A stretch of DNA of 63,998 nucleotides, filler included, from an uncultured Myxococcia bacterium (GTDB lineage Bacteria; CAZTWC01): the NCBI GenBank assembly GCA_964617105.1. It is 7 parts of 7 records of this genome, joined end to end, with 100 filler letters (N's around TTAATTAATTAA, not from the genome) between each part and the next. Parts side by side here need not be neighbours in the genome. Positions count along the whole stretch, not along the records: positions 59,688 to 63,998 come from CAZTWC010000308.1; 6 more parts are not named here. One strand, written 5' to 3'. The first letter of the stretch is position 1. Each line of letters opens with the position of its first letter. The position numbers and the translations under genes are program-made. Below, piece by piece: positions 1-63,998 of the stretch. Below the pieces are notes generated by a model. It was not told the DNA's origin, did no database searches, and worked only from the letters and a program-made list of their open reading frames with translations.

Positions 1-55
1 CAGATATTTCGACCGCCCCGCAGAAGCAGCTCCCGGTGTAGGTTTTTTCGCTCAT
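1..55 (-). CDS. GFA/CENP-V family Zn protein, N-terminus only (runs off window)
   Basis: Read manually: ATG at 55 with AAGGAG upstream; MSEKTYTGSCFCGAVEIS matches the GFA N-terminal GxCxCG motif; ATGA overlap with the upstream stop. Confidence 0.7.
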   Translation of the reverse strand, partial: MSEKTYTGSCFCGAVEIS

Positions 56-435
56 GCCGTGTCTCCTTGGGTGGGTGAGATATATTGTGGGAATAGGATA
101 GTGAGGTGAAAGAGGGAAGGCAATTGGCCAGCGGGAATGGAAAAAAGGAGACGGATATACCTCAAACCGGCAATTTCTAAAAAGGGGAGAAAAATAGCCA
201 GCCAAACCAGAGAGGTAAATAGCCCCAACCCTTTTGAACGAAAAAAATTAAGGCCACTGTACCCAATAGCGCCCAAACTGATACCCATAAACCATACCGT
301 AAAGATAAGCCCAATACAGATTTCATTACCCTGAAAGGAAACCAGAAATTCTCTTACCAGGTGCACCTGGGTAATGATGGCTATAAACCCCAGTCCAAAG
401 TAGAGTGGCAAAACCAAAGCAACTCGTTTATCCAC
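52..435 (-). CDS. Membrane protein resembling the N-terminal TM region of fused spermidine-synthase-like proteins; probably truncated
   Basis: GFIAIITQVHLVREFLVSFQGNEICIGLIF motif and 3-4 TM helices; only 127 aa, far shorter than typical members. Confidence 0.55.
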   Translation of the reverse strand: MDKRVALVLPLYFGLGFIAIITQVHLVREFLVSFQGNEICIGLIFTVWFMGISLGAIGYSGLNFFRSKGLGLFTSLVWLAIFLPFLEIAGLRYIRLLFSIPAGQLPSLFHLTILFPQYISPTQGDTA

Positions 436-620
436 TACAGAAATCCTTTATATCTGATGGTCTTATGGTTTTGGGTTTGACAAAAATTCCATTTTATTAT
501 ACATAGTTAGTGTATACTTATAAACTGTAACCATCATGGTTTTGGTCCTTGCGCCAACTTCCAGTTTCTAGGTTATACTTAACAATGCAAATTTCCAATC
601 TATTTTTCTAGGGGATAATC

Positions 621-1901
621 ATGAGCGGCAAAATAGTTATTATTGAAAGTGACGCAAAGTTGAATTCTTCCTTACAGGATGAGTTAGTTGAGCGGGATTT
701 TGAGGTGGAAATATTTACTGATGGTAAAAAAGCCATGGCTGGCACCAAAAAAGGTGGTATGGACTTGGTGCTGTTAAGTATGGATATCGGAGGACTAAAC
801 CCCTTCTCCTTGAGTAATAGTTTTAAACGAAATCCAAAACTTAAAGATAAACCGGTCATTTTAATGGCCTCCAAAAATGTCCCCAACATGGTAAAAAAAG
901 CCAATGCGCAAGGGATGATTACTAAACCTTTTGATATGGATGTTTTAATTGCTGAACTCAATCAGTTTATCCAGGTGGGTGATGCTGGGGTCCAGGTTAT
1001 TGAGGAGGAGGAAGAGGGAGAGGGGATAGAATTAACTGAAAACGATGCCGAAGTGATAATTCTTGACGGAGATGAGGATGCTCAAGAAAGCGGTATAGAT
1101 GTCTCTGACTATAGAGATACAGAGGAAGATGGGGTGCCTGAAGAAGAAGATTTGGACGAGGAAGAGGAGATTTCCCTGGAAAATTCAGAAATTGTTGCTC
1201 AGAATCAGGATTTGAAAAGAAAAATTCGTTCTACCAACGTGGAATTGGATGAGTTTAAAAATTCTTTGAAGATAGCCAATATGGAGCGGGAAGATTTAAG
1301 GGAGCAATTGTCAGGGATAACCATTGAGCGGGATGAATTAAAGACCGCACTGACCACTACCAGCAAAGAGCGGGAGGGATTGCGGCAATCTGGGAGATCA
1401 GCCAGAATGGAGTTGGAGGAGTTAAAAACCTCCGCAAAATCGGTAAAGATTGAAAAAGAAGATTTAAAACAATCTCTTAGCGAAAGTAATCAGACTAAAG
1501 ATAGTCTATTAAAAAAGAAAAATAGTTTGAGTAAAAAATTGTCCGTCATAGAAGAGAAATTACAAGAGATCCAAACTAAAAGCCACCAGGAGGAAAAGAT
1601 CCTTTCTAACCAGGTAAAAGAACTGGAACACAAATTGGGCATTGAGCGGGAAAGATTGAAGCAGACCGACGAGTTATACCAAACTGAACTGGATTCAATT
1701 GAAGATAAAAACAAAAAGAATTTAGTTGAGAGAGACAATACCATTAATAACTTAACAGACTCATTGGATAAAGCCCAGGATGAGAGAAAAGAATTTGAGG
1801 AGAAATATCAACAATCTAAGGACAGTCTAAAAAAATACGAGAAAACCCTTGTCCGGGCCAGCGGTCTTACTGAAGATTTGGCTTCAATTCTAAAAATTTA
1901 A
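621..1901 (+). CDS. FrzS/AglZ-like pseudo-receiver plus acidic linker plus long coiled coil
   Basis: Receiver fold with IIESD...FTDGK...DLVLLSMD (phospho-Asp replaced by Ser) and KPF, closely resembling the myxobacterial FrzS N-terminus; heptad coiled coil from about aa 185. Confidence 0.7.
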   Translation: MSGKIVIIESDAKLNSSLQDELVERDFEVEIFTDGKKAMAGTKKGGMDLVLLSMDIGGLNPFSLSNSFKRNPKLKDKPVILMASKNVPNMVKKANAQGMITKPFDMDVLIAELNQFIQVGDAGVQVIEEEEEGEGIELTENDAEVIILDGDEDAQESGIDVSDYRDTEEDGVPEEEDLDEEEEISLENSEIVAQNQDLKRKIRSTNVELDEFKNSLKIANMEREDLREQLSGITIERDELKTALTTTSKEREGLRQSGRSARMELEELKTSAKSVKIEKEDLKQSLSESNQTKDSLLKKKNSLSKKLSVIEEKLQEIQTKSHQEEKILSNQVKELEHKLGIERERLKQTDELYQTELDSIEDKNKKNLVERDNTINNLTDSLDKAQDERKEFEEKYQQSKDSLKKYEKTLVRASGLTEDLASILKI

Positions 1902-2016
1902 GAGAAAATTTTTTGTGTCCAAAACTACTTTTAGAGGTGTCATTCTTAATAACTACAAAATTCATAATTTCTAGACTATTAACTCGCAATTCATGATTTT
2001 CTTAGAGGGGGATAAA

Positions 2017-2694
2017 ATGAACTTGCCAAAGAGAGTATTTTTCTGTTCTTTCTTTATTCTACTAATAACAACTTGGCTTCCTGCCTATACCCATGCTACC
2101 ACAGCGATTTTTCTTTCCAACCAGGAGTTGGCCCAAAATGCCGATTTTATTGTACGGGGACTGGTAAAGTCACAGCGTATTTATTGGGGAGATGGGCACA
2201 AAACCGTGTACACCGACAGCAAGGTTGAAGTGAAAGAGTATATCAAGCCGATAGGATCGGATCAGAAACCGCAAAAAGAGATACTGATAAACCAGATTGG
2301 CGGTAAAGTCGGTGATATAATTTATAATGTATTAGGAGATGCAAAATTAAAACCAGGGGAAGAGGTTATCCTGTTTCTTAAAAAGGACCAGGAAAAATCC
2401 CGATTTTATTTGCTGGCTCTCTGCCAGGCAAAATTTACCGTGATTAGAAAAGAGGGGGCGTCTCCGGTGATATTCAGAAAATTGGAGGAGTTGACCCTGG
2501 CTAAAATGGTAAAGGGTAAAGTCCAAATACTTCAGCACTCTTTGCACCGGGTCAAACACCAAGAATTAAAACCCACCATCAGACCTTTGGCCGACTTTGT
2601 TAAGGAGATTAATTCCTATTTGCTAACCCAACCAAAACTACAAAAGGTAAAACTCAAGACCTTGAAAGATCGAATTATTCAGATTAAACCATAA
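2017..2694 (+). CDS. Secreted TIMP/OB-fold-like protein upstream of a matrixin
   Basis: RBS AGAGGGGG; signal peptide ending ...AYTHA; TTAIFLSNQELAQNADFIVRGLV...GG.VG...PGEEVILFL pattern. Confidence 0.55.
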   Translation: MNLPKRVFFCSFFILLITTWLPAYTHATTAIFLSNQELAQNADFIVRGLVKSQRIYWGDGHKTVYTDSKVEVKEYIKPIGSDQKPQKEILINQIGGKVGDIIYNVLGDAKLKPGEEVILFLKKDQEKSRFYLLALCQAKFTVIRKEGASPVIFRKLEELTLAKMVKGKVQILQHSLHRVKHQELKPTIRPLADFVKEINSYLLTQPKLQKVKLKTLKDRIIQIKP

Positions 2695-2748
2695 GCGATT
2701 GACTCCGATTCAAGTCGGGTGACCATTGTTTTTCCCGGGGGGGGAATT

Positions 2749-5352
2749 ATGCACAGGACAATATCCATATCTTTTTATCTTATAGTCTTTTTTGTGTCAT
2801 CTTTTGCTTTCGCCTATCAAACAATTAAATCTAATAGCGGCAAGGATGCCTATTGGCCGGCTGGACGCCAGGAAATTCCGGTCCCATACTATATTAACGA
2901 TAAAGGCTGTAAAGACATCAGCGATGGTTCAGATTTCAAGGCTATCCAAGACTCTTTTCAAACCTGGGAGGATGTAAATTGTTCTACTATCACTTTTGAT
3001 TACAAAGGAAAAAACGCCAGTGTATATGCTGGTATCAATAACGGGACAAATTTGATGATCTGGCCGGATAGTTGGCCCGGCCAATTTGGAAATAACGCCA
3101 TTGGCGTTACCACCCCGATTACTGGCGCGAGTGGACAGATCTATGATGCTGATATTCAGTTCAACCAGAACTACTTTTGCTGGTCTACCACTAGCAACTG
3201 GAACAATTGTGGTTGGGGCCGCAGTCCGGTGGATGTGGCTAATATCGCTACTCATGAAATCGGCCATTTTTTAGGGTTGGCACACAGTAAATATTCTGAT
3301 GCTACCATGTACTATTCCTCTGCAAACCGGGAAACTAATCGCCGCAGTTTGAGCCCGGATGATATTAAAGGCATATGCTATATCTATCCAGTCCAGGCTG
3401 GTCAGGGCGGCGGTTTTGGATCTCCCTGTAGTGCTGACAGTGACTGTACAGATGGAGTTTGCACCACCAATGGCAGCGGCAAGTTTTGCTCGAAAAAATG
3501 TAGCACAGCCACCGATTGCCCCTCTGGATACCAGTGCACAAACAGTGTTTGCGCCAGTGGCGACGGTGGTGGAACCACAACGGGTGAAGCCGGGGTTGGT
3601 GAGGCGTGTGGCCACACCAGTAGCGGTATGATGAATTGTAAATCAGGTCTCCTCTGTCTTGCCGACAGTAGCGGTAGCCAGCAGGGCAAATGTTTTGAGA
3701 CCTGCCAGCCAGATAATAACAACCCTCAGTCCAGTTGTCCCTCTGGCAAAATTTGTCAGCCAGTGGGAAATCCCAAGACCAATGCTCCAACTGGTGGCGC
3801 TTGTATAGACCAGAGTAATATACCCAGTGGAACCAACGATGAAGGGGCGGCCTGCGGCCAGGCCGAGGGCGATTGCAAGCAAGGATTGTTGTGTATAGTA
3901 ACTTCCCAGGGAGATCAGAGCGGCACCTGCCGGCAACAGTGTGATCCGCAGAATTCTCAGTGTAAATCGGGTTACAGTTGCGCGGGTCTCCAGGGCGGTG
4001 GCGGTGTTTGTATGCCAGCCGGCGCCGCTGGCGGCGCCGGCAGTAATGAGGAAGGCGCAGTCTGCAGTCAGTCCGCAGGCACCTGTAAAGAAGGCTTGAT
4101 ATGTATCGTTACCTCTGAGGGAGATCAGAGCGGCATTTGCCGGAAAAAGTGTGATCCGCAAAATCCTCAGTGTAGTAGCGACTATACCTGTGCTGAGTTG
4201 CAGGGTGGAGCAGGTGGTGTTTGTATTCCTACCGCAGGGTCTGCCATTGGCAGTGGTGGCGGTGCCTCAGGTGGAGGTTCCAGTGGTGAGGGGCAAATGT
4301 GTGATCAGAAAACTGGTTGCTCTAGCGGTCTGGTTTGTCTCGCTGATTCGGCAGGAGCCCAAAGTGGTAAGTGCCGAAAAGAGTGCAATCCCCAATCTCC
4401 AACCGCCTGTAGCCAGGAACAGGCCTGTATTCCAACCGATACGTCCGGGACCAAGGGTGTTTGCATGCCAGGTGTGGGTGAAGGGCAAACCTGTGACAAC
4501 AAGAGTAGTTTCTGTTCCGGCTCCATGATTTGTCTTTCCGCCCAGCAGGGCGAGGCGGGTAAATGCTTTAGAACCTGTAAAACTGACACTGATTGTGGTC
4601 AAGGTTACACTTGCTTTAATACCGGTAGTGTTTCGGTTTGTAAAGCGGTAGCAGGAGGCGGAAGCACCGGCGGCGAAGGAGCAGATGGTAGCGGTATTGG
4701 CAAACAGTGTAAAGATGGCCGGGATTGTGGAGATTTGATTTGCATGGGTGGTACCAGTAAAATTTGCACCAAAACCTGTAATTTAAATAGTTCCGAAGAC
4801 TGTCCGGAAAACCATGTCTGCCTAAAGACCAGCACCTCTTCCAATGGTTTTTGTTGGCCAAAAGACAAAAGCGGCGCACCCAAACCCTTTGGATCTTCCT
4901 GTAGTGACAGTTCGGGGTGTCTATCCGGCTATTGCGTTGGAGGTTATTGCTCTGACACCTGCGCCACTGACAGTGAATGCCCCATTGGTTTTAAAAAATG
5001 TTCAGACAGCGGCGATGGCACCAAGGTCTGTACCATTTTTGGAGAGGGAAAAAAGGCTTTTGGCTCCACCTGTTCCACTGACGGAGATTGCCAGAGCGCC
5101 TATTGCACAGAGGGGTTGTGTGTTGAAATTTGCGACGCCAATATCAACTGCCCCTCTGGTTATACCTGTGATTCCACTGCCAAGACTTGCATGGCCCAGT
5201 TATCTTGGTCTTCTACCAAAGATAATGGCTGCTCTTGTACCCTGATGGATCTAAATAGAACCTCCTCTGGCAGCAATTTTAACATCGTGTTTTTCTTAAT
5301 ACTAATAGCAACCTCCTTGTGGGGCTTTAGAATGCGAATACATCTCGGCTAA
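2749..5352 (+). CDS. Matrixin (M10 metzincin) with Cys-rich repeats and MYXO-CTERM-like anchor
   Basis: Signal peptide; HEIGHFLGLAH zinc motif and Met-turn ATMY; many Cys-rich modules with Gly linkers; C-terminal GCSC + TM + basic tail. Confidence 0.9.
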   Translation: MHRTISISFYLIVFFVSSFAFAYQTIKSNSGKDAYWPAGRQEIPVPYYINDKGCKDISDGSDFKAIQDSFQTWEDVNCSTITFDYKGKNASVYAGINNGTNLMIWPDSWPGQFGNNAIGVTTPITGASGQIYDADIQFNQNYFCWSTTSNWNNCGWGRSPVDVANIATHEIGHFLGLAHSKYSDATMYYSSANRETNRRSLSPDDIKGICYIYPVQAGQGGGFGSPCSADSDCTDGVCTTNGSGKFCSKKCSTATDCPSGYQCTNSVCASGDGGGTTTGEAGVGEACGHTSSGMMNCKSGLLCLADSSGSQQGKCFETCQPDNNNPQSSCPSGKICQPVGNPKTNAPTGGACIDQSNIPSGTNDEGAACGQAEGDCKQGLLCIVTSQGDQSGTCRQQCDPQNSQCKSGYSCAGLQGGGGVCMPAGAAGGAGSNEEGAVCSQSAGTCKEGLICIVTSEGDQSGICRKKCDPQNPQCSSDYTCAELQGGAGGVCIPTAGSAIGSGGGASGGGSSGEGQMCDQKTGCSSGLVCLADSAGAQSGKCRKECNPQSPTACSQEQACIPTDTSGTKGVCMPGVGEGQTCDNKSSFCSGSMICLSAQQGEAGKCFRTCKTDTDCGQGYTCFNTGSVSVCKAVAGGGSTGGEGADGSGIGKQCKDGRDCGDLICMGGTSKICTKTCNLNSSEDCPENHVCLKTSTSSNGFCWPKDKSGAPKPFGSSCSDSSGCLSGYCVGGYCSDTCATDSECPIGFKKCSDSGDGTKVCTIFGEGKKAFGSTCSTDGDCQSAYCTEGLCVEICDANINCPSGYTCDSTAKTCMAQLSWSSTKDNGCSCTLMDLNRTSSGSNFNIVFFLILIATSLWGFRMRIHLG

Positions 5353-5429
5353 CGTTGTGTTGCCGGCAGCAAAATCCTCCTTCCCACGGGGATGACCTTC
5401 GGCCTCGACGTAGACAAACCTACGACTGC
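5353..5429. repeat. Degenerate partial copy of the 21219-21344 palindromic element carrying a nested 23-bp insert
   Basis: cctcgacgtagacaaacctacgactgc versus cctcgacgtataaaacatacgcctgc at 21269; insert 5380-5402 flanked by CCTC...CCTC. Confidence 0.65.
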
Positions 5430-5674
5430 TTGTTCAGAACCCCAAGAGTAGTCAATAGTTGTCAATAGTTGCTTCACCCCATCCAATGGCGATTTACCAA
5501 CCAGGCGCTCATCTCCGGGTAGTCACTGTCTCTTTGCGCCGGCCTCCATGGGTACCCGGTTGACTTCAAGGTTGAAATTTGCCACAAGTCGAAATCCTCT
5601 GCTCTATTTTTTCTCTTGTAACCTCTTGTAATCACATCAAATTTAAATTATTTTCATTTTTATTAAAAAAAAAT

Positions 5675-5702
5675 TAAAGTTTTAGTTAAAAATGCCCGAT
5701 GT
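5675..5702 (+). promoter_or_regulatory. Candidate sigma28 (FliA) promoter
   Basis: TAAAGTTT-N12-CCCGATGT versus consensus TAAAGTTT-N11-GCCGATAA, just upstream of a flagellin-like gene. Confidence 0.55.
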
Positions 5703-5753
5703 TGATGTTAGATACTTATAGCTTTAACGACATCGCAGATCTTATTGGTTATT

Positions 5754-7757
5754 ATGATTACTCCGGTTTCTTCCATAACTGCCATAATTGAAAGGCAGCG
5801 GCAATTAATTCAAAGCCGATACCGTCAGGCCCAAAAAGAGGTCCAATATCGGGCCTCTGCTCGCCGGGACCGGACTCAGTCCGACTATACTAACAGATTG
5901 GCTGGCGGCCGGAAAATCTCCTCTGATACCGGGACCACCGGCACTGCCCTTATCGCCCAGCGGTTGAACACCAGAGCACAGAGTTACCGGCCAGTGTTGA
6001 AAAATATCCATTATGGACAAGAACTTCTTAAAGAGGCGGACAAAGATCTTGGTTCTATTAACCGCAAACTTTACCGGATGCGGGAGTTGGCAGAGCAAGT
6101 GGCCAATCAGGGCGCCATTGACACCGAAGCAGTCCAGTTGAATACCACCTATCAATCTCTGATGGAGCAAATGGATAATTTGGCTAAAACCAGTGATTAT
6201 AGAGGAAAAAAACTATTAAGTGGAGAACTCAACCTGGATCTGTTTTTAGGAATTGATAATAGTGATGGGGCTAATTTTAATATTACCATAACTAATAGTG
6301 ACAAAAATGGATTGAATCTGACCGATACCAGTATCACCTCTACTAGCGGCGCGCAAAGCGCTTTAAGTGCCGTGAATGATGCTATCGATGCCGTGGAATT
6401 GAGACAGGAAGATGCCAGGGGGCTGCAAAAACGGCTAAAAAGCGCGGTGAATGTGCATGGATTGGTTCGTCTCAATGCTATGCTCAAGAGTAAAGAGATA
6501 TCTGAACTCAATCTGGAGGAGAGCCGGGAGTTGAGTAAAAAATTGGCCGGGTCCATAGTGGGAGAGCAAGTGGGACGGGCGGCCTCAAAGGCTCTGCAAG
6601 CGGGTCAATCTTATCCTCAGGCGGTTAGAGGTGGACAAGACGGCCGAATTGCCCCATCAGCAGTAGATCGCCAATTGAGCAAAGTTAGAAATACTAAAAC
6701 TGTTAAGGAGAAAAAATATAGGTCGGGTAACAGCAGCCCCGCCACAATGGATGAACTTACCAACAGTATCAGAGCCCAGGCAATAACCTCTGACAACCAA
6801 AAACTTATGCAAATCATCAATCAAAATGCTCAACTCAAATCCGATTTCCAGGCGGCAAACATAACCAATACCAAACAATTGAAGCAGTTTATGGTCCAAT
6901 CGGTGCAAAAAAAGTTTGTTGGAAATAAGTTAACCAGTGATTTTTTGGCCGCTAACATGGATATTACCAGGATGCTGGCTCTGGATCCGGGCCAGATTAG
7001 CAAAGAGATCGGGCAGAGCGATTTTCTAACTGAACAACTGCAGAATGGAAAAACCATCACCGATTCTTTAAAGAATGCTATTGCCCATGAGGCTCAGAAG
7101 TTGTTAAAAGAGGGAACAGCCATTACTACCGATTTTTTAGAGAATAACCTTGACGCAGCAGTTTATTTCTTAATGAATCCCGATTATGCCAAAAATTTGC
7201 CCACCAAGGCTTTAAAACAGTGGTACCCGGACCAATATAATTACTCTGATGAAGATTTTATCAATGATTTGCCTGCCAATCGGGAGATCTATAAACAGGA
7301 GATCGCCCGGAAGGCAGAAAGAATATTAGACAGACCTCAAACCCTGGATCAGGAGTTTATGGAGAATAATCGTCTTTTCAGCCAATTGGTAGTAGGCAGT
7401 GAGATTATTGAAGAAGATTTAGACTATGGTTCTTTTATTAATGCAAAGAGTATAAATCCAGAGATCAATTTCTCGCCTTACGATTTGCTCAGGTCATTTC
7501 AGGCCCATGCTGCAGCGGCCAAACTGGGAGAGGATTTTCCTCTGGATGAGCCATGGTTAAAGGAGAATATCGGTATGGCCCTGGTGGTTAACCGCTCTTC
7601 GGAAGTAACTGATGCCTTGCGACAAAACGCTGGAATAGTGGCGGGCCAGTTTTTATCGGGAAGTATGGATTTGAGTAAACTAACCGCCTATACCAGTCAG
7701 ATTGCCCAGCAAATTAACTCCCAATCAAGCGGCGACCAGGTTAATATCAGGTGGTGA
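5754..7757 (+). CDS. Flagellin-domain protein with long C-terminal extension
   Basis: Flagellin N region (NRLAGGRKISS...LYRMRELAEQ...DYRGKKLLSG) and C helix (AQSALSAVNDAIDAV...LQKRL) within about 290 aa, then about 380 extra aa. Confidence 0.75.
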   Translation: MITPVSSITAIIERQRQLIQSRYRQAQKEVQYRASARRDRTQSDYTNRLAGGRKISSDTGTTGTALIAQRLNTRAQSYRPVLKNIHYGQELLKEADKDLGSINRKLYRMRELAEQVANQGAIDTEAVQLNTTYQSLMEQMDNLAKTSDYRGKKLLSGELNLDLFLGIDNSDGANFNITITNSDKNGLNLTDTSITSTSGAQSALSAVNDAIDAVELRQEDARGLQKRLKSAVNVHGLVRLNAMLKSKEISELNLEESRELSKKLAGSIVGEQVGRAASKALQAGQSYPQAVRGGQDGRIAPSAVDRQLSKVRNTKTVKEKKYRSGNSSPATMDELTNSIRAQAITSDNQKLMQIINQNAQLKSDFQAANITNTKQLKQFMVQSVQKKFVGNKLTSDFLAANMDITRMLALDPGQISKEIGQSDFLTEQLQNGKTITDSLKNAIAHEAQKLLKEGTAITTDFLENNLDAAVYFLMNPDYAKNLPTKALKQWYPDQYNYSDEDFINDLPANREIYKQEIARKAERILDRPQTLDQEFMENNRLFSQLVVGSEIIEEDLDYGSFINAKSINPEINFSPYDLLRSFQAHAAAAKLGEDFPLDEPWLKENIGMALVVNRSSEVTDALRQNAGIVAGQFLSGSMDLSKLTAYTSQIAQQINSQSSGDQVNIRW

Positions 7758-9852
7758 TTTTCATCCGGGCATCCAGCGCTAAAATACCTCGGGAAACGGG
7801 AAATACCCTGATGGGATTGATATCCAATTCTACAATTTGCGGAAAACGGTACAACAGATGGGAGACCCTTACCACCGCATCAATATAAGCCTGGATGTCA
7901 CCCTGTTTTTTGCCGCGGGCGCCCTGCAGGATTTTAAAACTCTTTAGCCGCTGCAATTTGTCCGCCACCTCCTGGTGAGTTGCCGGACAAAGCACATTGG
8001 CGATATCATCAAAGGCTTCAACGTAAATTCCGCCGAAGCCGAAAAACATAACCTGGCCAAAGGCTGGATCACAACTGCCGCCGATAAACATATCAAACCC
8101 TTCTTTGGCCTGTTCCATCACTCTTACACCTTGAAAATCGGCGCTTTGGTTGTAGGTAAACAGGTTGGCTCTGATTTTCTCAAACCCCGCACGCACCTCC
8201 TGTTCATTGTCCAGATTCAGTAAAACGCCGCCAGCATCCGATTTATGTAAAGCGTCCTTAGATATCACTTTTAACACCACCGGCATACCCAAATTGCGGG
8301 CTACGTTTTCCGCTTCATCCTGATTGACAACTATTTCCCGCTGAGGAGCAGGCAGACCAAAAGACTCCAGCAGATCCAGACACTCTTCCCCATGTTCTCC
8401 ATCTTTATCCTCCAGCCAGGAGTTGGCTGAAACCAGGTCGATATTGGTGGGCAACGGATAGGTTTTTTTCCCTTCCTCTTTTTGCCGAAAAAAAGCCCCT
8501 TGAACTTTTAAGGCAAATAGCATCTCTTCTGGACTGTTGAAGATAGGCAGGCTGATATTCTGTTTGATCTTGTAGGTAGTGGTTGCCAGTCCAAACAGAC
8601 AAACGCCCAATGGCTTACCCGATGACTGGATGGCGCCAATGGTTTCGTTGGAAAGATCGGTATTGAACATCTTGTAAAACACGTTTTCCCCTTTGGGCAT
8701 TTGGGGCCACTGGCTGACGTACACCGCTCCGTCTACGTTCTGGTTGTGCATAACTGAATAAAAAATATGGGCATACAAGTTGGGGTCATAGATATCACCC
8801 ATATCCAGAGGGTTGGAAAATTTTATCACTCCCGCGTTGGAATAGTTGCTTAGCCCTTTAAAAAAATCATCCCCCGGGTCGGCAAACTCAAAATCCAACT
8901 GTTCACACAAATCGGCCATCATTACCGTAAAACCGCCGGCCGGACTCATCACCATCAAACGGTTTCCCTTCATGGGCGGCAGATGAAAGGCTTTGGCCAC
9001 AGAAATAAAATCGGAAAAACTGTGGATACGGATAATTCCGGCTCTTTCAAAAGCAGAATCAACTATTTGGTCGTTGTTGTGCATGGCGGCGGTATGGCTC
9101 ATGGCCGCTTTTTTTCCAGCCGGAGTAGTGTTGGCTTTGAGGACTATAATCGGCTTATCGATTTTTTGGGCTACCTCCAGCAGTTTTTGACCCCGGCTGA
9201 TACTTTCAAGATAGATGCAAATCACCTTGGTGTCCCGGTCGGAACCAAAATACTCCAGGAAATCAACCTCGTCCAGACACAGTTTGTTGCCAATACTGGC
9301 GAATTTGGCCATGCCGATATCTTCGTTGTTCATTAAATTCCAGAGCATCAGACCAACGCCGCCGCTTTGGGTGATAATCGAAATGCCGCCTTTAACCGGT
9401 GGGTATGAAGGTACAAATGGGAGGCACAAACCATTGGCGGTATTGGCGATGGTCACGCCGTTGGGTCCCACAAAGTTCACCCCATATTTACGGGCGTTTT
9501 CCACGGTTTTTTGGGCTATTTTTTTCCCCTCCGGGCCAAATTCATTAAATCCTCCTGAAGGGATGGCCATATTGTGGATACCAAATATCCCGCAACTTTT
9601 GATGGTGTCGGGAATATATTTAGCCGGGATAAGGGCCACCGCCAAATCGGGAACCAGGGGAAGATCCTCGATTCGTTTGAACATTTTGACCCCATCCACG
9701 TTGCTGTTTTCTGTAACCCTGGGATTTACCCCCAGGATTCGACCCATGTAGCCCCAGCGGAGTAAATTTCCCAGAATAAGACGAGGGATATTGTTGGGTT
9801 TGGAGGACAAACCGATGATTACGATAGATTTGGGATAGAACATCTTTTCCAT
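7747..9852 (-). CDS. Acetate/acyl-CoA ligase (ADP-forming) family, fused alpha/beta
   Basis: PKSIVIIG CoA-binding start, GPNG, TQSGG, AAMSHTA (catalytic His), ATP-grasp HKSDAGGV...LDINP. Confidence 0.9.
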   Translation of the reverse strand: MEKMFYPKSIVIIGLSSKPNNIPRLILGNLLRWGYMGRILGVNPRVTENSNVDGVKMFKRIEDLPLVPDLAVALIPAKYIPDTIKSCGIFGIHNMAIPSGGFNEFGPEGKKIAQKTVENARKYGVNFVGPNGVTIANTANGLCLPFVPSYPPVKGGISIITQSGGVGLMLWNLMNNEDIGMAKFASIGNKLCLDEVDFLEYFGSDRDTKVICIYLESISRGQKLLEVAQKIDKPIIVLKANTTPAGKKAAMSHTAAMHNNDQIVDSAFERAGIIRIHSFSDFISVAKAFHLPPMKGNRLMVMSPAGGFTVMMADLCEQLDFEFADPGDDFFKGLSNYSNAGVIKFSNPLDMGDIYDPNLYAHIFYSVMHNQNVDGAVYVSQWPQMPKGENVFYKMFNTDLSNETIGAIQSSGKPLGVCLFGLATTTYKIKQNISLPIFNSPEEMLFALKVQGAFFRQKEEGKKTYPLPTNIDLVSANSWLEDKDGEHGEECLDLLESFGLPAPQREIVVNQDEAENVARNLGMPVVLKVISKDALHKSDAGGVLLNLDNEQEVRAGFEKIRANLFTYNQSADFQGVRVMEQAKEGFDMFIGGSCDPAFGQVMFFGFGGIYVEAFDDIANVLCPATHQEVADKLQRLKSFKILQGARGKKQGDIQAYIDAVVRVSHLLYRFPQIVELDINPIRVFPVSRGILALDARMKITT

Positions 9853-9888
9853 TTAAACGTCCTCAAAAATTTGTTTCCATCCGGGAAT

Positions 9889-9928
9889 TAACTGACGCCG
9901 AAGGTGATCCCTGTGGGAACGCCGAAGG
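9889..9928. repeat. Short palindromic repeat in tandem at contig end
   Basis: taactgac-gccgaaggtgatccctgtgggaac-gccgaagg; related copies at 5380-5403 (reverse) and 38099-38130. Confidence 0.65.
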
Positions 9929-10028
9929 NNNNNNNNNNNNNNNNNNNNNNNNNNNNNNNNNNNNNNNNNNNNTTAATTAATTAANNNNNNNNNNNNNNNN
10001 NNNNNNNNNNNNNNNNNNNNNNNNNNNN
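9929..10028. other. Artificial contig linker (also 19954-20053, 29976-30075, 39994-40093, 49904-50003, 59588-59687)
   Basis: Identical 100-nt N44-TTAATTAATTAA-N44 spacer with stops in all frames; genes are truncated at these points. Confidence 0.98.
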
Positions 10029-10051
10029 ACCAACCTTTAAGTGGCTAATAT

Positions 10052-10077
10052 GTTTCGCGAATTTATGTTTGCGAAAC
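10052..10077. promoter_or_regulatory. Inverted repeat, possible operator upstream of the double-cubane gene
   Basis: GTTTCGC-N12-GCGAAAC perfect 7-bp arms in an AT-rich upstream region. Confidence 0.35.
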
Positions 10078-10302
10078 TTGAGTATATTATTATTAAATTG
10101 TAAATTTTTAGATTGAAAAGAATGATTATGGATTATTCAAATTTTAACTCACAACTTTTTATTCCATTAATTTGAAGCAATTTTAAGGAGCCCGGGCGGT
10201 TCCTATTTGCTTCTGCTGTCGCTGTTTTCTCGCCTTGATTTCTTCATTCTCCTGAAGTCTGGCCGCAGAAAGATTAGCGGCAAAGATGAAAGGAGATTTC
10301 GC

Positions 10303-11595
10303 ATGTCACAAGATTATCGTTCGATGTGGTCAGAACTGGGACTCGATCTCGCTGCTCATGATTCTCTATTGGAAGTTCTCGGCAGCACCTATCAGGAGAT
10401 TTTTCTCTCTCAAAAAAACCGTCCAAAAGGGATGGAATATTTTGATTTTGTTATGTCCGAAGTTCATGGATTACGGATCAAGGAACTTATGGATGCAAAG
10501 GCCAAAGGACGCAAAGTTATTGGTTCGTTCTGTGTTTTTGTTCCAGAAGAAATTATTCTGGCTTTAGACAGTGTCTCTGTTGGTCTATGCGCCGGCGCTG
10601 AATTTGGTTTTGAAAAAACTGAGAATCTTTTACCCAGCACAACCTGCTCTTTGATAAAATCTGCTTTCGGCTTCAAACTCAGCAAGGTTTGTCCCTATAT
10701 AGAGGTCTGTGACATGGTTGTTGGGGAAAATACCTGTGATGGCAAAAAGAAATCATATGAAATACTAGACAATTATGTTGATAATCTGCATATAATCGAC
10801 ATGCCTCAAATGAAAAGTGAGGCAGGAAAAGCCCTTTTAAAGGCTGAGTATTTAAAATTTATTGATGTGCTTGAGCAACTAACCGACAAATCTATCAGTA
10901 TCGATAATCTAAGGCATGGCATTGAGATTGTGAACAACAAGCGCAAAGCCATGATGCGATTGGCTGAATTGCGCAGCGTAAATTCTGTCCCCATTTCAGG
11001 GCTTGATGCATTGCTTGCCAATCAAGTGTCATTTTTTGACGACCCAATACGCTTTACCGATTCCCTGAACAAGATTTGCGATGAATTAGAAGAAAGAACA
11101 AAAACTAAAAAAGGCGTCAATGATGAAAAGATGCCAAGGATTATTATATCTGGCTGCCCAATGGCAGTTCCAAACTGGAAAATTCCCTGGGTAGTAGAAA
11201 CAAGCAATGCTGTTGTTGTTGGTGAAGAATCATGTGTTGGTGAGCGGAGTATGCGCTGGTTTACCAGTGAAGCAGGAAATAGTGTAGAAACGCTATTAGA
11301 CAATATTGTTGAACGATATTTTAAGATAGATTGCGCTGTTTTTACGCCAAATCCATCCAGGTTACAGCATGTAAAAGAAATGGTGGGAAAATACAAGGCC
11401 AATGGTGTAATTCACTATAATCTCCAATTTTGTCAACCTTATCAGATCGAGAGCCGTCTTATAAAAAATGAACTGGAAAAAGAAAATATTCCGGTTTTAA
11501 TCCTCGATACTGACTATAGCATGGGAGATGTGGGCCAAATCAGAACTAGGATTGAAGCCTTCATCGAACTCCTGAAAAATAATAACAGAAAATAA
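10303..11595 (+). CDS. Double-cubane cluster protein-like anaerobic reductase (2-hydroxyacyl-CoA dehydratase superfamily)
   Basis: RBS AAGGAG; W.ELGLDL..HD N-terminus, EVHGLRIKEL, Cys motifs FCVFVPEE, CSLIK, ENTCDGKKK, SGCP, EESCVG, IDCA, QFCQP. Confidence 0.8.
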   Translation: MSQDYRSMWSELGLDLAAHDSLLEVLGSTYQEIFLSQKNRPKGMEYFDFVMSEVHGLRIKELMDAKAKGRKVIGSFCVFVPEEIILALDSVSVGLCAGAEFGFEKTENLLPSTTCSLIKSAFGFKLSKVCPYIEVCDMVVGENTCDGKKKSYEILDNYVDNLHIIDMPQMKSEAGKALLKAEYLKFIDVLEQLTDKSISIDNLRHGIEIVNNKRKAMMRLAELRSVNSVPISGLDALLANQVSFFDDPIRFTDSLNKICDELEERTKTKKGVNDEKMPRIIISGCPMAVPNWKIPWVVETSNAVVVGEESCVGERSMRWFTSEAGNSVETLLDNIVERYFKIDCAVFTPNPSRLQHVKEMVGKYKANGVIHYNLQFCQPYQIESRLIKNELEKENIPVLILDTDYSMGDVGQIRTRIEAFIELLKNNNRK

Positions 11596-11619
11596 AAAGG
11601 AAAAATGATGGTAATGATC

Positions 11620-12855
11620 TTAGAGGAAATAGCGGTTAAAAATAAAGGCGCCCCAGGCATTGACTACCAGCCCACAGACTATTAATAACTTGAATTTGCT
11701 ATCTATTTTTATTCCCCCAGCCGCTAAAAGCAAGATCAGATAGGGAGTATAATCTAGACTGAACCGGTAGCTAAACTGGTACCAGCCGCTGTTTTGATAG
11801 AAAAAAGCGGGAATGGAGATTATTACTGCACTGCACAGCAGGTTGAGGCCAAAGGGTGTTTTGCGGCGAGGCCAGAGAAGAAGCAGTAAAGCGGGAGTAA
11901 CCAAAAAAATGCTCACTCCATGCCCATGGTGCAGCAGATAGGGAAACTTGTGGCTAATTTTGGGTAGGCTGGTAAAGGCGGCGTGCAGATTTTGTTCAAG
12001 ATAACGGTAATTGAACAACCCCCATTTTTGTATCCGTTCCGTCACCCGGTTTTTATACAAATAGCGGTGTCCGAATTCAAAAGGATCTTCAAAACGTTTA
12101 TAGTTGAACCCTGCCTGCAAACAGCCGATTAACATTAGTGGCAGCAAAAAGAGAGATATTTTTTTAATAATTATCCATCTAATTTTAGGGGCATCTATTT
12201 TGATGAAAGGGTCATGCATTCGGAAAACTTCGATCAGAAAGTAAACCGCCCCAAATAAAAGCGGAGTACGGCATAAAAATCCCATTCCGGTAAGCAAGCC
12301 GGCCAATAGGGGATATGATGCTCTATAGGCAGCCATCAAAAAGCCAATAGTGCAGGTAAGACCAATTATGTGAGCGGTGTACCAGACCTGTCCCTGGACA
12401 GAGCAGAAAAAATTAACGCTGCCAAAAGAAAAAAGGATGGTTAGCCAAAGTAACTCTTCTGTATTGCGGTTAAATTTTTCATTTTGGTTTAAACTGGTAA
12501 GAGCCAGGAAAAATAGTGCACAGTTTAGGGCGGAGAAGAAAATTGTAAAGAGCACATCATTGAACCCATGCCCGAAAATTGCCACACCAGGTAGCATTAA
12601 TAAAGAAGGCAAAGGGGGAAAGGAAACATAGAATTTGTCTCCAAAATATGCCCAGTCATTTAAATTGGGCAAGTCCCGGGAGATATGTATTTGACCGTTT
12701 AAAAAGGCTTCAGCCAGGTAAACAAAATGGGGCGCATTAGATTGCTGCAGAGTTCGTGACCAGGCAAAAATAGAAAATAGCAGAAAAGAGAACAGGAAGA
12801 GTCCAAAAGCAAACACTCCCGGTTTGAGTGTCTGGATGGACACCGGCTTAATCAT
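11620..12855 (-). CDS. Polytopic membrane protein, GT-C glycosyltransferase-like
   Basis: About 10 TM segments; loop motifs YVSFPPLP, NYKRFEDPFEFG, YRFSLD; start coupled to the upstream stop. Confidence 0.55.
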   Translation of the reverse strand: MIKPVSIQTLKPGVFAFGLFLFSFLLFSIFAWSRTLQQSNAPHFVYLAEAFLNGQIHISRDLPNLNDWAYFGDKFYVSFPPLPSLLMLPGVAIFGHGFNDVLFTIFFSALNCALFFLALTSLNQNEKFNRNTEELLWLTILFSFGSVNFFCSVQGQVWYTAHIIGLTCTIGFLMAAYRASYPLLAGLLTGMGFLCRTPLLFGAVYFLIEVFRMHDPFIKIDAPKIRWIIIKKISLFLLPLMLIGCLQAGFNYKRFEDPFEFGHRYLYKNRVTERIQKWGLFNYRYLEQNLHAAFTSLPKISHKFPYLLHHGHGVSIFLVTPALLLLLWPRRKTPFGLNLLCSAVIISIPAFFYQNSGWYQFSYRFSLDYTPYLILLLAAGGIKIDSKFKLLIVCGLVVNAWGAFIFNRYFL

Positions 12856-14314
12856 CCTCGTTAAAATAATCTTTAAAAACCTGGTCGATCTCTGATTTGA
12901 AATCATCTATCATCTCTTGATGTTGGTTTTTAGGCGGGGATGAAACAGATTGCGATGGCTTGGAGATGACATCTTGTGGGGTATCTTGGGGCTGGGGGGT
13001 AAGATAGGCGGATTTTTTTTCCAGGACTCCACGTAAGCCAGCGCCATACGGGAGACCAACCAGNNNNNNNNNNTTCTCTCCCATTCCTTCCTGGTGCTTG
13101 ATCTTTTCTATCAATTCCCATTCGTAGCGTTCGTATTCTATCGAATCCATCTGGTCATCCAGATATTGCATCTCTTCGTTCAGCACCCGTTTTACTCTGG
13201 GAGAAATATTTTTCATAATTCGATTGTTCACCTTTTCTTCCTGGTATTTTAACAGGTAAGAAAGAGCGTGCATATCGGTATTGATCAATATTTTTTGAAT
13301 GGCCCTATTGTCCAGTTTGGCAATATCGGCAAAGGTCTTGAGTTTGGCAATGGTCATAAACTTGGGAACTTTTTTATGGAAATAATCTTTCCCCTTTTTA
13401 CCGGCCCAGGATAAAAAATCATCTTTATTGAACAGAAAAAGGCTGAAAGGTATCTCTCCATCGCCAATCCTGACCAGGATATTTTCCGGTTTTATATCCA
13501 TTATGGAGGAGATGTCATCCAGATCGACAATTTCGTTTTCAGAAATTTCAAATTGCTGGAAATATTCGGCATTTTCCTTTTTAAAAGCCTGGGCTTTTTT
13601 GAAAAAATTCTGCCAATCATACAGCAAAATATATTCTTGGAGTTCGTGAGCAGTTTTAAGAGGGTCTTTCTCGGTTTCCAAAGTAAAGAGATTTATAGAT
13701 TCAAACAGATGGATAAAACGTTCTATCTCCATACTGTTTAGCGATAGTGTATGTTTCAGGGCGGAGATTATCTCTTTGAGATTCACTTTGATAAAATTAT
13801 TATTGGAACTAGAACTATCTTGGCCATTTCTTTGATGTTTTCTGGTAAATTTACCAGGTTTACTTTTGGCAGTGATGTTATCAGGTTTACTTTGGACGTG
13901 GGCTTTGAATACCAATTCCATCACTTTGCAGACGCTGGCAAAAAGGTCGCCGCTGGATACAGCAGAAAAAGATCGGGTGGTTTCATCCAATCGATGCACC
14001 AAAGATAAAACGATGGCTTTTAGCATTGGAGAAGCGCGGTTTAGGTCGTGTATCAACTGGGCTTTCTCCACCATCACCACTTCGGAATATTCCAGAGCCC
14101 GGGCGGTGGCGGTTCTTCCCAGATCAACGATAAGGGACATCTCTCCAAATATACTACCTTTATCCAGGATAGTTAAAACCACTTTCCTGCTCTTCAGCAT
14201 TTTAGATATCTCAACTTTTCCCGACTTGACAATGTAAACAGTCTTGCCGGCGCTGCCCTCTTTGAAGATAACCTGGTCCGCATAAAATTCTTTACTTACA
14301 TAGGAACGATTCAT
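12848..14314 (-). CDS. Cyclic-nucleotide-binding protein with FliG C-terminal domain (extreme C-terminus uncertain, gap 13064-13073)
   Basis: cNMP domain IFKEG...FGEMSL...RTATARA; FliG_C-like FADIAKLDNRAIQKIL...IMKNISPRVKRVLNEEMQYL. Confidence 0.8.
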   Translation of the reverse strand: MNRSYVSKEFYADQVIFKEGSAGKTVYIVKSGKVEISKMLKSRKVVLTILDKGSIFGEMSLIVDLGRTATARALEYSEVVMVEKAQLIHDLNRASPMLKAIVLSLVHRLDETTRSFSAVSSGDLFASVCKVMELVFKAHVQSKPDNITAKSKPGKFTRKHQRNGQDSSSSNNNFIKVNLKEIISALKHTLSLNSMEIERFIHLFESINLFTLETEKDPLKTAHELQEYILLYDWQNFFKKAQAFKKENAEYFQQFEISENEIVDLDDISSIMDIKPENILVRIGDGEIPFSLFLFNKDDFLSWAGKKGKDYFHKKVPKFMTIAKLKTFADIAKLDNRAIQKILINTDMHALSYLLKYQEEKVNNRIMKNISPRVKRVLNEEMQYLDDQMDSIEYERYEWELIEKIKHQEGMGEXXXXLVGLPYGAGLRGVLEKKSAYLTPQPQDTPQDVISKPSQSVSSPPKNQHQEMIDDFKSEIDQVFKDYFNEDD

Positions 14315-14437
14315 CTTGCAATAATCCCAGTTATTTTGTAGTTTGAGTTGTTTTTAATTTTAATAATATGGTTGTATTATTTAATTAATTATCACTAGAA
14401 GTCAATGTAAAATTTTGGATTGGAATCAGGAGATGGT

Positions 14438-15130
14438 ATGGACTCAATTATTTTATCCAGAAATATAAAAACATCACTTGTTTTTTTTGCTGTAACGGTG
14501 ACTATTTCGGTTGTGTGGCTCTTTTCAGGAGTGGTCCGGGCACAAAAAATTGGAAAAGAGGAAGTGATTACTAAAGAAGATGGGAAAATACTCTTGAATA
14601 TGGCCAGGAAAAGTCTTGAAACCTATATCAACAGCAAGGGTAAAAAAAATTATCAGCCTGGCCAGGTGCCGGTCCGCCTCCAGAAAAAAACCGGTTGTTT
14701 TGTTACTTTAAAGAAAAAAGGGCAATTGCGGGGATGTATTGGTTACATCAAGGCCCGGGGACCGCTTTACCAGTGCGTATTGGAAAATGCTGTCAACGCC
14801 GCTGTGCATGACAACCGTTTTTCAAGAGTTATCCCCAAAGAATTATCCGAGATAACCATAGAGATAAGTGTTCTTACTCCTCCGCGAAGGTTTAACTATA
14901 AAAAAGTCAAAGAGTTGTTGGATAAATTGAAACCGGGCCAGGATGGAGTTATTCTTAGGCAGGGATATTTAAGTGCCACTTATTTGCCCTCAGTGTGGGA
15001 GCAGTTACCCGATAAAGAGATGTTTTTATCTCATTTGTGCCGTAAAGGCGGTATGTCGTCCGGTTGTTTTCGCAAACTAAACCAAACCCAAGTGTTTCTT
15101 TACCGTTCTCTACATTTTGAAGAACCATGA
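14438..15130 (+). CDS. amrA: AMMECR1-domain protein (AmmeMemoRadiSam protein A)
   Basis: GCFVTLKKKGQLRGCIG, D.RF, IEISVLTPP, ATYLPSVWEQ, FLSHLCRKGG. Confidence 0.9.
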   Translation: MDSIILSRNIKTSLVFFAVTVTISVVWLFSGVVRAQKIGKEEVITKEDGKILLNMARKSLETYINSKGKKNYQPGQVPVRLQKKTGCFVTLKKKGQLRGCIGYIKARGPLYQCVLENAVNAAVHDNRFSRVIPKELSEITIEISVLTPPRRFNYKKVKELLDKLKPGQDGVILRQGYLSATYLPSVWEQLPDKEMFLSHLCRKGGMSSGCFRKLNQTQVFLYRSLHFEEP

Positions 15131-15939
15131 AAATATTTGCTATCAGCGACTTACATATCTCTTTTTATAAGTCCAAGCCTATGGATATTTTTGGCTCCCA
15201 ATGGTTGGATCACCATGATAAAATAGCCAATAATTGGAACAAAACAGTAGGAGAGGAAGATTTTGTTCTGTTGGCAGGCGACATCTCCTGGGCCAAGAAA
15301 TTTGAAGAAGCCACTCCTGATTTTGAGTTTATCGCTGATTTGCCGGGAAAAAAGATTATCATCAGGGGTAATCATGATTACTGGTGGACCTCAATTGGCA
15401 AGTTGCGCAAAAAAACGCTGCCCAATATATTTTTTATTCAAAACGATGCTCTGAATTTCCCCCTGGTTTCAAAAAAATGGCAGGGTATTACGGTTGGCGG
15501 TACCAGGCTCTGGAACTATCCTTTTGTAAATTGGCCTAAAACCACCGAAAAAATGGAAGAGCAGTTAAATAACAGTCATAGCCAAAAGGTTATTGTTGAT
15601 AGCCGTGCCCAGCAGACAGACGTTGGCAAGAAACAGGATGAAAAAATCAGGCAACGGGAATTGTTGAGGATGGAGATGAGCCTGCAAAAAATGGCAGTGG
15701 ATAATCACCTGAAAATTTTTCTCACCCATTACCCTCCCCTGGGAGAGGATGGTGGCAGAAATCAAATAACCAGCCTTTTAACCAAAAACCAGATAGATAT
15801 CTGCCTGTTTGGGCATTTGCACGGCATTGACGCCCCCACTGAGGGTTTTGATTATGTGAGAGATGAAGTGCGTTACCTGCTAACTTCATGCGATCATATT
15901 GGTTTCTGCCCTAAAATGATTATTGATCTGAAAGATTAG
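15127..15939 (+). CDS. Calcineurin-like metallophosphoesterase
   Basis: SDLH, AGDISWA, GNHD, HYPP, GHLH motifs. Confidence 0.9.
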   Translation: MKIFAISDLHISFYKSKPMDIFGSQWLDHHDKIANNWNKTVGEEDFVLLAGDISWAKKFEEATPDFEFIADLPGKKIIIRGNHDYWWTSIGKLRKKTLPNIFFIQNDALNFPLVSKKWQGITVGGTRLWNYPFVNWPKTTEKMEEQLNNSHSQKVIVDSRAQQTDVGKKQDEKIRQRELLRMEMSLQKMAVDNHLKIFLTHYPPLGEDGGRNQITSLLTKNQIDICLFGHLHGIDAPTEGFDYVRDEVRYLLTSCDHIGFCPKMIIDLKD

Positions 15940-15978
15940 TTGTTTGTAATGCTTTGCCCTTTTTTACCGGGAGGTAAA

Positions 15979-16452
15979 ATGACTAGTACCTATCAAGAAA
16001 ATTTGAACTGCCTGGAAAAACTCTGGGCAGCACCATCAAAGGAACAAGTGACGAGGGCAAGACCTACCGACGAAAATGTTGAGTTTATTCAGGGAAAAAA
16101 AGGAAATAATTCCCTAAAAATAAATAATATCTTGCTGCACAGTCGTTATCATCCGGTCAGGGAGGCCGAAGAACAGATAGGAACTTTTAATAGCAGCAGT
16201 CAGGATTATCTGGTGATTTGGGGTTTGGGACTGGGTTACCATGTGGAAGCGGCTCTGCGGCTTTTTATTGGTACCAGTATCCTTGTTGTTGAACCTAATT
16301 ATGAAGTGATCAAACAGTTTCTTTCCAATAGAGAAGATTTTACTGACTGGCAGCACAGTCGCCTTGGCCTGGTCACCTCGGGGGAAGAGTTGGAAACGGT
16401 TTTAGGGAGAACAAAATCACAATGGATATCTTTGTTTGCTTCCATTCCTTAA
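15979..16452 (+). CDS. Maf/DUF115-type N-terminal domain protein (possibly frameshifted into the next ORF)
   Basis: RBS GGAGG; LLHSRYHPVREAE...WGLGLGYH...ILVVEP motif. Confidence 0.6.
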   Translation: MTSTYQENLNCLEKLWAAPSKEQVTRARPTDENVEFIQGKKGNNSLKINNILLHSRYHPVREAEEQIGTFNSSSQDYLVIWGLGLGYHVEAALRLFIGTSILVVEPNYEVIKQFLSNREDFTDWQHSRLGLVTSGEELETVLGRTKSQWISLFASIP

Positions 16453-17011
16453 AGGTGGAATTTATAAACGGGAGGCCATCTCGGCCTTGAAAAAGGAGTT
16501 GCCTTCTAATCTATGGGAACCTTTGGCAGTATGTTCCGAGATCCGGGCAAATTGGCATTTTTTTTCAGTGCCATCATTGCAAAAGATTTTTACCCCTGCT
16601 TTTCGTCGTAAAATAGATAATTTGATGCTTTTCCTGCTAAAAAAAGCAACCACCATCAAAGACCCGGCAGTAGAGGTTGAACGCTTGCTCTCAGGCGATA
16701 AAAACAAGAGTGGCGGCACCAGGTATTTTTACGGCAGCCCGGTTTTTTACTCTCAGGAACTCTATCAGGATTTGATGGTGGAGTTAGGTAGGAAACTTAA
16801 CGGTATTAAATCGCTTAAAACGGTTGCTGTCTATGGTAATTACCAACAGCCCACACCAGGTATCAGCGATTTGGACTTGATTTTAGTGATAGAGAATGAA
16901 TGTTTTTCTAATTATCCTAATCAGACAATCCTGCAAGAATTGTTGAAATTAACTAAAATGCATTTTAGTTTTAACGAACGGATGGATCCATTGAAAAGTG
17001 TCCAGAATTAG
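16436..17011 (+). CDS. Nucleotidyltransferase-like domain ORF
   Basis: AVYGN...PGISDLDLILV resembles the Pol-beta NTase G-x-DxD motif; no clear RBS. Confidence 0.45.
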   Translation: MLPFLKGGIYKREAISALKKELPSNLWEPLAVCSEIRANWHFFSVPSLQKIFTPAFRRKIDNLMLFLLKKATTIKDPAVEVERLLSGDKNKSGGTRYFYGSPVFYSQELYQDLMVELGRKLNGIKSLKTVAVYGNYQQPTPGISDLDLILVIENECFSNYPNQTILQELLKLTKMHFSFNERMDPLKSVQN

Positions 17012-17523
17012 AGGGTAGAATCGAGTAATTTGTAACTTTTAAGCAGAGAGAGCAGATCGTTGGTATCAAAATTGAGGGTGCAGTCAGAGATCATTTTGCC
17101 GCTATCCTTTTGGTATATAGCTCCATGGATGGTCAATATTGATTTAATGGGCTGGAGAGCAGACCAGGCAGCCTGTCCTTTGAAATAATATTCCTGAGAG
17201 TCATCGCCAATAAAATCGAGACTGTATTTTATCTTTTGCTCATCCAGCAGCCGAAATTCCAAAGAGCCGCTTATGCTCTTGTTGGCAGCCAATCCTTCAG
17301 CGTAGATGTGTCCGTTTAAAAAAGATGTGAAATTATTTTTACCAGCCAACAGGTTAAAATACCGTAAGATATTATCTACGGTGGATTGAAGTTTGACCCA
17401 GAGTTTCAGCTCGTTACCCACATTTTTCCCTTCCAGAAAACTATGCCGGCCATTTAATTTATATGAACATTGAACTCCCAGTTGACCAGGTAGATTGTTA
17501 ATTATTTTTTCTATAACTTCCAT
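17008..17523 (-). CDS. Hypothetical protein
   Basis: 171 aa ORF with RBS GAGG; beta-rich; no confident family. Confidence 0.65.
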   Translation of the reverse strand: MEVIEKIINNLPGQLGVQCSYKLNGRHSFLEGKNVGNELKLWVKLQSTVDNILRYFNLLAGKNNFTSFLNGHIYAEGLAANKSISGSLEFRLLDEQKIKYSLDFIGDDSQEYYFKGQAAWSALQPIKSILTIHGAIYQKDSGKMISDCTLNFDTNDLLSLLKSYKLLDSTL

Positions 17524-17666
17524 GAAACACCTCGCAAATTATTAGTTAGTTAGTGTCCGCAAGGATACTATCAATTCATGGGCAAATAATTACCATAAAC
17601 TACCCTTTTTCACAACTTAAAAGGTTATATTTGGCGCGGATTATTTACTTAGTGAGCCCTTAGTGA

Positions 17667-17695
17667 TTGACAGGAAAAAAAAATAAGATTATTAT
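17667..17695 (+). promoter_or_regulatory. sigma70 promoter with A9 tract in the spacer
   Basis: TTGACA-N17-TATTAT. Confidence 0.65.
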
Positions 17696-17764
17696 TTTTA
17701 GATAAAAGTATAATTTAAATTTTCCAATAGCCATTCATAATAGCCACTCAGAAGGATAATAGAA

Positions 17765-19132
17765 ATGTTAAAGAGGATAGTTCTGGCTCTTTTGTTGATT
17801 ATTTTCATCGCCTCTCCAACTTTGGCCAAAAAGAAAAAAAATCAAAAGGACAAAAAGGAGGAGATATCTTCTGAAGAAAAGTTAAAAATGGAATTAGATC
17901 CGGTGGATCTAATTGAAGAAAAAATGTCTGACTTGCTGAAAGAGAGGCAGAAACTAGACAAAAAACTTGAGCAACTAGAAAAGCAAGTTAATAAGGTTGA
18001 CAAGGAGCTCAAAAGTGGTTTTGGTCGGATGCAAACCAGGATGATTGACCAGGACAGTAAACTGGGAAGTAAAATAATCAAACTGGAAGATTCCCTGGAG
18101 GCTTTTAAAGCAGAAAATCTAGCCAGATTAGACATGGAACTCGGCGCTAATCTGGATATCACCACCACCCTGATCAATGCCCGGGACGTCCCCTTCACAC
18201 CGGGTAGTTTACTGTTATATTTTAGCAAGAATTTTGCCAACATTATCTCTTTTGCTACTGCCATAGATATTTACAACTCCAAACCATTGATCCGTTCTGC
18301 TTTTTTTGACCTGGTCACAACCGAAAACCGAACTCGACCCTATGGTAATATGTTCAATTCTCAAGGGTTTCATTTGCAGGCCGGCCGGTTTGAATTACCC
18401 TTTGGCCTTGACTATAAGTATTTGATCCCTTTTGAAAGGATCAGTATCTCTGCTCCCTTGACCACCGACATTATCCTTAGAAACCTTAGCGATCTCAATG
18501 AAGAAGATTGGCAGAATGGGCCCAAAATAATCAGTGGCAACGGTATTCGTACCTTTTATTCTACCAACTTCTTTGATTTGGCCGCCTACATGGTTAACGG
18601 TAAAGAAAGCGATTACCTTCATCAACAAAAGGGGATGGCCATGGGCGGAAGTATCCATTTCTATCCTATTCGCGAAACCTACCTGGCCCACAAAAGTGGC
18701 AGTGAACAACTGGCTGCTGTGGGTTTTTCTTATCTGGTCAACATTGATAACGATTTTAACAAAGAATTTTATCTAATTAGTGCGGATATTGACATCCGTT
18801 CCGGCCCGGTGGGATTGCAAGGGGAATATGTCTTTACCGAAGATAGACAGCAGGAAAATCGTCAGTGGGGATACTACTGTCTATTTTCTTACCATTTTGA
18901 TCTTTTACCAGCCTATTTTTTCTCTAGATTTGAGCAATGGAAACCCAAGGATACCAAAATGAGCACAGTGTGGATTAATAATGAATTGAGTAAAATTTCT
19001 GCTGGTTTGGGGTACCGAATTTCTAATTTTTTACTGGTTAAGGGGGAGTATGAAAACTATTTGGACAGCACCATCTTTGATCCAGCCCTGATAAATAATA
19101 CCATTAAAATTCAAGTGGTTGGAAAATTTTAA
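17765..19132 (+). CDS. Outer-membrane porin with N-terminal coiled coil
   Basis: Signal peptide, coiled coil, QAGRFELPFG, alternating beta strands, C-terminal Phe. Confidence 0.75.
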   Translation: MLKRIVLALLLIIFIASPTLAKKKKNQKDKKEEISSEEKLKMELDPVDLIEEKMSDLLKERQKLDKKLEQLEKQVNKVDKELKSGFGRMQTRMIDQDSKLGSKIIKLEDSLEAFKAENLARLDMELGANLDITTTLINARDVPFTPGSLLLYFSKNFANIISFATAIDIYNSKPLIRSAFFDLVTTENRTRPYGNMFNSQGFHLQAGRFELPFGLDYKYLIPFERISISAPLTTDIILRNLSDLNEEDWQNGPKIISGNGIRTFYSTNFFDLAAYMVNGKESDYLHQQKGMAMGGSIHFYPIRETYLAHKSGSEQLAAVGFSYLVNIDNDFNKEFYLISADIDIRSGPVGLQGEYVFTEDRQQENRQWGYYCLFSYHFDLLPAYFFSRFEQWKPKDTKMSTVWINNELSKISAGLGYRISNFLLVKGEYENYLDSTIFDPALINNTIKIQVVGKF

Positions 19133-19173
19133 TCTATTTTCGTTTAACAGACAACAATTATAGGAAAAACGAG

Positions 19174-19806
19174 ATGAATACCGTGGATAGAAGAAAAACT
19201 AGGTTAATTTCCGTCCGAGAATTGGTTATACTGTTAGTTATTTCGATTATAAGTTTATTTCAAACAGCCAGAGCCGATGAGGTCCGCAAAAAAAACCCAC
19301 ATTCGCATATGCGTGAACAAAACAAATGTATCTCTTGTCATGTAAGCAAACCAACCGACCCACCTCTGATCAATATTAAAGACAAGGAAACAAACTTTCA
19401 ACAATTGTTAAAGGCTCAAAAACAGAGACCCAAAAAAGGACAACTTCAGTTCGTTCCCCTTATTGAAAATGGGAAGTCAGAAATTGAAAAGAGTAAGAGT
19501 AACCGCCGGCTTAAAGAGCCGGTAACCGAAATTTGCAGCAAGTGCCATCAGCGGGACATTATGAGCCACCCAATTGATGTTTTACCTCGAAAGGCTAAAC
19601 TTCCGGCAGATTTACCCATTTACAGGAAAAAATTGACTTGTATCAGTTGTCACCAACCCCATGGACCCTGGCGTTCTAAAAGGCCCTGGCGTTCCACCAG
19701 TTTTTTTAAACGTTTTTTTATGCCTAAAAAATATTATAGAACCTTTTTTTTACGACGCAACAATGTAGATGGAGAACTGTGCCGTTCATGTCACCAGTGG
19801 GAATGA
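19174..19806 (+). CDS. Periplasmic tetraheme cytochrome c
   Basis: Signal peptide; four CxxCH motifs (CISCH, CSKCH, CISCH, CRSCH). Confidence 0.9.
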   Translation: MNTVDRRKTRLISVRELVILLVISIISLFQTARADEVRKKNPHSHMREQNKCISCHVSKPTDPPLINIKDKETNFQQLLKAQKQRPKKGQLQFVPLIENGKSEIEKSKSNRRLKEPVTEICSKCHQRDIMSHPIDVLPRKAKLPADLPIYRKKLTCISCHQPHGPWRSKRPWRSTSFFKRFFMPKKYYRTFFLRRNNVDGELCRSCHQWE

Positions 19807-19886
19807 ACCATCAATATATTAAGCGATTGTTAATTATCCGGCAATCAATTACTGGAAATGCTTTTCGATCTTAAGGAGTGAATAAA

Positions 19887-19953
19887 ATGGAAGAACAACA
19901 CGGCTCAATTAAGAGAAAAAATTATTTTGTCAAAAAATCCTTTCAAGCCAACG
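19887..19953 (+). CDS. N-terminus of a probable HAMP/membrane signalling protein (partial)
   Basis: RBS AAGGAG; MEEQHGSIKRKNYFVKKSFQ. Confidence 0.4.
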
Positions 19954-20053
19954 NNNNNNNNNNNNNNNNNNNNNNNNNNNNNNNNNNNNNNNNNNNNTTA
20001 ATTAATTAANNNNNNNNNNNNNNNNNNNNNNNNNNNNNNNNNNNNNNNNNNNN

Positions 20054-21217
20054 CCGAAGCCTAGAAAAAAAGCGCCGGCCCCCCCAAAGGCAAAGGCTAG
20101 AGTGCAGATGGTGGAGTTATACGATTCGCCCGCTTACGGACCAAAACATGCCAAGGTAACCATAGTGGAGTTTTCCGACTTTGAATGCCCATATTGTTCC
20201 CGGGGCGCCAATATTATGAAACAGGTTATTGAAGCCTACCAAGACAAGGTAAAAGTGGTTTTCAAAAACAATCCTCTCCATTTTCATCCTAAGGCTTTAC
20301 CTGCAGCCAAGGCAGTTTTGGCTGCTCAAGAACAGGGTAAATTTTGGCCCTTTCATTACAAATTGTTCGAAAACAGCAAGCAACTCAACCAGGAAACTTT
20401 TATCCGTATAGCCGGAGAGGTTGGGCTAAACGTGGACAAATTCAAAAAGGATTTGACTAACAATGACGCCAAATACCAGGCACTGATTAAAAGGGACCAA
20501 CAGCAGGCAGCTCAAATCGGAGCCCGGGGAACCCCCACCTTTTTTGTAAACGGCATGGTGGTCAGAGGCGCTCAACCATTCCCCAATTTTAAAAGAGTAA
20601 TAGACAGTGAGCTTGAGAAAGCCGATAAGTTGCTGAAAGAGGGAGTAAAACTGGAAGACCTTTACCCCGAGATAGTCAAGCGGGCCGAGGAGTTATCCGC
20701 GGTGAAAATAGGGATCGCCCATTCTCCCGTCTTAGGCCCTAAAGACGCTCCGGTCACCGTGGTTGAATTCAGTGATTTTCAATGTCCCTTCTGTAAACGT
20801 GGTCACGATACCATGGATGAATTAGTTAAGAAATACCAGGGCAAAATTAAGTTGGTTTTCAAACATCAGCCCCTCTCCTTTCACAAGCAGGCTTTTCCTG
20901 CTGCGGTAGCCTCCATGGCGGCCCATCGCCAGGGCAAATTTTGGGCATATCACGATAAACTGTTTGAAAATTACAAGAGTTTAAACCCCGACTTATTTAT
21001 CAAAATCGCCCAGGAATTAAAACTGGACATCAATAAATTTAAAAAAGATTTAGATAATGAACAGATCAAAGGGATGGTGAGAGCAGATCAAAAAGAGGCC
21101 AGCCGGGTAGGTGCCGATGGAACTCCCACTTTTTTTGTAAATGGCAATGTCATTGAAGGGGCCGTACCCATCAATGTGTTTAGTGCGGCGGTAGATAAAG
21201 AGTTGAAAAAGAAATAG
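20054..21217 (+). CDS. Tandem DsbA/thioredoxin-domain protein (5' partial)
   Basis: Two domains: FSDFECPYC and FSDFQCPFC, each followed by GTPTFFVNG. Confidence 0.9.
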   Translation, partial: PKPRKKAPAPPKAKARVQMVELYDSPAYGPKHAKVTIVEFSDFECPYCSRGANIMKQVIEAYQDKVKVVFKNNPLHFHPKALPAAKAVLAAQEQGKFWPFHYKLFENSKQLNQETFIRIAGEVGLNVDKFKKDLTNNDAKYQALIKRDQQQAAQIGARGTPTFFVNGMVVRGAQPFPNFKRVIDSELEKADKLLKEGVKLEDLYPEIVKRAEELSAVKIGIAHSPVLGPKDAPVTVVEFSDFQCPFCKRGHDTMDELVKKYQGKIKLVFKHQPLSFHKQAFPAAVASMAAHRQGKFWAYHDKLFENYKSLNPDLFIKIAQELKLDINKFKKDLDNEQIKGMVRADQKEASRVGADGTPTFFVNGNVIEGAVPINVFSAAVDKELKKK

Positions 21218-21218
21218 G

Positions 21219-21344
21219 TATGGACGACGATAGCGGCGCATCTACGTTGTTGCCCAAAACTATTTAATCCTCGACGTATAAAACATACGCCTGCGGTTAA
21301 ATAGTTTTGGGCGCCTAGTATCTGCACCACTCTCGTCGTCCATA
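21219..21344. repeat. 126-bp palindromic MITE/REP-like element
   Basis: 12-bp terminal IR TATGGACGACGA/TCGTCGTCCATA; inner perfect 16-bp IR 21252-21267/21297-21312. Confidence 0.85.
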
Positions 21345-21370
21345 AATAGGGAATTTAGGAGATAGAGCGT

Positions 21371-22387
21371 ATGCTTATTGTGATGGATAGAGATGCATCA
21401 CAACCACAAGTGGATAGGGTGGTTGAGGTAATTGAGGCACGCGGCTGGAAGGCCAATATTATTCCTGGCGGCACCCGTGTTTCTATTGGAATAACCCATA
21501 ATCCCAGTGCAATGGAGCCGCATGTTTTTTTGATGATGGACGGGGTTGCAGAGGCAATTCCGGTAAGTAAACCCTACAAACTGGTCAGTCGGGAAGTAAA
21601 AAGAGACGACACTGTAGTTAAGGTTGATTCCGACTGTGCTATTGGAGGCGAAAATTTTACCGTAATTGCCGGTCCTTGTGCAGTGGAAGGTGAAGAATCG
21701 TTGTTGTCTGTGGCCCGGGAAGTTAAAAAAGCGGGTGCTACTTTTTTACGGGGGGGAGCATACAAACCCCGGACTTCGCCATACAGTTTCCAGGGGATGC
21801 GGAAACAGGGTCTGGAGATCTTAAAGAAAGCCCGGGAAGAAACCGGACTTAGAATAATAACCGAAGTAAAAGATGTGCAAACCTTGGATCTGGTAGCGGA
21901 ATATGCCGATGTTCTCCAGGTGGGGGCGCGTAATATGCAGAACTTCACCCTGCTGGAAGCGGTGGGAAAGGTTGATAAACCGGTTCTGTTAAAAAGAGGC
22001 ATGTCTTCTACCATAAATGAGTTATTGATGGCGGCGGAGTATATAGTATCCAATGGAAACTACCGGATAATTTATTGTGAGCGAGGAATAAGAACCTTTG
22101 AAACCATTACCAGGAACACCCTGGATTTGGGGGCGGTTACAGTCCTGAAAAAACTTTCTCATTTACCAGTAATCGTGGATCCTTCTCATGGTCTCGGTCT
22201 TTGGTACGGGGTACCTCCTCTATGTCGGGCAGCCCTGGCTGTTGGGGCTGATGGCATTATGGTTGAGGTTCACAACAATCCTTTAGAGGCGCTCTCCGAT
22301 GGGGCGCAATCAATTACTCCACAAAGGTTTGCCTCCATGATGGAGCAAATGAGAAAGATGGCGCCGCTTTTAGACAAGAAAATTTGA
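21371..22387 (+). CDS. aroF: DAHP synthase type I-beta with N-terminal regulatory domain
   Basis: AGPCAVE, RGGAYKPRTSPYSFQG, GARNMQN, ERGIRTFE, DPSH. Confidence 0.95.
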   Translation: MLIVMDRDASQPQVDRVVEVIEARGWKANIIPGGTRVSIGITHNPSAMEPHVFLMMDGVAEAIPVSKPYKLVSREVKRDDTVVKVDSDCAIGGENFTVIAGPCAVEGEESLLSVAREVKKAGATFLRGGAYKPRTSPYSFQGMRKQGLEILKKAREETGLRIITEVKDVQTLDLVAEYADVLQVGARNMQNFTLLEAVGKVDKPVLLKRGMSSTINELLMAAEYIVSNGNYRIIYCERGIRTFETITRNTLDLGAVTVLKKLSHLPVIVDPSHGLGLWYGVPPLCRAALAVGADGIMVEVHNNPLEALSDGAQSITPQRFASMMEQMRKMAPLLDKKI

Positions 22388-22445
22388 CCTAAAAAGGTTG
22401 ATTTTATATGATAATTTTATAAAATAATAACCATGGGGCAATTAA

Positions 22446-24056
22446 ATGGCTGATCAAAACAACAATCAATCTCAACTGCAAAACAATTTAGGTGACGAAA
22501 ATATGGGAACCGACTCTGATACTGATTCAATTTTATCAAAAAATAACCGAAGCCTTCTGGCTGTTTTGCTGTGGGGTTTAACAACAGTTTTACTTCAGTA
22601 TTCTGTGTTTAATACCTGGGGGGTAATCGGCCTGGTAATTGGTATTGCAGTACTGTTGGTACCACTTTATCTTATACTAAATTACCATTCCAAGGTTATT
22701 ATTCAAAATGCCCAGGAAACCATAGCCGATAGTTGGCAGCAATTTGAAGATCGAAAAGTATCAATGAATAAACAATTGGCCCAACTGCGGCATTCGGCTG
22801 ACAATTTTCCCAAAATTATCGGAGGCCTTCTATCCCACAATAAAGAGTTTGCTGCTAGAATCAAAACCGTTAAGAAATATGTAGAGGACCAAGAAATAAT
22901 CCTGGGAAATATCCAATCTGTCCAGGGAAGAAGTTCATCTTTGCAGCATAAAATATCCAGTGAAGGGCTGACTGAACAACAATTTTTAATTGAATTGAAC
23001 TCACTGTCCAGTAACATTAAGAGAAATATTAATGAAATGTCCACCTGTTCAATCCAAATTGATGAATTTGTTCAGGAACACAACAGTTTTGTAGGTGACG
23101 TGATTGATAATGTTGAAATAATATCAAAAGAATCGGATAAAACCTATTCTGCGGTTAATGATATTTTACAGTCCATTAAGAAAGTGGATAACGATATCAG
23201 TGGTTTTGTAGACTACACTAATGAAACCATTGAGTTGGTTAAAACCGGGCGTAACCTGTTTTTACAAACCGCCGAGCATATTCACCAGATAAAACAAGGG
23301 TTGGCTGGTTCTGCTGAAATTATTAAGACTCTTAACCAAAAATCGATTGAAATCGGAGAAATTGTCAACGTGATCGAAAATATTTCCGATAAAACCAAAT
23401 TGCTGGCTTTAAATGCCAAAATTATGGCTGCTCAGGCAGGTGTGCATGGACGCGGATTTTCGGTGGTGGCAGACGAGATGACCAACCTCTCTGAAAATAC
23501 CATCCGATCCACCAAAAATATCGAAGCCTTGATTAAATCGCTGCAGCGGGAAGCCAAAATAATATTAGGAGCACTGCAAGAAGATATCAAGCGGGTTAAT
23601 AGCGGAGTCTCCTATTCAGACAAAGCATCGGACGCCCTGACCGATATCTACCGCGCCTCTATTAATTCTAAAAAAATGACCAAGAAAATCAAACAGTCTA
23701 TTATCGAACAATCAAAGGAAGGGGATAAGGTAAAGGATAATGCCGGTAAGGTGACCACCATTGTCAGTAAGGCCAAACAGTTGATTAAAGAAGGCTTCAA
23801 CAAAGAAGATAGTATCTTCGGCGTATTGAACAGTACCAACAAGGTGGTGAAAAAACTTTCAACCAGTACTACCAGGCAGACAGAGATATGCAAAACCTAC
23901 AAAGGGGTAATAGATAATCTTGACAATTGCTTTTCCGAAATCAACAACATCTCCTTAGCCGATGGCACCAATGTGTACAGCGCTATTAAAGAATTGGAGA
24001 AAAAAGGGGAAGAGATCAGCGATTCTATTGATAGCCTTAAAGAAAAAATCAACTAG
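22446..24056 (+). CDS. Methyl-accepting chemotaxis protein
   Basis: Two TM helices; hairpin KTKLLALNAKIMAAQAGVHGRGFSVVADE. Confidence 0.9.
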   Translation: MADQNNNQSQLQNNLGDENMGTDSDTDSILSKNNRSLLAVLLWGLTTVLLQYSVFNTWGVIGLVIGIAVLLVPLYLILNYHSKVIIQNAQETIADSWQQFEDRKVSMNKQLAQLRHSADNFPKIIGGLLSHNKEFAARIKTVKKYVEDQEIILGNIQSVQGRSSSLQHKISSEGLTEQQFLIELNSLSSNIKRNINEMSTCSIQIDEFVQEHNSFVGDVIDNVEIISKESDKTYSAVNDILQSIKKVDNDISGFVDYTNETIELVKTGRNLFLQTAEHIHQIKQGLAGSAEIIKTLNQKSIEIGEIVNVIENISDKTKLLALNAKIMAAQAGVHGRGFSVVADEMTNLSENTIRSTKNIEALIKSLQREAKIILGALQEDIKRVNSGVSYSDKASDALTDIYRASINSKKMTKKIKQSIIEQSKEGDKVKDNAGKVTTIVSKAKQLIKEGFNKEDSIFGVLNSTNKVVKKLSTSTTRQTEICKTYKGVIDNLDNCFSEINNISLADGTNVYSAIKELEKKGEEISDSIDSLKEKIN

Positions 24057-24081
24057 TGTCATGTCAAGTGTCAACAGATAT

Positions 24082-27000
24082 TTAAATTGATTTTCTCGGG
24101 AATTTCAAATAGGGAATGATGGCATCATTTTTTATACCACCGGTACCGTCATACTCTATTGTTACTATGGGAATTCCCGCTAACTCCTCGATTCTCTTTG
24201 ACATGGCTTCGGTAACTAATGATGGGCAGCAAAAAGATGGGTTTGCTTGAACAAACAGGGCCAAATCGGGATAATGTTGCTTTAACACAAAGATTTTGAG
24301 GATATTTTCCATAGATTCACCGGTGTGATTTAATTTGACATTCAGTTTGGCTAAGATCTCCTCATAGGGTATGGAGTAATCGTAATCAGGTTCCTGGAGA
24401 ATCTGGTTGAAGTAATTGTAATACCGTTTTTCCAGTCTAGGCATCAACAGGAACATCAATTGAGCCATGGCTGCATGCCGGTAAAGACCTTCACTGAACC
24501 ACTTTTTTATATATGGTTCACCAATAATTTTTACGTAATCAGTATAGGCGGTGGTGATCACTTCACCGCCATTTTCTTCGATGGTTTTAATCAGGTCTTG
24601 GTTCAAAGTACAGTTGTCGCGGGAATAGAGATCGCCAAAAATCGCCACTTTGACCTTTTTCTCTTCGAAAACCGGGATAGATTTGAACATCTCCACCACC
24701 TGTTCCACTATTTCTTCCTGAGGCATAACATGATGTAAAAACATCTGGTAAAATAGTTTTAGCGAACGTTCAATTACTGCATCAGTGGTACCTTTGACCT
24801 TTTCGTAGGGTCTGATTTTGCAGCCCATCCGTTTTAACATCCCGGCGAACATATAGCCCAAATAGATGCTCATAGAGGTTTTTAGAGAAAAGTCCAAAAA
24901 GGTGATTTCCCCTTGATATACTGAAACTTTTTCCATACCCTGCCCATAAGAGTCCAAAATTTTCTTAATGTAAAAAGGAAATATGCCCAGGCTGCAGGAG
25001 ATTTGCGATTTTACACACCATACTGCCGCGTTTTCAGGTTTGATGTTGTTTTTATTAATATAGTCGATGGTGCCTTGAACTATAGCGGTAAGGGGCAGGC
25101 ACTGGCCGGTATTTAAGCGCAGACTTCTCTGAATGGTTTCTTCGGTTTCTTCCAAAAGCCGGGCATCTACTTTTTCCTTTCGCAATATCGCTTCCATCAG
25201 TTTGCCCACCAACCGGTCCCAATTAGGCAGGAAAAGAGTTTTTCCTTCTAGACCTTCTACGGCCTTTATCGATTGGGAGTTAATAACATAGTCACTGGTA
25301 AGAGGTTTACCCCGATTGATTTGGTGGTGATTGCGAAATGATCTTATGGCTGCTTCGATCCGGGTTTCGTATCCCACGCTGGAGTCGTGTTCGTCCAGTT
25401 GCAGGATAAGGTAGGGTTTTTTGTAGGCCTGGAGAAGAGTTTTAAAATATTCGATTATATATGAGTCCGGGGTGCATTTGAAAGAGGTTATCAACACCGG
25501 GTACACCCCAGGAGTATGGGCAACAACTTCAGCCGCTTCCAGGATTTGAGCGCCATAGTTCCAGTGCAGGGCCTTTAAAATTTGTTCTGCTACCTTTATA
25601 TCCTGGTGGTTTGAAGAAAGCATCTCCTGACTGAAAGGTTTTATCCCCTGCCGAACAAAAATATCGGGTATGGAGTTGTTCATTAATGGGGAGAGGATGG
25701 TATAGGGGNNNNNNNNNNNNNNNNNNNNNNNNNNNNNNNNNNNNNNNNNNNNNNNNNNNNNNNNNNCATCCGACTTATTTAACTCCCGTTTATACACCAT
25801 TTGCATCTGTTGCCGGGCTTGCTTAAAATGCTCTACCGCCTTGTCATAGGCTGATGATACTTGCACCAGGCTGATATTTATTTGACTGATGGTTTTTAAC
25901 ATTTTATACAGTTGATATTTAGTGCTAAAAATACCTTGAGATGAGCGTATCAAGGGATTTAAGAGTTTGATTTTGTTTGATATATCTTTTACCGATCCAA
26001 CTACAGCGGCAGCATACTGGGTGTAATAACAGTATTGTCTTCTGATCTCTTTTTGCTGTTGTTTTACCTCCAGGTAATCGGGCAGGAAGATATAATCCAC
26101 CTTATCGGCCAAATAGTTCAGGTGACCGTGTAGTGCCGCCATGGGTGCACAGAATTCAGCACCGGCCAGCCGTGTTCCCTCTTTTATCGCATGTTTGTAT
26201 TTTTGGCTGGATAGGGTTTTTATAGACAAAGAGTCGAAGAAATGCTGCCAAAAGGGGAGATCTTCAAACAGGTGCAGGGCCGGGGGCAATCCAATGATCA
26301 GATCCTCATGAAAATGTTGAGATGGTTGGAATTTGAAGGCATTTTTTCGTTCTTTTAGCAGATCAAATCCTTTACTTTTCTCTATCCGTTTTTTGTCTTG
26401 GTAATCTTTTCCACACAAGAAGCCAAAAGCCACCTTTTCATTACCTACATTGGCGATCTTAAGTTTACAGTGATTAGCACACAATTGGCAGACTTCCGTC
26501 TTCACCGGAATATTTTGTTTATAAAGGTCTATCCCCTTAAACCGGCTGCCGGCCAATTGTGGTTTATCGGAGAGATCCAGGGCCACACCAAGCGCACCGG
26601 TCAGGTGACAGTATTTGGATACCATAATCGGTTTTTCCAGCCTCTGTTCAAAGGCGGATACCAGGGCTTTATTTTTGGCGGTGGCGCCTTGGAAAAATAT
26701 TTTTTCACCAATACTGTTTTCAGTGGCCACTTTGGTCAAATAGTTTTCCCGCACTGAATGGAGAACCGAGGCCAACACCTCATTGGAGGAGTATCCCTTG
26801 TTGAGATAATGGTTGAGGTCCCGCTCCATAAAAACGGTGCAGCGGTCGCTAGCCAGAGGAGCACGGGAGTTTTCTGCTTTGGCGGAGTAATCTTCCAGGG
26901 GGCAGTTCATTTTTTTTGCCATCTCTTCAATAAAACTGCCGGTGCCGGCGGCACAGACATTGTTCATAACCGAAAAAGTAACCGCCCCGTTTTTAAGGTT

Positions 27001-28338
27001 GGTAAATTTTGAATCCTGGCCTCCTATTTCGATAATGGTGTCAACTTCCGGGTCTAGTTCAAAGGCTGCCCGGGCATGGGCAGTAATTTCATCCAGGGCA
27101 AGGTCGGCACCCACAATTTGGCCGATAAACTTTCTACCCGATCCAGTGGTACCAACCGCCAGGATCTCCAGGGAGATATTGTTTTTTGAGATAATTTCAT
27201 CCAGAGCTGCGAAGATACTTTGGAGCGCTTCTATAGGCTGTCCGGCGGTTTTGGTGTAAAAGCCGGCCAATACCTGCTTGTTTTTGTCGATGATAATGGC
27301 TTTAGTGCTGGTGGAACCTATATCTAAGCCCAGTAAAATCTTTATTTTCTTCCTCTCCTCCAGGGGGTGATAAATATCCACCTCTACGGAGGCAGCAGAT
27401 GGCATTGCCTGGTAGTTGAACTGGTAAGAGCCAAAACTGTTAAATTCTGGGTATTGGGAGAGGGTTAACTTCAGCGGCAGAAAATGGTAAGATCTTTTTT
27501 CTTTTTGGATTATGAGCAGGTCGTCAGGACAGGTCAAAGACAGTGGCTGAGGAAGTTGATCGGTTTTTTCATCCATCAGGTTTATAGCGGCGCCAATGGC
27601 GCCATATAGATGAGAATAAGGGGAAACGGTTATTTCGGTGTTAAGGAGTTTGGCGATATGTTTTAACACCACCAGATTTTTTGATACTCCACCGGCAAAC
27701 AGTAATGGGGAGTTGATACTTCCCTTGCCAGATAGAGTATCAACGATATTTTTAGCCAGTCCAAATGAGAGCCCATCGCAGATCTCTTCCAGGGTATAGC
27801 CCTCTTGTTGGGCGTGGATCAGGTCGGTTTTGGCAAATACGGCACAGCGGGAGGCGATTTGGGGGATATCACCCTGGTTTTTAGCGGCTATTTGGCAAAA
27901 TTGTCTGATTCCTTCCAGGTTTAGACGGTTGGCCTGTTGGTCTAAAAATCCCCCGGTACCGGCAGCGCAAGAGGTGTTGGATTTATAACTGAGATAATCG
28001 CCGCTTTCATCAAAGGAGATCAGTCCGAATTTTTCTCCGCCTACTGCTATAATAGAACCAACTTTTTGGTGCAGGTTTTTGGCGGCACTTATCAGCGACA
28101 CCTTGGAGTCGTATTGCATAGCCTGCTTGAATATGGCTGGTGATGAGGAAGTTGTCGCCACATATCCAATTCGCTGGAGATTAAAATTGGTTAATAATTT
28201 TATCAGGTTCTTGCGGATTTCACCGCGATGGAAAGTATAGGCGTTGTTTAAGATCCGTTTTTCATGATTCAATTCCGCAATACTTATAGAGATAGAACCG
28301 ATATCGATACCCAATATATTGAGATTATCTAAATTCAT
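24082..28338 (-). CDS. Acyl-CoA dehydratase activase-related protein (two ASKHA activase domains plus DUF2229-like region)
   Basis: GIDIGS/GLDIGSTSTK, two CAAGTG motifs, RCAVF/RCTVF, IGGQDSK; internal gap 25709-25766. Confidence 0.9.
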   Translation of the reverse strand: MNLDNLNILGIDIGSISISIAELNHEKRILNNAYTFHRGEIRKNLIKLLTNFNLQRIGYVATTSSSPAIFKQAMQYDSKVSLISAAKNLHQKVGSIIAVGGEKFGLISFDESGDYLSYKSNTSCAAGTGGFLDQQANRLNLEGIRQFCQIAAKNQGDIPQIASRCAVFAKTDLIHAQQEGYTLEEICDGLSFGLAKNIVDTLSGKGSINSPLLFAGGVSKNLVVLKHIAKLLNTEITVSPYSHLYGAIGAAINLMDEKTDQLPQPLSLTCPDDLLIIQKEKRSYHFLPLKLTLSQYPEFNSFGSYQFNYQAMPSAASVEVDIYHPLEERKKIKILLGLDIGSTSTKAIIIDKNKQVLAGFYTKTAGQPIEALQSIFAALDEIISKNNISLEILAVGTTGSGRKFIGQIVGADLALDEITAHARAAFELDPEVDTIIEIGGQDSKFTNLKNGAVTFSVMNNVCAAGTGSFIEEMAKKMNCPLEDYSAKAENSRAPLASDRCTVFMERDLNHYLNKGYSSNEVLASVLHSVRENYLTKVATENSIGEKIFFQGATAKNKALVSAFEQRLEKPIMVSKYCHLTGALGVALDLSDKPQLAGSRFKGIDLYKQNIPVKTEVCQLCANHCKLKIANVGNEKVAFGFLCGKDYQDKKRIEKSKGFDLLKERKNAFKFQPSQHFHEDLIIGLPPALHLFEDLPFWQHFFDSLSIKTLSSQKYKHAIKEGTRLAGAEFCAPMAALHGHLNYLADKVDYIFLPDYLEVKQQQKEIRRQYCYYTQYAAAVVGSVKDISNKIKLLNPLIRSSQGIFSTKYQLYKMLKTISQINISLVQVSSAYDKAVEHFKQARQQMQMVYKRELNKSDXXXXXXXXXXXXXXXXXXXXPYTILSPLMNNSIPDIFVRQGIKPFSQEMLSSNHQDIKVAEQILKALHWNYGAQILEAAEVVAHTPGVYPVLITSFKCTPDSYIIEYFKTLLQAYKKPYLILQLDEHDSSVGYETRIEAAIRSFRNHHQINRGKPLTSDYVINSQSIKAVEGLEGKTLFLPNWDRLVGKLMEAILRKEKVDARLLEETEETIQRSLRLNTGQCLPLTAIVQGTIDYINKNNIKPENAAVWCVKSQISCSLGIFPFYIKKILDSYGQGMEKVSVYQGEITFLDFSLKTSMSIYLGYMFAGMLKRMGCKIRPYEKVKGTTDAVIERSLKLFYQMFLHHVMPQEEIVEQVVEMFKSIPVFEEKKVKVAIFGDLYSRDNCTLNQDLIKTIEENGGEVITTAYTDYVKIIGEPYIKKWFSEGLYRHAAMAQLMFLLMPRLEKRYYNYFNQILQEPDYDYSIPYEEILAKLNVKLNHTGESMENILKIFVLKQHYPDLALFVQANPSFCCPSLVTEAMSKRIEELAGIPIVTIEYDGTGGIKNDAIIPYLKFPRKSI

Positions 28339-28435
28339 ATATAAGCCTTTTTAAGTTCTAAGTTATACGACCCGAAAATTTTTCCGTCCGCTTGATTTTA
28401 GGTAGATCTCCAAAACTGTAATCGAAAAAATATGC

Positions 28436-28464
28436 TTGACATCTTGGCTGCAAAAGGGTAAGTT
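28436..28464 (+). promoter_or_regulatory. sigma70 promoter of tRNA-Gly
   Basis: TTGACA-N17-TAAGTT. Confidence 0.65.
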
Positions 28465-28480
28465 GTTTTTTCGATTTTGG

Positions 28481-28556
28481 GCGGGAATAGCTCAGCTGGT
28501 AGAGCACAACCTTGCCAAGGTTGGGGTCGCCGGTTCGAATCCGGTTTCCCGCTCCA
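28481..28556 (+). tRNA. tRNA-Gly(GCC)
   Basis: GCGGGAA/TTCCCGC acceptor stem, CAACC-TTGCCAA-GGTTG anticodon arm, GTTCGAA T-loop, encoded CCA. Confidence 0.98.
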
Positions 28557-28557
28557 T

Positions 28558-29229
28558 TCATAGATCTATTATACCTCCCCTAATCCCGGTGGTTACCGCT
28601 TCAACCCGATTGGTAACGTCTAACTTCTGGTAAATATGCTCCAGGTGAGTGCGGATGGTGGCTTTGCTTATCCCCAACACCGAGGCAGTTTCGTTATTTG
28701 ACAGCCCCTTGGCTACAATTTGTAGTATCTCAACTTCTCTGGGAGTCAAGTCATAGTAATCATCCGGCGCTGAAGAGATTGCATCAGTGCTGGTTTTATC
28801 TTCATCTTTAATAAAAACTTTAAGCAGGTTTCTAGCCAGGCTGGGCTGGATTACGCTGCCGCCGCTGTGCACATCTTCGATGGCATCAACGATTTTATCC
28901 GCCGGGGTGCCCTTTAGCAGGTAGCCGCAGGCACCCGCTTTTATAGCTTTGACAACCTTGTCTTCCTCCTCGAAAATGGTGAAGATTAATATCTCTATAT
29001 TGGCCTGTTTCTCTTTTATCTGTTTGGTTACCTCAATACCGTCAATGTCCGGCAGCCCCAGGTCTAGCAGCACCACATCAGGTTGTTCTTTTAAAGCCAA
29101 CGCTACTCCGTTTTTACCATTCATGGCTGTACCTAAAATATCGATTTGCTTAAAGGTACTGAGGATTTTCATCTGATTTTTTAAGATTTTGGGTTGATCT
29201 TCAACGATAATTATTTTAGTTTTGGCCAT
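28558..29229 (-). CDS. NarL/LuxR family response regulator
   Basis: Receiver (VVLLDLGLP) plus LTPREVEIL...SNNE...HLEHIYQKL HTH. Confidence 0.95.
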   Translation of the reverse strand: MAKTKIIIVEDQPKILKNQMKILSTFKQIDILGTAMNGKNGVALALKEQPDVVLLDLGLPDIDGIEVTKQIKEKQANIEILIFTIFEEEDKVVKAIKAGACGYLLKGTPADKIVDAIEDVHSGGSVIQPSLARNLLKVFIKDEDKTSTDAISSAPDDYYDLTPREVEILQIVAKGLSNNETASVLGISKATIRTHLEHIYQKLDVTNRVEAVTTGIRGGIIDL

Positions 29230-29975
29230 TTTGGACTTCCTTTTTCAAGAGAAAAGATTATGGTAGTTCCCTCCTGAGGGATACTTTTTATTTTTAATTC
29301 GCCGTCCACTTTGCGGGCTCTTTCTCCCATGGTTATTAATCCATAGTGGTGTTGCATTTTTACGTTTTGCTCAAAGCCTCGGCCATTGTCGCGAATAGAA
29401 AGGATCATCCTGGATGGGCCAAAAAAAAGGGTGATATTTATTTTATTTGCCTTGGCGTGCTTGTTGATATTGGTCAGACTCTCCTGGAGAATCCTGAAAA
29501 TACAGAGTTGTACCTCTGCTGCCAGGTTCCAGGGCTTCCCCTCTGCCTCCATGGCGATATCTATTTTAGTACGAACTTGAAAGGTATTACAATAATCTTG
29601 CAGCGCTGGGATAAGGTCGAATTGATCTCTCATCATCTGCAGGCTGCGCCGCAATTCTTCGATACTCTCTTCGGCAGTGCTTTTTAATTCCACCAACTCC
29701 TCTTTCAGTTTAATATCTTGATTTAAATTGATGATATATTCAGATTGAATTATCAAAGAACTCAAAGAAGCACCTAATCCATCGTGGATCTCTCTGGCAA
29801 GTCTGGTACGCTCCTCTAATACCGCCTTGTCGCCCAGTTTTTCTTGCAGCCGGAGTATATTTCGTTGTTGCTTGTCTTCGGTATGGTTAAGATAGACTAT
29901 CATGTAAACCACTATCAAGTTTATGGCTAAATACCAGGTGAAGAAAAATAGAGCAACCACAAAATCATTATCCTG
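29211..29975 (-). CDS. HisKA_3 sensor histidine kinase (5' partial)
   Basis: ERTRLAREIHDGLG, QESLTNINKHA, DNGRGF, YGLITMGER. Confidence 0.93.
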   Translation of the reverse strand, partial: QDNDFVVALFFFTWYLAINLIVVYMIVYLNHTEDKQQRNILRLQEKLGDKAVLEERTRLAREIHDGLGASLSSLIIQSEYIINLNQDIKLKEELVELKSTAEESIEELRRSLQMMRDQFDLIPALQDYCNTFQVRTKIDIAMEAEGKPWNLAAEVQLCIFRILQESLTNINKHAKANKINITLFFGPSRMILSIRDNGRGFEQNVKMQHHYGLITMGERARKVDGELKIKSIPQEGTTIIFSLEKGSPKWPKLK

Positions 29976-30075
29976 NNNNNNNNNNNNNNNNNNNNNNNNN
30001 NNNNNNNNNNNNNNNNNNNTTAATTAATTAANNNNNNNNNNNNNNNNNNNNNNNNNNNNNNNNNNNNNNNNNNNN

Positions 30076-31876
30076 GCTGGTCTATATCAGTGCCTTTGAA
30101 ATCGGAAATATAATAGGCTAAAAGTTGCAGGGGAATTATAGTTACAAAGGGCCACAACAGAGGATGAGTTTTGGGGATAAATATCGAAAAGTCGGCCAGA
30201 GCCTCCACCTCACTGTTACCCTCATCGGTCAATGCGATAACTATTCCTTTTCGGGCTTTAACTTCCTGCATATTACTGATAATTTTGCTGTAGATATCGT
30301 CTTTGGGAGCAATGATCACCACCGGCATTTTTTCGTCAATCAGGGCGATGGGTCCGTGTTTCATCTCTCCAGCCGCATATCCCTCGGCATGGATATAAGA
30401 TATTTCCTTTAGTTTTAACGCGCCTTCCAGGGCAATGGGATAATTAAGTCCTCTACCCAAATAAAGAGATGAATGGGTATTGGTTAATTGCCGGGAGATC
30501 TCTTTTATTATCGAAGCTTCTTCCAGTTGCCGCTCCATTTTTAATGGGATCTCCCGTAAGTTTTCCAGCGGCGCATAATTTTTTTGGACAGAAACACTGC
30601 CCAAAATATCACCTAAACAGGCAGCGATCATCAACAGGCCGGCCAATTGGGTTGTAAAGGCTTTGGTCGAAGCCACCCCGATCTCGGGCCCGGCAAAGGT
30701 TAAGAAGCAGTAGTCGGATTCCCGGGCAATACTGGAGTCCATGACATTACAAATAGATAAAACTGTGGCTCCAGCCTTTCGGGCTAGCCGCAGGGCAGCC
30801 AGAGTGTCAGCAGTTTCACCCGACTGGCTGATGACAATAAACAGAGTATCATTACCAATAAGAGGGTGGCGGTAAATAAATTCACTGGCCAAATCCACTT
30901 CAGCCGGAAGACGAAGAAAATGCTCAAAATAATATTTGCCGATCATGCCAGCATGAAAAGAGGTGCCGCAGGCGGCCAAAGTAATCCGCCTAATCTTTTT
31001 TAACTCTTCCAGGGCGGGCAAATTTTCAATTAGCGCAGATTCAAAATGGCGGCTGCCCGTCATCCTTCCCTGGATGGTATCCTGAATAGCACGGGGTTGT
31101 TCAAAGATCTCCTTTAGCATGAAATGCTTGAATCCGCCCTTTTCTGCCATCTCCGGAGTCCAGGAGATATGCCGGGATATTTTCTCTTTCACCCGCCCCT
31201 GAAAGTCAAAAATCCCCACCCTCTCGGAGGTGATCTCGGCGATCTCCCCCTCATCCATGAAAATAACCTCCCGGGTGTATTGCAACAGCGCCGGAATGTC
31301 AGAGGCCAGGAGATTATAGCCTTGAGCCAGGCCAATCACCAGGGGTGAAGCGTTTTTAATGGCTATCATCCGGTCAGGAAAACGGCTGGAGATAACTCCC
31401 AGGGCAAAAGAACCAACCAGTTTTTTAGCCGCTTTTAAAACCGCCTCTTTCAGGTTCTTACCCTTTTCTAATTCAATTTCCACCAGCACAGCGATAACTT
31501 CAGTGTCAGTATCAGAGATGAAATTTATCCCCTGCGAAATCAACTGCTTCTTTAGTTCCAAATAATTTTCAATTATACCGTTATGAACCAGGGCTACACT
31601 GCCATAACTTTGCGGATGGGCGTTTTTTTCGGTAGGAAGTCCATGGGTAGCCCAACGGGTGTGACCAATGCCGATATTGCCGATTATGGGGTCATTCCAA
31701 AGCGCTCTTTCCAGGTTATTCAGTTTTCCCGCCCGCTGAAGAGTGACCAACTGACCCTTCTGGTCTATAATTCCCACTCCAGCAGAATCATATCCCCGGT
31801 ATTCCAACTTCTTTAAGCCATCCAGCAAAAAGGGCACTGCATTTTCCGAGCCCAGATAACCTACAATACCACACAT
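30076..31876 (-). CDS. glmS: Glutamine-fructose-6-phosphate aminotransferase (3' partial)
   Basis: MCGIVG start, LEYRGYDSAG, HTRWATHG, EGALKLKEISY. Confidence 0.97.
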
Positions 31877-31881
31877 AATCT

Positions 31882-33300
31882 CTATTCCTGCTCTCTGGAC
31901 AATGTTTGTTTTCTTTTCTCCACATACCCCTCGATATTTTTTTGGCGGCAACGACTTATGGCCAGTGCTCCCGAAGGAACTTCATGGGTCACGGTAGCGC
32001 CGGCAGCAACGTAAGCATTCTTTTTCAAGTGTACCGGAGCCACCAGTTGAGTACCACTGCCAATAAACACTCCGTCATCAATAGTAGTAGGATGTTTATT
32101 AACCCCGTCATAATTACAGGTTATGGTGCCAGCGCCCACATTTACCCCTTCCCCGATGAAGGCATCACCCAGGTAGGATAGATGGTTGGCTTTACTGCCG
32201 AGCCCGATAGAGGTTTTCTTGGTTTCTACAAAATTACCCACATGCACCCGTTCCGCCAGATTGCTAGCCGGTCTCAAATGGCTGAAAGGCCCTAGTTTGA
32301 CCTCTTTGCCAACCTTAGATGAATCAATCACCACATAGGGTTTCACCTGGACGTGATCCGCCACCTGGCTGTCCATAATCACCACGCCGGTATCAAGGCG
32401 GCAATTTTCTCCAATAGTGGTATTACCTCGAAGATGAACATTGGGATAAATAACCGTATCTTTACCTATTTTCACCTGCTGATCAATATAGGTAGAAGCC
32501 GGGTCCACCATGGTCACTCCAGCCTCCAAATGGACCTGGTTGATCCTTTCTCTCAGCAGGGCCGCCACCTGGGCCAACTCCGCCCGGGTATTTATACCCA
32601 GCATCAAACTCCCCTCACTTTTCTCTTCTATCCCCTTCACCTTACCCCCGGCTTGACGATATAACTTAATTAAATCGGTAAGATAATATTCTCCTTTACT
32701 GTTCTGGTTGGATATCTTTGGTAATAATTCCCGCAGAACACTATCCTTTACCAGATAGATCCCCGGATTGACCTCCTTGATCTTTTTCTGTTCTTTGGTA
32801 AGTTCACTCTCCTCCACAATCTCCTTAATAAGACCGGCCCGATCCCGAACTATCCTGCCGTAACTATAGGGATTCTCTTTGCTGATAGTTACCATGAGCA
32901 GGGAATTCAAATTGCCGGCCGAGTCGATTTTATCCTGCATAGCCTCAACAAATTGAGGGGCGAAAAGGGGCACATCGCCATAGAGAAGTAAAACCTGGCC
33001 ATGTAACTCCAAAGAGGAGTTATCAAACACCTCTTTTACCGCATGGGCAGTGCCCAACTGTTCCCTTTGCTGCACAAAAAGGATATTTTCTCGGGGAAAA
33101 ATACGGCTTACTTCCGCCTTAACCTCGTCTGCCTGGTGTCCTACCACCACTATAACTTGCCGGCTTATTTCCAGGGCAATACGAATAGGATAGTAGATTA
33201 ACGGCCGGCCGCAGACCTGGTGTAGAACTTTGGCTTTATGGGAGCGCATACGAGTGCTCTGACCGGCAGCCAGCAGAACAGTAGTGTCAATTTTCATCAC
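31882..33300 (-). CDS. glmU: Bifunctional UDP-GlcNAc pyrophosphorylase/acetyltransferase
   Basis: LAAGQSTRM, QLGTAHAV, EYYLTD, HLSYLGD, CNYDG; hexapeptide repeats. Confidence 0.97.
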   Translation of the reverse strand: MMKIDTTVLLAAGQSTRMRSHKAKVLHQVCGRPLIYYPIRIALEISRQVIVVVGHQADEVKAEVSRIFPRENILFVQQREQLGTAHAVKEVFDNSSLELHGQVLLLYGDVPLFAPQFVEAMQDKIDSAGNLNSLLMVTISKENPYSYGRIVRDRAGLIKEIVEESELTKEQKKIKEVNPGIYLVKDSVLRELLPKISNQNSKGEYYLTDLIKLYRQAGGKVKGIEEKSEGSLMLGINTRAELAQVAALLRERINQVHLEAGVTMVDPASTYIDQQVKIGKDTVIYPNVHLRGNTTIGENCRLDTGVVIMDSQVADHVQVKPYVVIDSSKVGKEVKLGPFSHLRPASNLAERVHVGNFVETKKTSIGLGSKANHLSYLGDAFIGEGVNVGAGTITCNYDGVNKHPTTIDDGVFIGSGTQLVAPVHLKKNAYVAAGATVTHEVPSGALAISRCRQKNIEGYVEKRKQTLSREQE

Positions 33301-33343
33301 ATATTACCTCATATACCTATTTTTAAAAATCTAACCCCCATTC

Positions 33344-34489
33344 TTACCAGGCCAGGGCAGTGGTAATCATTATATTGACATTACTAGGATCTACTGTAGC
33401 GCCCTGGACTGCAGTGTTTTCATCCATCTCTGAGAGCAGAGATTGCTCCGGTTTGACCACCGGTGTTCTCACTACCAAACCGGCTTTTAAAATCCACAGA
33501 TCAAATAAAATACCAGCGGCTACATTGAGGCTGGTCAGGTGCTTGGATTCATCTCCCAGCCCTTTTATACCTTCGGCTTCAGCCACCAGGTTAATCAAAT
33601 CCAGGGGAGAGAGAATTACCGAGGCACCGTAGCGAACCGCCTTGGAGGAGGTACCTTCTTTGGTTTGGTTTAACATCATGTAATCCAGGTGAGCCTGCAC
33701 CAAAATAAACTCCAGGTCGATGCCCGTGGAAACATAAGGAATAATACTGGCCATGCCATAGGTAAACCTGGTAGCCTGCAAAGGATTGTTATTAGACACT
33801 TTGGAGGCTTTTTCCTTGCCAGTGGGGAGATAAGTGTCAATTCCAAACACCAGGGCGATGGGGATTGTAGAACCTAAATAGGTAAAATGTTTGAGTCCCA
33901 GGCCCACGTTGCCCAGATAAAATTCAGAAATTTCCCCTCGGTTAAAACCTGCCATAGGGATCTCCAAATTGAAACTGAGCGGCTTATAAATAGAGGGAAA
34001 ACGCATCTCCGCCTTGGGAACAATTGAAAAAAGTATGGCGTCATCTTCCTCTTTTAAGGCTTTGGCCGCGATAGGCAAAACTTTTTGCAGTTTTTCAAAC
34101 TCCTCCGGGGGCATATTTTTTTTAAAGGAGTCCTGAAATTCAGGTGGGACTTCATTTACCACATCATCGTAATCCATGTTTTGTACTTTCTCAACATCCA
34201 TCTCCTTCATGCTGTCCCGCAAAGCATCTCTGATCTCTTTTTTCTCCTGATCCGAAAATCCCTGCTTGTTAAAAGCGTCATCCAACATTTTGTCAACCAT
34301 TTTCTTAGATGCGTTTTTCATGGGATTGATCTCTATCTCAATACCAAAGAAGTCCTCATTATTGGCATCACGGCCATAAAATACTTGACCGTTCTCATAG
34401 TGACCTTCCCAGGAATCTCCTGCCATAACCAAATTGCTGATCATCGTAATGGTGAAAATCAAACTAAGCATCAAAGTAAATTTCTTCAT
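33344..34489 (-). CDS. Putative outer-membrane beta-barrel protein with an acidic helical insert
   Basis: Signal peptide; amphipathic strands with GNVGLGLK and LPTG; C-terminal Trp. Confidence 0.5.
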   Translation of the reverse strand: MKKFTLMLSLIFTITMISNLVMAGDSWEGHYENGQVFYGRDANNEDFFGIEIEINPMKNASKKMVDKMLDDAFNKQGFSDQEKKEIRDALRDSMKEMDVEKVQNMDYDDVVNEVPPEFQDSFKKNMPPEEFEKLQKVLPIAAKALKEEDDAILFSIVPKAEMRFPSIYKPLSFNLEIPMAGFNRGEISEFYLGNVGLGLKHFTYLGSTIPIALVFGIDTYLPTGKEKASKVSNNNPLQATRFTYGMASIIPYVSTGIDLEFILVQAHLDYMMLNQTKEGTSSKAVRYGASVILSPLDLINLVAEAEGIKGLGDESKHLTSLNVAAGILFDLWILKAGLVVRTPVVKPEQSLLSEMDENTAVQGATVDPSNVNIMITTALAW

Positions 34490-34562
34490 TTTTTCCTTCT
34501 TGATTTTATTTGTCCGTAATTTTAAGCACTATAATAAGGATTTGCTACACCAACATAATTTT

Positions 34563-35606
34563 TCATTTTACTCTATTTTTATATAAATGTATAGGGCGTA
34601 ATAGAGTGGTGATCTTTCTCATTCCTGTGGTATAAAATACTTTTCCTTCACTATTAACTATAAGTCCCTCAACCTCCGGCAAACTCTCCAGGAGTTTTAT
34701 CCCCTCAGTTCCCATAATAAAAACACCGGTGGCCAAACCATCGGCACGCATGGCGTTGGGGCCAACTACGGTGGCGCTAATCGCCTTTCTACCCGGCCGC
34801 CCCTCTTTGGGATCGATAAGATGATGGTAACGTTCCCCTCCCTTTATGGCAAACCTTTCGTAATCACCGGAAGTTACCACCGCTGTATCGGTAATAGCAA
34901 TTTTGGCCAGTATTTTTCCCGATTCACGAGGATGCTGAACCCCCACTCGCCAGGGTGTACCTTTGGGTTTGCCATCACGGTTACCAAACAGTTTTATGTC
35001 ACCGCCGCCATAAACCAGGCCATGGGCAATACCATGCTTTTTGAGCATGGCCACTGCTCTGTCCAGGGCATATCCCTTGGCTATACCTCCCAGGTCCAGT
35101 TTCATCCCCTTTTTCTGCAGAGAAACACTTTTATGAGTAGAGTTCAGGAGCATTTTCCGATAATCAACTAAAGGCAATCTTTGGGCCAATAAAAGGTCAG
35201 AAGGGGGAGTGAATCCTGAGCGGTTGAATTTCCAAATTTTCCCCAAACCGGCGATGGTTATATCAAAAGCCCCTTCAGTCAGTTGCGATATTCTCTTGGC
35301 CTCCAAGAGCAAATCAAACAACTCAGCCTCCACTTTAACCGGGCCGAGATGAGCCTGCTGATTTACCTGATTCAACCGGCTATTTTTTTTATATAAACTG
35401 AGCAGATTCTGAAGCCGTTCAATTTCTTGGAAAGCAGCCTCAATGGCGTCAGCCACCTGTTTTTCCCCTTTACCCAGGGCAATAATCTGAAAAATAGTTC
35501 CCATATAAGGCCGGGAGAGTTCCTGACGCTTCAAAGTCTGGCTCCAACCCAAATTTGCCGTAAGAAGAAGGAGAAGAAAAACAATAATGATCAGGTCTCT
35601 AGGCAT
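34563..35606 (-). CDS. apbE: FAD:protein FMN transferase
   Basis: MGT, GAFDIT, DLGGIAKGY, GGDI, TSGDYER, HHLIDP, ADGLAT. Confidence 0.95.
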   Translation of the reverse strand: MPRDLIIIVFLLLLLTANLGWSQTLKRQELSRPYMGTIFQIIALGKGEKQVADAIEAAFQEIERLQNLLSLYKKNSRLNQVNQQAHLGPVKVEAELFDLLLEAKRISQLTEGAFDITIAGLGKIWKFNRSGFTPPSDLLLAQRLPLVDYRKMLLNSTHKSVSLQKKGMKLDLGGIAKGYALDRAVAMLKKHGIAHGLVYGGGDIKLFGNRDGKPKGTPWRVGVQHPRESGKILAKIAITDTAVVTSGDYERFAIKGGERYHHLIDPKEGRPGRKAISATVVGPNAMRADGLATGVFIMGTEGIKLLESLPEVEGLIVNSEGKVFYTTGMRKITTLLRPIHLYKNRVK

Positions 35607-35770
35607 AAATTACCTCTTGCTCAGCCATTACTGAAAAATTGAATTTATCTTATAAATGCCATTAGAAAAAAAATGAACCTATCCACTATCTACAGTGAAG
35701 TCAAGGGAAAGTTATTGCAAATCTGTCTGAAAACGGCTAAGTTTTCAAGAATGAAAAGAAGGGAGTAAAA

Positions 35771-36952
35771 GTGGCAGACTTATTTAAACGGGAAAAGGTA
35801 AAAATATTGGTGGTGGAAGACTCACGCTCGCTGAGGTTTTTGCTGACTCACCTACTGGAACAGCATGGCTATGATGTGGACGCAGCGGAAAACGGCAGTA
35901 AAGGTCTGGAGAAATACCGGCAGGGAGAATACGACCTGATCCTTTCCGATATTATGATGCCCGAGATGAATGGTATCGAGATGTGCGAACATATCAAAGG
36001 AGATCCAAAAGAAGGCAGTGTGTTTTTTATCTTTCTTTCCACCCTGAAAGACCTGGAGGACAGGATAAAAGGGATTGAAACCGGCGCAGACGACTATCTT
36101 GTAAAGCCCTTTGACAACCGGGAGTTAATGGCCAAGATAAATGCTGGCGCCCGAATTATAAAACTGCAGCGGCAATTGGAGGAAAAAAATCGGGAATTGA
36201 CCTATCTTAACGATCTCCTCTCAGAAGAGTTAGAAGCCGCCATGCAGATTCATCTCTCTCTCTTTCCCCGACAAATCTCCAACCTGCCTGGAGCCAAGGT
36301 AGAAGCCCGGTTTAAGCCCATGCCCTATTTGGGCGGAGACTTTTACGAGGTGCTCACCATAAATCAAGACCTGGTGGCAATATTTACCGCCGATGTTTCC
36401 GGTCATGGTTTTGCCGCTACCTATATTGGCAATATCCTCAGGCAAATATTCAGAGAACACTACTCTCAACTTGTAAGTCCGGCACAGTTGATGACCAGGA
36501 TCAACCAGCAATTCAAGCAGAGTATCACCACCTTTGATTTTGCCACCGCTTTTTATGGAATTCTGGATAGCAAAAGCAATCTATTCCATTATGTGCGGGC
36601 TGGAGCGCCTATAGTTCCGGTGATTAAATCCCTAAAAGAAGACCTCATTTTTCTGGAAGATAACAACCCGGCCATCGGCGCTATTTCTATGACCGAGTAT
36701 CAGGAGCAAACCATCCAGTTATCCCCCGGCGATATAGTATTTCTATACAGTGACGGGGTGACAGAAACCAAATCTCCGGATGATCAATTTTTCGGTGAAG
36801 AGCGGCTGTTCAAAATTTTGCAGGATACTAAAATCAAAGGGGTGAAGGAGAAAATCCAGGCGGTTATGACGGAGGTGGACCGCTTCAAGGGCAACTGTCC
36901 CTTTTCCGATGATATCACCCTGTTGGGATTAGAAATTTATGACCAGGATTAG
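35771..36952 (+). CDS. Receiver plus PP2C (SpoIIE/RsbU-type) phosphatase
   Basis: DIMMP receiver; GGDFY, ADVSGHG, YSDGVTE, DDITL. Confidence 0.93.
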   Translation: MADLFKREKVKILVVEDSRSLRFLLTHLLEQHGYDVDAAENGSKGLEKYRQGEYDLILSDIMMPEMNGIEMCEHIKGDPKEGSVFFIFLSTLKDLEDRIKGIETGADDYLVKPFDNRELMAKINAGARIIKLQRQLEEKNRELTYLNDLLSEELEAAMQIHLSLFPRQISNLPGAKVEARFKPMPYLGGDFYEVLTINQDLVAIFTADVSGHGFAATYIGNILRQIFREHYSQLVSPAQLMTRINQQFKQSITTFDFATAFYGILDSKSNLFHYVRAGAPIVPVIKSLKEDLIFLEDNNPAIGAISMTEYQEQTIQLSPGDIVFLYSDGVTETKSPDDQFFGEERLFKILQDTKIKGVKEKIQAVMTEVDRFKGNCPFSDDITLLGLEIYDQD

Positions 36953-37731
36953 AGAATATCACTATTTTGGCTCATCAGTTTTTCCAGCCAATATCGAGCA
37001 TAGCGGCGGCAATTGCGGCAATTGTTTTTTCCCGGAGTAAGACAATCTTTGGAGCACAGTTTATCTGATATCCGGCGACGGCCTTCAAAAGACCAGGCCA
37101 TAGAATCGGCAGCGTAAAGTGAGCGACTGACAGCAGGACTTCTCAAAGAGGTTATTTTCAACCCCAGGCCGTGTAATTTAATGGCCGGCACCATCTTTTT
37201 TATCGCTTTTAATATTTTTTCTACCATCGCCACCTTTCTCTGCCTGTTACTCAATGAACCAACAGCATAAAGAGCATCCCCGGCAAATCCTGCCTTTAGA
37301 TATGACTCCAGGTGAAAAAGATAGTGGTCAGCACTTATCCCCTGTAAAACCGGTACCAATTTACTCTTGCCGCTATAGCGCAACTTGAGTTCAAGGCTGT
37401 TTTCCAGAGATAATCGTTGCAGTTTTTTTATTGAGAAGCCAGTTTTTTTAGCCACCGCCTGGGTACAGGGATAATCCATGGTGATGAAGAAGGAGGGCTG
37501 CCAAAGATTTACTACTTTGGCATACTCCTGGGGAGTTATTTGCCATTGACCGTATTTATTAAGTTCAGTATAAGCGCCTGAATCGAGTATCCAATGTTTT
37601 TTTGCTGCATCTTTTTCTCCCCTCTGCAGCCACCGGGGAACTAGCCGCTGGTTGAGAATATGCCTGGAGACACAAAATTGTTCAAAGTAAAAAGTCAAAC
37701 CCAGGTTGTGCAAACCAATAAAATAGATCAA
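36949..37731 (-). CDS. TGT-fold deazapurine transglycosylase-like protein (DpdA-like)
   Basis: LDSGAY, MDYPC, PVLQG, AVGS, LHGLG, ADSMAW, C-terminal Cys cluster. Confidence 0.75.
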   Translation of the reverse strand: MIYFIGLHNLGLTFYFEQFCVSRHILNQRLVPRWLQRGEKDAAKKHWILDSGAYTELNKYGQWQITPQEYAKVVNLWQPSFFITMDYPCTQAVAKKTGFSIKKLQRLSLENSLELKLRYSGKSKLVPVLQGISADHYLFHLESYLKAGFAGDALYAVGSLSNRQRKVAMVEKILKAIKKMVPAIKLHGLGLKITSLRSPAVSRSLYAADSMAWSFEGRRRISDKLCSKDCLTPGKNNCRNCRRYARYWLEKLMSQNSDIL

Positions 37732-37770
37732 AAATTTGACATCCTTTCAAAGACTAATAAAATGGGGCAC

Positions 37771-38073
37771 ATGAAAGATTATAGCACAACTAAAAAATGT
37801 CCTCTGTGTGCTGAAACCATCCAGGTTGAGGCCATCAAATGCAAACACTGCAACGAATTCCTTCCGGAATATTACCAAAATAACCCCAAAAGGGGTTGGG
37901 ATTTAGGCAAACTGGGACTGAAAGAGGTAAATGGCCTGATGAGTATATTCATGGCTCTGGTATTGCTGGTCTTTTATATGGGCGGAGTGGTGGAAGAGAT
38001 CCTGCTGGTTCCCCTGGCAATCTCCCTTTCGATGCTGGGTTGTTTTAATCTTACCCCAGAAAAAAGCCAATAG
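37771..38073 (+). CDS. Zinc-ribbon membrane protein
   Basis: KKCPLCAETIQVEAIKCKHC plus two TM helices. Confidence 0.75.
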   Translation: MKDYSTTKKCPLCAETIQVEAIKCKHCNEFLPEYYQNNPKRGWDLGKLGLKEVNGLMSIFMALVLLVFYMGGVVEEILLVPLAISLSMLGCFNLTPEKSQ

Positions 38074-38098
38074 GCCAAGAATGTGACTGCATCTTGAC

Positions 38099-38130
38099 TA
38101 ACTGACCCCAACGGTGATCCCTTTAGGGAC
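38099..38130. repeat. Short palindromic repeat copy between convergent genes
   Basis: taactgaccccaacggtgatccctttagggac aligns with 9889-9920. Confidence 0.55.
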
Positions 38131-38140
38131 GTTGCAGGTT

Positions 38141-39595
38141 CTAAATCAGACTTTGATATAAGTTGTTGTATTCTTTGGCTGATTTGCCCCAGGAAAAGTC
38201 TTTTTTCATCCCTGCCAACATTATTTTCTGCCAACTCTTTTTATCTTGATAGATCGATAGGGCTTTTTTGATAGTGGCGATCATTCTGATGGCAGAGTAA
38301 GGATAGAATTTAAATCCAGTACCGCACTTGCTCTCTTCATCCCACTCATCTACCGTATCGACCAAACCGCCGGTGTTCCTGACAATAGGCACGGTACCAT
38401 ATTTTAGGCTATAAATCTGGTTCAGTCCGCAAGGTTCATACCGGGAAGGCATAAGAAATATATCGCTACCGGCCTCTATTTTATGGGCCAGGGCATTTTC
38501 AAACCCTATTTTAACCGCTATCTTATGCCGGTTATTCTGGGCGATTTTTTCCAGATGATCTTCAATATTCTTGTCACCAGTACCTAAAAAGATAAACTGG
38601 CAATCCAACTCCAGCCACTGTTGGGTGAAATCAATTAAGAGTTCCAACCCCTTTTGCGGGGTCAGTCTGCTGATTACACCGATGAGCGGCGTATCTGCCT
38701 TCCTGGGTAACGAAAACAACTTCTGCAAAGCGGCCTTGCATCGTTTTTTGCCCTTCAGGTTGCTGGAATCATAATTGGCGGAAATAAATTTATCTTTACC
38801 CGGATTCCAGACCGAGTAATCAACTCCATTTAATATTCCGCTTACCACATTGGCTTTTTCTGCCAAAACGCCGTGCAATCCGCAGCCATATTCCTCAGAT
38901 AAAATTTCCTCGGCATAATGAGGACTTACAGTTGTAATGGCATTGGAGAATACTATACCGGTTTTCAAAAAGTTGATTTTACCGTAATATTCCAGTTGCC
39001 GAATGTTAAAGTATTGTTCCGATACATTCAAAGCCTTGAGGTGAGAAGAATCAAACAGCCCCTGAAAAGCTAGATTATGGATAGTTAAAAGGGTTTTGGC
39101 CTGACAGTCCGGATAAAATATGTTTTGGTAAAGGGGGAGCAAACTGGTTTGCCAGTCATTGATATGAATAATATCAAAAGGGTTCCCCAGCGACCGGGAT
39201 AGTTCCAGTGCCGCCAGGCAAAAATAAGCGAAACGCAAATGATTGTCACTATAGTCCTGTGATCCTTCTGCGTAATAAAAATCGCGAATAAAATAGGGTG
39301 GATAATCTAAAAAATATACCGGAATTTCGTACCCGGAATCTTCTTTTTCCAAATTCAGCCGACCCTGGAGAAAACTGGCTCTTATCTTCTGACCATCCAG
39401 AGAAATGTCTTTTCCTATAGGTCCCAGATTGCGTAAATGGTAATGCTTTTTATCTATACCCTTATAAAAAGGTGTGCAAATCGATACCTTTATCCCCATC
39501 TCCTGGAGAGACTTAGGCAAAGATCCGGCCACATCGGCCAAACCACCGCTTTTACTAAAGGGCTCAACTTCTGAAGAGACAAAAAGAATATTCAT
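38141..39595 (-). CDS. glgA: Glycogen synthase
   Basis: KSGGLADV, NDWQT, TIHNLAFQG, PSRYEPCGLNQ, TGGLVDTV. Confidence 0.96.
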   Translation of the reverse strand: MNILFVSSEVEPFSKSGGLADVAGSLPKSLQEMGIKVSICTPFYKGIDKKHYHLRNLGPIGKDISLDGQKIRASFLQGRLNLEKEDSGYEIPVYFLDYPPYFIRDFYYAEGSQDYSDNHLRFAYFCLAALELSRSLGNPFDIIHINDWQTSLLPLYQNIFYPDCQAKTLLTIHNLAFQGLFDSSHLKALNVSEQYFNIRQLEYYGKINFLKTGIVFSNAITTVSPHYAEEILSEEYGCGLHGVLAEKANVVSGILNGVDYSVWNPGKDKFISANYDSSNLKGKKRCKAALQKLFSLPRKADTPLIGVISRLTPQKGLELLIDFTQQWLELDCQFIFLGTGDKNIEDHLEKIAQNNRHKIAVKIGFENALAHKIEAGSDIFLMPSRYEPCGLNQIYSLKYGTVPIVRNTGGLVDTVDEWDEESKCGTGFKFYPYSAIRMIATIKKALSIYQDKKSWQKIMLAGMKKDFSWGKSAKEYNNLYQSLI

Positions 39596-39783
39596 AATTC
39601 TAAATTTGATAGTTATCAGCACTTTTGTCAATAGAAAAAGTTTAACTGGCCGGTAAAAGGCTAACATCTTTTTGATTATTAGATATTAATTCATAAAAAT
39701 TATTTACTTTCCGGTAAAAATATGTGATATATTGTATCTTTTGAAAATCATTTAATTGTCAACGGAGGCGGATAGTAATTTCC

Positions 39784-39993
39784 ATGGATGCCTTATTTAA
39801 AAAATTCGGCTGGATTTTTACCCTGATGTTCTTATCCCTGGCCTCGTATCTTTTAGCTGGTACGGTTAACAACTTTGTAGGTCAACGGTTCTGGACTGTG
39901 CCCCAGCCCGGTCAGGTGGCACCAGAAACAGACTCGGCTAAAGCCGCTAAACCCAAAAAAGATATCAGTTCTATTATAAATCGTAATGTGTTC
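39784..39993 (+). CDS. GspC-like type II secretion protein, N-terminus (partial)
   Basis: RBS GGAGG; LFKKFGW + TM + ...SIINRNVF pattern. Confidence 0.5.
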
Positions 39994-40093
39994 NNNNNNN
40001 NNNNNNNNNNNNNNNNNNNNNNNNNNNNNNNNNNNNNTTAATTAATTAANNNNNNNNNNNNNNNNNNNNNNNNNNNNNNNNNNNNNNNNNNNN

Positions 40094-40727
40094 AGGTCTT
40101 GGGTGGATAAATGCCAACTCTATGAGTTTTAAAGATAGAATTGATAAACAGGGTGACGTGGTCAGGTACAACAACGAAATATTCAAACAGGGCAATATTG
40201 CTGCCGCCCTTTTTTCTGTTTCTACCACCCTGGTAATAACTTTTTCCGTAATAGAGATAGATCCGCTCAACACCACTGGATTTCCATTAACCGCCGCTAT
40301 CAATGCTGCCGGTGTTCTTCTAATCGGGATCCTGTTTATTCTGGTTCATACCTTGATTGTGCTGGGGTTGAAGAACAACTTGCTGGATGAAGTTTTTATC
40401 GACAACAACCTGGGAGCGGCTGCCTCCCTGTTGGGATTTATTGCCGGCGCCCTGTATGCTCTCCACTTGTTTGTTCAAAAACTACCCGATTATATGAGTA
40501 TTTTTTCAACTGACCTGATGGTTTTAAAGAGCATTTTATTGTGTATGGTTTTCTTTATTCCCATAAAAATGGCGGTCATCTGGCTGATTAACCTAAAAGG
40601 CTGCCGGCCTCATGGCGTAACGTATCGTCAACTGCTGATCCAAAAGGATATAGCTTCGGTGGGAATTTTGGACGGCCTGATCAATTTCCTGATATTCTTT
40701 TCCTGGCCCATGGTGGCTTTGAGTTAA
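40094..40727 (+). CDS. DUF350-like membrane protein (probably 5' partial)
   Basis: Repeated EIFKQGNIAAA / EVFIDNNLGAA / LLIQKDIASVG motifs, each followed by TM helices. Confidence 0.6.
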
Positions 40728-40748
40728 CAGCCCGCCCGGTCTAAAACA

Positions 40749-42485
40749 ATGCCTAAGATTGAATTAAATAAAAGCAACCTGCTTTTACCTTTTTGCCTTT
40801 TATTAAGCGGCTTCTGCGGGATTGTGGCTGAACTTTCCCTGTTTAGCCTGGCCACCACCCTGGTGGGAGGGTATTTGTTCACCCTGATGATCACCATGGG
40901 GGTGATGATGTTTTTTATGGGGGTGGGCGGAGGAGTTACCAGGTTTATTAAAGATGCTAAAATCAACTATTTTATTTGGTTGGAGATGGCTATCTCTATT
41001 CTCACTGCCGCCAGTGTTCCCCTTATCTATTTGTTATCCGCCATTTTTCCCTTTGCCACTATCTTCATGCTGGTTTTATTCAGTATCTGCATCGGCACCT
41101 TGATAGGTATGGAGATCCCAGTGGTAATGAGGATTGCCGCCAGGGAGGGTGTCGGCTTAAAAGTCAATACCTCTTTCTGTTTTGCCGCCGACTATCTGGG
41201 AAGTTTTATCGGTTTTGCCATCTTTCCCTATTGGCTATATCCAATCATGGGACTCTTCAAAACGGTTTTGCTCTCCGGGGCCATAAATGCCCTGGTGGCT
41301 TTAACGGCCATCTATTTGTTGGGTGGGCGAAAATCGAGAGGAAGGCACTACCTCCGGGTAATGGTTTTAGTTTTTATTTTAGTAGCGGCCTGGGTTTTGG
41401 AACCCTCTTTTACCACCTATTCCCGGCAACTCCATTTTCGGGACAAGGTTATCTGGAACCACCGAAGCCTATATCAGGAACTCACTATCACCTCTAACCA
41501 AGAACAGGGAAATCCCCTTTACAACCGCCACTATCTAAAAAAAGAGAGAAACGGCCAAACAATATTAAATACTCCGCGGATACAGGTTATCGATGCCAGC
41601 ACCGCTAATGCATACGGCCTGGAAGAGGATATCCGTTTGTTTATTGACGGAAATCTGCAATTCTCCACCGAGGATGAGTTTCGTTACCATGAGATATTGG
41701 TGCACCCGGCCGCTTTTCTAATCCAAAAAATTATTGCTAATCCTGGCGCACCTCTTAAGAACGGAAAGACCCGGGATTTCAATGCCGGTAACCAATCAAA
41801 TCAGAGTACGGTCGCTAAAGTCCTGGTAATGGGTGGCGGCGATGGTATGGCGGTTCGGGAGTTGTTAAAATACCGTCATATTGAGCAGATCACCCTGGTT
41901 GATATTGATCCCCAGGTGACCGAGATGTTCAAACACCACCCCCTGTTGAAAAAAATGAACCTCAATGCCCTGAACCATCCCCGGGTAGAGATAGTAAACC
42001 AGGATGCTTTCGAGTTTATCTCCAGGGAGCATCAACTTTACCACCTGGTGATTCTCGATTTTCCCGATCCCCGCAATCACGATTTGGCCAAACTCTACTC
42101 TTTGGAGTTTTATCAATATGTCAAATTATCACTGGCGCCTGGCGCTATAGTGGCTACCCAGAGTTGTTCGCCCCTCTATTCGCCCAAAAGCTTTTATACC
42201 ATTAAAAAGACCATGCAGGCCGCCGGGTTTAATGTGCTAAGTCTACATCAAAACATGAAAAGTTTTGACGAATGGGGATTTCAAATAGGCTCTCTTAAGA
42301 TGACCGAAAAACAGATGGCCAACCGTTTGGAGCAGTTTCAGGAGTTAGTGCCTACCAAGTTTCTAAACCGCCAGGCTGTGCAGGCCGCCTTCCGCTGGGG
42401 AAAAGATCTGTCAATTGACCCGAAGCAATTGCCGGAGAACACGGTGATGAATCTATCTTTGGTCAATGTCTATAACCGGAAATAG
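40749..42485 (+). CDS. speE: Membrane-fused polyamine aminopropyltransferase (spermidine synthase-like)
   Basis: TM domain with GMEIP and DYLG; LFIDGNLQF, DEFRYHE, GGGDG, VDID, DFPDP. Confidence 0.88.
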   Translation: MPKIELNKSNLLLPFCLLLSGFCGIVAELSLFSLATTLVGGYLFTLMITMGVMMFFMGVGGGVTRFIKDAKINYFIWLEMAISILTAASVPLIYLLSAIFPFATIFMLVLFSICIGTLIGMEIPVVMRIAAREGVGLKVNTSFCFAADYLGSFIGFAIFPYWLYPIMGLFKTVLLSGAINALVALTAIYLLGGRKSRGRHYLRVMVLVFILVAAWVLEPSFTTYSRQLHFRDKVIWNHRSLYQELTITSNQEQGNPLYNRHYLKKERNGQTILNTPRIQVIDASTANAYGLEEDIRLFIDGNLQFSTEDEFRYHEILVHPAAFLIQKIIANPGAPLKNGKTRDFNAGNQSNQSTVAKVLVMGGGDGMAVRELLKYRHIEQITLVDIDPQVTEMFKHHPLLKKMNLNALNHPRVEIVNQDAFEFISREHQLYHLVILDFPDPRNHDLAKLYSLEFYQYVKLSLAPGAIVATQSCSPLYSPKSFYTIKKTMQAAGFNVLSLHQNMKSFDEWGFQIGSLKMTEKQMANRLEQFQELVPTKFLNRQAVQAAFRWGKDLSIDPKQLPENTVMNLSLVNVYNRK

Positions 42486-42587
42486 CCCATAAAGATCTAA
42501 ATATTACTCGCATTGTTGGCAAATTCTATTGATGATTGTATAATAAACTTTTACCAGATATTCACCATTTAAATAACAGGAGAAACC

Positions 42588-43276
42588 ATGACCGGCAATC
42601 ACCATGAAAAAAAAAATACACCCTGGTTGATTACCTGAATTTACGAAAGCAAGAGTCTTTGGAGATTATCAACGGGCAAATTTTTAGTATGGATTTTACT
42701 CCCCGGGAGAAACACCAGTTGGTGAGAGACAGTCTATTTTCTCTGCTTAAAAATAGACTGGCAGGTATTATTGCAAACTGTGGTAAAAACCAAAAGTTAA
42801 CCGAAGTTCAGAAAAATGGACTGGCCAATAGATTGCTGGTTGGCCCAGATCTGGAGATGGCTCTGGACAACCTGAACCTGGTGCGTCCGGATTTGGTATT
42901 GTTAGCAGGAGATATTGATTTTGTACCTGGGCTAGAATACATCGATTCTGTTGGCGGGCCAGAAAGCATTGATTGCACTGCCGGGATAGAAAACCAGGAG
43001 GCTGAGTCCAGCCAGATTATCAGAAGTCAGGCCCTTCTTGTGGCCGAAGTGCTTTCTGGCCCTACCTTGGTGAAAGATAAGCGGGAAAAACGGGATCTTT
43101 ACATGGAAAAGGGAGTAAAAGAGTACTTGATCGCCTATCCAGACTCTGAATATATTGAACACTATTCACTTATAGATGGGCGTTACTATCCCCCTCAAAT
43201 AGTGGCTAAAGGTGAGATGCTGCGGCTGGAGCACCTGGAAATAAGTTTGGCGGTGGACCAGATATTTTCCTTTTAG
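42588..43276 (+). CDS. Uma2 family endonuclease, reading frame broken at an A10 tract
   Basis: RBS AGGAG plus ATG 42588; downstream frame YTLVDYLNL...EIINGQI...RPDL...AEVLS...GVKEY. Confidence 0.75.
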
Positions 43277-43495
43277 AACGAGTGGTTTTATGGAAGGAAC
43301 TCAAGAGTGGGGCCTTAATCATCAAGATAATATGCCTGGAGTGACCCAGTACGATCCGGAATGTTTTGTTGCTGAAACAAAATGAGCCTATTGAATAATA
43401 TTTATATTAATGATATAAAAATGACATTAATATATCAACCAGACTTATACTGGTTTTGACCGCCAGAAGCATGAGAACATATAAAGGGGAAAAAT

Positions 43496-44449
43496 ATGAA
43501 GGGACGGACAATATTATTTGTTGATGAGGATGAGAAAAACACCCGTTTTTGCAAACGGATCCTCTCGGCCACCAGGGCTAAAGTTTTCACCACCAGACGT
43601 ATTGATGAGGCTCTGGATCTTCTAATCTCCAACCGTTTCGACCTGGTGTTTGCCGACTTCTCCTGCCGCAAAATACTGGAGGCTGCTTCTAAAATCAATC
43701 GAAATACCAAAACCGTAATGTTGGCTCAACGTCCCCTTGAACAATTAATCGACTATTTTGCCAAATCCCCCTTTGTGACAAGTTTTTTAGCCAAGAATCC
43801 AGAAAATGGAAAAAGCCAGATAGACCCGATGGACCTTCTGTTAACCACTGAAAAGATATTGCGCAACGATATCTTTGGTATAGAAAAATACATGAAGTGG
43901 GGTATTGAACCTACCATTTATCAACTCTATGATTCAGATCGGCGCGAAGAATATATGGATAAAGTGTCTGAGTTTTGCAAAAGCCTGGGCTGCCGCGAAT
44001 CATTGATAAAAATTGTCATTTCCCTGTGTGATGAATTTTTGATGAACGCTCTGTACGATGCTCCCTTGGCTGCCGGAGTTCTTGTTCCTGAAAAACGGAA
44101 AGAGAGGGTGGTTTTAGCTCCTGAACATTGCCCAACTTTTAAATTTGCTTCTGATGGAGATCTTTTGGCCATTTCGGTGGAAGATCCTTTTGGGGCTATT
44201 GGACGGGAAACCATCCTGGCCTATCTGAACAAGTGCTTTTCCAGAGGCAATGATCAAATCGATAGCAAGGTTGGTGGCGCCGGACTGGGACTCTACTTCA
44301 TTTGGCGCTCAGTAAGCCAGTTTATTATCAATGTGGAGCCAGGAGTAAGGTCTGAATTTATCGGGATTATCGATCTCTCTCTGACCATGAAAGAGTTTAA
44401 AAAGCGGATAAAATCTTTCCACTATTTCAGCACTCAATACCCTCAATAA
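43496..44449 (+). CDS. Receiver-like plus HATPase-like regulatory protein
   Basis: ILFVDED, DLVFAD; DEFLMNALYDAP, VEDPFG, GAGLGL. Confidence 0.7.
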   Translation: MKGRTILFVDEDEKNTRFCKRILSATRAKVFTTRRIDEALDLLISNRFDLVFADFSCRKILEAASKINRNTKTVMLAQRPLEQLIDYFAKSPFVTSFLAKNPENGKSQIDPMDLLLTTEKILRNDIFGIEKYMKWGIEPTIYQLYDSDRREEYMDKVSEFCKSLGCRESLIKIVISLCDEFLMNALYDAPLAAGVLVPEKRKERVVLAPEHCPTFKFASDGDLLAISVEDPFGAIGRETILAYLNKCFSRGNDQIDSKVGGAGLGLYFIWRSVSQFIINVEPGVRSEFIGIIDLSLTMKEFKKRIKSFHYFSTQYPQ

Positions 44450-44450
44450 C

Positions 44451-45239
44451 CTATCGACCCTTCCATTTGGGAGGGTTTTTCTTAAAAAAGCACTCGGTAG
44501 CCTGGCGATGATCCTCGGAATCCCAGGTGATGCTGAACAATTCCCCCTCAAGTTGCATAGAAGAAGATGACCCCATATCTTTAGATTTATCCACTGCCCT
44601 TTTAATCATTCGCACTGCCAGAGGAGGTTTTTTAGCGATTTTTCCCGCCATTTCCAGCGCGGCATCCAGGGCATGACCCGGTTCGGTTACCTGGTCCACC
44701 AAACCCATTTCCAAAGCCTGGTCAGCCTTTATTTCCTCAGCAGTTAGTAGCACTATTAATGTTTTTGAACGTCCCAGCAGGTGATAGAGGCGGGTAGCGG
44801 CTCCCCAGCCAGGAGTTACGGCAAAATCGACCTGCTTGAAAGAGAAGATAGCCTGGGCTGAGCAGATCCTGATATCGCAAGCCACCGCGATTTCACAGCC
44901 GCCTCCATAGGCATTTCCCTCAACCGCGGCAATCACCGGGATATCCAGACCTTCCAGAGTGGATAAAATTCGCCGCATCCGCAAAGACATCTGCCGGGCT
45001 TTGTGAATATCGTCAATCTGTTGGAAATATTTTAAATCACCACCAGAAACAAATATCTGTTTCGATCCACTGATAACCAGGGCCAAACTTTCCTGATCTG
45101 CTTCTACCTGGTCCAGGAAATGCTCAAGATCATCCATAGTGTCGAAATCTATGGCATTCATGGCTTCAGGCCGGTTAAAAGTGAGGATTAAAACTTTTCC
45201 CCGCTTTTCAACTAAAATATTTTTATATCCATTTATCAT
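44451..45239 (-). CDS. Enoyl-CoA hydratase/isomerase family
   Basis: NRPEAMNA, FVSGGDL, GGGCEIAVACD, PGWG. Confidence 0.93.
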   Translation of the reverse strand: MINGYKNILVEKRGKVLILTFNRPEAMNAIDFDTMDDLEHFLDQVEADQESLALVISGSKQIFVSGGDLKYFQQIDDIHKARQMSLRMRRILSTLEGLDIPVIAAVEGNAYGGGCEIAVACDIRICSAQAIFSFKQVDFAVTPGWGAATRLYHLLGRSKTLIVLLTAEEIKADQALEMGLVDQVTEPGHALDAALEMAGKIAKKPPLAVRMIKRAVDKSKDMGSSSSMQLEGELFSITWDSEDHRQATECFFKKNPPKWKGR

Positions 45240-45277
45240 ATTGATACGATCCTGTATTTCTGTATTATAGTATAGTT

Positions 45278-45520
45278 TCAGTGGCACCCTCCTCCTGAAC
45301 CGCAACTGCTACAACTGGAACAGGAGTCGGATGAGCAACTATCGCAGGAACCTCCGGCCGAAGAGGAGTATTTACTCGAAGATTTAAAACTCACGGCGCT
45401 TAAAAGTCTTTTTACCTTCGCAGAGTCGCACTTCGGGCATTTAATATCCTCAGTTGAGCTGAATACCAACTCTTCGAACTCATCTTCGCAACCCAGGCAT
45501 TTAAATTCATAAATAGGCAT
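45278..45520 (-). CDS. FmdB family zinc-ribbon protein
   Basis: MPIYEFKCLGC...FE...CPKC plus Cys-rich tail; RBS GGAGG. Confidence 0.9.
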   Translation of the reverse strand: MPIYEFKCLGCEDEFEELVFSSTEDIKCPKCDSAKVKRLLSAVSFKSSSKYSSSAGGSCDSCSSDSCSSCSSCGSGGGCH

Positions 45521-45540
45521 CTTTTTAAACCTCCATTTAA

Positions 45541-46113
45541 CTATGGTATATTATTTCTACGCTTTATCACATTATCAATTGATATTTTATGTTCTTTTAT
45601 AATCAGCAAATAAAAGGGTAATAGCAATAAAATAAAATCTCTTATCAAGGTTAGGCTGCTAATAGGAGCCTGGTCCATGGATGATGAGGCAAAACAGCCG
45701 CAGGATAATTGCAGCCCTTTGAAAAGAGCCACAGCAATAGCCGTGGTAAACATCATCAGCATGGCTCCCGCTAGTAGGCTGGTCCCCTTGATGCAGAAAC
45801 CAACTATAAGCAGCCCGCCCACCATCAACTCCAGCCAGGGGAGGATAATAGCCTGTAAATTAATCAGATATAGAGGCAATATCTGGTAGGTGGCTATATC
45901 CACTGCAAACTGTCGCGGCTCAGCAATTTTATGAAAACTGGCATAGATAAACATCACCCCTAAAACCATGCGAACCAAAAGTGAAATCCAGCCGTGACCA
46001 GGCCAAGCCATAAAAGTCCGCCAGATTTTTCTACTGTTCTTTCTGGTCTGGGCAACGGCCGGCACCCCAGTATGAGAAATTTCCGACTCTTGATTAATGT
46101 TTTTTAAGGTCAT
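45541..46113 (-). CDS. DoxX/MauE family membrane protein
   Basis: R..LG.MFIYAS..K, LPWLE, CGCF, RD motif. Confidence 0.88.
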   Translation of the reverse strand: MTLKNINQESEISHTGVPAVAQTRKNSRKIWRTFMAWPGHGWISLLVRMVLGVMFIYASFHKIAEPRQFAVDIATYQILPLYLINLQAIILPWLELMVGGLLIVGFCIKGTSLLAGAMLMMFTTAIAVALFKGLQLSCGCFASSSMDQAPISSLTLIRDFILLLLPFYLLIIKEHKISIDNVIKRRNNIP

Positions 46114-47535
46114 GCAACATCTTTTTCACTGGTTCATTTTCTGGATTGATTGATAGCGCTTGATGCAAATACTCCTGAGCCTTTTGAGCAAGATCATCTT
46201 TCTCTTTTTGGTTTGCAGCCTTTTTTCGTTTCTCCAGAAAGAGTTGTCCCAATTGGATAAGAGCCCCTGAGTGTTTCTTATCTTTCTCTATTATATCCAG
46301 AAATATGCTCTCTGCCAAGTGGCTTTCACCGGTTTCCAGCAGTACCTGTCCCAGCCGGTGATGGTGAGATATAACATCTGGTTCAAGAACAGTTAATATT
46401 TTCAGCCACTTTCTGGCCAGCATAAACCTGCGCGCCTTAATTTCGATTTTTGCCAGCCATTGGTAGGCCTTTTGATTAAAAGGGTCAAGGCGCAAGGTTT
46501 CTTTCAGGTAAAGCCGGGCTTTTTCCGGTTTTTGCAGAGAGGTATATACAAATCCCAGGTAGAGGTAGTTGTCGGGGCAGAGAGGATAGTTTACCTTTCC
46601 CTGTTCAAACTCCTGGATGGCGCCGGACAGGTTGCTCAACTTAAACTTGGCTAGACCTCTGATAGTATGCAGCATGGGCATATGGGGTGATGTTGTTTCT
46701 ATACTATCAAGGATATCAATAGTAGCCAGGGGTTGGTCTGCCTTTTCCAGATATTCTATGGCTTTTTTCATTATGGGGTCTATTTTTCCTTTAGTGCCGC
46801 AAAATAATCCCATCAATCCCGAGATAATTAACTGCCCATTTTTTATCTGTTTTGAAGATGGTTCAAGAGTTAAAAAACGGCTTATTTCGTCCAGCCCATC
46901 AGTCAGGTTGGTTAATTTGAACAGGGCGGCTGCTCTTAACAGGCTATAGGAAGGCTTTTTCGGGTCAAGTTTGATGGCTCGGTTAAAATTATCCAGGGCT
47001 GATTGAGGGTTATCTGTTTCCAACTCTATCAGGCCCAGTCGAAAATAGTATTCTCCCTTTCCGGGCTGGTTTTTTATGGCGGTTAGCATTTGCTTCCGGG
47101 CCTGAAGATAGAGTGATTTTTTTGGGACTGGCAGGTCGGTTGAATTGGTATGGTTTGGTTTATGAGAGACTTTTATTTTGGATTGGGCAAATAACAGTAT
47201 AGCCAACTGGTAATGAATAGTGGAAGATGCCCGACTAGAGGCTGTTTTTTTTCGTAACTCTTGCTCAAGTTCACTGGAACAACCAATTTGGAGGCAAATT
47301 TTTACCTCCTGACGAAGGGCATGAAAATTGATTTCTCTTTTGATAATTTGGCGATAATAGATGCGGCTTTTGGACAGGTCGCCTTTTTTTCCGCTTCCAT
47401 GGCCAGGTTAAGCAGCCTGGAAATGGAGATGGGCCGGCTATTTTTTTGGGGCGATGCACAGGAGAAGATAATTGCCAGATAAAGCAGTGTCCACCCGTAA
47501 ATTAACTTGATTGTAAATTTGCAGCAGACCGACAC
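46094..47535 (-). CDS. TPR lipoprotein split by a -1 frameshift near 47387
   Basis: Lipobox IIFSC in 47302-47535; after A AAA AAG the -1 frame reads KKGDLSKSRIYYRQII... and stays open into the TPR ORF 46094-47206. Confidence 0.7.
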
Positions 47536-47544
47536 CTGTTCTAT

Positions 47545-48312
47545 TTACTCTTGTTTGCTGCACTCGCATTTGTGCATATTATCCTGTCCTGTCTGGCATC
47601 CACCAGCATCATCACCTAGTTTAAGATACCCGGTAGACTGGTCTGAGCAAGGACATTGAGGACCACCATCAACGGCGGGTGTGTCTGGGCGCAGGCAACC
47701 CCAGCAGACTTCGATTGGAAAGGTAAATTTGTTGCTGTTAATCGATTCGCCGCCTAAAGTAAAACCATTTAAAGTTATGGTGGCTTTTAAAGTTATAGGA
47801 TCTTTATTACTGGTAAAAGCAGTTTTTAGATTATTAAACACTAAACTGTTGGTAACCGGGAAACCCACTGCACTGGGTGTATCAACACCGGCTTTAATGA
47901 TCCCCGGTATAATATGCTCTAAAACTTTGGTACCAATATCTCTACTGTCACTTTCATATTCTTGAGCTGATGAATAATTACGTTCAATCTCTATTTTGAC
48001 ATTTTTTAGTTGGATATCATTGGCGGTTCCATATTGAACCTTGTCTTGGGATTTGCCAATAATCGGTGGTTCGCGGTGATTTTGAACTGCCAAAGTCAGG
48101 TAGTAATTGTAATTTTGGCCAAAAGAGATATCCCAAATGCCTTTGAATACATTGTTGCCGGTGCCGGAATAGACACATTTTTTAACATCAGTAGGCACCA
48201 GGGCGTTGGAGATAATCAGGTCCGAAGTTTCCTGAACCATGCAACTGCCCATTAAAAGGGTGGATATCAACATTATCACAGTAACCGAGGAGATAAAATT
48301 TACATTTTTCAT
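47545..48312 (-). CDS. Cys-rich lipoprotein (myxobacterial-like)
   Basis: Lipobox LMGSC; RBS GGAGG; C-terminal FTFPIEVCWGC...CQTGQD. Confidence 0.7.
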   Translation of the reverse strand: MKNVNFISSVTVIMLISTLLMGSCMVQETSDLIISNALVPTDVKKCVYSGTGNNVFKGIWDISFGQNYNYYLTLAVQNHREPPIIGKSQDKVQYGTANDIQLKNVKIEIERNYSSAQEYESDSRDIGTKVLEHIIPGIIKAGVDTPSAVGFPVTNSLVFNNLKTAFTSNKDPITLKATITLNGFTLGGESINSNKFTFPIEVCWGCLRPDTPAVDGGPQCPCSDQSTGYLKLGDDAGGCQTGQDNMHKCECSKQE

Positions 48313-48378
48313 ACAATAAACCTCCAGAAATAATCCTAGTATAAATTCGAGGGAATTGGATATACTTTATCAGTTTTT

Positions 48379-49903
48379 TCAAATAGATGCCAGTAACTTT
48401 TTTAATTTATCCATACTCATTTTAATCACTCGGCAGCGGCCGATATCCTCTAATCCAATAAAATTAATCTGACCAGAGGACCACTTTTTATCCTGGCTGA
48501 TACCAGTTAACAAAGAGTTCATTTCAAATAGCCTCCAATTAAAGGGCAGATTGAATTTTTTTAACAAATTAATTAGTCTTTCACAGAACGGTTCTGTAAT
48601 AAGACCCATCTGTTCCGATATCTCCAATGCCGCCACCATGCCCATGGCTACAGCCTCTCCGTGGACATACGTATCGTATTTTCCCGCCGTTTCAATGGCA
48701 TGACCAATGGTATGTCCAAAATTTAAGATTGCTCTTTTTCCATTCTCCAGTTCATCTTCCTTTACCACCTGGGCTTTTAATTGGCAACATTGACGGGCAA
48801 TAAATTTTAAAGGCTCAGCCCGGCGAGCCACAATATCCTGATGGTTTTTTTCTAAATACTCAAACAAGTTTTGGTCTAAAATACAGCCATACTTAATTAC
48901 TTCGGCCAGACCAGCATAGTAATCTCTATCATCCAGGGTGGTCAGCAATCCGGGAGAGATAAATACCGCCCGGGGTTGAAAAAAGGCTCCTACCAGGTTT
49001 TTACCTTTTTCCAGGTTAACGCCGGTTTTTCCTCCTACCGAACTGTCCACCTGGGCCAGCAGAGTAGTGGGAACTTGCAGGTAGTCGAGACCCCGTAAAA
49101 AGGTGGCTGCGCAAAAACCAGCCACATCTCCCACCACGCCCCCTCCCAGGGCAATAACCAGGTCATTTCTTCTTATTTGGTTCTCAAGGAAAAAGTTATA
49201 TATTCTCTCAGCGGTTTTTAAAGTTTTACTTTTCTCTCCTGGGGGAAAAGTAAGGTGGCAGCATAATTTGGTTTTATTTATCTGTTGGAGCAGTGAGTTA
49301 CCATATAATTGGAAAACCCGTTGGTCGCTAATCAGGGCTATTTTTTTTCCCGCTTCGCCTTTTTCGCCTTTTTCGCCTTTTTCGCCTTTTTCGTACGTAT
49401 GGTCGGAAAGCCACTTGCCAATCCTGTCAAAGCAGTTGTTCATATTATAAAAGTAAATATTGTAAGAGCGATCTCCAAGATCTACAGTCAGTTTATCTTC
49501 TCGGCTCACAATCTTTTCCACCACCTGTTGAATGGAGTGTTGATCCGTATCAACTATCTGATCCGCATCATTATAGGCTGAACTTCTTTGAAGCAGCAAT
49601 TTATTAATCTTCTGATGGCGATTTTCAGTTTGCAACAGTGGCCGGTCGGTATCTCCAGCCAATCTATGAGCGATTGTATCTGCGCTAGCCTTCAGGAATA
49701 CCAACCAACAATTGTTCTTTAGGAAATTTCGGTTTTCCGCATCGATTACCGTCCCTCCGCCCAGTGCTAACACCAGGGGTTGGGAAAAATCTTCCACCAA
49801 CTCCTTTAGTACCCGCTTTTCAATTTTCCTGAAACCATTCTCTTGAAAGCGGTCAAATATTTCAGTTATGGAGCACCCTTCTCTAAGGGTGATTTGCTGG
49901 TCC
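48379..49903 (-). CDS. aroB: Fused shikimate kinase / 3-dehydroquinate synthase (AroKB, 5' partial)
   Basis: AroK part EIF...FRKIE, LGGG, RPLL; AroB part GGGVVGD, PTTLLAQVDSSVGGKTG, LNFGHTIGHAIE. Confidence 0.95.
49354..49393. repeat. In-frame 9-bp tandem repeat (GEK)n in aroB
   Basis: About 4.4 copies of ttttcgcct. Confidence 0.9.
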
Positions 49904-50003
49904 NNNNNNNNNNNNNNNNNNNNNNNNNNNNNNNNNNNNNNNNNNNNTTAATTAATTAANNNNNNNNNNNNNNNNNNNNNNNNNNNNNNNNNNNNNNNNN
50001 NNN

Positions 50004-50359
50004 CCGGTAGGCCCGGCTATGCCGGTTACTGACAACCCCAAATCCGCCCCCAACTCATCCCGGGCTCCTCCTGCCATGGCAACTGCACACTCTTTACTTA
50101 CTGCACCATATTTTTCTATCATTGACCAGGGTACTTTCAACAGCCGGTTTTTCAACTGGTTGGAGTAGGTCACCACTCCGCCCAGATAATAGACGGAACT
50201 GCCGGCAATAGCAGTTATCATCTCCCCAATCATGNNNNNNNNNNNNNNNNNNNNNNNNNNNNNNCCGGTGCAAGACTCAGCGGTCACCAGGGTTAACCTC
50301 TGATCACTGAGCAGACGCCCTACTCTTTCCGGTAAAGAATCATCGCTGACAGGGGTCAT
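50004..50359 (-). CDS. CinA C-terminal / NMN deamidase PncC-like (partial, gapped)
   Basis: TAESCT, GSS.Y..GGVVTYSN, GAVS..CA..MA, TGIAGP. Confidence 0.88.
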
Positions 50360-51852
50360 ATTTCATTACTGGAGCAAGTGGCCAACAATCCATTAAAATA
50401 GGCCTCAGCCATAAGAGGGATAGAGGTAAAATGAACCAACAGCCTATTGGGATGGTCATTAACTTCAATCACTTTGCCATACAGATCCACTGGAATGGGA
50501 TCTCCATTTTGTCCTAAAAGTTTTATCTTTAAATTGCTCATGGGCTCAACCTTTTTTTCGGTTTCTATCTCCGCTTCCCTAAGAGATAGCATAGAAATAG
50601 AACCATTAAAAAGGCGGTCATCAATATCTTTACCCAGGCACAGTGAAAATAACAACTCCACTTTGTTGGGTAATTTTTTTAAAGGCTCCCGTTGATTTTC
50701 AGAAATAAACAGGTTGTATTTTCCCCCAATTCCGCCCACATTAAAAATCGATATGGGCTGCTTAACCCCTTTGGGTTCAACTTTCATCTCTTTAGTGACC
50801 ATTAAAATGGGGCCTATTTCATCTTTAGTACTTTGGGAGATCAATATTTGCCCGCCTATAGTATAAGACTCAATCCTGGAAGCCAAATTTACATTGCTGC
50901 CCACCACACCATATTTAGCCCGCTTTTCCGAACCGATATTGCCAACCACCACCTCGCCGGTATTCAAGCCAATACCCATCTTCACTTCCGGCAAATTCTG
51001 TTCCCGGTTTTTAAGGTTAACTTTCTGCATAGCCATTTGCATCTCCACCGCACAGGCCACCGCCCGTTCAGCATCATCGTTCCCCCGGTGAGGAGCGCCG
51101 AAAATAGCCAAAATAGCATCACCTATAAACTCATCAATAGTACCGTTGTAATTTATAATGATACTGGTCATCTCCTCCAGGTAATTATTGATCACTTTGA
51201 CCACCATCTCCGGCGCCAATCGCTCTCCCAAAGAAGTGAACCCCCTCAAGTCGGCCATCATAATGGTTACTTTGCGCTTTTCACCGCCCAAATTAAGACC
51301 TTCTGGTGTTTCCAGCAGACTATTTACCACATCGTCCGAAAGATAACGTCCAAAAGTTTCTCGAATAAACCGGTTTCTAACCTCCAGCCTTTCCTGGCTC
51401 TCCTTTAACGCTTGAAAAGCCTCGTCTCTCTGAAGTAAATTGATATAACTGTTGGAATGATAACGGATCCGGGCAATAACTTCCACGGCGTCCGGTAATT
51501 TTACCATGTAGTCATTGGCCCCCAGGGCAAAAGACTCCGCTTTAATGGCCGGCTCCTCCTCGGCAGAAAGAACGATCAAGGGTACCTGGCTGGTAACCGG
51601 ATTACTACGAAAGATACGCACCATGTCCAGACCGTTTATTCCCGGCATTATCAGATCCTGAAGAATCACGGTGGGTTTCACTTGCTCCGCCATCTCCTCC
51701 GCTTTGTGTGAATCAGTGCAAAAATGGAAAGTGATATCCTGCTGGTCTTTGAGCATTTTTTTCACTGCAGCGCAAATCAGACGCGAGTCATCCACCATCA
51801 GCACGGTTATCGGATGCTGGGCCAAAGATGGCGTATCTAACTTAAATTTCAT
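50356..51852 (-). CDS. WspR-like receiver plus class III nucleotide cyclase (Cya2-like) plus PilZ-like tail
   Basis: KPTVILQDL, KLPD..E.IARIRYHS; DLRGFT, IDEFIGD, KYGVVG..VN.ASRIES. Confidence 0.9.
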   Translation of the reverse strand: MKFKLDTPSLAQHPITVLMVDDSRLICAAVKKMLKDQQDITFHFCTDSHKAEEMAEQVKPTVILQDLIMPGINGLDMVRIFRSNPVTSQVPLIVLSAEEEPAIKAESFALGANDYMVKLPDAVEVIARIRYHSNSYINLLQRDEAFQALKESQERLEVRNRFIRETFGRYLSDDVVNSLLETPEGLNLGGEKRKVTIMMADLRGFTSLGERLAPEMVVKVINNYLEEMTSIIINYNGTIDEFIGDAILAIFGAPHRGNDDAERAVACAVEMQMAMQKVNLKNREQNLPEVKMGIGLNTGEVVVGNIGSEKRAKYGVVGSNVNLASRIESYTIGGQILISQSTKDEIGPILMVTKEMKVEPKGVKQPISIFNVGGIGGKYNLFISENQREPLKKLPNKVELLFSLCLGKDIDDRLFNGSISMLSLREAEIETEKKVEPMSNLKIKLLGQNGDPIPVDLYGKVIEVNDHPNRLLVHFTSIPLMAEAYFNGLLATCSSNEI

Positions 51853-53839
51853 AACCTATTTCCAGTCCCTGCCGGATGGCATCAATAGCCTTGGCGCACC
51901 TTTGGGCATCTCCAATCACTTCCAGTCGCGGCACTTTCCCCTTTAGCAGCGACGCTAAAGGATTGTGGGATACATATCCGGTGCAGTTAATCACGGTGTT
52001 GGTTTCAAGTAATCTTTCCTCCCCACCCTTATCCTGCACTCTGACACCCTTTTTATCCACTGCCAACACCTGGGTATTCACCAGGGTTTGTATTGAAAAA
52101 CGCTTCAGGTTCTTCAAAGTTATCCAACGGGAACTTTTTCCCATATCAGGCGCCAACTTAGGTCCCATCTCCACCAGAGTTACCCGGGAATTCCCTTTTA
52201 GCATCAATTCCCTGATCACTTCGGGGGTTTCTGCCTCATACTGCATTAAAAAATAGGCGGTTTCAGGACCGATTGTGCCCACCTGGGCCATTTTCTGAGC
52301 CACCTCACACCCTACCGCTCCACCTCCTATCACCACGGTTTTATCTCCCGGGTCAAATTCCTGGGTAAGGGCGGTAAAAGAGTCCTCCACCCGGACACCT
52401 TCCTGCACCGGCACCGCCAGGGGCTGCTGCCTGGCTCCAGTAGCCAGGATAACTGCATCTGGATTTTGCTTTAAAATTGTATCCATATCTGCCGGTTGCC
52501 CCAACTTCACATCCACTCCCAGTTGATAAACCTGATTGGCTAGATTAATAATCAACCGCAACCAGTCTCTCTTACTGTATGTGGATGCCGCCACCTTCAA
52601 TTGTCCACCCAACATATTTTCGCTCTCAAACAGCACCACCTGATGACCACGCTCCGCACAGGTGATGGCGGCCTGCATTCCCGCTGGTCCGCCCCCTGCC
52701 ACAACTACTTTTTTGGCTTCGCTGGCCTTAACGGCTGAGAATTCCGCTTCCCGGCCAGCCCTGGGATTAACCAGGCAGGTAACTGGCTGCATGGAAAACA
52801 CGCTGTCCAGGCATCCCTGGTTGCAGCCAATACAGGGTTTGATAGAACTTTTTTTGCCCTGGCGGGTCTTTTCAACAAAATCGGGATCTGCGATTAAAGG
52901 CCGCCCCAGGTTCACCATATCGGCCAACCCGCGGGCCACAGCCTTTTCCGCCAGATCCGGATCATTTATTCGGTTGGAGGCCATCACCGGCAATCCACAT
53001 TTCTGGCGAATTTTGGAGGCCAGATAAAGATAAGCCCCCCTGGGCACATCCATAGTGATTTGAGGTATCATTGACTCGTGCCAACCTCCGGTAACATTAA
53101 TGGCGTTGGCTCCTGATTGGGCATAGATTTTGGCTATTTGTGCAGCCTCCTGGAGAGTGTTGCTACCCGGAACAAAATCATTGCCCGACATCCTTACTAT
53201 CAAGGGGTAGTCTTTTCCCACCGCCTCCCTGATCCCGGCTACCACCTGGGCCGGAAACCGGCAACGGTTTTGAAAACTGCCGCCATATTGGTCGTCCCTC
53301 TGGTTGGTTATTGGTGAAAGAAACTGGCAGAGCAAATATCCAGCCGAGGCTATGATCTCCACTGCATCGAAACCGATTTTTTTTACTCTTTTGGCGGCGT
53401 TAATAAAAGCCTGAATAAGTTGTTCAATTTCTTGGATGGATAGTTGATGAGGAGTTTCGTTGCTAAAAGAGCATGGCAAAGCCGAAGCGCTAACGGTTGG
53501 TTTACCAGTGAATATAGACCTGCTGTAGCGACCGGCATGGTATAGTTGGGCACAGGCGCGGGCCCCGTTATCTTTAATGGCTGCTGCCAGTTTGAAAAGT
53601 CCGGGATTGTATTTGTCGTGATGGACCTGGAGCAGCATGGGCATTCCACCGGCCTGGTCCACGGCACAGCCGCCTACGGTAATCAGGGCCAACCCGCCTG
53701 CGGCCCGCCGGGCATAAAAATCGAGAATCCGCTGGTCGATCTCTCCGTTAATGGTGTAATTGAGGTGCATAGCCGGCATGCAAACCCGGTTTTTCAGGGT
53801 CATTTTGCCAATCTTAATCGGGGCGAGTAATTTATTCAT
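51842..53839 (-). CDS. NADH:flavin oxidoreductase / 2,4-dienoyl-CoA reductase-like
   Basis: OYE barrel (QFLSP..NQRDDQYGGS), CIGCNQGC Fe-S motif, GGGPAG and GGGAVG. Confidence 0.92.
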   Translation of the reverse strand: MNKLLAPIKIGKMTLKNRVCMPAMHLNYTINGEIDQRILDFYARRAAGGLALITVGGCAVDQAGGMPMLLQVHHDKYNPGLFKLAAAIKDNGARACAQLYHAGRYSRSIFTGKPTVSASALPCSFSNETPHQLSIQEIEQLIQAFINAAKRVKKIGFDAVEIIASAGYLLCQFLSPITNQRDDQYGGSFQNRCRFPAQVVAGIREAVGKDYPLIVRMSGNDFVPGSNTLQEAAQIAKIYAQSGANAINVTGGWHESMIPQITMDVPRGAYLYLASKIRQKCGLPVMASNRINDPDLAEKAVARGLADMVNLGRPLIADPDFVEKTRQGKKSSIKPCIGCNQGCLDSVFSMQPVTCLVNPRAGREAEFSAVKASEAKKVVVAGGGPAGMQAAITCAERGHQVVLFESENMLGGQLKVAASTYSKRDWLRLIINLANQVYQLGVDVKLGQPADMDTILKQNPDAVILATGARQQPLAVPVQEGVRVEDSFTALTQEFDPGDKTVVIGGGAVGCEVAQKMAQVGTIGPETAYFLMQYEAETPEVIRELMLKGNSRVTLVEMGPKLAPDMGKSSRWITLKNLKRFSIQTLVNTQVLAVDKKGVRVQDKGGEERLLETNTVINCTGYVSHNPLASLLKGKVPRLEVIGDAQRCAKAIDAIRQGLEIGYEI

Positions 53840-54130
53840 GTTTTTAATTATTGCAAGTAGTGCTCAACACAGCATTAAAATACTGAAAATCAAATCCCGT
53901 ATTTGAGAAACAAGTATTTTATCATTAAATAGTCGGTTAAATTTATTATAATTTGCCAAGAATTGCAAACGGTTATTTCAAGCATCCATAAATATAATAC
54001 TTGAAAAAAGTAATGATAAGAACTATTATATTCACTTTTTATAAATATTTTAACAGAATTAACAAGATTTACCCAAGATGACCCAAGATTGATCCAGTTT
54101 ATCCTGTTATTTTAATTGAGGCGCATGATT

Positions 54131-55420
54131 ATGAAACCAACAGAAAATATTAAATCCATAATTCAAAACACTTCTTTATTGAAGCGCTTTCTGGAGTATG
54201 TCCAGGTTGACACCCCATCTTCCCATAACAGTGACCAATTTCCATCAACTCCTCAACAAAAAATACTAGGTGAAATATTGGCCTCCCATTTGAAGGAATT
54301 GGGTCTTAAGCAGGTTAACATGGATGAAAATGGATATGTGTATGGATTTTTACCGGGCACCTCTTCTTCAGCCCCAAAAATAGGATTGATCGCTCACATG
54401 GATGTTTCACCAGAAGTTAAGGGGGAGGGAGTAAAACCTCTAATCCACAAAAACTATGACGGTAAGCCCCTTAATCTTCCGGCCGGTATAGAGATCTCTT
54501 CACAGGAGTTTCCGGTTCTAAAAAACTGTTTGGGACATACTATTATCACTTCCGATGGCAGTACCTTGCTGGGAGCTGATGACAAAGCCGGTATAGCAGA
54601 GATTATGACAGTTCTAGAAATTCTAAAAGAATCGGGCGTATCCAATTCTATGTGGTTAGAAGTGCCTGAAAATCGTCCGGATATTTATATCTGCTTTACC
54701 CCGGATGAAGAGATCGGCCGGGGTGTAAACAAAATCAATTTAGAGCAAATAAAAGCAGACTTTGCCTATACCTTAGACGGTGGCGTTCCCTATGAAGTTA
54801 ATAGCGAAACCTTCAATGCCTTTTCAGCTAAAGTATCCTTTACCGGAATCAATACCCATCCCGGCACAGCCAAAGGTATAATGGTTAACGCTCTTCGCCA
54901 TGCAGCCCGTTTTGTAGAGATGATTCCTCAAAAAATGTCGCCAGAGCAGACTGAAGAGAAAGAGCCCTATATCCATCCCGACCGGATAAGTGGAAAGGTG
55001 GAAAAAGCCTCGGTGGAATTTCTCCTGCGAGGATTTGACTTCGCTGATATTGAATATCAAAAAAACCTATTACAGAGCACCGCCAATTACCTGATGGCTC
55101 TGGAACCACGGTTGAAAATAGATGTTAAAATTGAAGAATCCTACCGCAATATGAAAGAGAAATTGGATCAGTACCCTGCTGCTTTCCAGGCCATAATAAA
55201 AACCGGTAAAAAACTTGATGTCCCCCTGGAGATCAAACCTATCAGAGGCGGTACCGATGGAGCCCGTCTGAGTTTTATGGGGCTCCCTACTCCAAATATC
55301 TTTACCGGCGGGTGTAATTTTCACTCTAAACAAGAGTTTATTTCCCTGAATAATATGGCCCTAACCGTTTCCTTTATCCTCCATCTTTTACAAGTGGTGG
55401 CGGAGGAGAATCGGCAATGA
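54131..55420 (+). CDS. pepT: Peptidase T (M20)
   Basis: AHMD, LLGADDKAG, FTPDEEIG, HPG.AK, IRGGTDG. Confidence 0.95.
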   Translation: MKPTENIKSIIQNTSLLKRFLEYVQVDTPSSHNSDQFPSTPQQKILGEILASHLKELGLKQVNMDENGYVYGFLPGTSSSAPKIGLIAHMDVSPEVKGEGVKPLIHKNYDGKPLNLPAGIEISSQEFPVLKNCLGHTIITSDGSTLLGADDKAGIAEIMTVLEILKESGVSNSMWLEVPENRPDIYICFTPDEEIGRGVNKINLEQIKADFAYTLDGGVPYEVNSETFNAFSAKVSFTGINTHPGTAKGIMVNALRHAARFVEMIPQKMSPEQTEEKEPYIHPDRISGKVEKASVEFLLRGFDFADIEYQKNLLQSTANYLMALEPRLKIDVKIEESYRNMKEKLDQYPAAFQAIIKTGKKLDVPLEIKPIRGGTDGARLSFMGLPTPNIFTGGCNFHSKQEFISLNNMALTVSFILHLLQVVAEENRQ

Positions 55421-55890
55421 AAGTAGGTACTATAATGTACAAATCGCTTAAATTCTGTATCTGCCCAACCATATTATCTATTTTCCTTTTAAGTCTGATG
55501 GTTATCTCCTGCGGAGAAGATGCATCATTATCAGATGTTTCCGATACGGATGGCGGTCAGGGAAATGACCAGCAGCAGGATGGCGGTCAGGGAAATGACC
55601 AGCAGCAGGATGGCGGTCTGGAAAATGACCAGCAGCAGGATGGCGGTCTGGAAAATGACCAGCCTACAGATACTGACAGCCATAAAAGCCAACAAAAAAT
55701 TTGCTGTCAGCAGTGCCTGGAAGGATTGAACACTGATCCATCCGGCAAAGGACCAGATGCGATTACTTGCATAAACTACAGGGATAAACTATCTTGGGAC
55801 GGCAATCCCCTTTTTACCGAAGAGTGCCTGCTTTTTTTCAATAAAAACTCTCAGGTAACCGCTGGCCAATGTATGCTGGAATCTCCATGA
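55417..55890 (+). CDS. Lipoprotein with repeat stalk and small Cys-rich domain
   Basis: Lipobox VISC; (DGGQGNDQQQ)-type repeat x4; CCQQC...C...C...C. Confidence 0.7.
   Translation: MKVGTIMYKSLKFCICPTILSIFLLSLMVISCGEDASLSDVSDTDGGQGNDQQQDGGQGNDQQQDGGLENDQQQDGGLENDQPTDTDSHKSQQKICCQQCLEGLNTDPSGKGPDAITCINYRDKLSWDGNPLFTEECLLFFNKNSQVTAGQCMLESP
55548..55663. repeat. 30-bp in-frame tandem repeat, about 4 copies
   Basis: ggatggcggtc(a/t)gg(g/a)aaatgaccagcagca repeated with no spacers. Confidence 0.92.
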
Positions 55891-55970
55891 AAAAGTGATA
55901 TCGCAAACTCGATAATAAAATGCCGGTAACACTTTTCATTCTTAATTTTTACAGTTTATTCATTTTTCCC

Positions 55971-55999
55971 TTGTCAGTTTCCAAATATTTTTATATAAT
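55971..55999 (+). promoter_or_regulatory. sigma70 promoter
   Basis: TTGTCA-N17-TATAAT. Confidence 0.7.
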
Positions 56000-56029
56000 T
56001 ATTGTAAATAGTTTCGATTTTTATTCAAC

Positions 56030-57550
56030 ATGGGGGGCACGGGAATGAGTATTGCCGATAAAGAAAAAAAACTACATATACTCCTACAAGAACTGTCATC
56101 AGAAGATGAGTCAGTTCGCTTCCGGGCGGCAGAGATGCTAGGATGGATGGGAAGTATAGCGGTGCAACCCCTGCTAAAACTACTGGAAGGCCAGGACAGT
56201 GATGTAGGATGGTGGGTGGCATTGGCCCTGACTGAAATTGGTAAAACAGCGGTGGAAGATCTGGTAATGGCTCTGGATAGTGATGACTGGTATATTCAGG
56301 AAACAGTGGCGGAGATATTGGGTAAAATTGGTGACAGCCAGGCCGTTACCCCTCTTATCAAGTGCCTGGATAATAAACAATGGCATTTACGAATGAATGC
56401 CGTGACTGCCCTGGGGGCTATTGGTGATCAAAGGGCACTGGCGCCCCTAACCAGAAAACTGGTGGATGATGACGAAGATGTCAGGGTTGCCACGGCAAAA
56501 TCTCTGGGCCAATTAAACCATATTGCCGCTGAAGGCCCATTGATAAAAACCCTGGAAGATGAGAGTAAAAACGTCCGGGAGGCAGCCATTGAATCTCTGG
56601 GTAAAATCGGCAGTAAACAGGCGTTAGCACCTTTAATGGAAACCCTCAAAAACGATGACTGGCAGGTACAGGATTGTGCGGCCCGGGCGCTCTCCAGCCT
56701 GGGAGAACACGCCGTAACATTACTGGTCAAGTTGCTGGATGACAGCCGTTGGCAAATACGAAAAATGGGAGCCTGGATACTGGGAGAAATCGGTGATCAG
56801 AGAGCGGTTGAGCAACTAGTCTGCCTTTTGGAAGATGAAAATAATGATGTCAGAGATGTCACCGCCGAAGCCCTGGGAAAACTCGGTAGCCCCAGGGCCG
56901 TGGGCCCTTTGATTACTGCCCTGGATGACTGGGATTCTTATGTGCGTTTCAGAGCAGCGGAATCTCTGGGTAAAATTGGTGATGAGAGAGGGGTGGAGCC
57001 TTTGATTAAAGCCATGGATGACATGGATGAAGATGTACGCTCCAAAGCGGTATGGGCACTGGGAGAACTCGGTTTCGGCTCTGCTCTGGATCCAATAATC
57101 GAAGCTCTCGGAGATGAGGACAAATGGGTTAGACAATACGCTGAGGAGGCTCTTTGCAGATTGGGCAATTGCACCCAGGATACCCTGATAAAAATACTGG
57201 CAGATGATAATCAATTTCGGCGCACTTCCGCCATAAATGTGCTGGTGGAGTTGGGGCCATCTATTATTGAAGCGGTAATAGCGTCCCTGGGAAGCACCAA
57301 CCACCTGGTGCGGGAAAGTGGAGAAACAGTGTTGAGCAGCCTGGGAATGTCGGCCATAGAACCTTTGATTGATATCCTGAATGACCATAATAATCTCCGC
57401 TGTATCAGTGCCAGTAATATACTAATAAAAATAGGCCCCCTGGCGATAGAATCCCTGGTGGATGCGCTTAAAACCAAAAATAAAAATATACGGATAAAAG
57501 CCGCAGAAATATTAGAAAAAATCGAACAACAGGATATTTATACACTATGA
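56030..57550 (+). CDS. HEAT/PBS-lyase repeat protein
   Basis: About 15 repeats of VR..AA.ALG.IGD..AV.PLI..L.D. Confidence 0.93.
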   Translation: MGGTGMSIADKEKKLHILLQELSSEDESVRFRAAEMLGWMGSIAVQPLLKLLEGQDSDVGWWVALALTEIGKTAVEDLVMALDSDDWYIQETVAEILGKIGDSQAVTPLIKCLDNKQWHLRMNAVTALGAIGDQRALAPLTRKLVDDDEDVRVATAKSLGQLNHIAAEGPLIKTLEDESKNVREAAIESLGKIGSKQALAPLMETLKNDDWQVQDCAARALSSLGEHAVTLLVKLLDDSRWQIRKMGAWILGEIGDQRAVEQLVCLLEDENNDVRDVTAEALGKLGSPRAVGPLITALDDWDSYVRFRAAESLGKIGDERGVEPLIKAMDDMDEDVRSKAVWALGELGFGSALDPIIEALGDEDKWVRQYAEEALCRLGNCTQDTLIKILADDNQFRRTSAINVLVELGPSIIEAVIASLGSTNHLVRESGETVLSSLGMSAIEPLIDILNDHNNLRCISASNILIKIGPLAIESLVDALKTKNKNIRIKAAEILEKIEQQDIYTL

Positions 57551-58272
57551 AACCGTCAAAAAATAATCAAATACTATTTAAAGATGGCTTCTGCCAGTTT
57601 GTATCCTCCTTTTCTCACCAGGCCCGCAATTCCATCTCCTTAATATTATCCAGCACCGGCATACTACGTCTCTATCGAGAAAAAATGGATAACCAAAATA
57701 TCGATAAGCACCTGTTGAGTATTGAATCGCAAATCCTCCGGCTTAACAATACCCTGGAAGATGTTTCCTATCTGGCTAAATTCCAGGATGGCCTCTTATC
57801 CAATAACCCCAATCCTATAAATCCCATAAATTTCTGCAGAAAACAGGTTGAACACGTAGATTCGTTGGTAAAAGCCATCAATTGCCCGGTTAACCTCTAC
57901 TGGGATGATTATAATACTTGGACAGAGATAAATTTGGACACCAAACATCTGACCTTAATCGTTACCCGCCTGTTATCCAACTGTCTTATCTGTTCGCCGG
58001 AAAATACCAGTGTGACTTTTACCCTTTCTTGCCCGAAAAACCATTTGCATTTGATATTTCAAGACCAGGGCATTGGAATTCCCAGCCAGGAGATAGGCAA
58101 TATTTTTCAACCTTTTTACCGCACCAGCCTCAGCAAAGAAATAAACGGCACCGGCCTGGGGCTCACTGTAGTGGAAAAGGCTGTCCAACTTTGCGGCGGC
58201 ACTATCGAGATAGAAAGTGAGGTTGGCCAGGGCACCAATTGTCGGGTAAAATTGCCATTTACCCGGCATTAA
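57547..58272 (+). CDS. Sensor-less histidine kinase (HisKA + HATPase)
   Basis: SHQARN H-box, LLSN, DQGIGI, IFQPFYR, GTGLGL. Confidence 0.85.
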   Translation: MKPSKNNQILFKDGFCQFVSSFSHQARNSISLILSSTGILRLYREKMDNQNIDKHLLSIESQILRLNNTLEDVSYLAKFQDGLLSNNPNPINPINFCRKQVEHVDSLVKAINCPVNLYWDDYNTWTEINLDTKHLTLIVTRLLSNCLICSPENTSVTFTLSCPKNHLHLIFQDQGIGIPSQEIGNIFQPFYRTSLSKEINGTGLGLTVVEKAVQLCGGTIEIESEVGQGTNCRVKLPFTRH

Positions 58273-58291
58273 AATGCCGGGAGTTAAATCA

Positions 58292-59452
58292 ATGAAACAA
58301 CTCTCTTTCCCCGCCAGAAAAGAATATATCCGGCAAAAAAAAAACAACCTTGCTATCCATCCGCTGGGAGTTTTTCCCGCCTTGTATCCCAAAGAACTGC
58401 TCTGGAGTTACAACATTCTGCCGGTAGAAATATGGGATCCGCCCTTGCAGATCAGCGGGGCTGACGCCCACCTGCAACCATATATCTGCCCCATTGTCAA
58501 GTCAGGATTAGAATTGATCCTTCAGGGCCATTGTCAGCTGTTAGATGGTTTCCTATTTCCTCACACCTGCGACTCTATCCAAAACCTGGCATCCATTGTC
58601 AACCACTACCTGGGAATTACCAAGAGATGTTTCTTTTTTTATCTTCCCAAAAATTCCAATCCTTCAGCAACCAAGGATTTCTATTGTTTCCAATTGCAAA
58701 AATTACAACAGGATTTGGAAAAAGAGTTTGGAGCAAATGACCCGCTGACCATTAAAAAAATGATCGTCCTGGGAGATAAAATTTCAACCCAGGTACAAAA
58801 ACTCTATCTTCGGCGAACTCAAAGAGACAGCCTCCTCTCCAACCGAAACTTTTACCAACTCTTGCGAATGGGCGAATATCTGCTGCCCCAGGATTTTCTA
58901 TCGGTTTTGACCGATGCCATACTTCAGGATAAAAAAGGGGAGAAAAAACCCGGTGTAATTGTTAGTGGAATCCTTCCCAATATGAATATGATGGACAAAC
59001 TGGACCAGATGGGAGTGACAGTGGCTGCCGATGACCTGCTCAATTGCGGCCGTCGGTTACTAAATAAAGGATTGAAAAAACTGGGAGCAGGGGAACCTGA
59101 AATCTCTAACCCAGAAAAACAACCTTACCAGGATATCTTAGAAACAGACAACCCAAAATATTTTGAGGATTTATTGGCCAATAAATACCTTGATTTACCC
59201 CCCTGCCCTACCCGGGTTTCATCTCATCTGCAACGCTTGGAACATTTACTTTCTTTGTTGGATATCTCCGGCGCCAGAGGAATAATTTTTAGCCTGGTTA
59301 AGTTCTGCGAGCCAGAATTGTTCGATTTGCCCATTTTGCAAAAAGAGTTGCAGGCCCGCAATATTCCCTCGGTGGTAATTGAATCGGAACTTCACCAGAA
59401 TTTGGATGGACAATTGAACACCAGGCTGGATGCCTTTTTGGAGATGCTCTAG
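58292..59452 (+). CDS. 2-hydroxyacyl-CoA dehydratase family subunit
   Basis: HLQPYICP, HTCDSIQN, KFCEPE, TRLDAFLEML. Confidence 0.88.
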   Translation: MKQLSFPARKEYIRQKKNNLAIHPLGVFPALYPKELLWSYNILPVEIWDPPLQISGADAHLQPYICPIVKSGLELILQGHCQLLDGFLFPHTCDSIQNLASIVNHYLGITKRCFFFYLPKNSNPSATKDFYCFQLQKLQQDLEKEFGANDPLTIKKMIVLGDKISTQVQKLYLRRTQRDSLLSNRNFYQLLRMGEYLLPQDFLSVLTDAILQDKKGEKKPGVIVSGILPNMNMMDKLDQMGVTVAADDLLNCGRRLLNKGLKKLGAGEPEISNPEKQPYQDILETDNPKYFEDLLANKYLDLPPCPTRVSSHLQRLEHLLSLLDISGARGIIFSLVKFCEPELFDLPILQKELQARNIPSVVIESELHQNLDGQLNTRLDAFLEML

Positions 59453-59587
59453 TGAATATAACTGCCCATTCATTCCAATATTACTTAATTAAAGATATAG
59501 TCGCCCCAATCATGCTGAAAAGCCGTCAACTTTTGAAAAGCAAAAAAAACAAACCTAAAAACCCTCTCTTTGCCCCCCCCCTCAAAA
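59452..59587 (+). CDS. N-terminus of next gene, possibly the partner dehydratase subunit (partial)
   Basis: GTG coupled to the upstream stop; open to contig end. Confidence 0.35.
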
Positions 59588-59687
59588 NNNNNNNNNNNNN
59601 NNNNNNNNNNNNNNNNNNNNNNNNNNNNNNNTTAATTAATTAANNNNNNNNNNNNNNNNNNNNNNNNNNNNNNNNNNNNNNNNNNNN

Positions 59688-60263
59688 CGCAGTGTGATGC
59701 ATGGTATCGGTTCCATGACCTATCACTATGCCGTCAGCGCCTTCCTCGATCTGCCGGGCCGCCTCCTGGGCAGTGGTTATCCACTCCTTTGGCCCCATGT
59801 TCTCGCTGAATATGCCAAACATTTTTTGGGTATTCAAATTGCAAATATCGGCCAATTCTGGCACTGCTCCGTACAATTCTCCCGGCGAAAAGGCCGGGAT
59901 TACCGCGCCAGTCCTGTAGTCCAAACGGCTGGCTATAGTGCCGCCGGTTCCCAGTAAGGTAACATTGGGCTTTTGAGGATCAATTGGAAATTCGGTTTGG
60001 GGAATCTGGTAATCAGCTACTTTTTTGCCCAGCACATCCACCTTTTCAATAGATTTGACTTTTATACCTACATTGTAACCATTGTGCAATTTTAGCACCA
60101 AATGCTGATCATCTGCGGTTTCGGAGCGCGGCAATACTATCCCCTGGAAGACCCCGCCGTTTTTGGTGGTCAAGCGAATATCCGACCAAACAAAGATGCC
60201 CATTTTGACCATAATCTTTTTGGCCAACCCTTTGTAACCTTTAAGATCATCCCCTTTTAGCAT
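59688..60263 (-). CDS. gatD: Glu-tRNA(Gln) amidotransferase subunit D (3' partial)
   Basis: GatD N-domain LVLKLHNGYNVG plus TGGTIASRLDYRTGAV, SENM, HGTDTM; RBS AGGAG. Confidence 0.9.
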
Positions 60264-60315
60264 CTTTTCTCCTGCAATATTTGGTGGTCAAACAAATATC
60301 CGACCAAACCAATCT

Positions 60316-61521
60316 CTAAGCCCCAAATTTCTTGAGTTTAAAAGCATTGGCCAACATCAGGGGGATAGCCTCATAGGCTGGAATAGTCCCCAGGCAACCC
60401 CGCATACATTGGTGTTCGTTAAAAGCCAGGGCCTGGTCATTCAGGCAATATTTAGAGTGAATCATAAAGGGATTTGGATGCCAGGAATGGTTTTTTAACA
60501 CTGCTGGAGTGGAATGATCGCTAGTCACAACTACCACATCGGGATTGAGTGCCAAAATATCCGGCAAAATAGCATCGGTCTCCTCGATTTTCTTCACCTT
60601 GGCGGCAAAATTACCATCTTCTCCATAGGAATCGGTCTTTTTAACGTGGACAAAAAAGAAGTCGTTATTATCCCAATTCTTTCTCATGGTTTCCACCTGG
60701 TCCGATAATTCAGAGCCAGTAGAGAGGATCTCCATCCCCACCAGTTTCGCCAATCCATTGTACATTGGATAGGTGGCTATGGCGGCCGGGGTAAGTTTGA
60801 ATAATTCATGCATGCTGGGAATATTGGGTGATTTGGCCAATCCTCGCATCAGGCACATGTTGGCCGGCTGTTTATCCTGTAAAACGCTTTTTACCTGTTG
60901 GACAAACTGGTTTACGATTCGAGCCGCCTTTTTCGCCCCCTCAACCAAAGGCTTTATCTCCAAAGGCTCCAGCCCAACCTGCTGCGGATCACTCTCACTC
61001 AGCGGACCGGAAAGGCCTTCTCCTGTAAACACCACCACAAAACGATGTTCCATACCCGACTGAATTTTCACCTCCACATCCTCTATTTTGGTGATATTCT
61101 GCCGTAATAATTGGCAGATCTCCAGGTTCATCTCGGTGGGAATGCGGCCGGCTCTACGATCGGTGATCCGCCCCTGGGCGTCCATGCTGGCAAAATTAGC
61201 CCGGGCAGCCAGATCATTATCTCCCAGATCAATACCCAGGCCCAGAGCCTCCAGTACACCGCGGCCAATTTCGTATCCCAAAGGATCATAACCGAACAGG
61301 GAGAGGTGAGCCGGTCCACTACCCGGAGTTATACCAGGGGATATGGGGTTAGTAAGACCACAGGATGATTGGGCCGCCAGATTGTCCAGGTTAGGGGTAT
61401 TGGCGGTTTCCAACTCAGTTTTTCCATCTATTGGCAATCCCCCTACCCCATCCATTACTAAAAGCACTATCTTGGCGTCATTTTTGGTGGACAACTCTTT
61501 CATTACATGATTAGGAATCAT
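60316..61521 (-). CDS. apgM: BPG-independent phosphoglycerate mutase (ApgM type)
   Basis: MDGVG, TPNLD, PGSGPAHLSLFGYDP, DRRAGR, SDHSTP. Confidence 0.93.
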   Translation of the reverse strand: MIPNHVMKELSTKNDAKIVLLVMDGVGGLPIDGKTELETANTPNLDNLAAQSSCGLTNPISPGITPGSGPAHLSLFGYDPLGYEIGRGVLEALGLGIDLGDNDLAARANFASMDAQGRITDRRAGRIPTEMNLEICQLLRQNITKIEDVEVKIQSGMEHRFVVVFTGEGLSGPLSESDPQQVGLEPLEIKPLVEGAKKAARIVNQFVQQVKSVLQDKQPANMCLMRGLAKSPNIPSMHELFKLTPAAIATYPMYNGLAKLVGMEILSTGSELSDQVETMRKNWDNNDFFFVHVKKTDSYGEDGNFAAKVKKIEETDAILPDILALNPDVVVVTSDHSTPAVLKNHSWHPNPFMIHSKYCLNDQALAFNEHQCMRGCLGTIPAYEAIPLMLANAFKLKKFGA

Positions 61522-61604
61522 ATTATCCTCCTTGTTTCAATAATATATCAACTATACTTCAACCATTACTTCAACCAGTCAACCCAGAATTGAAATCCCA
61601 GGAC

Positions 61605-62811
61605 TTATTTTAACACATCAGCGATTTTTTCCAGAGCCAGGTCCATCTCCTCTCTGGTAATTACCAGTGGTGGCGCGAAACGGATCACATTTTCGTGAGT
61701 CTCTTTGCAAAGCAAACCCTTGGCCATCAATTGTTCACAGTATAACCGGGCTCCACCCGCTTCTGGTTTTAATTCCAGGCCTATCAGTAAGCCTTTGCCC
61801 CTCACTTCTTTGGTGTGAGGGCTGTCTATCTGTACCAGTTTATCCATAAAATAGCCGCCCTTTTCAGACGCCTGCCTGGCCATATCTTCTTCCAGCATAA
61901 TCTTGATAGAGGTGCGGGCCACGGCACAGGCCAAGGGATTGCCGCCAAAAGTGCTGCCGTGATCACCCGGCCTAAAAACACTCATAACCTCATCGGAAGA
62001 AACCACCGCCGAGATTGGCAAAATACCGCCGCCCAGAGCCTTGCCTAAGATTAGCACATCGGGCTGGATATTTTCATGCTGAAAACAGAACATTTTGCCG
62101 GTACGGCAAAAACCGGTTTGGATCTCATCAGCCATCAGCAGCACTTTTTCCCGGTCACATATCTCCCTTACCCGGGATAGGTATCCTGACGGAGGCACAA
62201 TAACCCCTCCCTCTCCCTGAATGGGCTCTACCAGAAAAGCCACCGTATTGGTAGAAATGGCATCTTCCAAAGCCTGGCTGTCACCATAGGGAATCACTTT
62301 GAAACCAGGGGTAAAGGGGCCAAATCCCTCCCGATAACTCTCTTCGGTGGAAAAAGTCACGATGGTAATGGTGCGGCCGTGAAAATTGTTGGTGCAAACA
62401 ATGATCTCAGCCATGTCTTTCTGCACTCCCTTTTTCTGATAACCCCACTTGCGGGCAGCCTTGATAGCGGTTTCCACCGCCTCTGCTCCGGTGTTCATAG
62501 GCAACACTTTCTCCATCTCGCACAACTGGGCCAACTCCTCGGAAAAGGGGCCCAACTGATCATTATGAAAAGCCCGGGAGGTGAGGGTCACTTTTTGGGC
62601 CTGAGAAACCATAGCCTCCACTATTTTCGGATGGCAATGACCATGATTGATGGCAGAATAGGAACTCAACATATCCATATATTTTTTTCCCTCTGGGTCA
62701 TAAACCCAAATCCCTTCTGCCCTGGAGATCACAATGGGTAGGGGATGATAGTTGTNNNNNNNNNNGAGCGCCATATTTTTCTGTAATTTCAATCAATTGT
62801 TCTGTGTTCAT
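61605..62811 (-). CDS. rocD: Ornithine--oxo-acid aminotransferase
   Basis: [22 protein letters not shown] when the 10-N gap is closed; [39 protein letters not shown]. Confidence 0.93.
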
Positions 62812-62939
62812 AGTTTGGTTCTCCTGTTTGGTGAAACCATTCAAATTTCTAGATAATAAAAAATTATTAGCAACTAGTCCCTTATTTGTAAAGGAAAATA
62901 TGACAGGGGGTCTATATTAGGGTCGGGCAACGCATTCAA

Positions 62940-63830
62940 TCAGGAGTGTGAATGTGGGCTGTACTTTATTAGCAGCGCTGAAGAGAGAAGCACCATAACG
63001 CCACCTGTCAGGGTAGTGTGGGTGGGTGTTTCTCCTAGCACCAGCACTGATAATAAAACTATCCAGACAGTAATTAAGAGAGAAATAATACTCCCTTTGC
63101 TGGCTGGTATATATTTATATGCTAGAGAGATGTGGATTTGAGCGCTGGCGCTGGAGATCCCGGTTATCAGCAGGATTAAAATCGAAAACAGAGTAAAATA
63201 ATCGGGGAAAGTGAATTGAAAAATATCTCCTGCCACCTCTTCAGCAGAGAATATCATGCTGAACAACACCATGGACAGCACCATGCTAAAAGGAGAATCG
63301 GTTTGATTCAATTTGCGCAACAAAACGTGAACCGAGCCCACTAAAAAACCGGTCACCAGCGCCAGAATATAACCCAGGTTAAATTGATAAAAGGCAGGCC
63401 GGGTAATAAGCAAAATTCCCACCATGGCTACCAGCAGTGACAGGGCTTGGAGCCGGGTGAACTTCTCCTTTAAATAGATTACCGCTATAATGTTGGTCCA
63501 AATCGGACCAGTAGAGATAAGCATAGAAGCTTCAGAAGCGGTTATGTAGTAGAGAGCCCTAAAATAACAGATTAAACTAACTGCTCCCAGCACTCCCCGC
63601 AATATCAGCAGCCAGCCTTTATTAAAAGTAAACCGCTGGCCTCTCAACCCCATGTAAACTAACATAACCATCAGGCAAACAAAACTACGCCAGAAAACCA
63701 AAGGAAAGGTGGGCACCAGGCCACTTCCCATTTTGGCGGAAACTCCCATTATTGCAAAGCCAAAGGTGGCCGCCACCATCAATAGATAGCCGTAATAAAG
63801 CCGGGCATCAGATTTCTTGTTTTCAGCCAT
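62940..63830 (-). CDS. EamA/DMT family transporter
   Basis: Ten TM helices in two repeats; LILRG, YLKEK, LGE motifs. Confidence 0.9.
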   Translation of the reverse strand: MAENKKSDARLYYGYLLMVAATFGFAIMGVSAKMGSGLVPTFPLVFWRSFVCLMVMLVYMGLRGQRFTFNKGWLLILRGVLGAVSLICYFRALYYITASEASMLISTGPIWTNIIAVIYLKEKFTRLQALSLLVAMVGILLITRPAFYQFNLGYILALVTGFLVGSVHVLLRKLNQTDSPFSMVLSMVLFSMIFSAEEVAGDIFQFTFPDYFTLFSILILLITGISSASAQIHISLAYKYIPASKGSIISLLITVWIVLLSVLVLGETPTHTTLTGGVMVLLSSALLIKYSPHSHS

Positions 63831-63998
63831 CAATCTTTGGGCAAATAGGCGGCGATTACCTCATCCATCAGTTTTTCAGCAAAATCTATGGAAAAAAGCA
63901 CCTTGTCAATCTCCAGGTTCTGCAAAGAATCGGTGGGTTGGTGATAGTGACGGGGGACATTCAGTTCTCTATCGATACAGCATAAACATAGGCCTTCA
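63830..63998 (-). CDS. C-terminus of probable M28 peptidase (partial)
   Basis: Read manually: ...VPRHYHQPTDSLQNLEIDKV...PKD*; YHxxxD motif. Confidence 0.55.
   Translation of the reverse strand, partial: EGLCLCCIDRELNVPRHYHQPTDSLQNLEIDKVLFSIDFAEKLMDEVIAAYLPKD

What the first reader, a model, noticed from the sequence alone, without database searches (positions are those of the whole stretch)
59688..60263. Archaeal-type GatD in a bacterial gene run
Seen: a ~90 aa N-terminal domain with LVLKLHNGYNVG before the asparaginase-like core TGGTIASRLDYRTGAV. Plain type I asparaginases lack this domain. The gene has an AGGAG RBS and follows rocD and apgM on the same strand. Known: GatDE is regarded as the archaeal Glu-tRNA(Gln) amidotransferase, while bacteria use GatCAB or GlnRS. 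Inference: interdomain transfer of a translation-related enzyme; gatE should lie nearby, beyond the contig break.
Basis: partly seen in the sequence, partly recalled or inferred. Interest (0 to 1): 0.72.

Follow-up and report, generated by a model that had tools for sequence, protein, structure and literature searches.

The report
Bacterial GatD gene fragment, Asgard-related
This is the first half of a real gatD gene, cut off by a contig end, in an uncultured marine bacterium; it belongs to a large bacterial branch of the "archaea-only" GatDE enzyme that makes glutamine on its tRNA, and the bacterium also carries both standard bacterial routes to the same product.

Summary
Observation confirmed. 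Window 59688-60263 (-) encodes 192 residues of GatD (GatD_N domain plus the asparaginase N-domain with the TGGT and HGTDT motifs) behind an AGGAG site. The gene is cut by the end of a 4.3-kb contig (C308). The window is a chain of MAG contigs joined by N linkers.

The genome is bacterial: bacterial 16S, GluRS, GlnRS, GatA and GatB. It is the only species of its GTDB phylum. A full gatE exists, but mid-contig on C48, not next to gatD.

The gene is not a recent import. It sits in a monophyletic clade (100/100 support) found in 40 of 400 sampled bacterial species. GatE was found in 40 of those 40, GlnRS in 31, GatB in 19 and AsnRS in 38.

That clade nests within Asgard-archaeal GatD (100/100). 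Holding the archaeal sequences together is rejected (p-AU 0.005). Some Thermoplasmatota carry the clade as a second GatDE beside their canonical one.

Both tRNA-Gln genes here have the bacterial U1-A72 pair, and clade GatE lacks the canonical tail motif.

Reviews from 2021-22 still call GatDE archaea-only, while databases already annotate these bacterial genes. Earlier reports of this scan reached the same reading on other genomes.

Best reading: a working Glu-tRNA(Gln) amidotransferase that runs beside GlnRS and GatCAB. Its substrate is untested.

The parts
59688..60263 (-). 5' part of gatD (192 codons): GatD_N domain plus the asparaginase N-domain with the TGGT and HGTDT catalytic motifs. 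Truncated by the end of contig C308.
60269..60273 (-). Shine-Dalgarno-like AGGAG, 5 nt upstream of the gatD ATG (60261-60263)
   Evidence: read directly
59588..59687 (.). Artificial contig linker (N44-TTAATTAATTAA-N44) between contigs C132 and C308. It is not biological sequence, and it is the reason the gene looks cut.
60316..61521 (-). apgM (cofactor-independent phosphoglycerate mutase), the upstream neighbour. It serves as the marker that the contig is bacterial and is not part of the amidotransferase.
61605..62792 (-). rocD (ornithine aminotransferase) with a 10-N scaffold gap at 62756-62765. Neighbour only.

Best explanation
The fragment is the N-terminal 192 residues of the glutaminase/asparaginase subunit GatD of a heterodimeric tRNA-dependent amidotransferase, GatDE. 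Its partner GatE (647 aa, full length) is encoded elsewhere in the same bacterial genome.

By homology to the solved archaeal enzymes, the mechanism would be as follows. GatD releases ammonia from Gln or Asn. GatE phosphorylates the side-chain carboxyl of Glu on Glu-tRNA(Gln) and amidates it to Gln-tRNA(Gln).

The pair belongs to a distinct, mostly bacterial clade that branches within Asgard-archaeal GatDE. It was therefore acquired from archaea long ago and has since been inherited and exchanged among bacteria. A secondary transfer reached some Thermoplasmatota.

In this genome it works, if it works, beside GlnRS and GatCAB and on tRNA(Gln) with the bacterial U1-A72 pair.

Shown: the identity, the partner, the clade, its origin and its co-occurrence pattern. 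Inferred: the activity, the substrate, and that the gene is intact in the organism.
For: Identity:
- NCBIfam GatD equivalogs match at E 1e-53 and Pfam finds GatD_N plus Asparaginase N.
- The best solved relatives are GatD of M. thermautotrophicus 2D6F (E 1.2e-47) and P. abyssi 1ZQ1.
- TGGT and HGTDT are invariant in an alignment with 12 full-length homologues.

Partner:
- gatE at C48 scores 504.9 bits against a cut-off of 319.55.
- It aligns end to end with GatE chains 1ZQ1_C and 2D6F_C at E 5.6e-102 and 3.3e-98.

Host is bacterial:
- The 16S fragment matches the bacterial model at 1059 bits.
- There is a gltX-glnS pair and gatA-gatB.

The clade:
- 40 of 400 sampled bacterial genomes have GatD over the cut-off, three of them single-contig genomes.
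- At least 577 species loci were found in GTDB. Of the 80 best, 74 carry bacterial labels.
- GatE was found in 40 of the 40 GatD-positive genomes.
- gatE lies within 3 kb of gatD in 68 of 80 named loci.

Trees:
- Clade support is 100/100.
- The clade plus 9 Asgard sequences also has 100/100.
- The clade is sister to the Loki/Hod group at 97/92 (same topology).
- Holding the 31 archaeal rows together is rejected, with a log-likelihood difference of 63.8 and p-AU 0.005.

Same genome for both subunits: own gatD and own gatE both sit next to those of G118 and G045, which also have the two genes on different contigs.

The truncation is an assembly break. Public-run contigs at depth 3-5 stop at 59688, where a 33-kb contig of depth 18 shares 35 nt that encode HGTDTMHH.
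Against: Nothing shows activity.

The enzyme looks dispensable for charging. This genome has GlnRS (760 bits), GatA, GatB and AsnRS. Of the 40 GatD-positive bacteria, 38 have GlnRS and/or GatB.

Only one GluRS gene is present, and whether it mischarges tRNA(Gln) is unknown.

Both tRNA(Gln) genes have U1-A72. The archaeal enzyme is reported to read A1-U72 (PMC9499178, passages).

Five of five checked Thermoplasmatota with two GatD copies keep a canonical GatDE beside the clade copy. This argues that the two are not simply interchangeable.

The C-terminal 270 or so residues of this GatD, including the catalytic Lys region, are not in the assembly.
Confidence: 0.6

Rival explanations
1. The bacterial/Asgard-type GatDE is a functionally diverged paralogue and not a housekeeping Glu-tRNA(Gln) amidotransferase. 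Possible roles are an Asp-tRNA(Asn) or dual-specificity enzyme, a tRNA-dependent route to amide amino acids used only under some conditions, or a clean-up enzyme for mischarged Glu-tRNA(Gln).
For: It co-occurs with GlnRS and/or GatB in 38 of 40 genomes and with AsnRS in 38 of 40. It coexists with a canonical GatDE in 5 of 5 checked Thermoplasmatota that hold two GatD copies. The clade has lost the GatE tail motif implicated in Gln/Asn discrimination. It has a long, fully supported stem branch. It is retained in all sampled members of several families, for example f5 3/3, f17 2/2 and f42 3/3, which implies selection despite apparent redundancy.
Against: Asgard members of the same larger branch were the only GatD/GatE found in 5 of 5 archaeal genomes checked for GatE (four Asgard and one Hadarchaeota), so the ancestral job is the canonical one. 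The cradle loop KV[RK]RG of GatE is kept. The GatD catalytic motifs are invariant. No conserved neighbour other than gatE points to another pathway, and the tRNA genes nearby are 1 tRNA-Gln, 1 tRNA-Asn and 1 tmRNA in 60 loci.
Confidence: 0.25
2. Contig C308 does not belong to this bacterium. It would be a mis-binned piece of another organism, for example a Thermoplasmatota archaeon that carries the same clade.
For: The contig is short (4311 bp). Its GC is 0.468 against a bin median of 0.435, and its tetranucleotide correlation is at the 18.5th percentile of 108 peers. The most identical GatD is an archaeal second copy, L156, at 68%. Bin contamination is estimated at 3.35%. Depth in public runs is low.
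Against: The values are inside the bin's range. All organism-named apgM homologues are bacterial: Elusimicrobia, Atribacterota, Deltaproteobacteria and 'bacterium'. gatE lies on an 18-kb contig of the same bin and has the same nearest relatives as gatD. Even if the contig were mis-binned, it would still be a bacterial-type locus.
Confidence: 0.08
3. It is a plain type I asparaginase (AnsA) or a decayed gene remnant.
For: The asparaginase core alone matches TIGR00519 at E 1.2e-29. The gene is incomplete in the assembly.
Against: The GatD_N domain is present. GatD models score 80 bits higher than asparaginase models. The fragment falls inside the GatD clade, far from two AnsA outgroups. The frame is open right up to the contig end. 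The break coincides with a 35-nt stretch shared with another contig.
Confidence: 0.03

Closest known systems
Archaeal GatDE, Glu-tRNA(Gln) amidotransferase (M. thermautotrophicus PDB 2D6F; P. abyssi PDB 1ZQ1)
   Same: The GatD architecture is the same over the part present: GatD_N, asparaginase N-domain, TGGT and HGTDT. GatE is full length with the cradle, insertion, helical and YqeY-like tail regions aligned end to end, and its basic cradle loop is kept.
   Different: The host is a bacterium that has GlnRS, GatCAB and AsnRS. tRNA(Gln) has U1-A72. The GatE tail lacks GXXAXGX. Clade GatD is about 461 aa against about 420-447 aa, with a conserved C-terminal extension. gatD and gatE are unlinked here.
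Asgard-archaeal GatD (Promethearchaeia/Lokiarchaeia, Hodarchaeota, Jordarchaeales, Odinarchaeia)
   Same: These are the nearest archaeal relatives. The clade HMM scores them 587-647 bits against 341-534 for the other archaea. They form one 100/100 clade with the bacterial group.
   Different: They are separated from the bacterial clade by a stem of about 0.56-0.58 substitutions per site. For GatE the relationship to Asgard sequences is unresolved.
Bacterial GatCAB
   Same: It carries out the same overall reaction. GatB is homologous to GatE (C51 cross-hits). In the literature it recognises U1-A72 tRNAs (PMC2811023).
   Different: It uses a different glutaminase subunit, the amidase GatA, against the asparaginase-like GatD. 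GatE here has the short basic loop and not the GatB 3-10 turn. Both systems are present in this genome.
Type I L-asparaginase (AnsA)
   Same: It shares the catalytic fold and motifs of the core.
   Different: It has no GatD_N domain and no GatE partner, and it lies on a distant branch in the trees.

Membership tests
GatD (NCBIfam NF003217 / TIGR02153) | N-terminal GatD_N domain ahead of the asparaginase core | tested here: met
   PF18195 at residues 33-78, E 3.2e-16, 58.9 bits against a cut-off of 25.7
GatD (NCBIfam NF003217 / TIGR02153) | Asparaginase N-domain with the catalytic Thr motifs (TGGT, HGTDT) | tested here: met
   PF00710 at residues 100-192. The motifs are seen and are invariant.
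GatD (NCBIfam NF003217 / TIGR02153) | Whole-protein score over the curated equivalog cut-off | tested here: inconclusive
   182.5 and 180.9 bits against cut-offs of 310 and 324. Only model positions 1-156 of 405 exist in the assembly. Full-length clade members score 330-524 bits, all over the cut-off.
GatD (NCBIfam NF003217 / TIGR02153) | Asparaginase C-terminal domain and the remaining catalytic residues | not testable with these tools
   This part of the gene is absent from the assembly. Public-run contigs stop at the same base.
GatD (NCBIfam NF003217 / TIGR02153) | Groups with GatD and not with AnsA in a tree | tested here: met
   The fragment is inside the 100*-supported clade of 38 rows, with the AnsA outgroups on a stem of 2.3.
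GatDE amidotransferase system | A GatE partner encoded in the same genome | tested here: met
   C48:12038-13981, 504.9 bits against a cut-off of 319.55. Pfam finds GatB_N plus GatB_Yqey. It is not adjacent to gatD.
GatDE amidotransferase system | tRNA(Gln) with the A1-U72 pair read by the archaeal enzyme (per PMC9499178, passages) | tested here: not met
   tRNA-Gln(CUG) on C65 and tRNA-Gln(UUG) on C123 both have U1-A72.
GatDE amidotransferase system | GXXAXGX motif in the GatE tail (per PMC2811023, passages) | tested here: not met
   Canonical Thermoplasmatota GatE have G.GA.GPLMG or a close variant. Own GatE and the 28 clade rows displayed of the alignment's 57 clade II rows have no such motif.
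GatDE amidotransferase system | It is the only route to Gln-tRNA(Gln), with no GlnRS, as in archaea | tested here: not met
   GlnRS at 760 bits on C17, and GatA and GatB on C51.
GatDE amidotransferase system | Transamidation of Glu-tRNA(Gln) | not testable with these tools
   This needs an enzyme assay.

The most novel reading that the evidence does not exclude
The bacterial/Asgard-type GatDE is a separate functional class of tRNA-dependent amidotransferase. It was acquired once from an Asgard-like archaeon and is kept by roughly a tenth of sampled bacterial species in spite of GlnRS and/or GatCAB. Some Thermoplasmatota keep it in spite of a canonical GatDE. On this reading it is kept because it does something the standard routes do not, such as acting on a different tRNA or amino-acid substrate or working under a different condition. 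It would then read its tRNA in a new way, since it lacks the tail motif and is indifferent to A1-U72 versus U1-A72.
Probability: 0.25. Interest if true: 0.8.

Novelty: new variant of a known kind. Interest (0 to 1): 0.5.

Why it matters
Reviews up to 2022 treat GatDE as an archaeal signature protein found only in archaea (PMC8762117, PMC9499178 and PMC8007984, passages read; PMC2811023 abstract). Arguments about how glutamine entered the genetic code, and about why archaea never took up GlnRS, lean on that exclusivity.

The data here show a coherent bacterial GatDE clade of Asgard affinity in about 10% of 400 sampled bacterial species. It is nearly always redundant on paper with GlnRS or GatCAB, and it faces tRNAs with the opposite first base pair.

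That opens several bench-testable questions. How does GatE select its tRNA? Are the GluRS enzymes of these bacteria non-discriminating? Why are three routes to one aminoacyl-tRNA maintained?

This particular window adds only a truncated copy. Its value is as one more instance, from a lineage that is the only species of its phylum.

Tried and rejected
- Plain asparaginase: rejected.
- gatE beyond the break: rejected, because gatE is mid-contig on C48.
- The missing gatD half elsewhere in the assembly: none found.
- Close relatives of apgM in genome contigs by exact peptide patterns: none found. The question was answered instead.
- Conserved neighbours of gatD other than gatE: no other cluster is present in more than 10 of 80 loci.
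- The first ORF-based adjacency count lost ORFs on high-GC loci. It was replaced by tblastn.
- tRNA linkage: 1 tRNA-Gln, 1 tRNA-Asn and 1 tmRNA in 60 of the 80 loci scanned. The remaining 20 were not scanned.
- The hypothesis that GatDE supplies a missing AsnRS: not supported, since AsnRS is present in 38 of 40 genomes.
- AU test on the 81-row set: not finished after three runs. It was replaced by the 53-row set.
- Sheppard and Soll 2008 (PMC2366055): not held, so its content is known here only through the reviews that cite it.
- Literature searches for bacterial GatDE listed no paper on it. The searched library is open-access papers and bioRxiv only.
- Public-run contigs give no usable coverage comparison.
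- Base rates of GlnRS and GatB in the 360 GatD-negative genomes were not measured, so no enrichment claim is made.

Full report
**What the window is.** The 63,998-base window is not one molecule. It chains contigs of a 4.07-Mb, 489-contig metagenome-assembled genome (N50 12 kb; completeness 96.5%, contamination 3.35%). The contigs are joined by N44-TTAATTAATTAA-N44 linkers. The finding lies at the very start of contig C308, which is window 59688-63998 and 4311 bp long. C308 carries, all on the minus strand, an EamA transporter, rocD, apgM and then the gene in question.

The ORF runs from 60263 down to 59688 and gives 192 residues with no stop up to the contig end.
- Pfam finds GatD_N at residues 33-78 and the asparaginase N-terminal domain at 100-192.
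- NCBIfam's two GatD equivalogs match at E 1e-53 and 3.2e-53 over model positions 1-156 of 405.
- Asparaginase models match the core only, and about 80 bits lower.
- The best solved relatives are the GatD chains of 2D6F and 1ZQ1.
- AGGAG lies 5 nt before the ATG.

The equivalog cut-offs are not reached, but only because 60% of the protein is missing. No other piece of GatD exists in the assembly.

**Why the gene is cut.** Public-run contigs from marine and seawater metagenomes hold this DNA at word depth 3-5, and they stop at the same base. There, a 33-kb contig of depth 18 shares 35 nt with one difference. These are the codons of the invariant HGTDTMHH motif. The truncation is therefore most simply an assembly break at a conserved stretch shared with a more abundant relative. 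That reading is an inference.

**The host is a bacterium.**
- A 1.1-kb 16S fragment on C72 matches the bacterial SSU model at 1059 bits.
- The genome has one bacterial GluRS directly upstream of GlnRS (760 bits) on C17.
- It has gatA and gatB on C51, and AsnRS on C54.
- It is the only species held for its GTDB phylum.

C308 is not a compositional outlier, sitting at the 18.5th percentile of 108 contigs of similar length. Every organism-named homologue of its apgM is bacterial.

**gatE exists but is not nearby.** A full-length gatE (647 aa; 504.9 bits against a cut-off of 319.55) lies at C48:12038-13981. It is flanked by unrelated genes for 12 kb upstream and 4.3 kb downstream. It aligns end to end with the GatE chains of 1ZQ1 and 2D6F.

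**The gene belongs to a large bacterial clade.**
- A protein search gave at least 8000 hits. The best 120 are about 461-aa GatD at 63-71% identity. Of the 13 carrying an organism name, 10 are bacterial and 3 are Thermoplasmatota.
- In 400 sampled bacterial genomes, all related to this one only at domain level, 40 have GatD over the curated cut-off. That is 39 of 365 high-quality genomes and 36 of 348 genera, and it includes three single-contig genomes.
Of the best 80, 74 carry bacterial labels, among them Ignavibacteriota, Bacteroidota, Aminicenantes, WOR-3, Fermentibacterota, Calditrichota, Caldisericota, Zixibacteria, Krumholzibacteriota and Acidobacteriota. Six carry archaeal labels.
- An HMM of the clade separates it cleanly: clade members score 789-944 bits, canonical archaeal GatD 283-464, and the window fragment 337.6 over 191 positions.
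- Of 33 bacterial genomes whose GatD I scored, 31 are in the clade. Two (G015, G184) form another bacterial lineage, and G336 joins them by its GatE. Seven of the 40 were not scored because no locus was fetched.

**The partner and the gene order.**
- GatE is present in 40 of the 40 GatD-positive bacteria. It is over the cut-off in 39, and the remaining one is cut by a contig end.
- By my reading of the coordinates, the two genes share a contig and lie within about 2 kb in 31 of 40. They are on different contigs in 9.
- In the 80 named loci, tblastn finds gatE within the 3-kb flanks in 68. It is directly upstream on the same strand in 51, upstream but further off in 9, downstream in 3, and divergent in 5. 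All five divergent cases are archaeal-labelled.
- It finds none in 12 loci, of which 7 have full flanks.
- The unlinked state of this genome is thus a minority state. It is shared with G118 and G045, which are also the nearest neighbours of both its GatD and its GatE in the trees. That agreement supports the view that the two unlinked genes are a cognate pair of one genome.

**Origin.** I built four trees.
1. One search used 94 rows chosen from 146 GatD-like ORFs, with the archaeal rows taken only from relatives of one Thermoplasmatota genome. The clade is separate from canonical archaeal GatD, with SH-aLRT 100 and a stem of 0.86.
2. I then fetched 80 named canonical archaeal GatD. Asgard sequences score highest against the clade HMM, at 587-647 bits. 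Hadarchaeota score 494-534 and all others 341-512.
3. One search used 81 rows under LG+C20 PMSF, with 39 of the 79 usable archaeal rows. The clade of 38 rows, including the window fragment, has support 100. Together with 9 Asgard rows it has 100. It is sister to the Promethearchaeia/Hodarchaeota group at 93.
4. Searches used 53 rows in a careful search. The window fragment and two long-branch rows were left out, and the clade was thinned to 18 rows. Supports are 100/100, 100/100 and 97/92 (ultrafast bootstrap / SH-aLRT).

Holding the 31 archaeal rows together costs 63.8 log-likelihood units and is rejected by the AU test at p 0.005. Two caveats apply: I named the group after seeing the tree, and the other side of the branch lumps the clade, the second bacterial lineage and the outgroup.

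For GatE, the clade of 30 rows including this genome's GatE is supported at 100. It lies outside a 98-supported group of canonical Thermoplasmatota, Hadarchaeota and the second bacterial lineage. Its relation to the three Asgard GatE sequences is unresolved.

I read this as one old transfer of an Asgard-type gatDE into bacteria, followed by spread among bacteria, plus a second, independent bacterial lineage. The direction is an inference. It rests on the clade being nested among archaeal lineages in which GatDE is the standard enzyme.

**A second copy in archaea.** Among 61 archaeal genomes around one Thermoplasmatota genome that has a true archaeal 16S, 54 have GatD over the cut-off and six have two copies. 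The five I checked also have two GatE: one canonical (681-746 bits) and one of the clade (420-565 bits). In the GatD trees these archaeal copies nest inside bacterial diversity. This suggests a return transfer into archaea.

**Function.** By homology, GatD would supply ammonia and GatE would activate and amidate Glu on tRNA(Gln).

Points in favour of a working enzyme:
- The catalytic motifs present in the fragment are invariant in the clade.
- GatE is full length and keeps the basic cradle loop KV[RK]RG.
- The genes are retained in every sampled member of several families.

Points that make the canonical job uncertain:
- Among the 40 bacteria, 31 have GlnRS, 19 have GatB and 38 have AsnRS.
- The cross-tabulation is GlnRS only 19, both 12, GatB only 7 and neither 2. 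The two with neither are fragmented genomes whose genus or family mates have GlnRS.
- This genome has all of them.
- Its two tRNA(Gln) genes have U1-A72, whereas the archaeal enzyme is described as reading A1-U72 and the D-loop (PMC9499178, passages).
- Canonical GatE tails carry G.GA.GPLMG. [quoted passage not shown] Own GatE, the 28 clade rows I displayed and the 3 rows of the second bacterial lineage lack it.

No conserved neighbour other than gatE was found. tRNA genes are rarely adjacent.

I therefore put the canonical activity at about 0.6 and a diverged role at about 0.25.

**Comparison with what is known.** Three reviews and one research paper, read as passages or abstract, state that GatDE occurs only in archaea. 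Six searches of the open-access and bioRxiv library listed no paper on bacterial GatDE. Subscription journals are not covered. Databases, however, already name these bacterial proteins GatD.

Earlier reports of this scan on other genomes reached the same reading, including 'a large bacterial and Asgard-archaeal branch'. I looked these up after my own reading of a widespread bacterial clade was formed (stated). The Asgard placement came from my own trees.

**Verdict.** This copy is an ordinary, truncated member of an under-described bacterial variant of GatDE. It is notable mainly for sitting beside both GlnRS and GatCAB in a lineage that is the only species of its phylum.

Noticed in passing
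window 60153-60194 and 60271-60312: A 42-nt direct repeat at 83% identity. One copy lies inside gatD (roughly codons 24-37). The other lies in the 52-nt spacer between the apgM stop and the gatD start, overlapping the AGGAG site. Its origin and any role are unknown.
   Followed up: partly
window 9929-10028, 19954-20053, 29976-30075, 39994-40093, 49904-50003, 59588-59687: N44-TTAATTAATTAA-N44 linkers join separate contigs (C126-C130, C132, C308). Gene order across them is not biological. Shorter N runs at 13064, 25709, 50235 and 62756 are scaffold gaps. The 10-N gap in rocD is not a multiple of three.
   Followed up: yes
L150/L108 and L182 (G403); L062, L139, L181, L183 (G401); also G414, G426, G437: These Thermoplasmatota genomes carry two complete GatDE sets: a canonical one and one of the bacterial-type clade. 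In the bacterial-type set gatE and gatD are divergently oriented.
   Followed up: partly
L082:749-822 (-): A tRNA-Gln(CUG) lies beside the clade-type gatE of a Thermoplasmata MAG. By eye its acceptor stem reads best as A1-U72. If the clade enzyme acts on tRNA(Gln), it would face A1-U72 in archaea and U1-A72 in bacteria.
   Followed up: partly
L009/L166 (G015), L050/L169 (G184), L170 (G336): This is a second, separate bacterial GatDE lineage with the order gatD then gatE. It is on a long branch and is not part of the main clade, so bacteria probably acquired GatDE independently a second time.
   Followed up: partly
L102 (Aminicenantes MAG); also long open frames in L068, L087, L098: In L102, gatE and gatD hits fall in one stop-free frame, which may be a GatE-GatD fusion. 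In the other three loci the long frame upstream of gatD was not resolved.
   Followed up: no
window 59689-59723: A 33-kb contig of depth 18 in the same public runs shares these 35 nt with one difference. So another, more abundant organism with a gatD-like gene lives in the same samples.
   Followed up: no
window 55417-55890 and 56030-57550: The first is a small predicted secreted protein with DGGQGNDQQQ-type repeats and a Cys-rich tail. It is followed by a 506-aa protein made of HEAT/PBS-lyase-like repeats. These readings come from the ORF translations only.
   Followed up: no
G000 C292:3140-4105 and the tRNA set: A 341-aa frame matches only the catalytic core of the AsnRS model, so it may be AsnA or an AsnRS-like paralogue. 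ARAGORN found 36 tRNA genes including tRNA-SeC but no tRNA-Asn or tRNA-Asp in the assembly.
   Followed up: no
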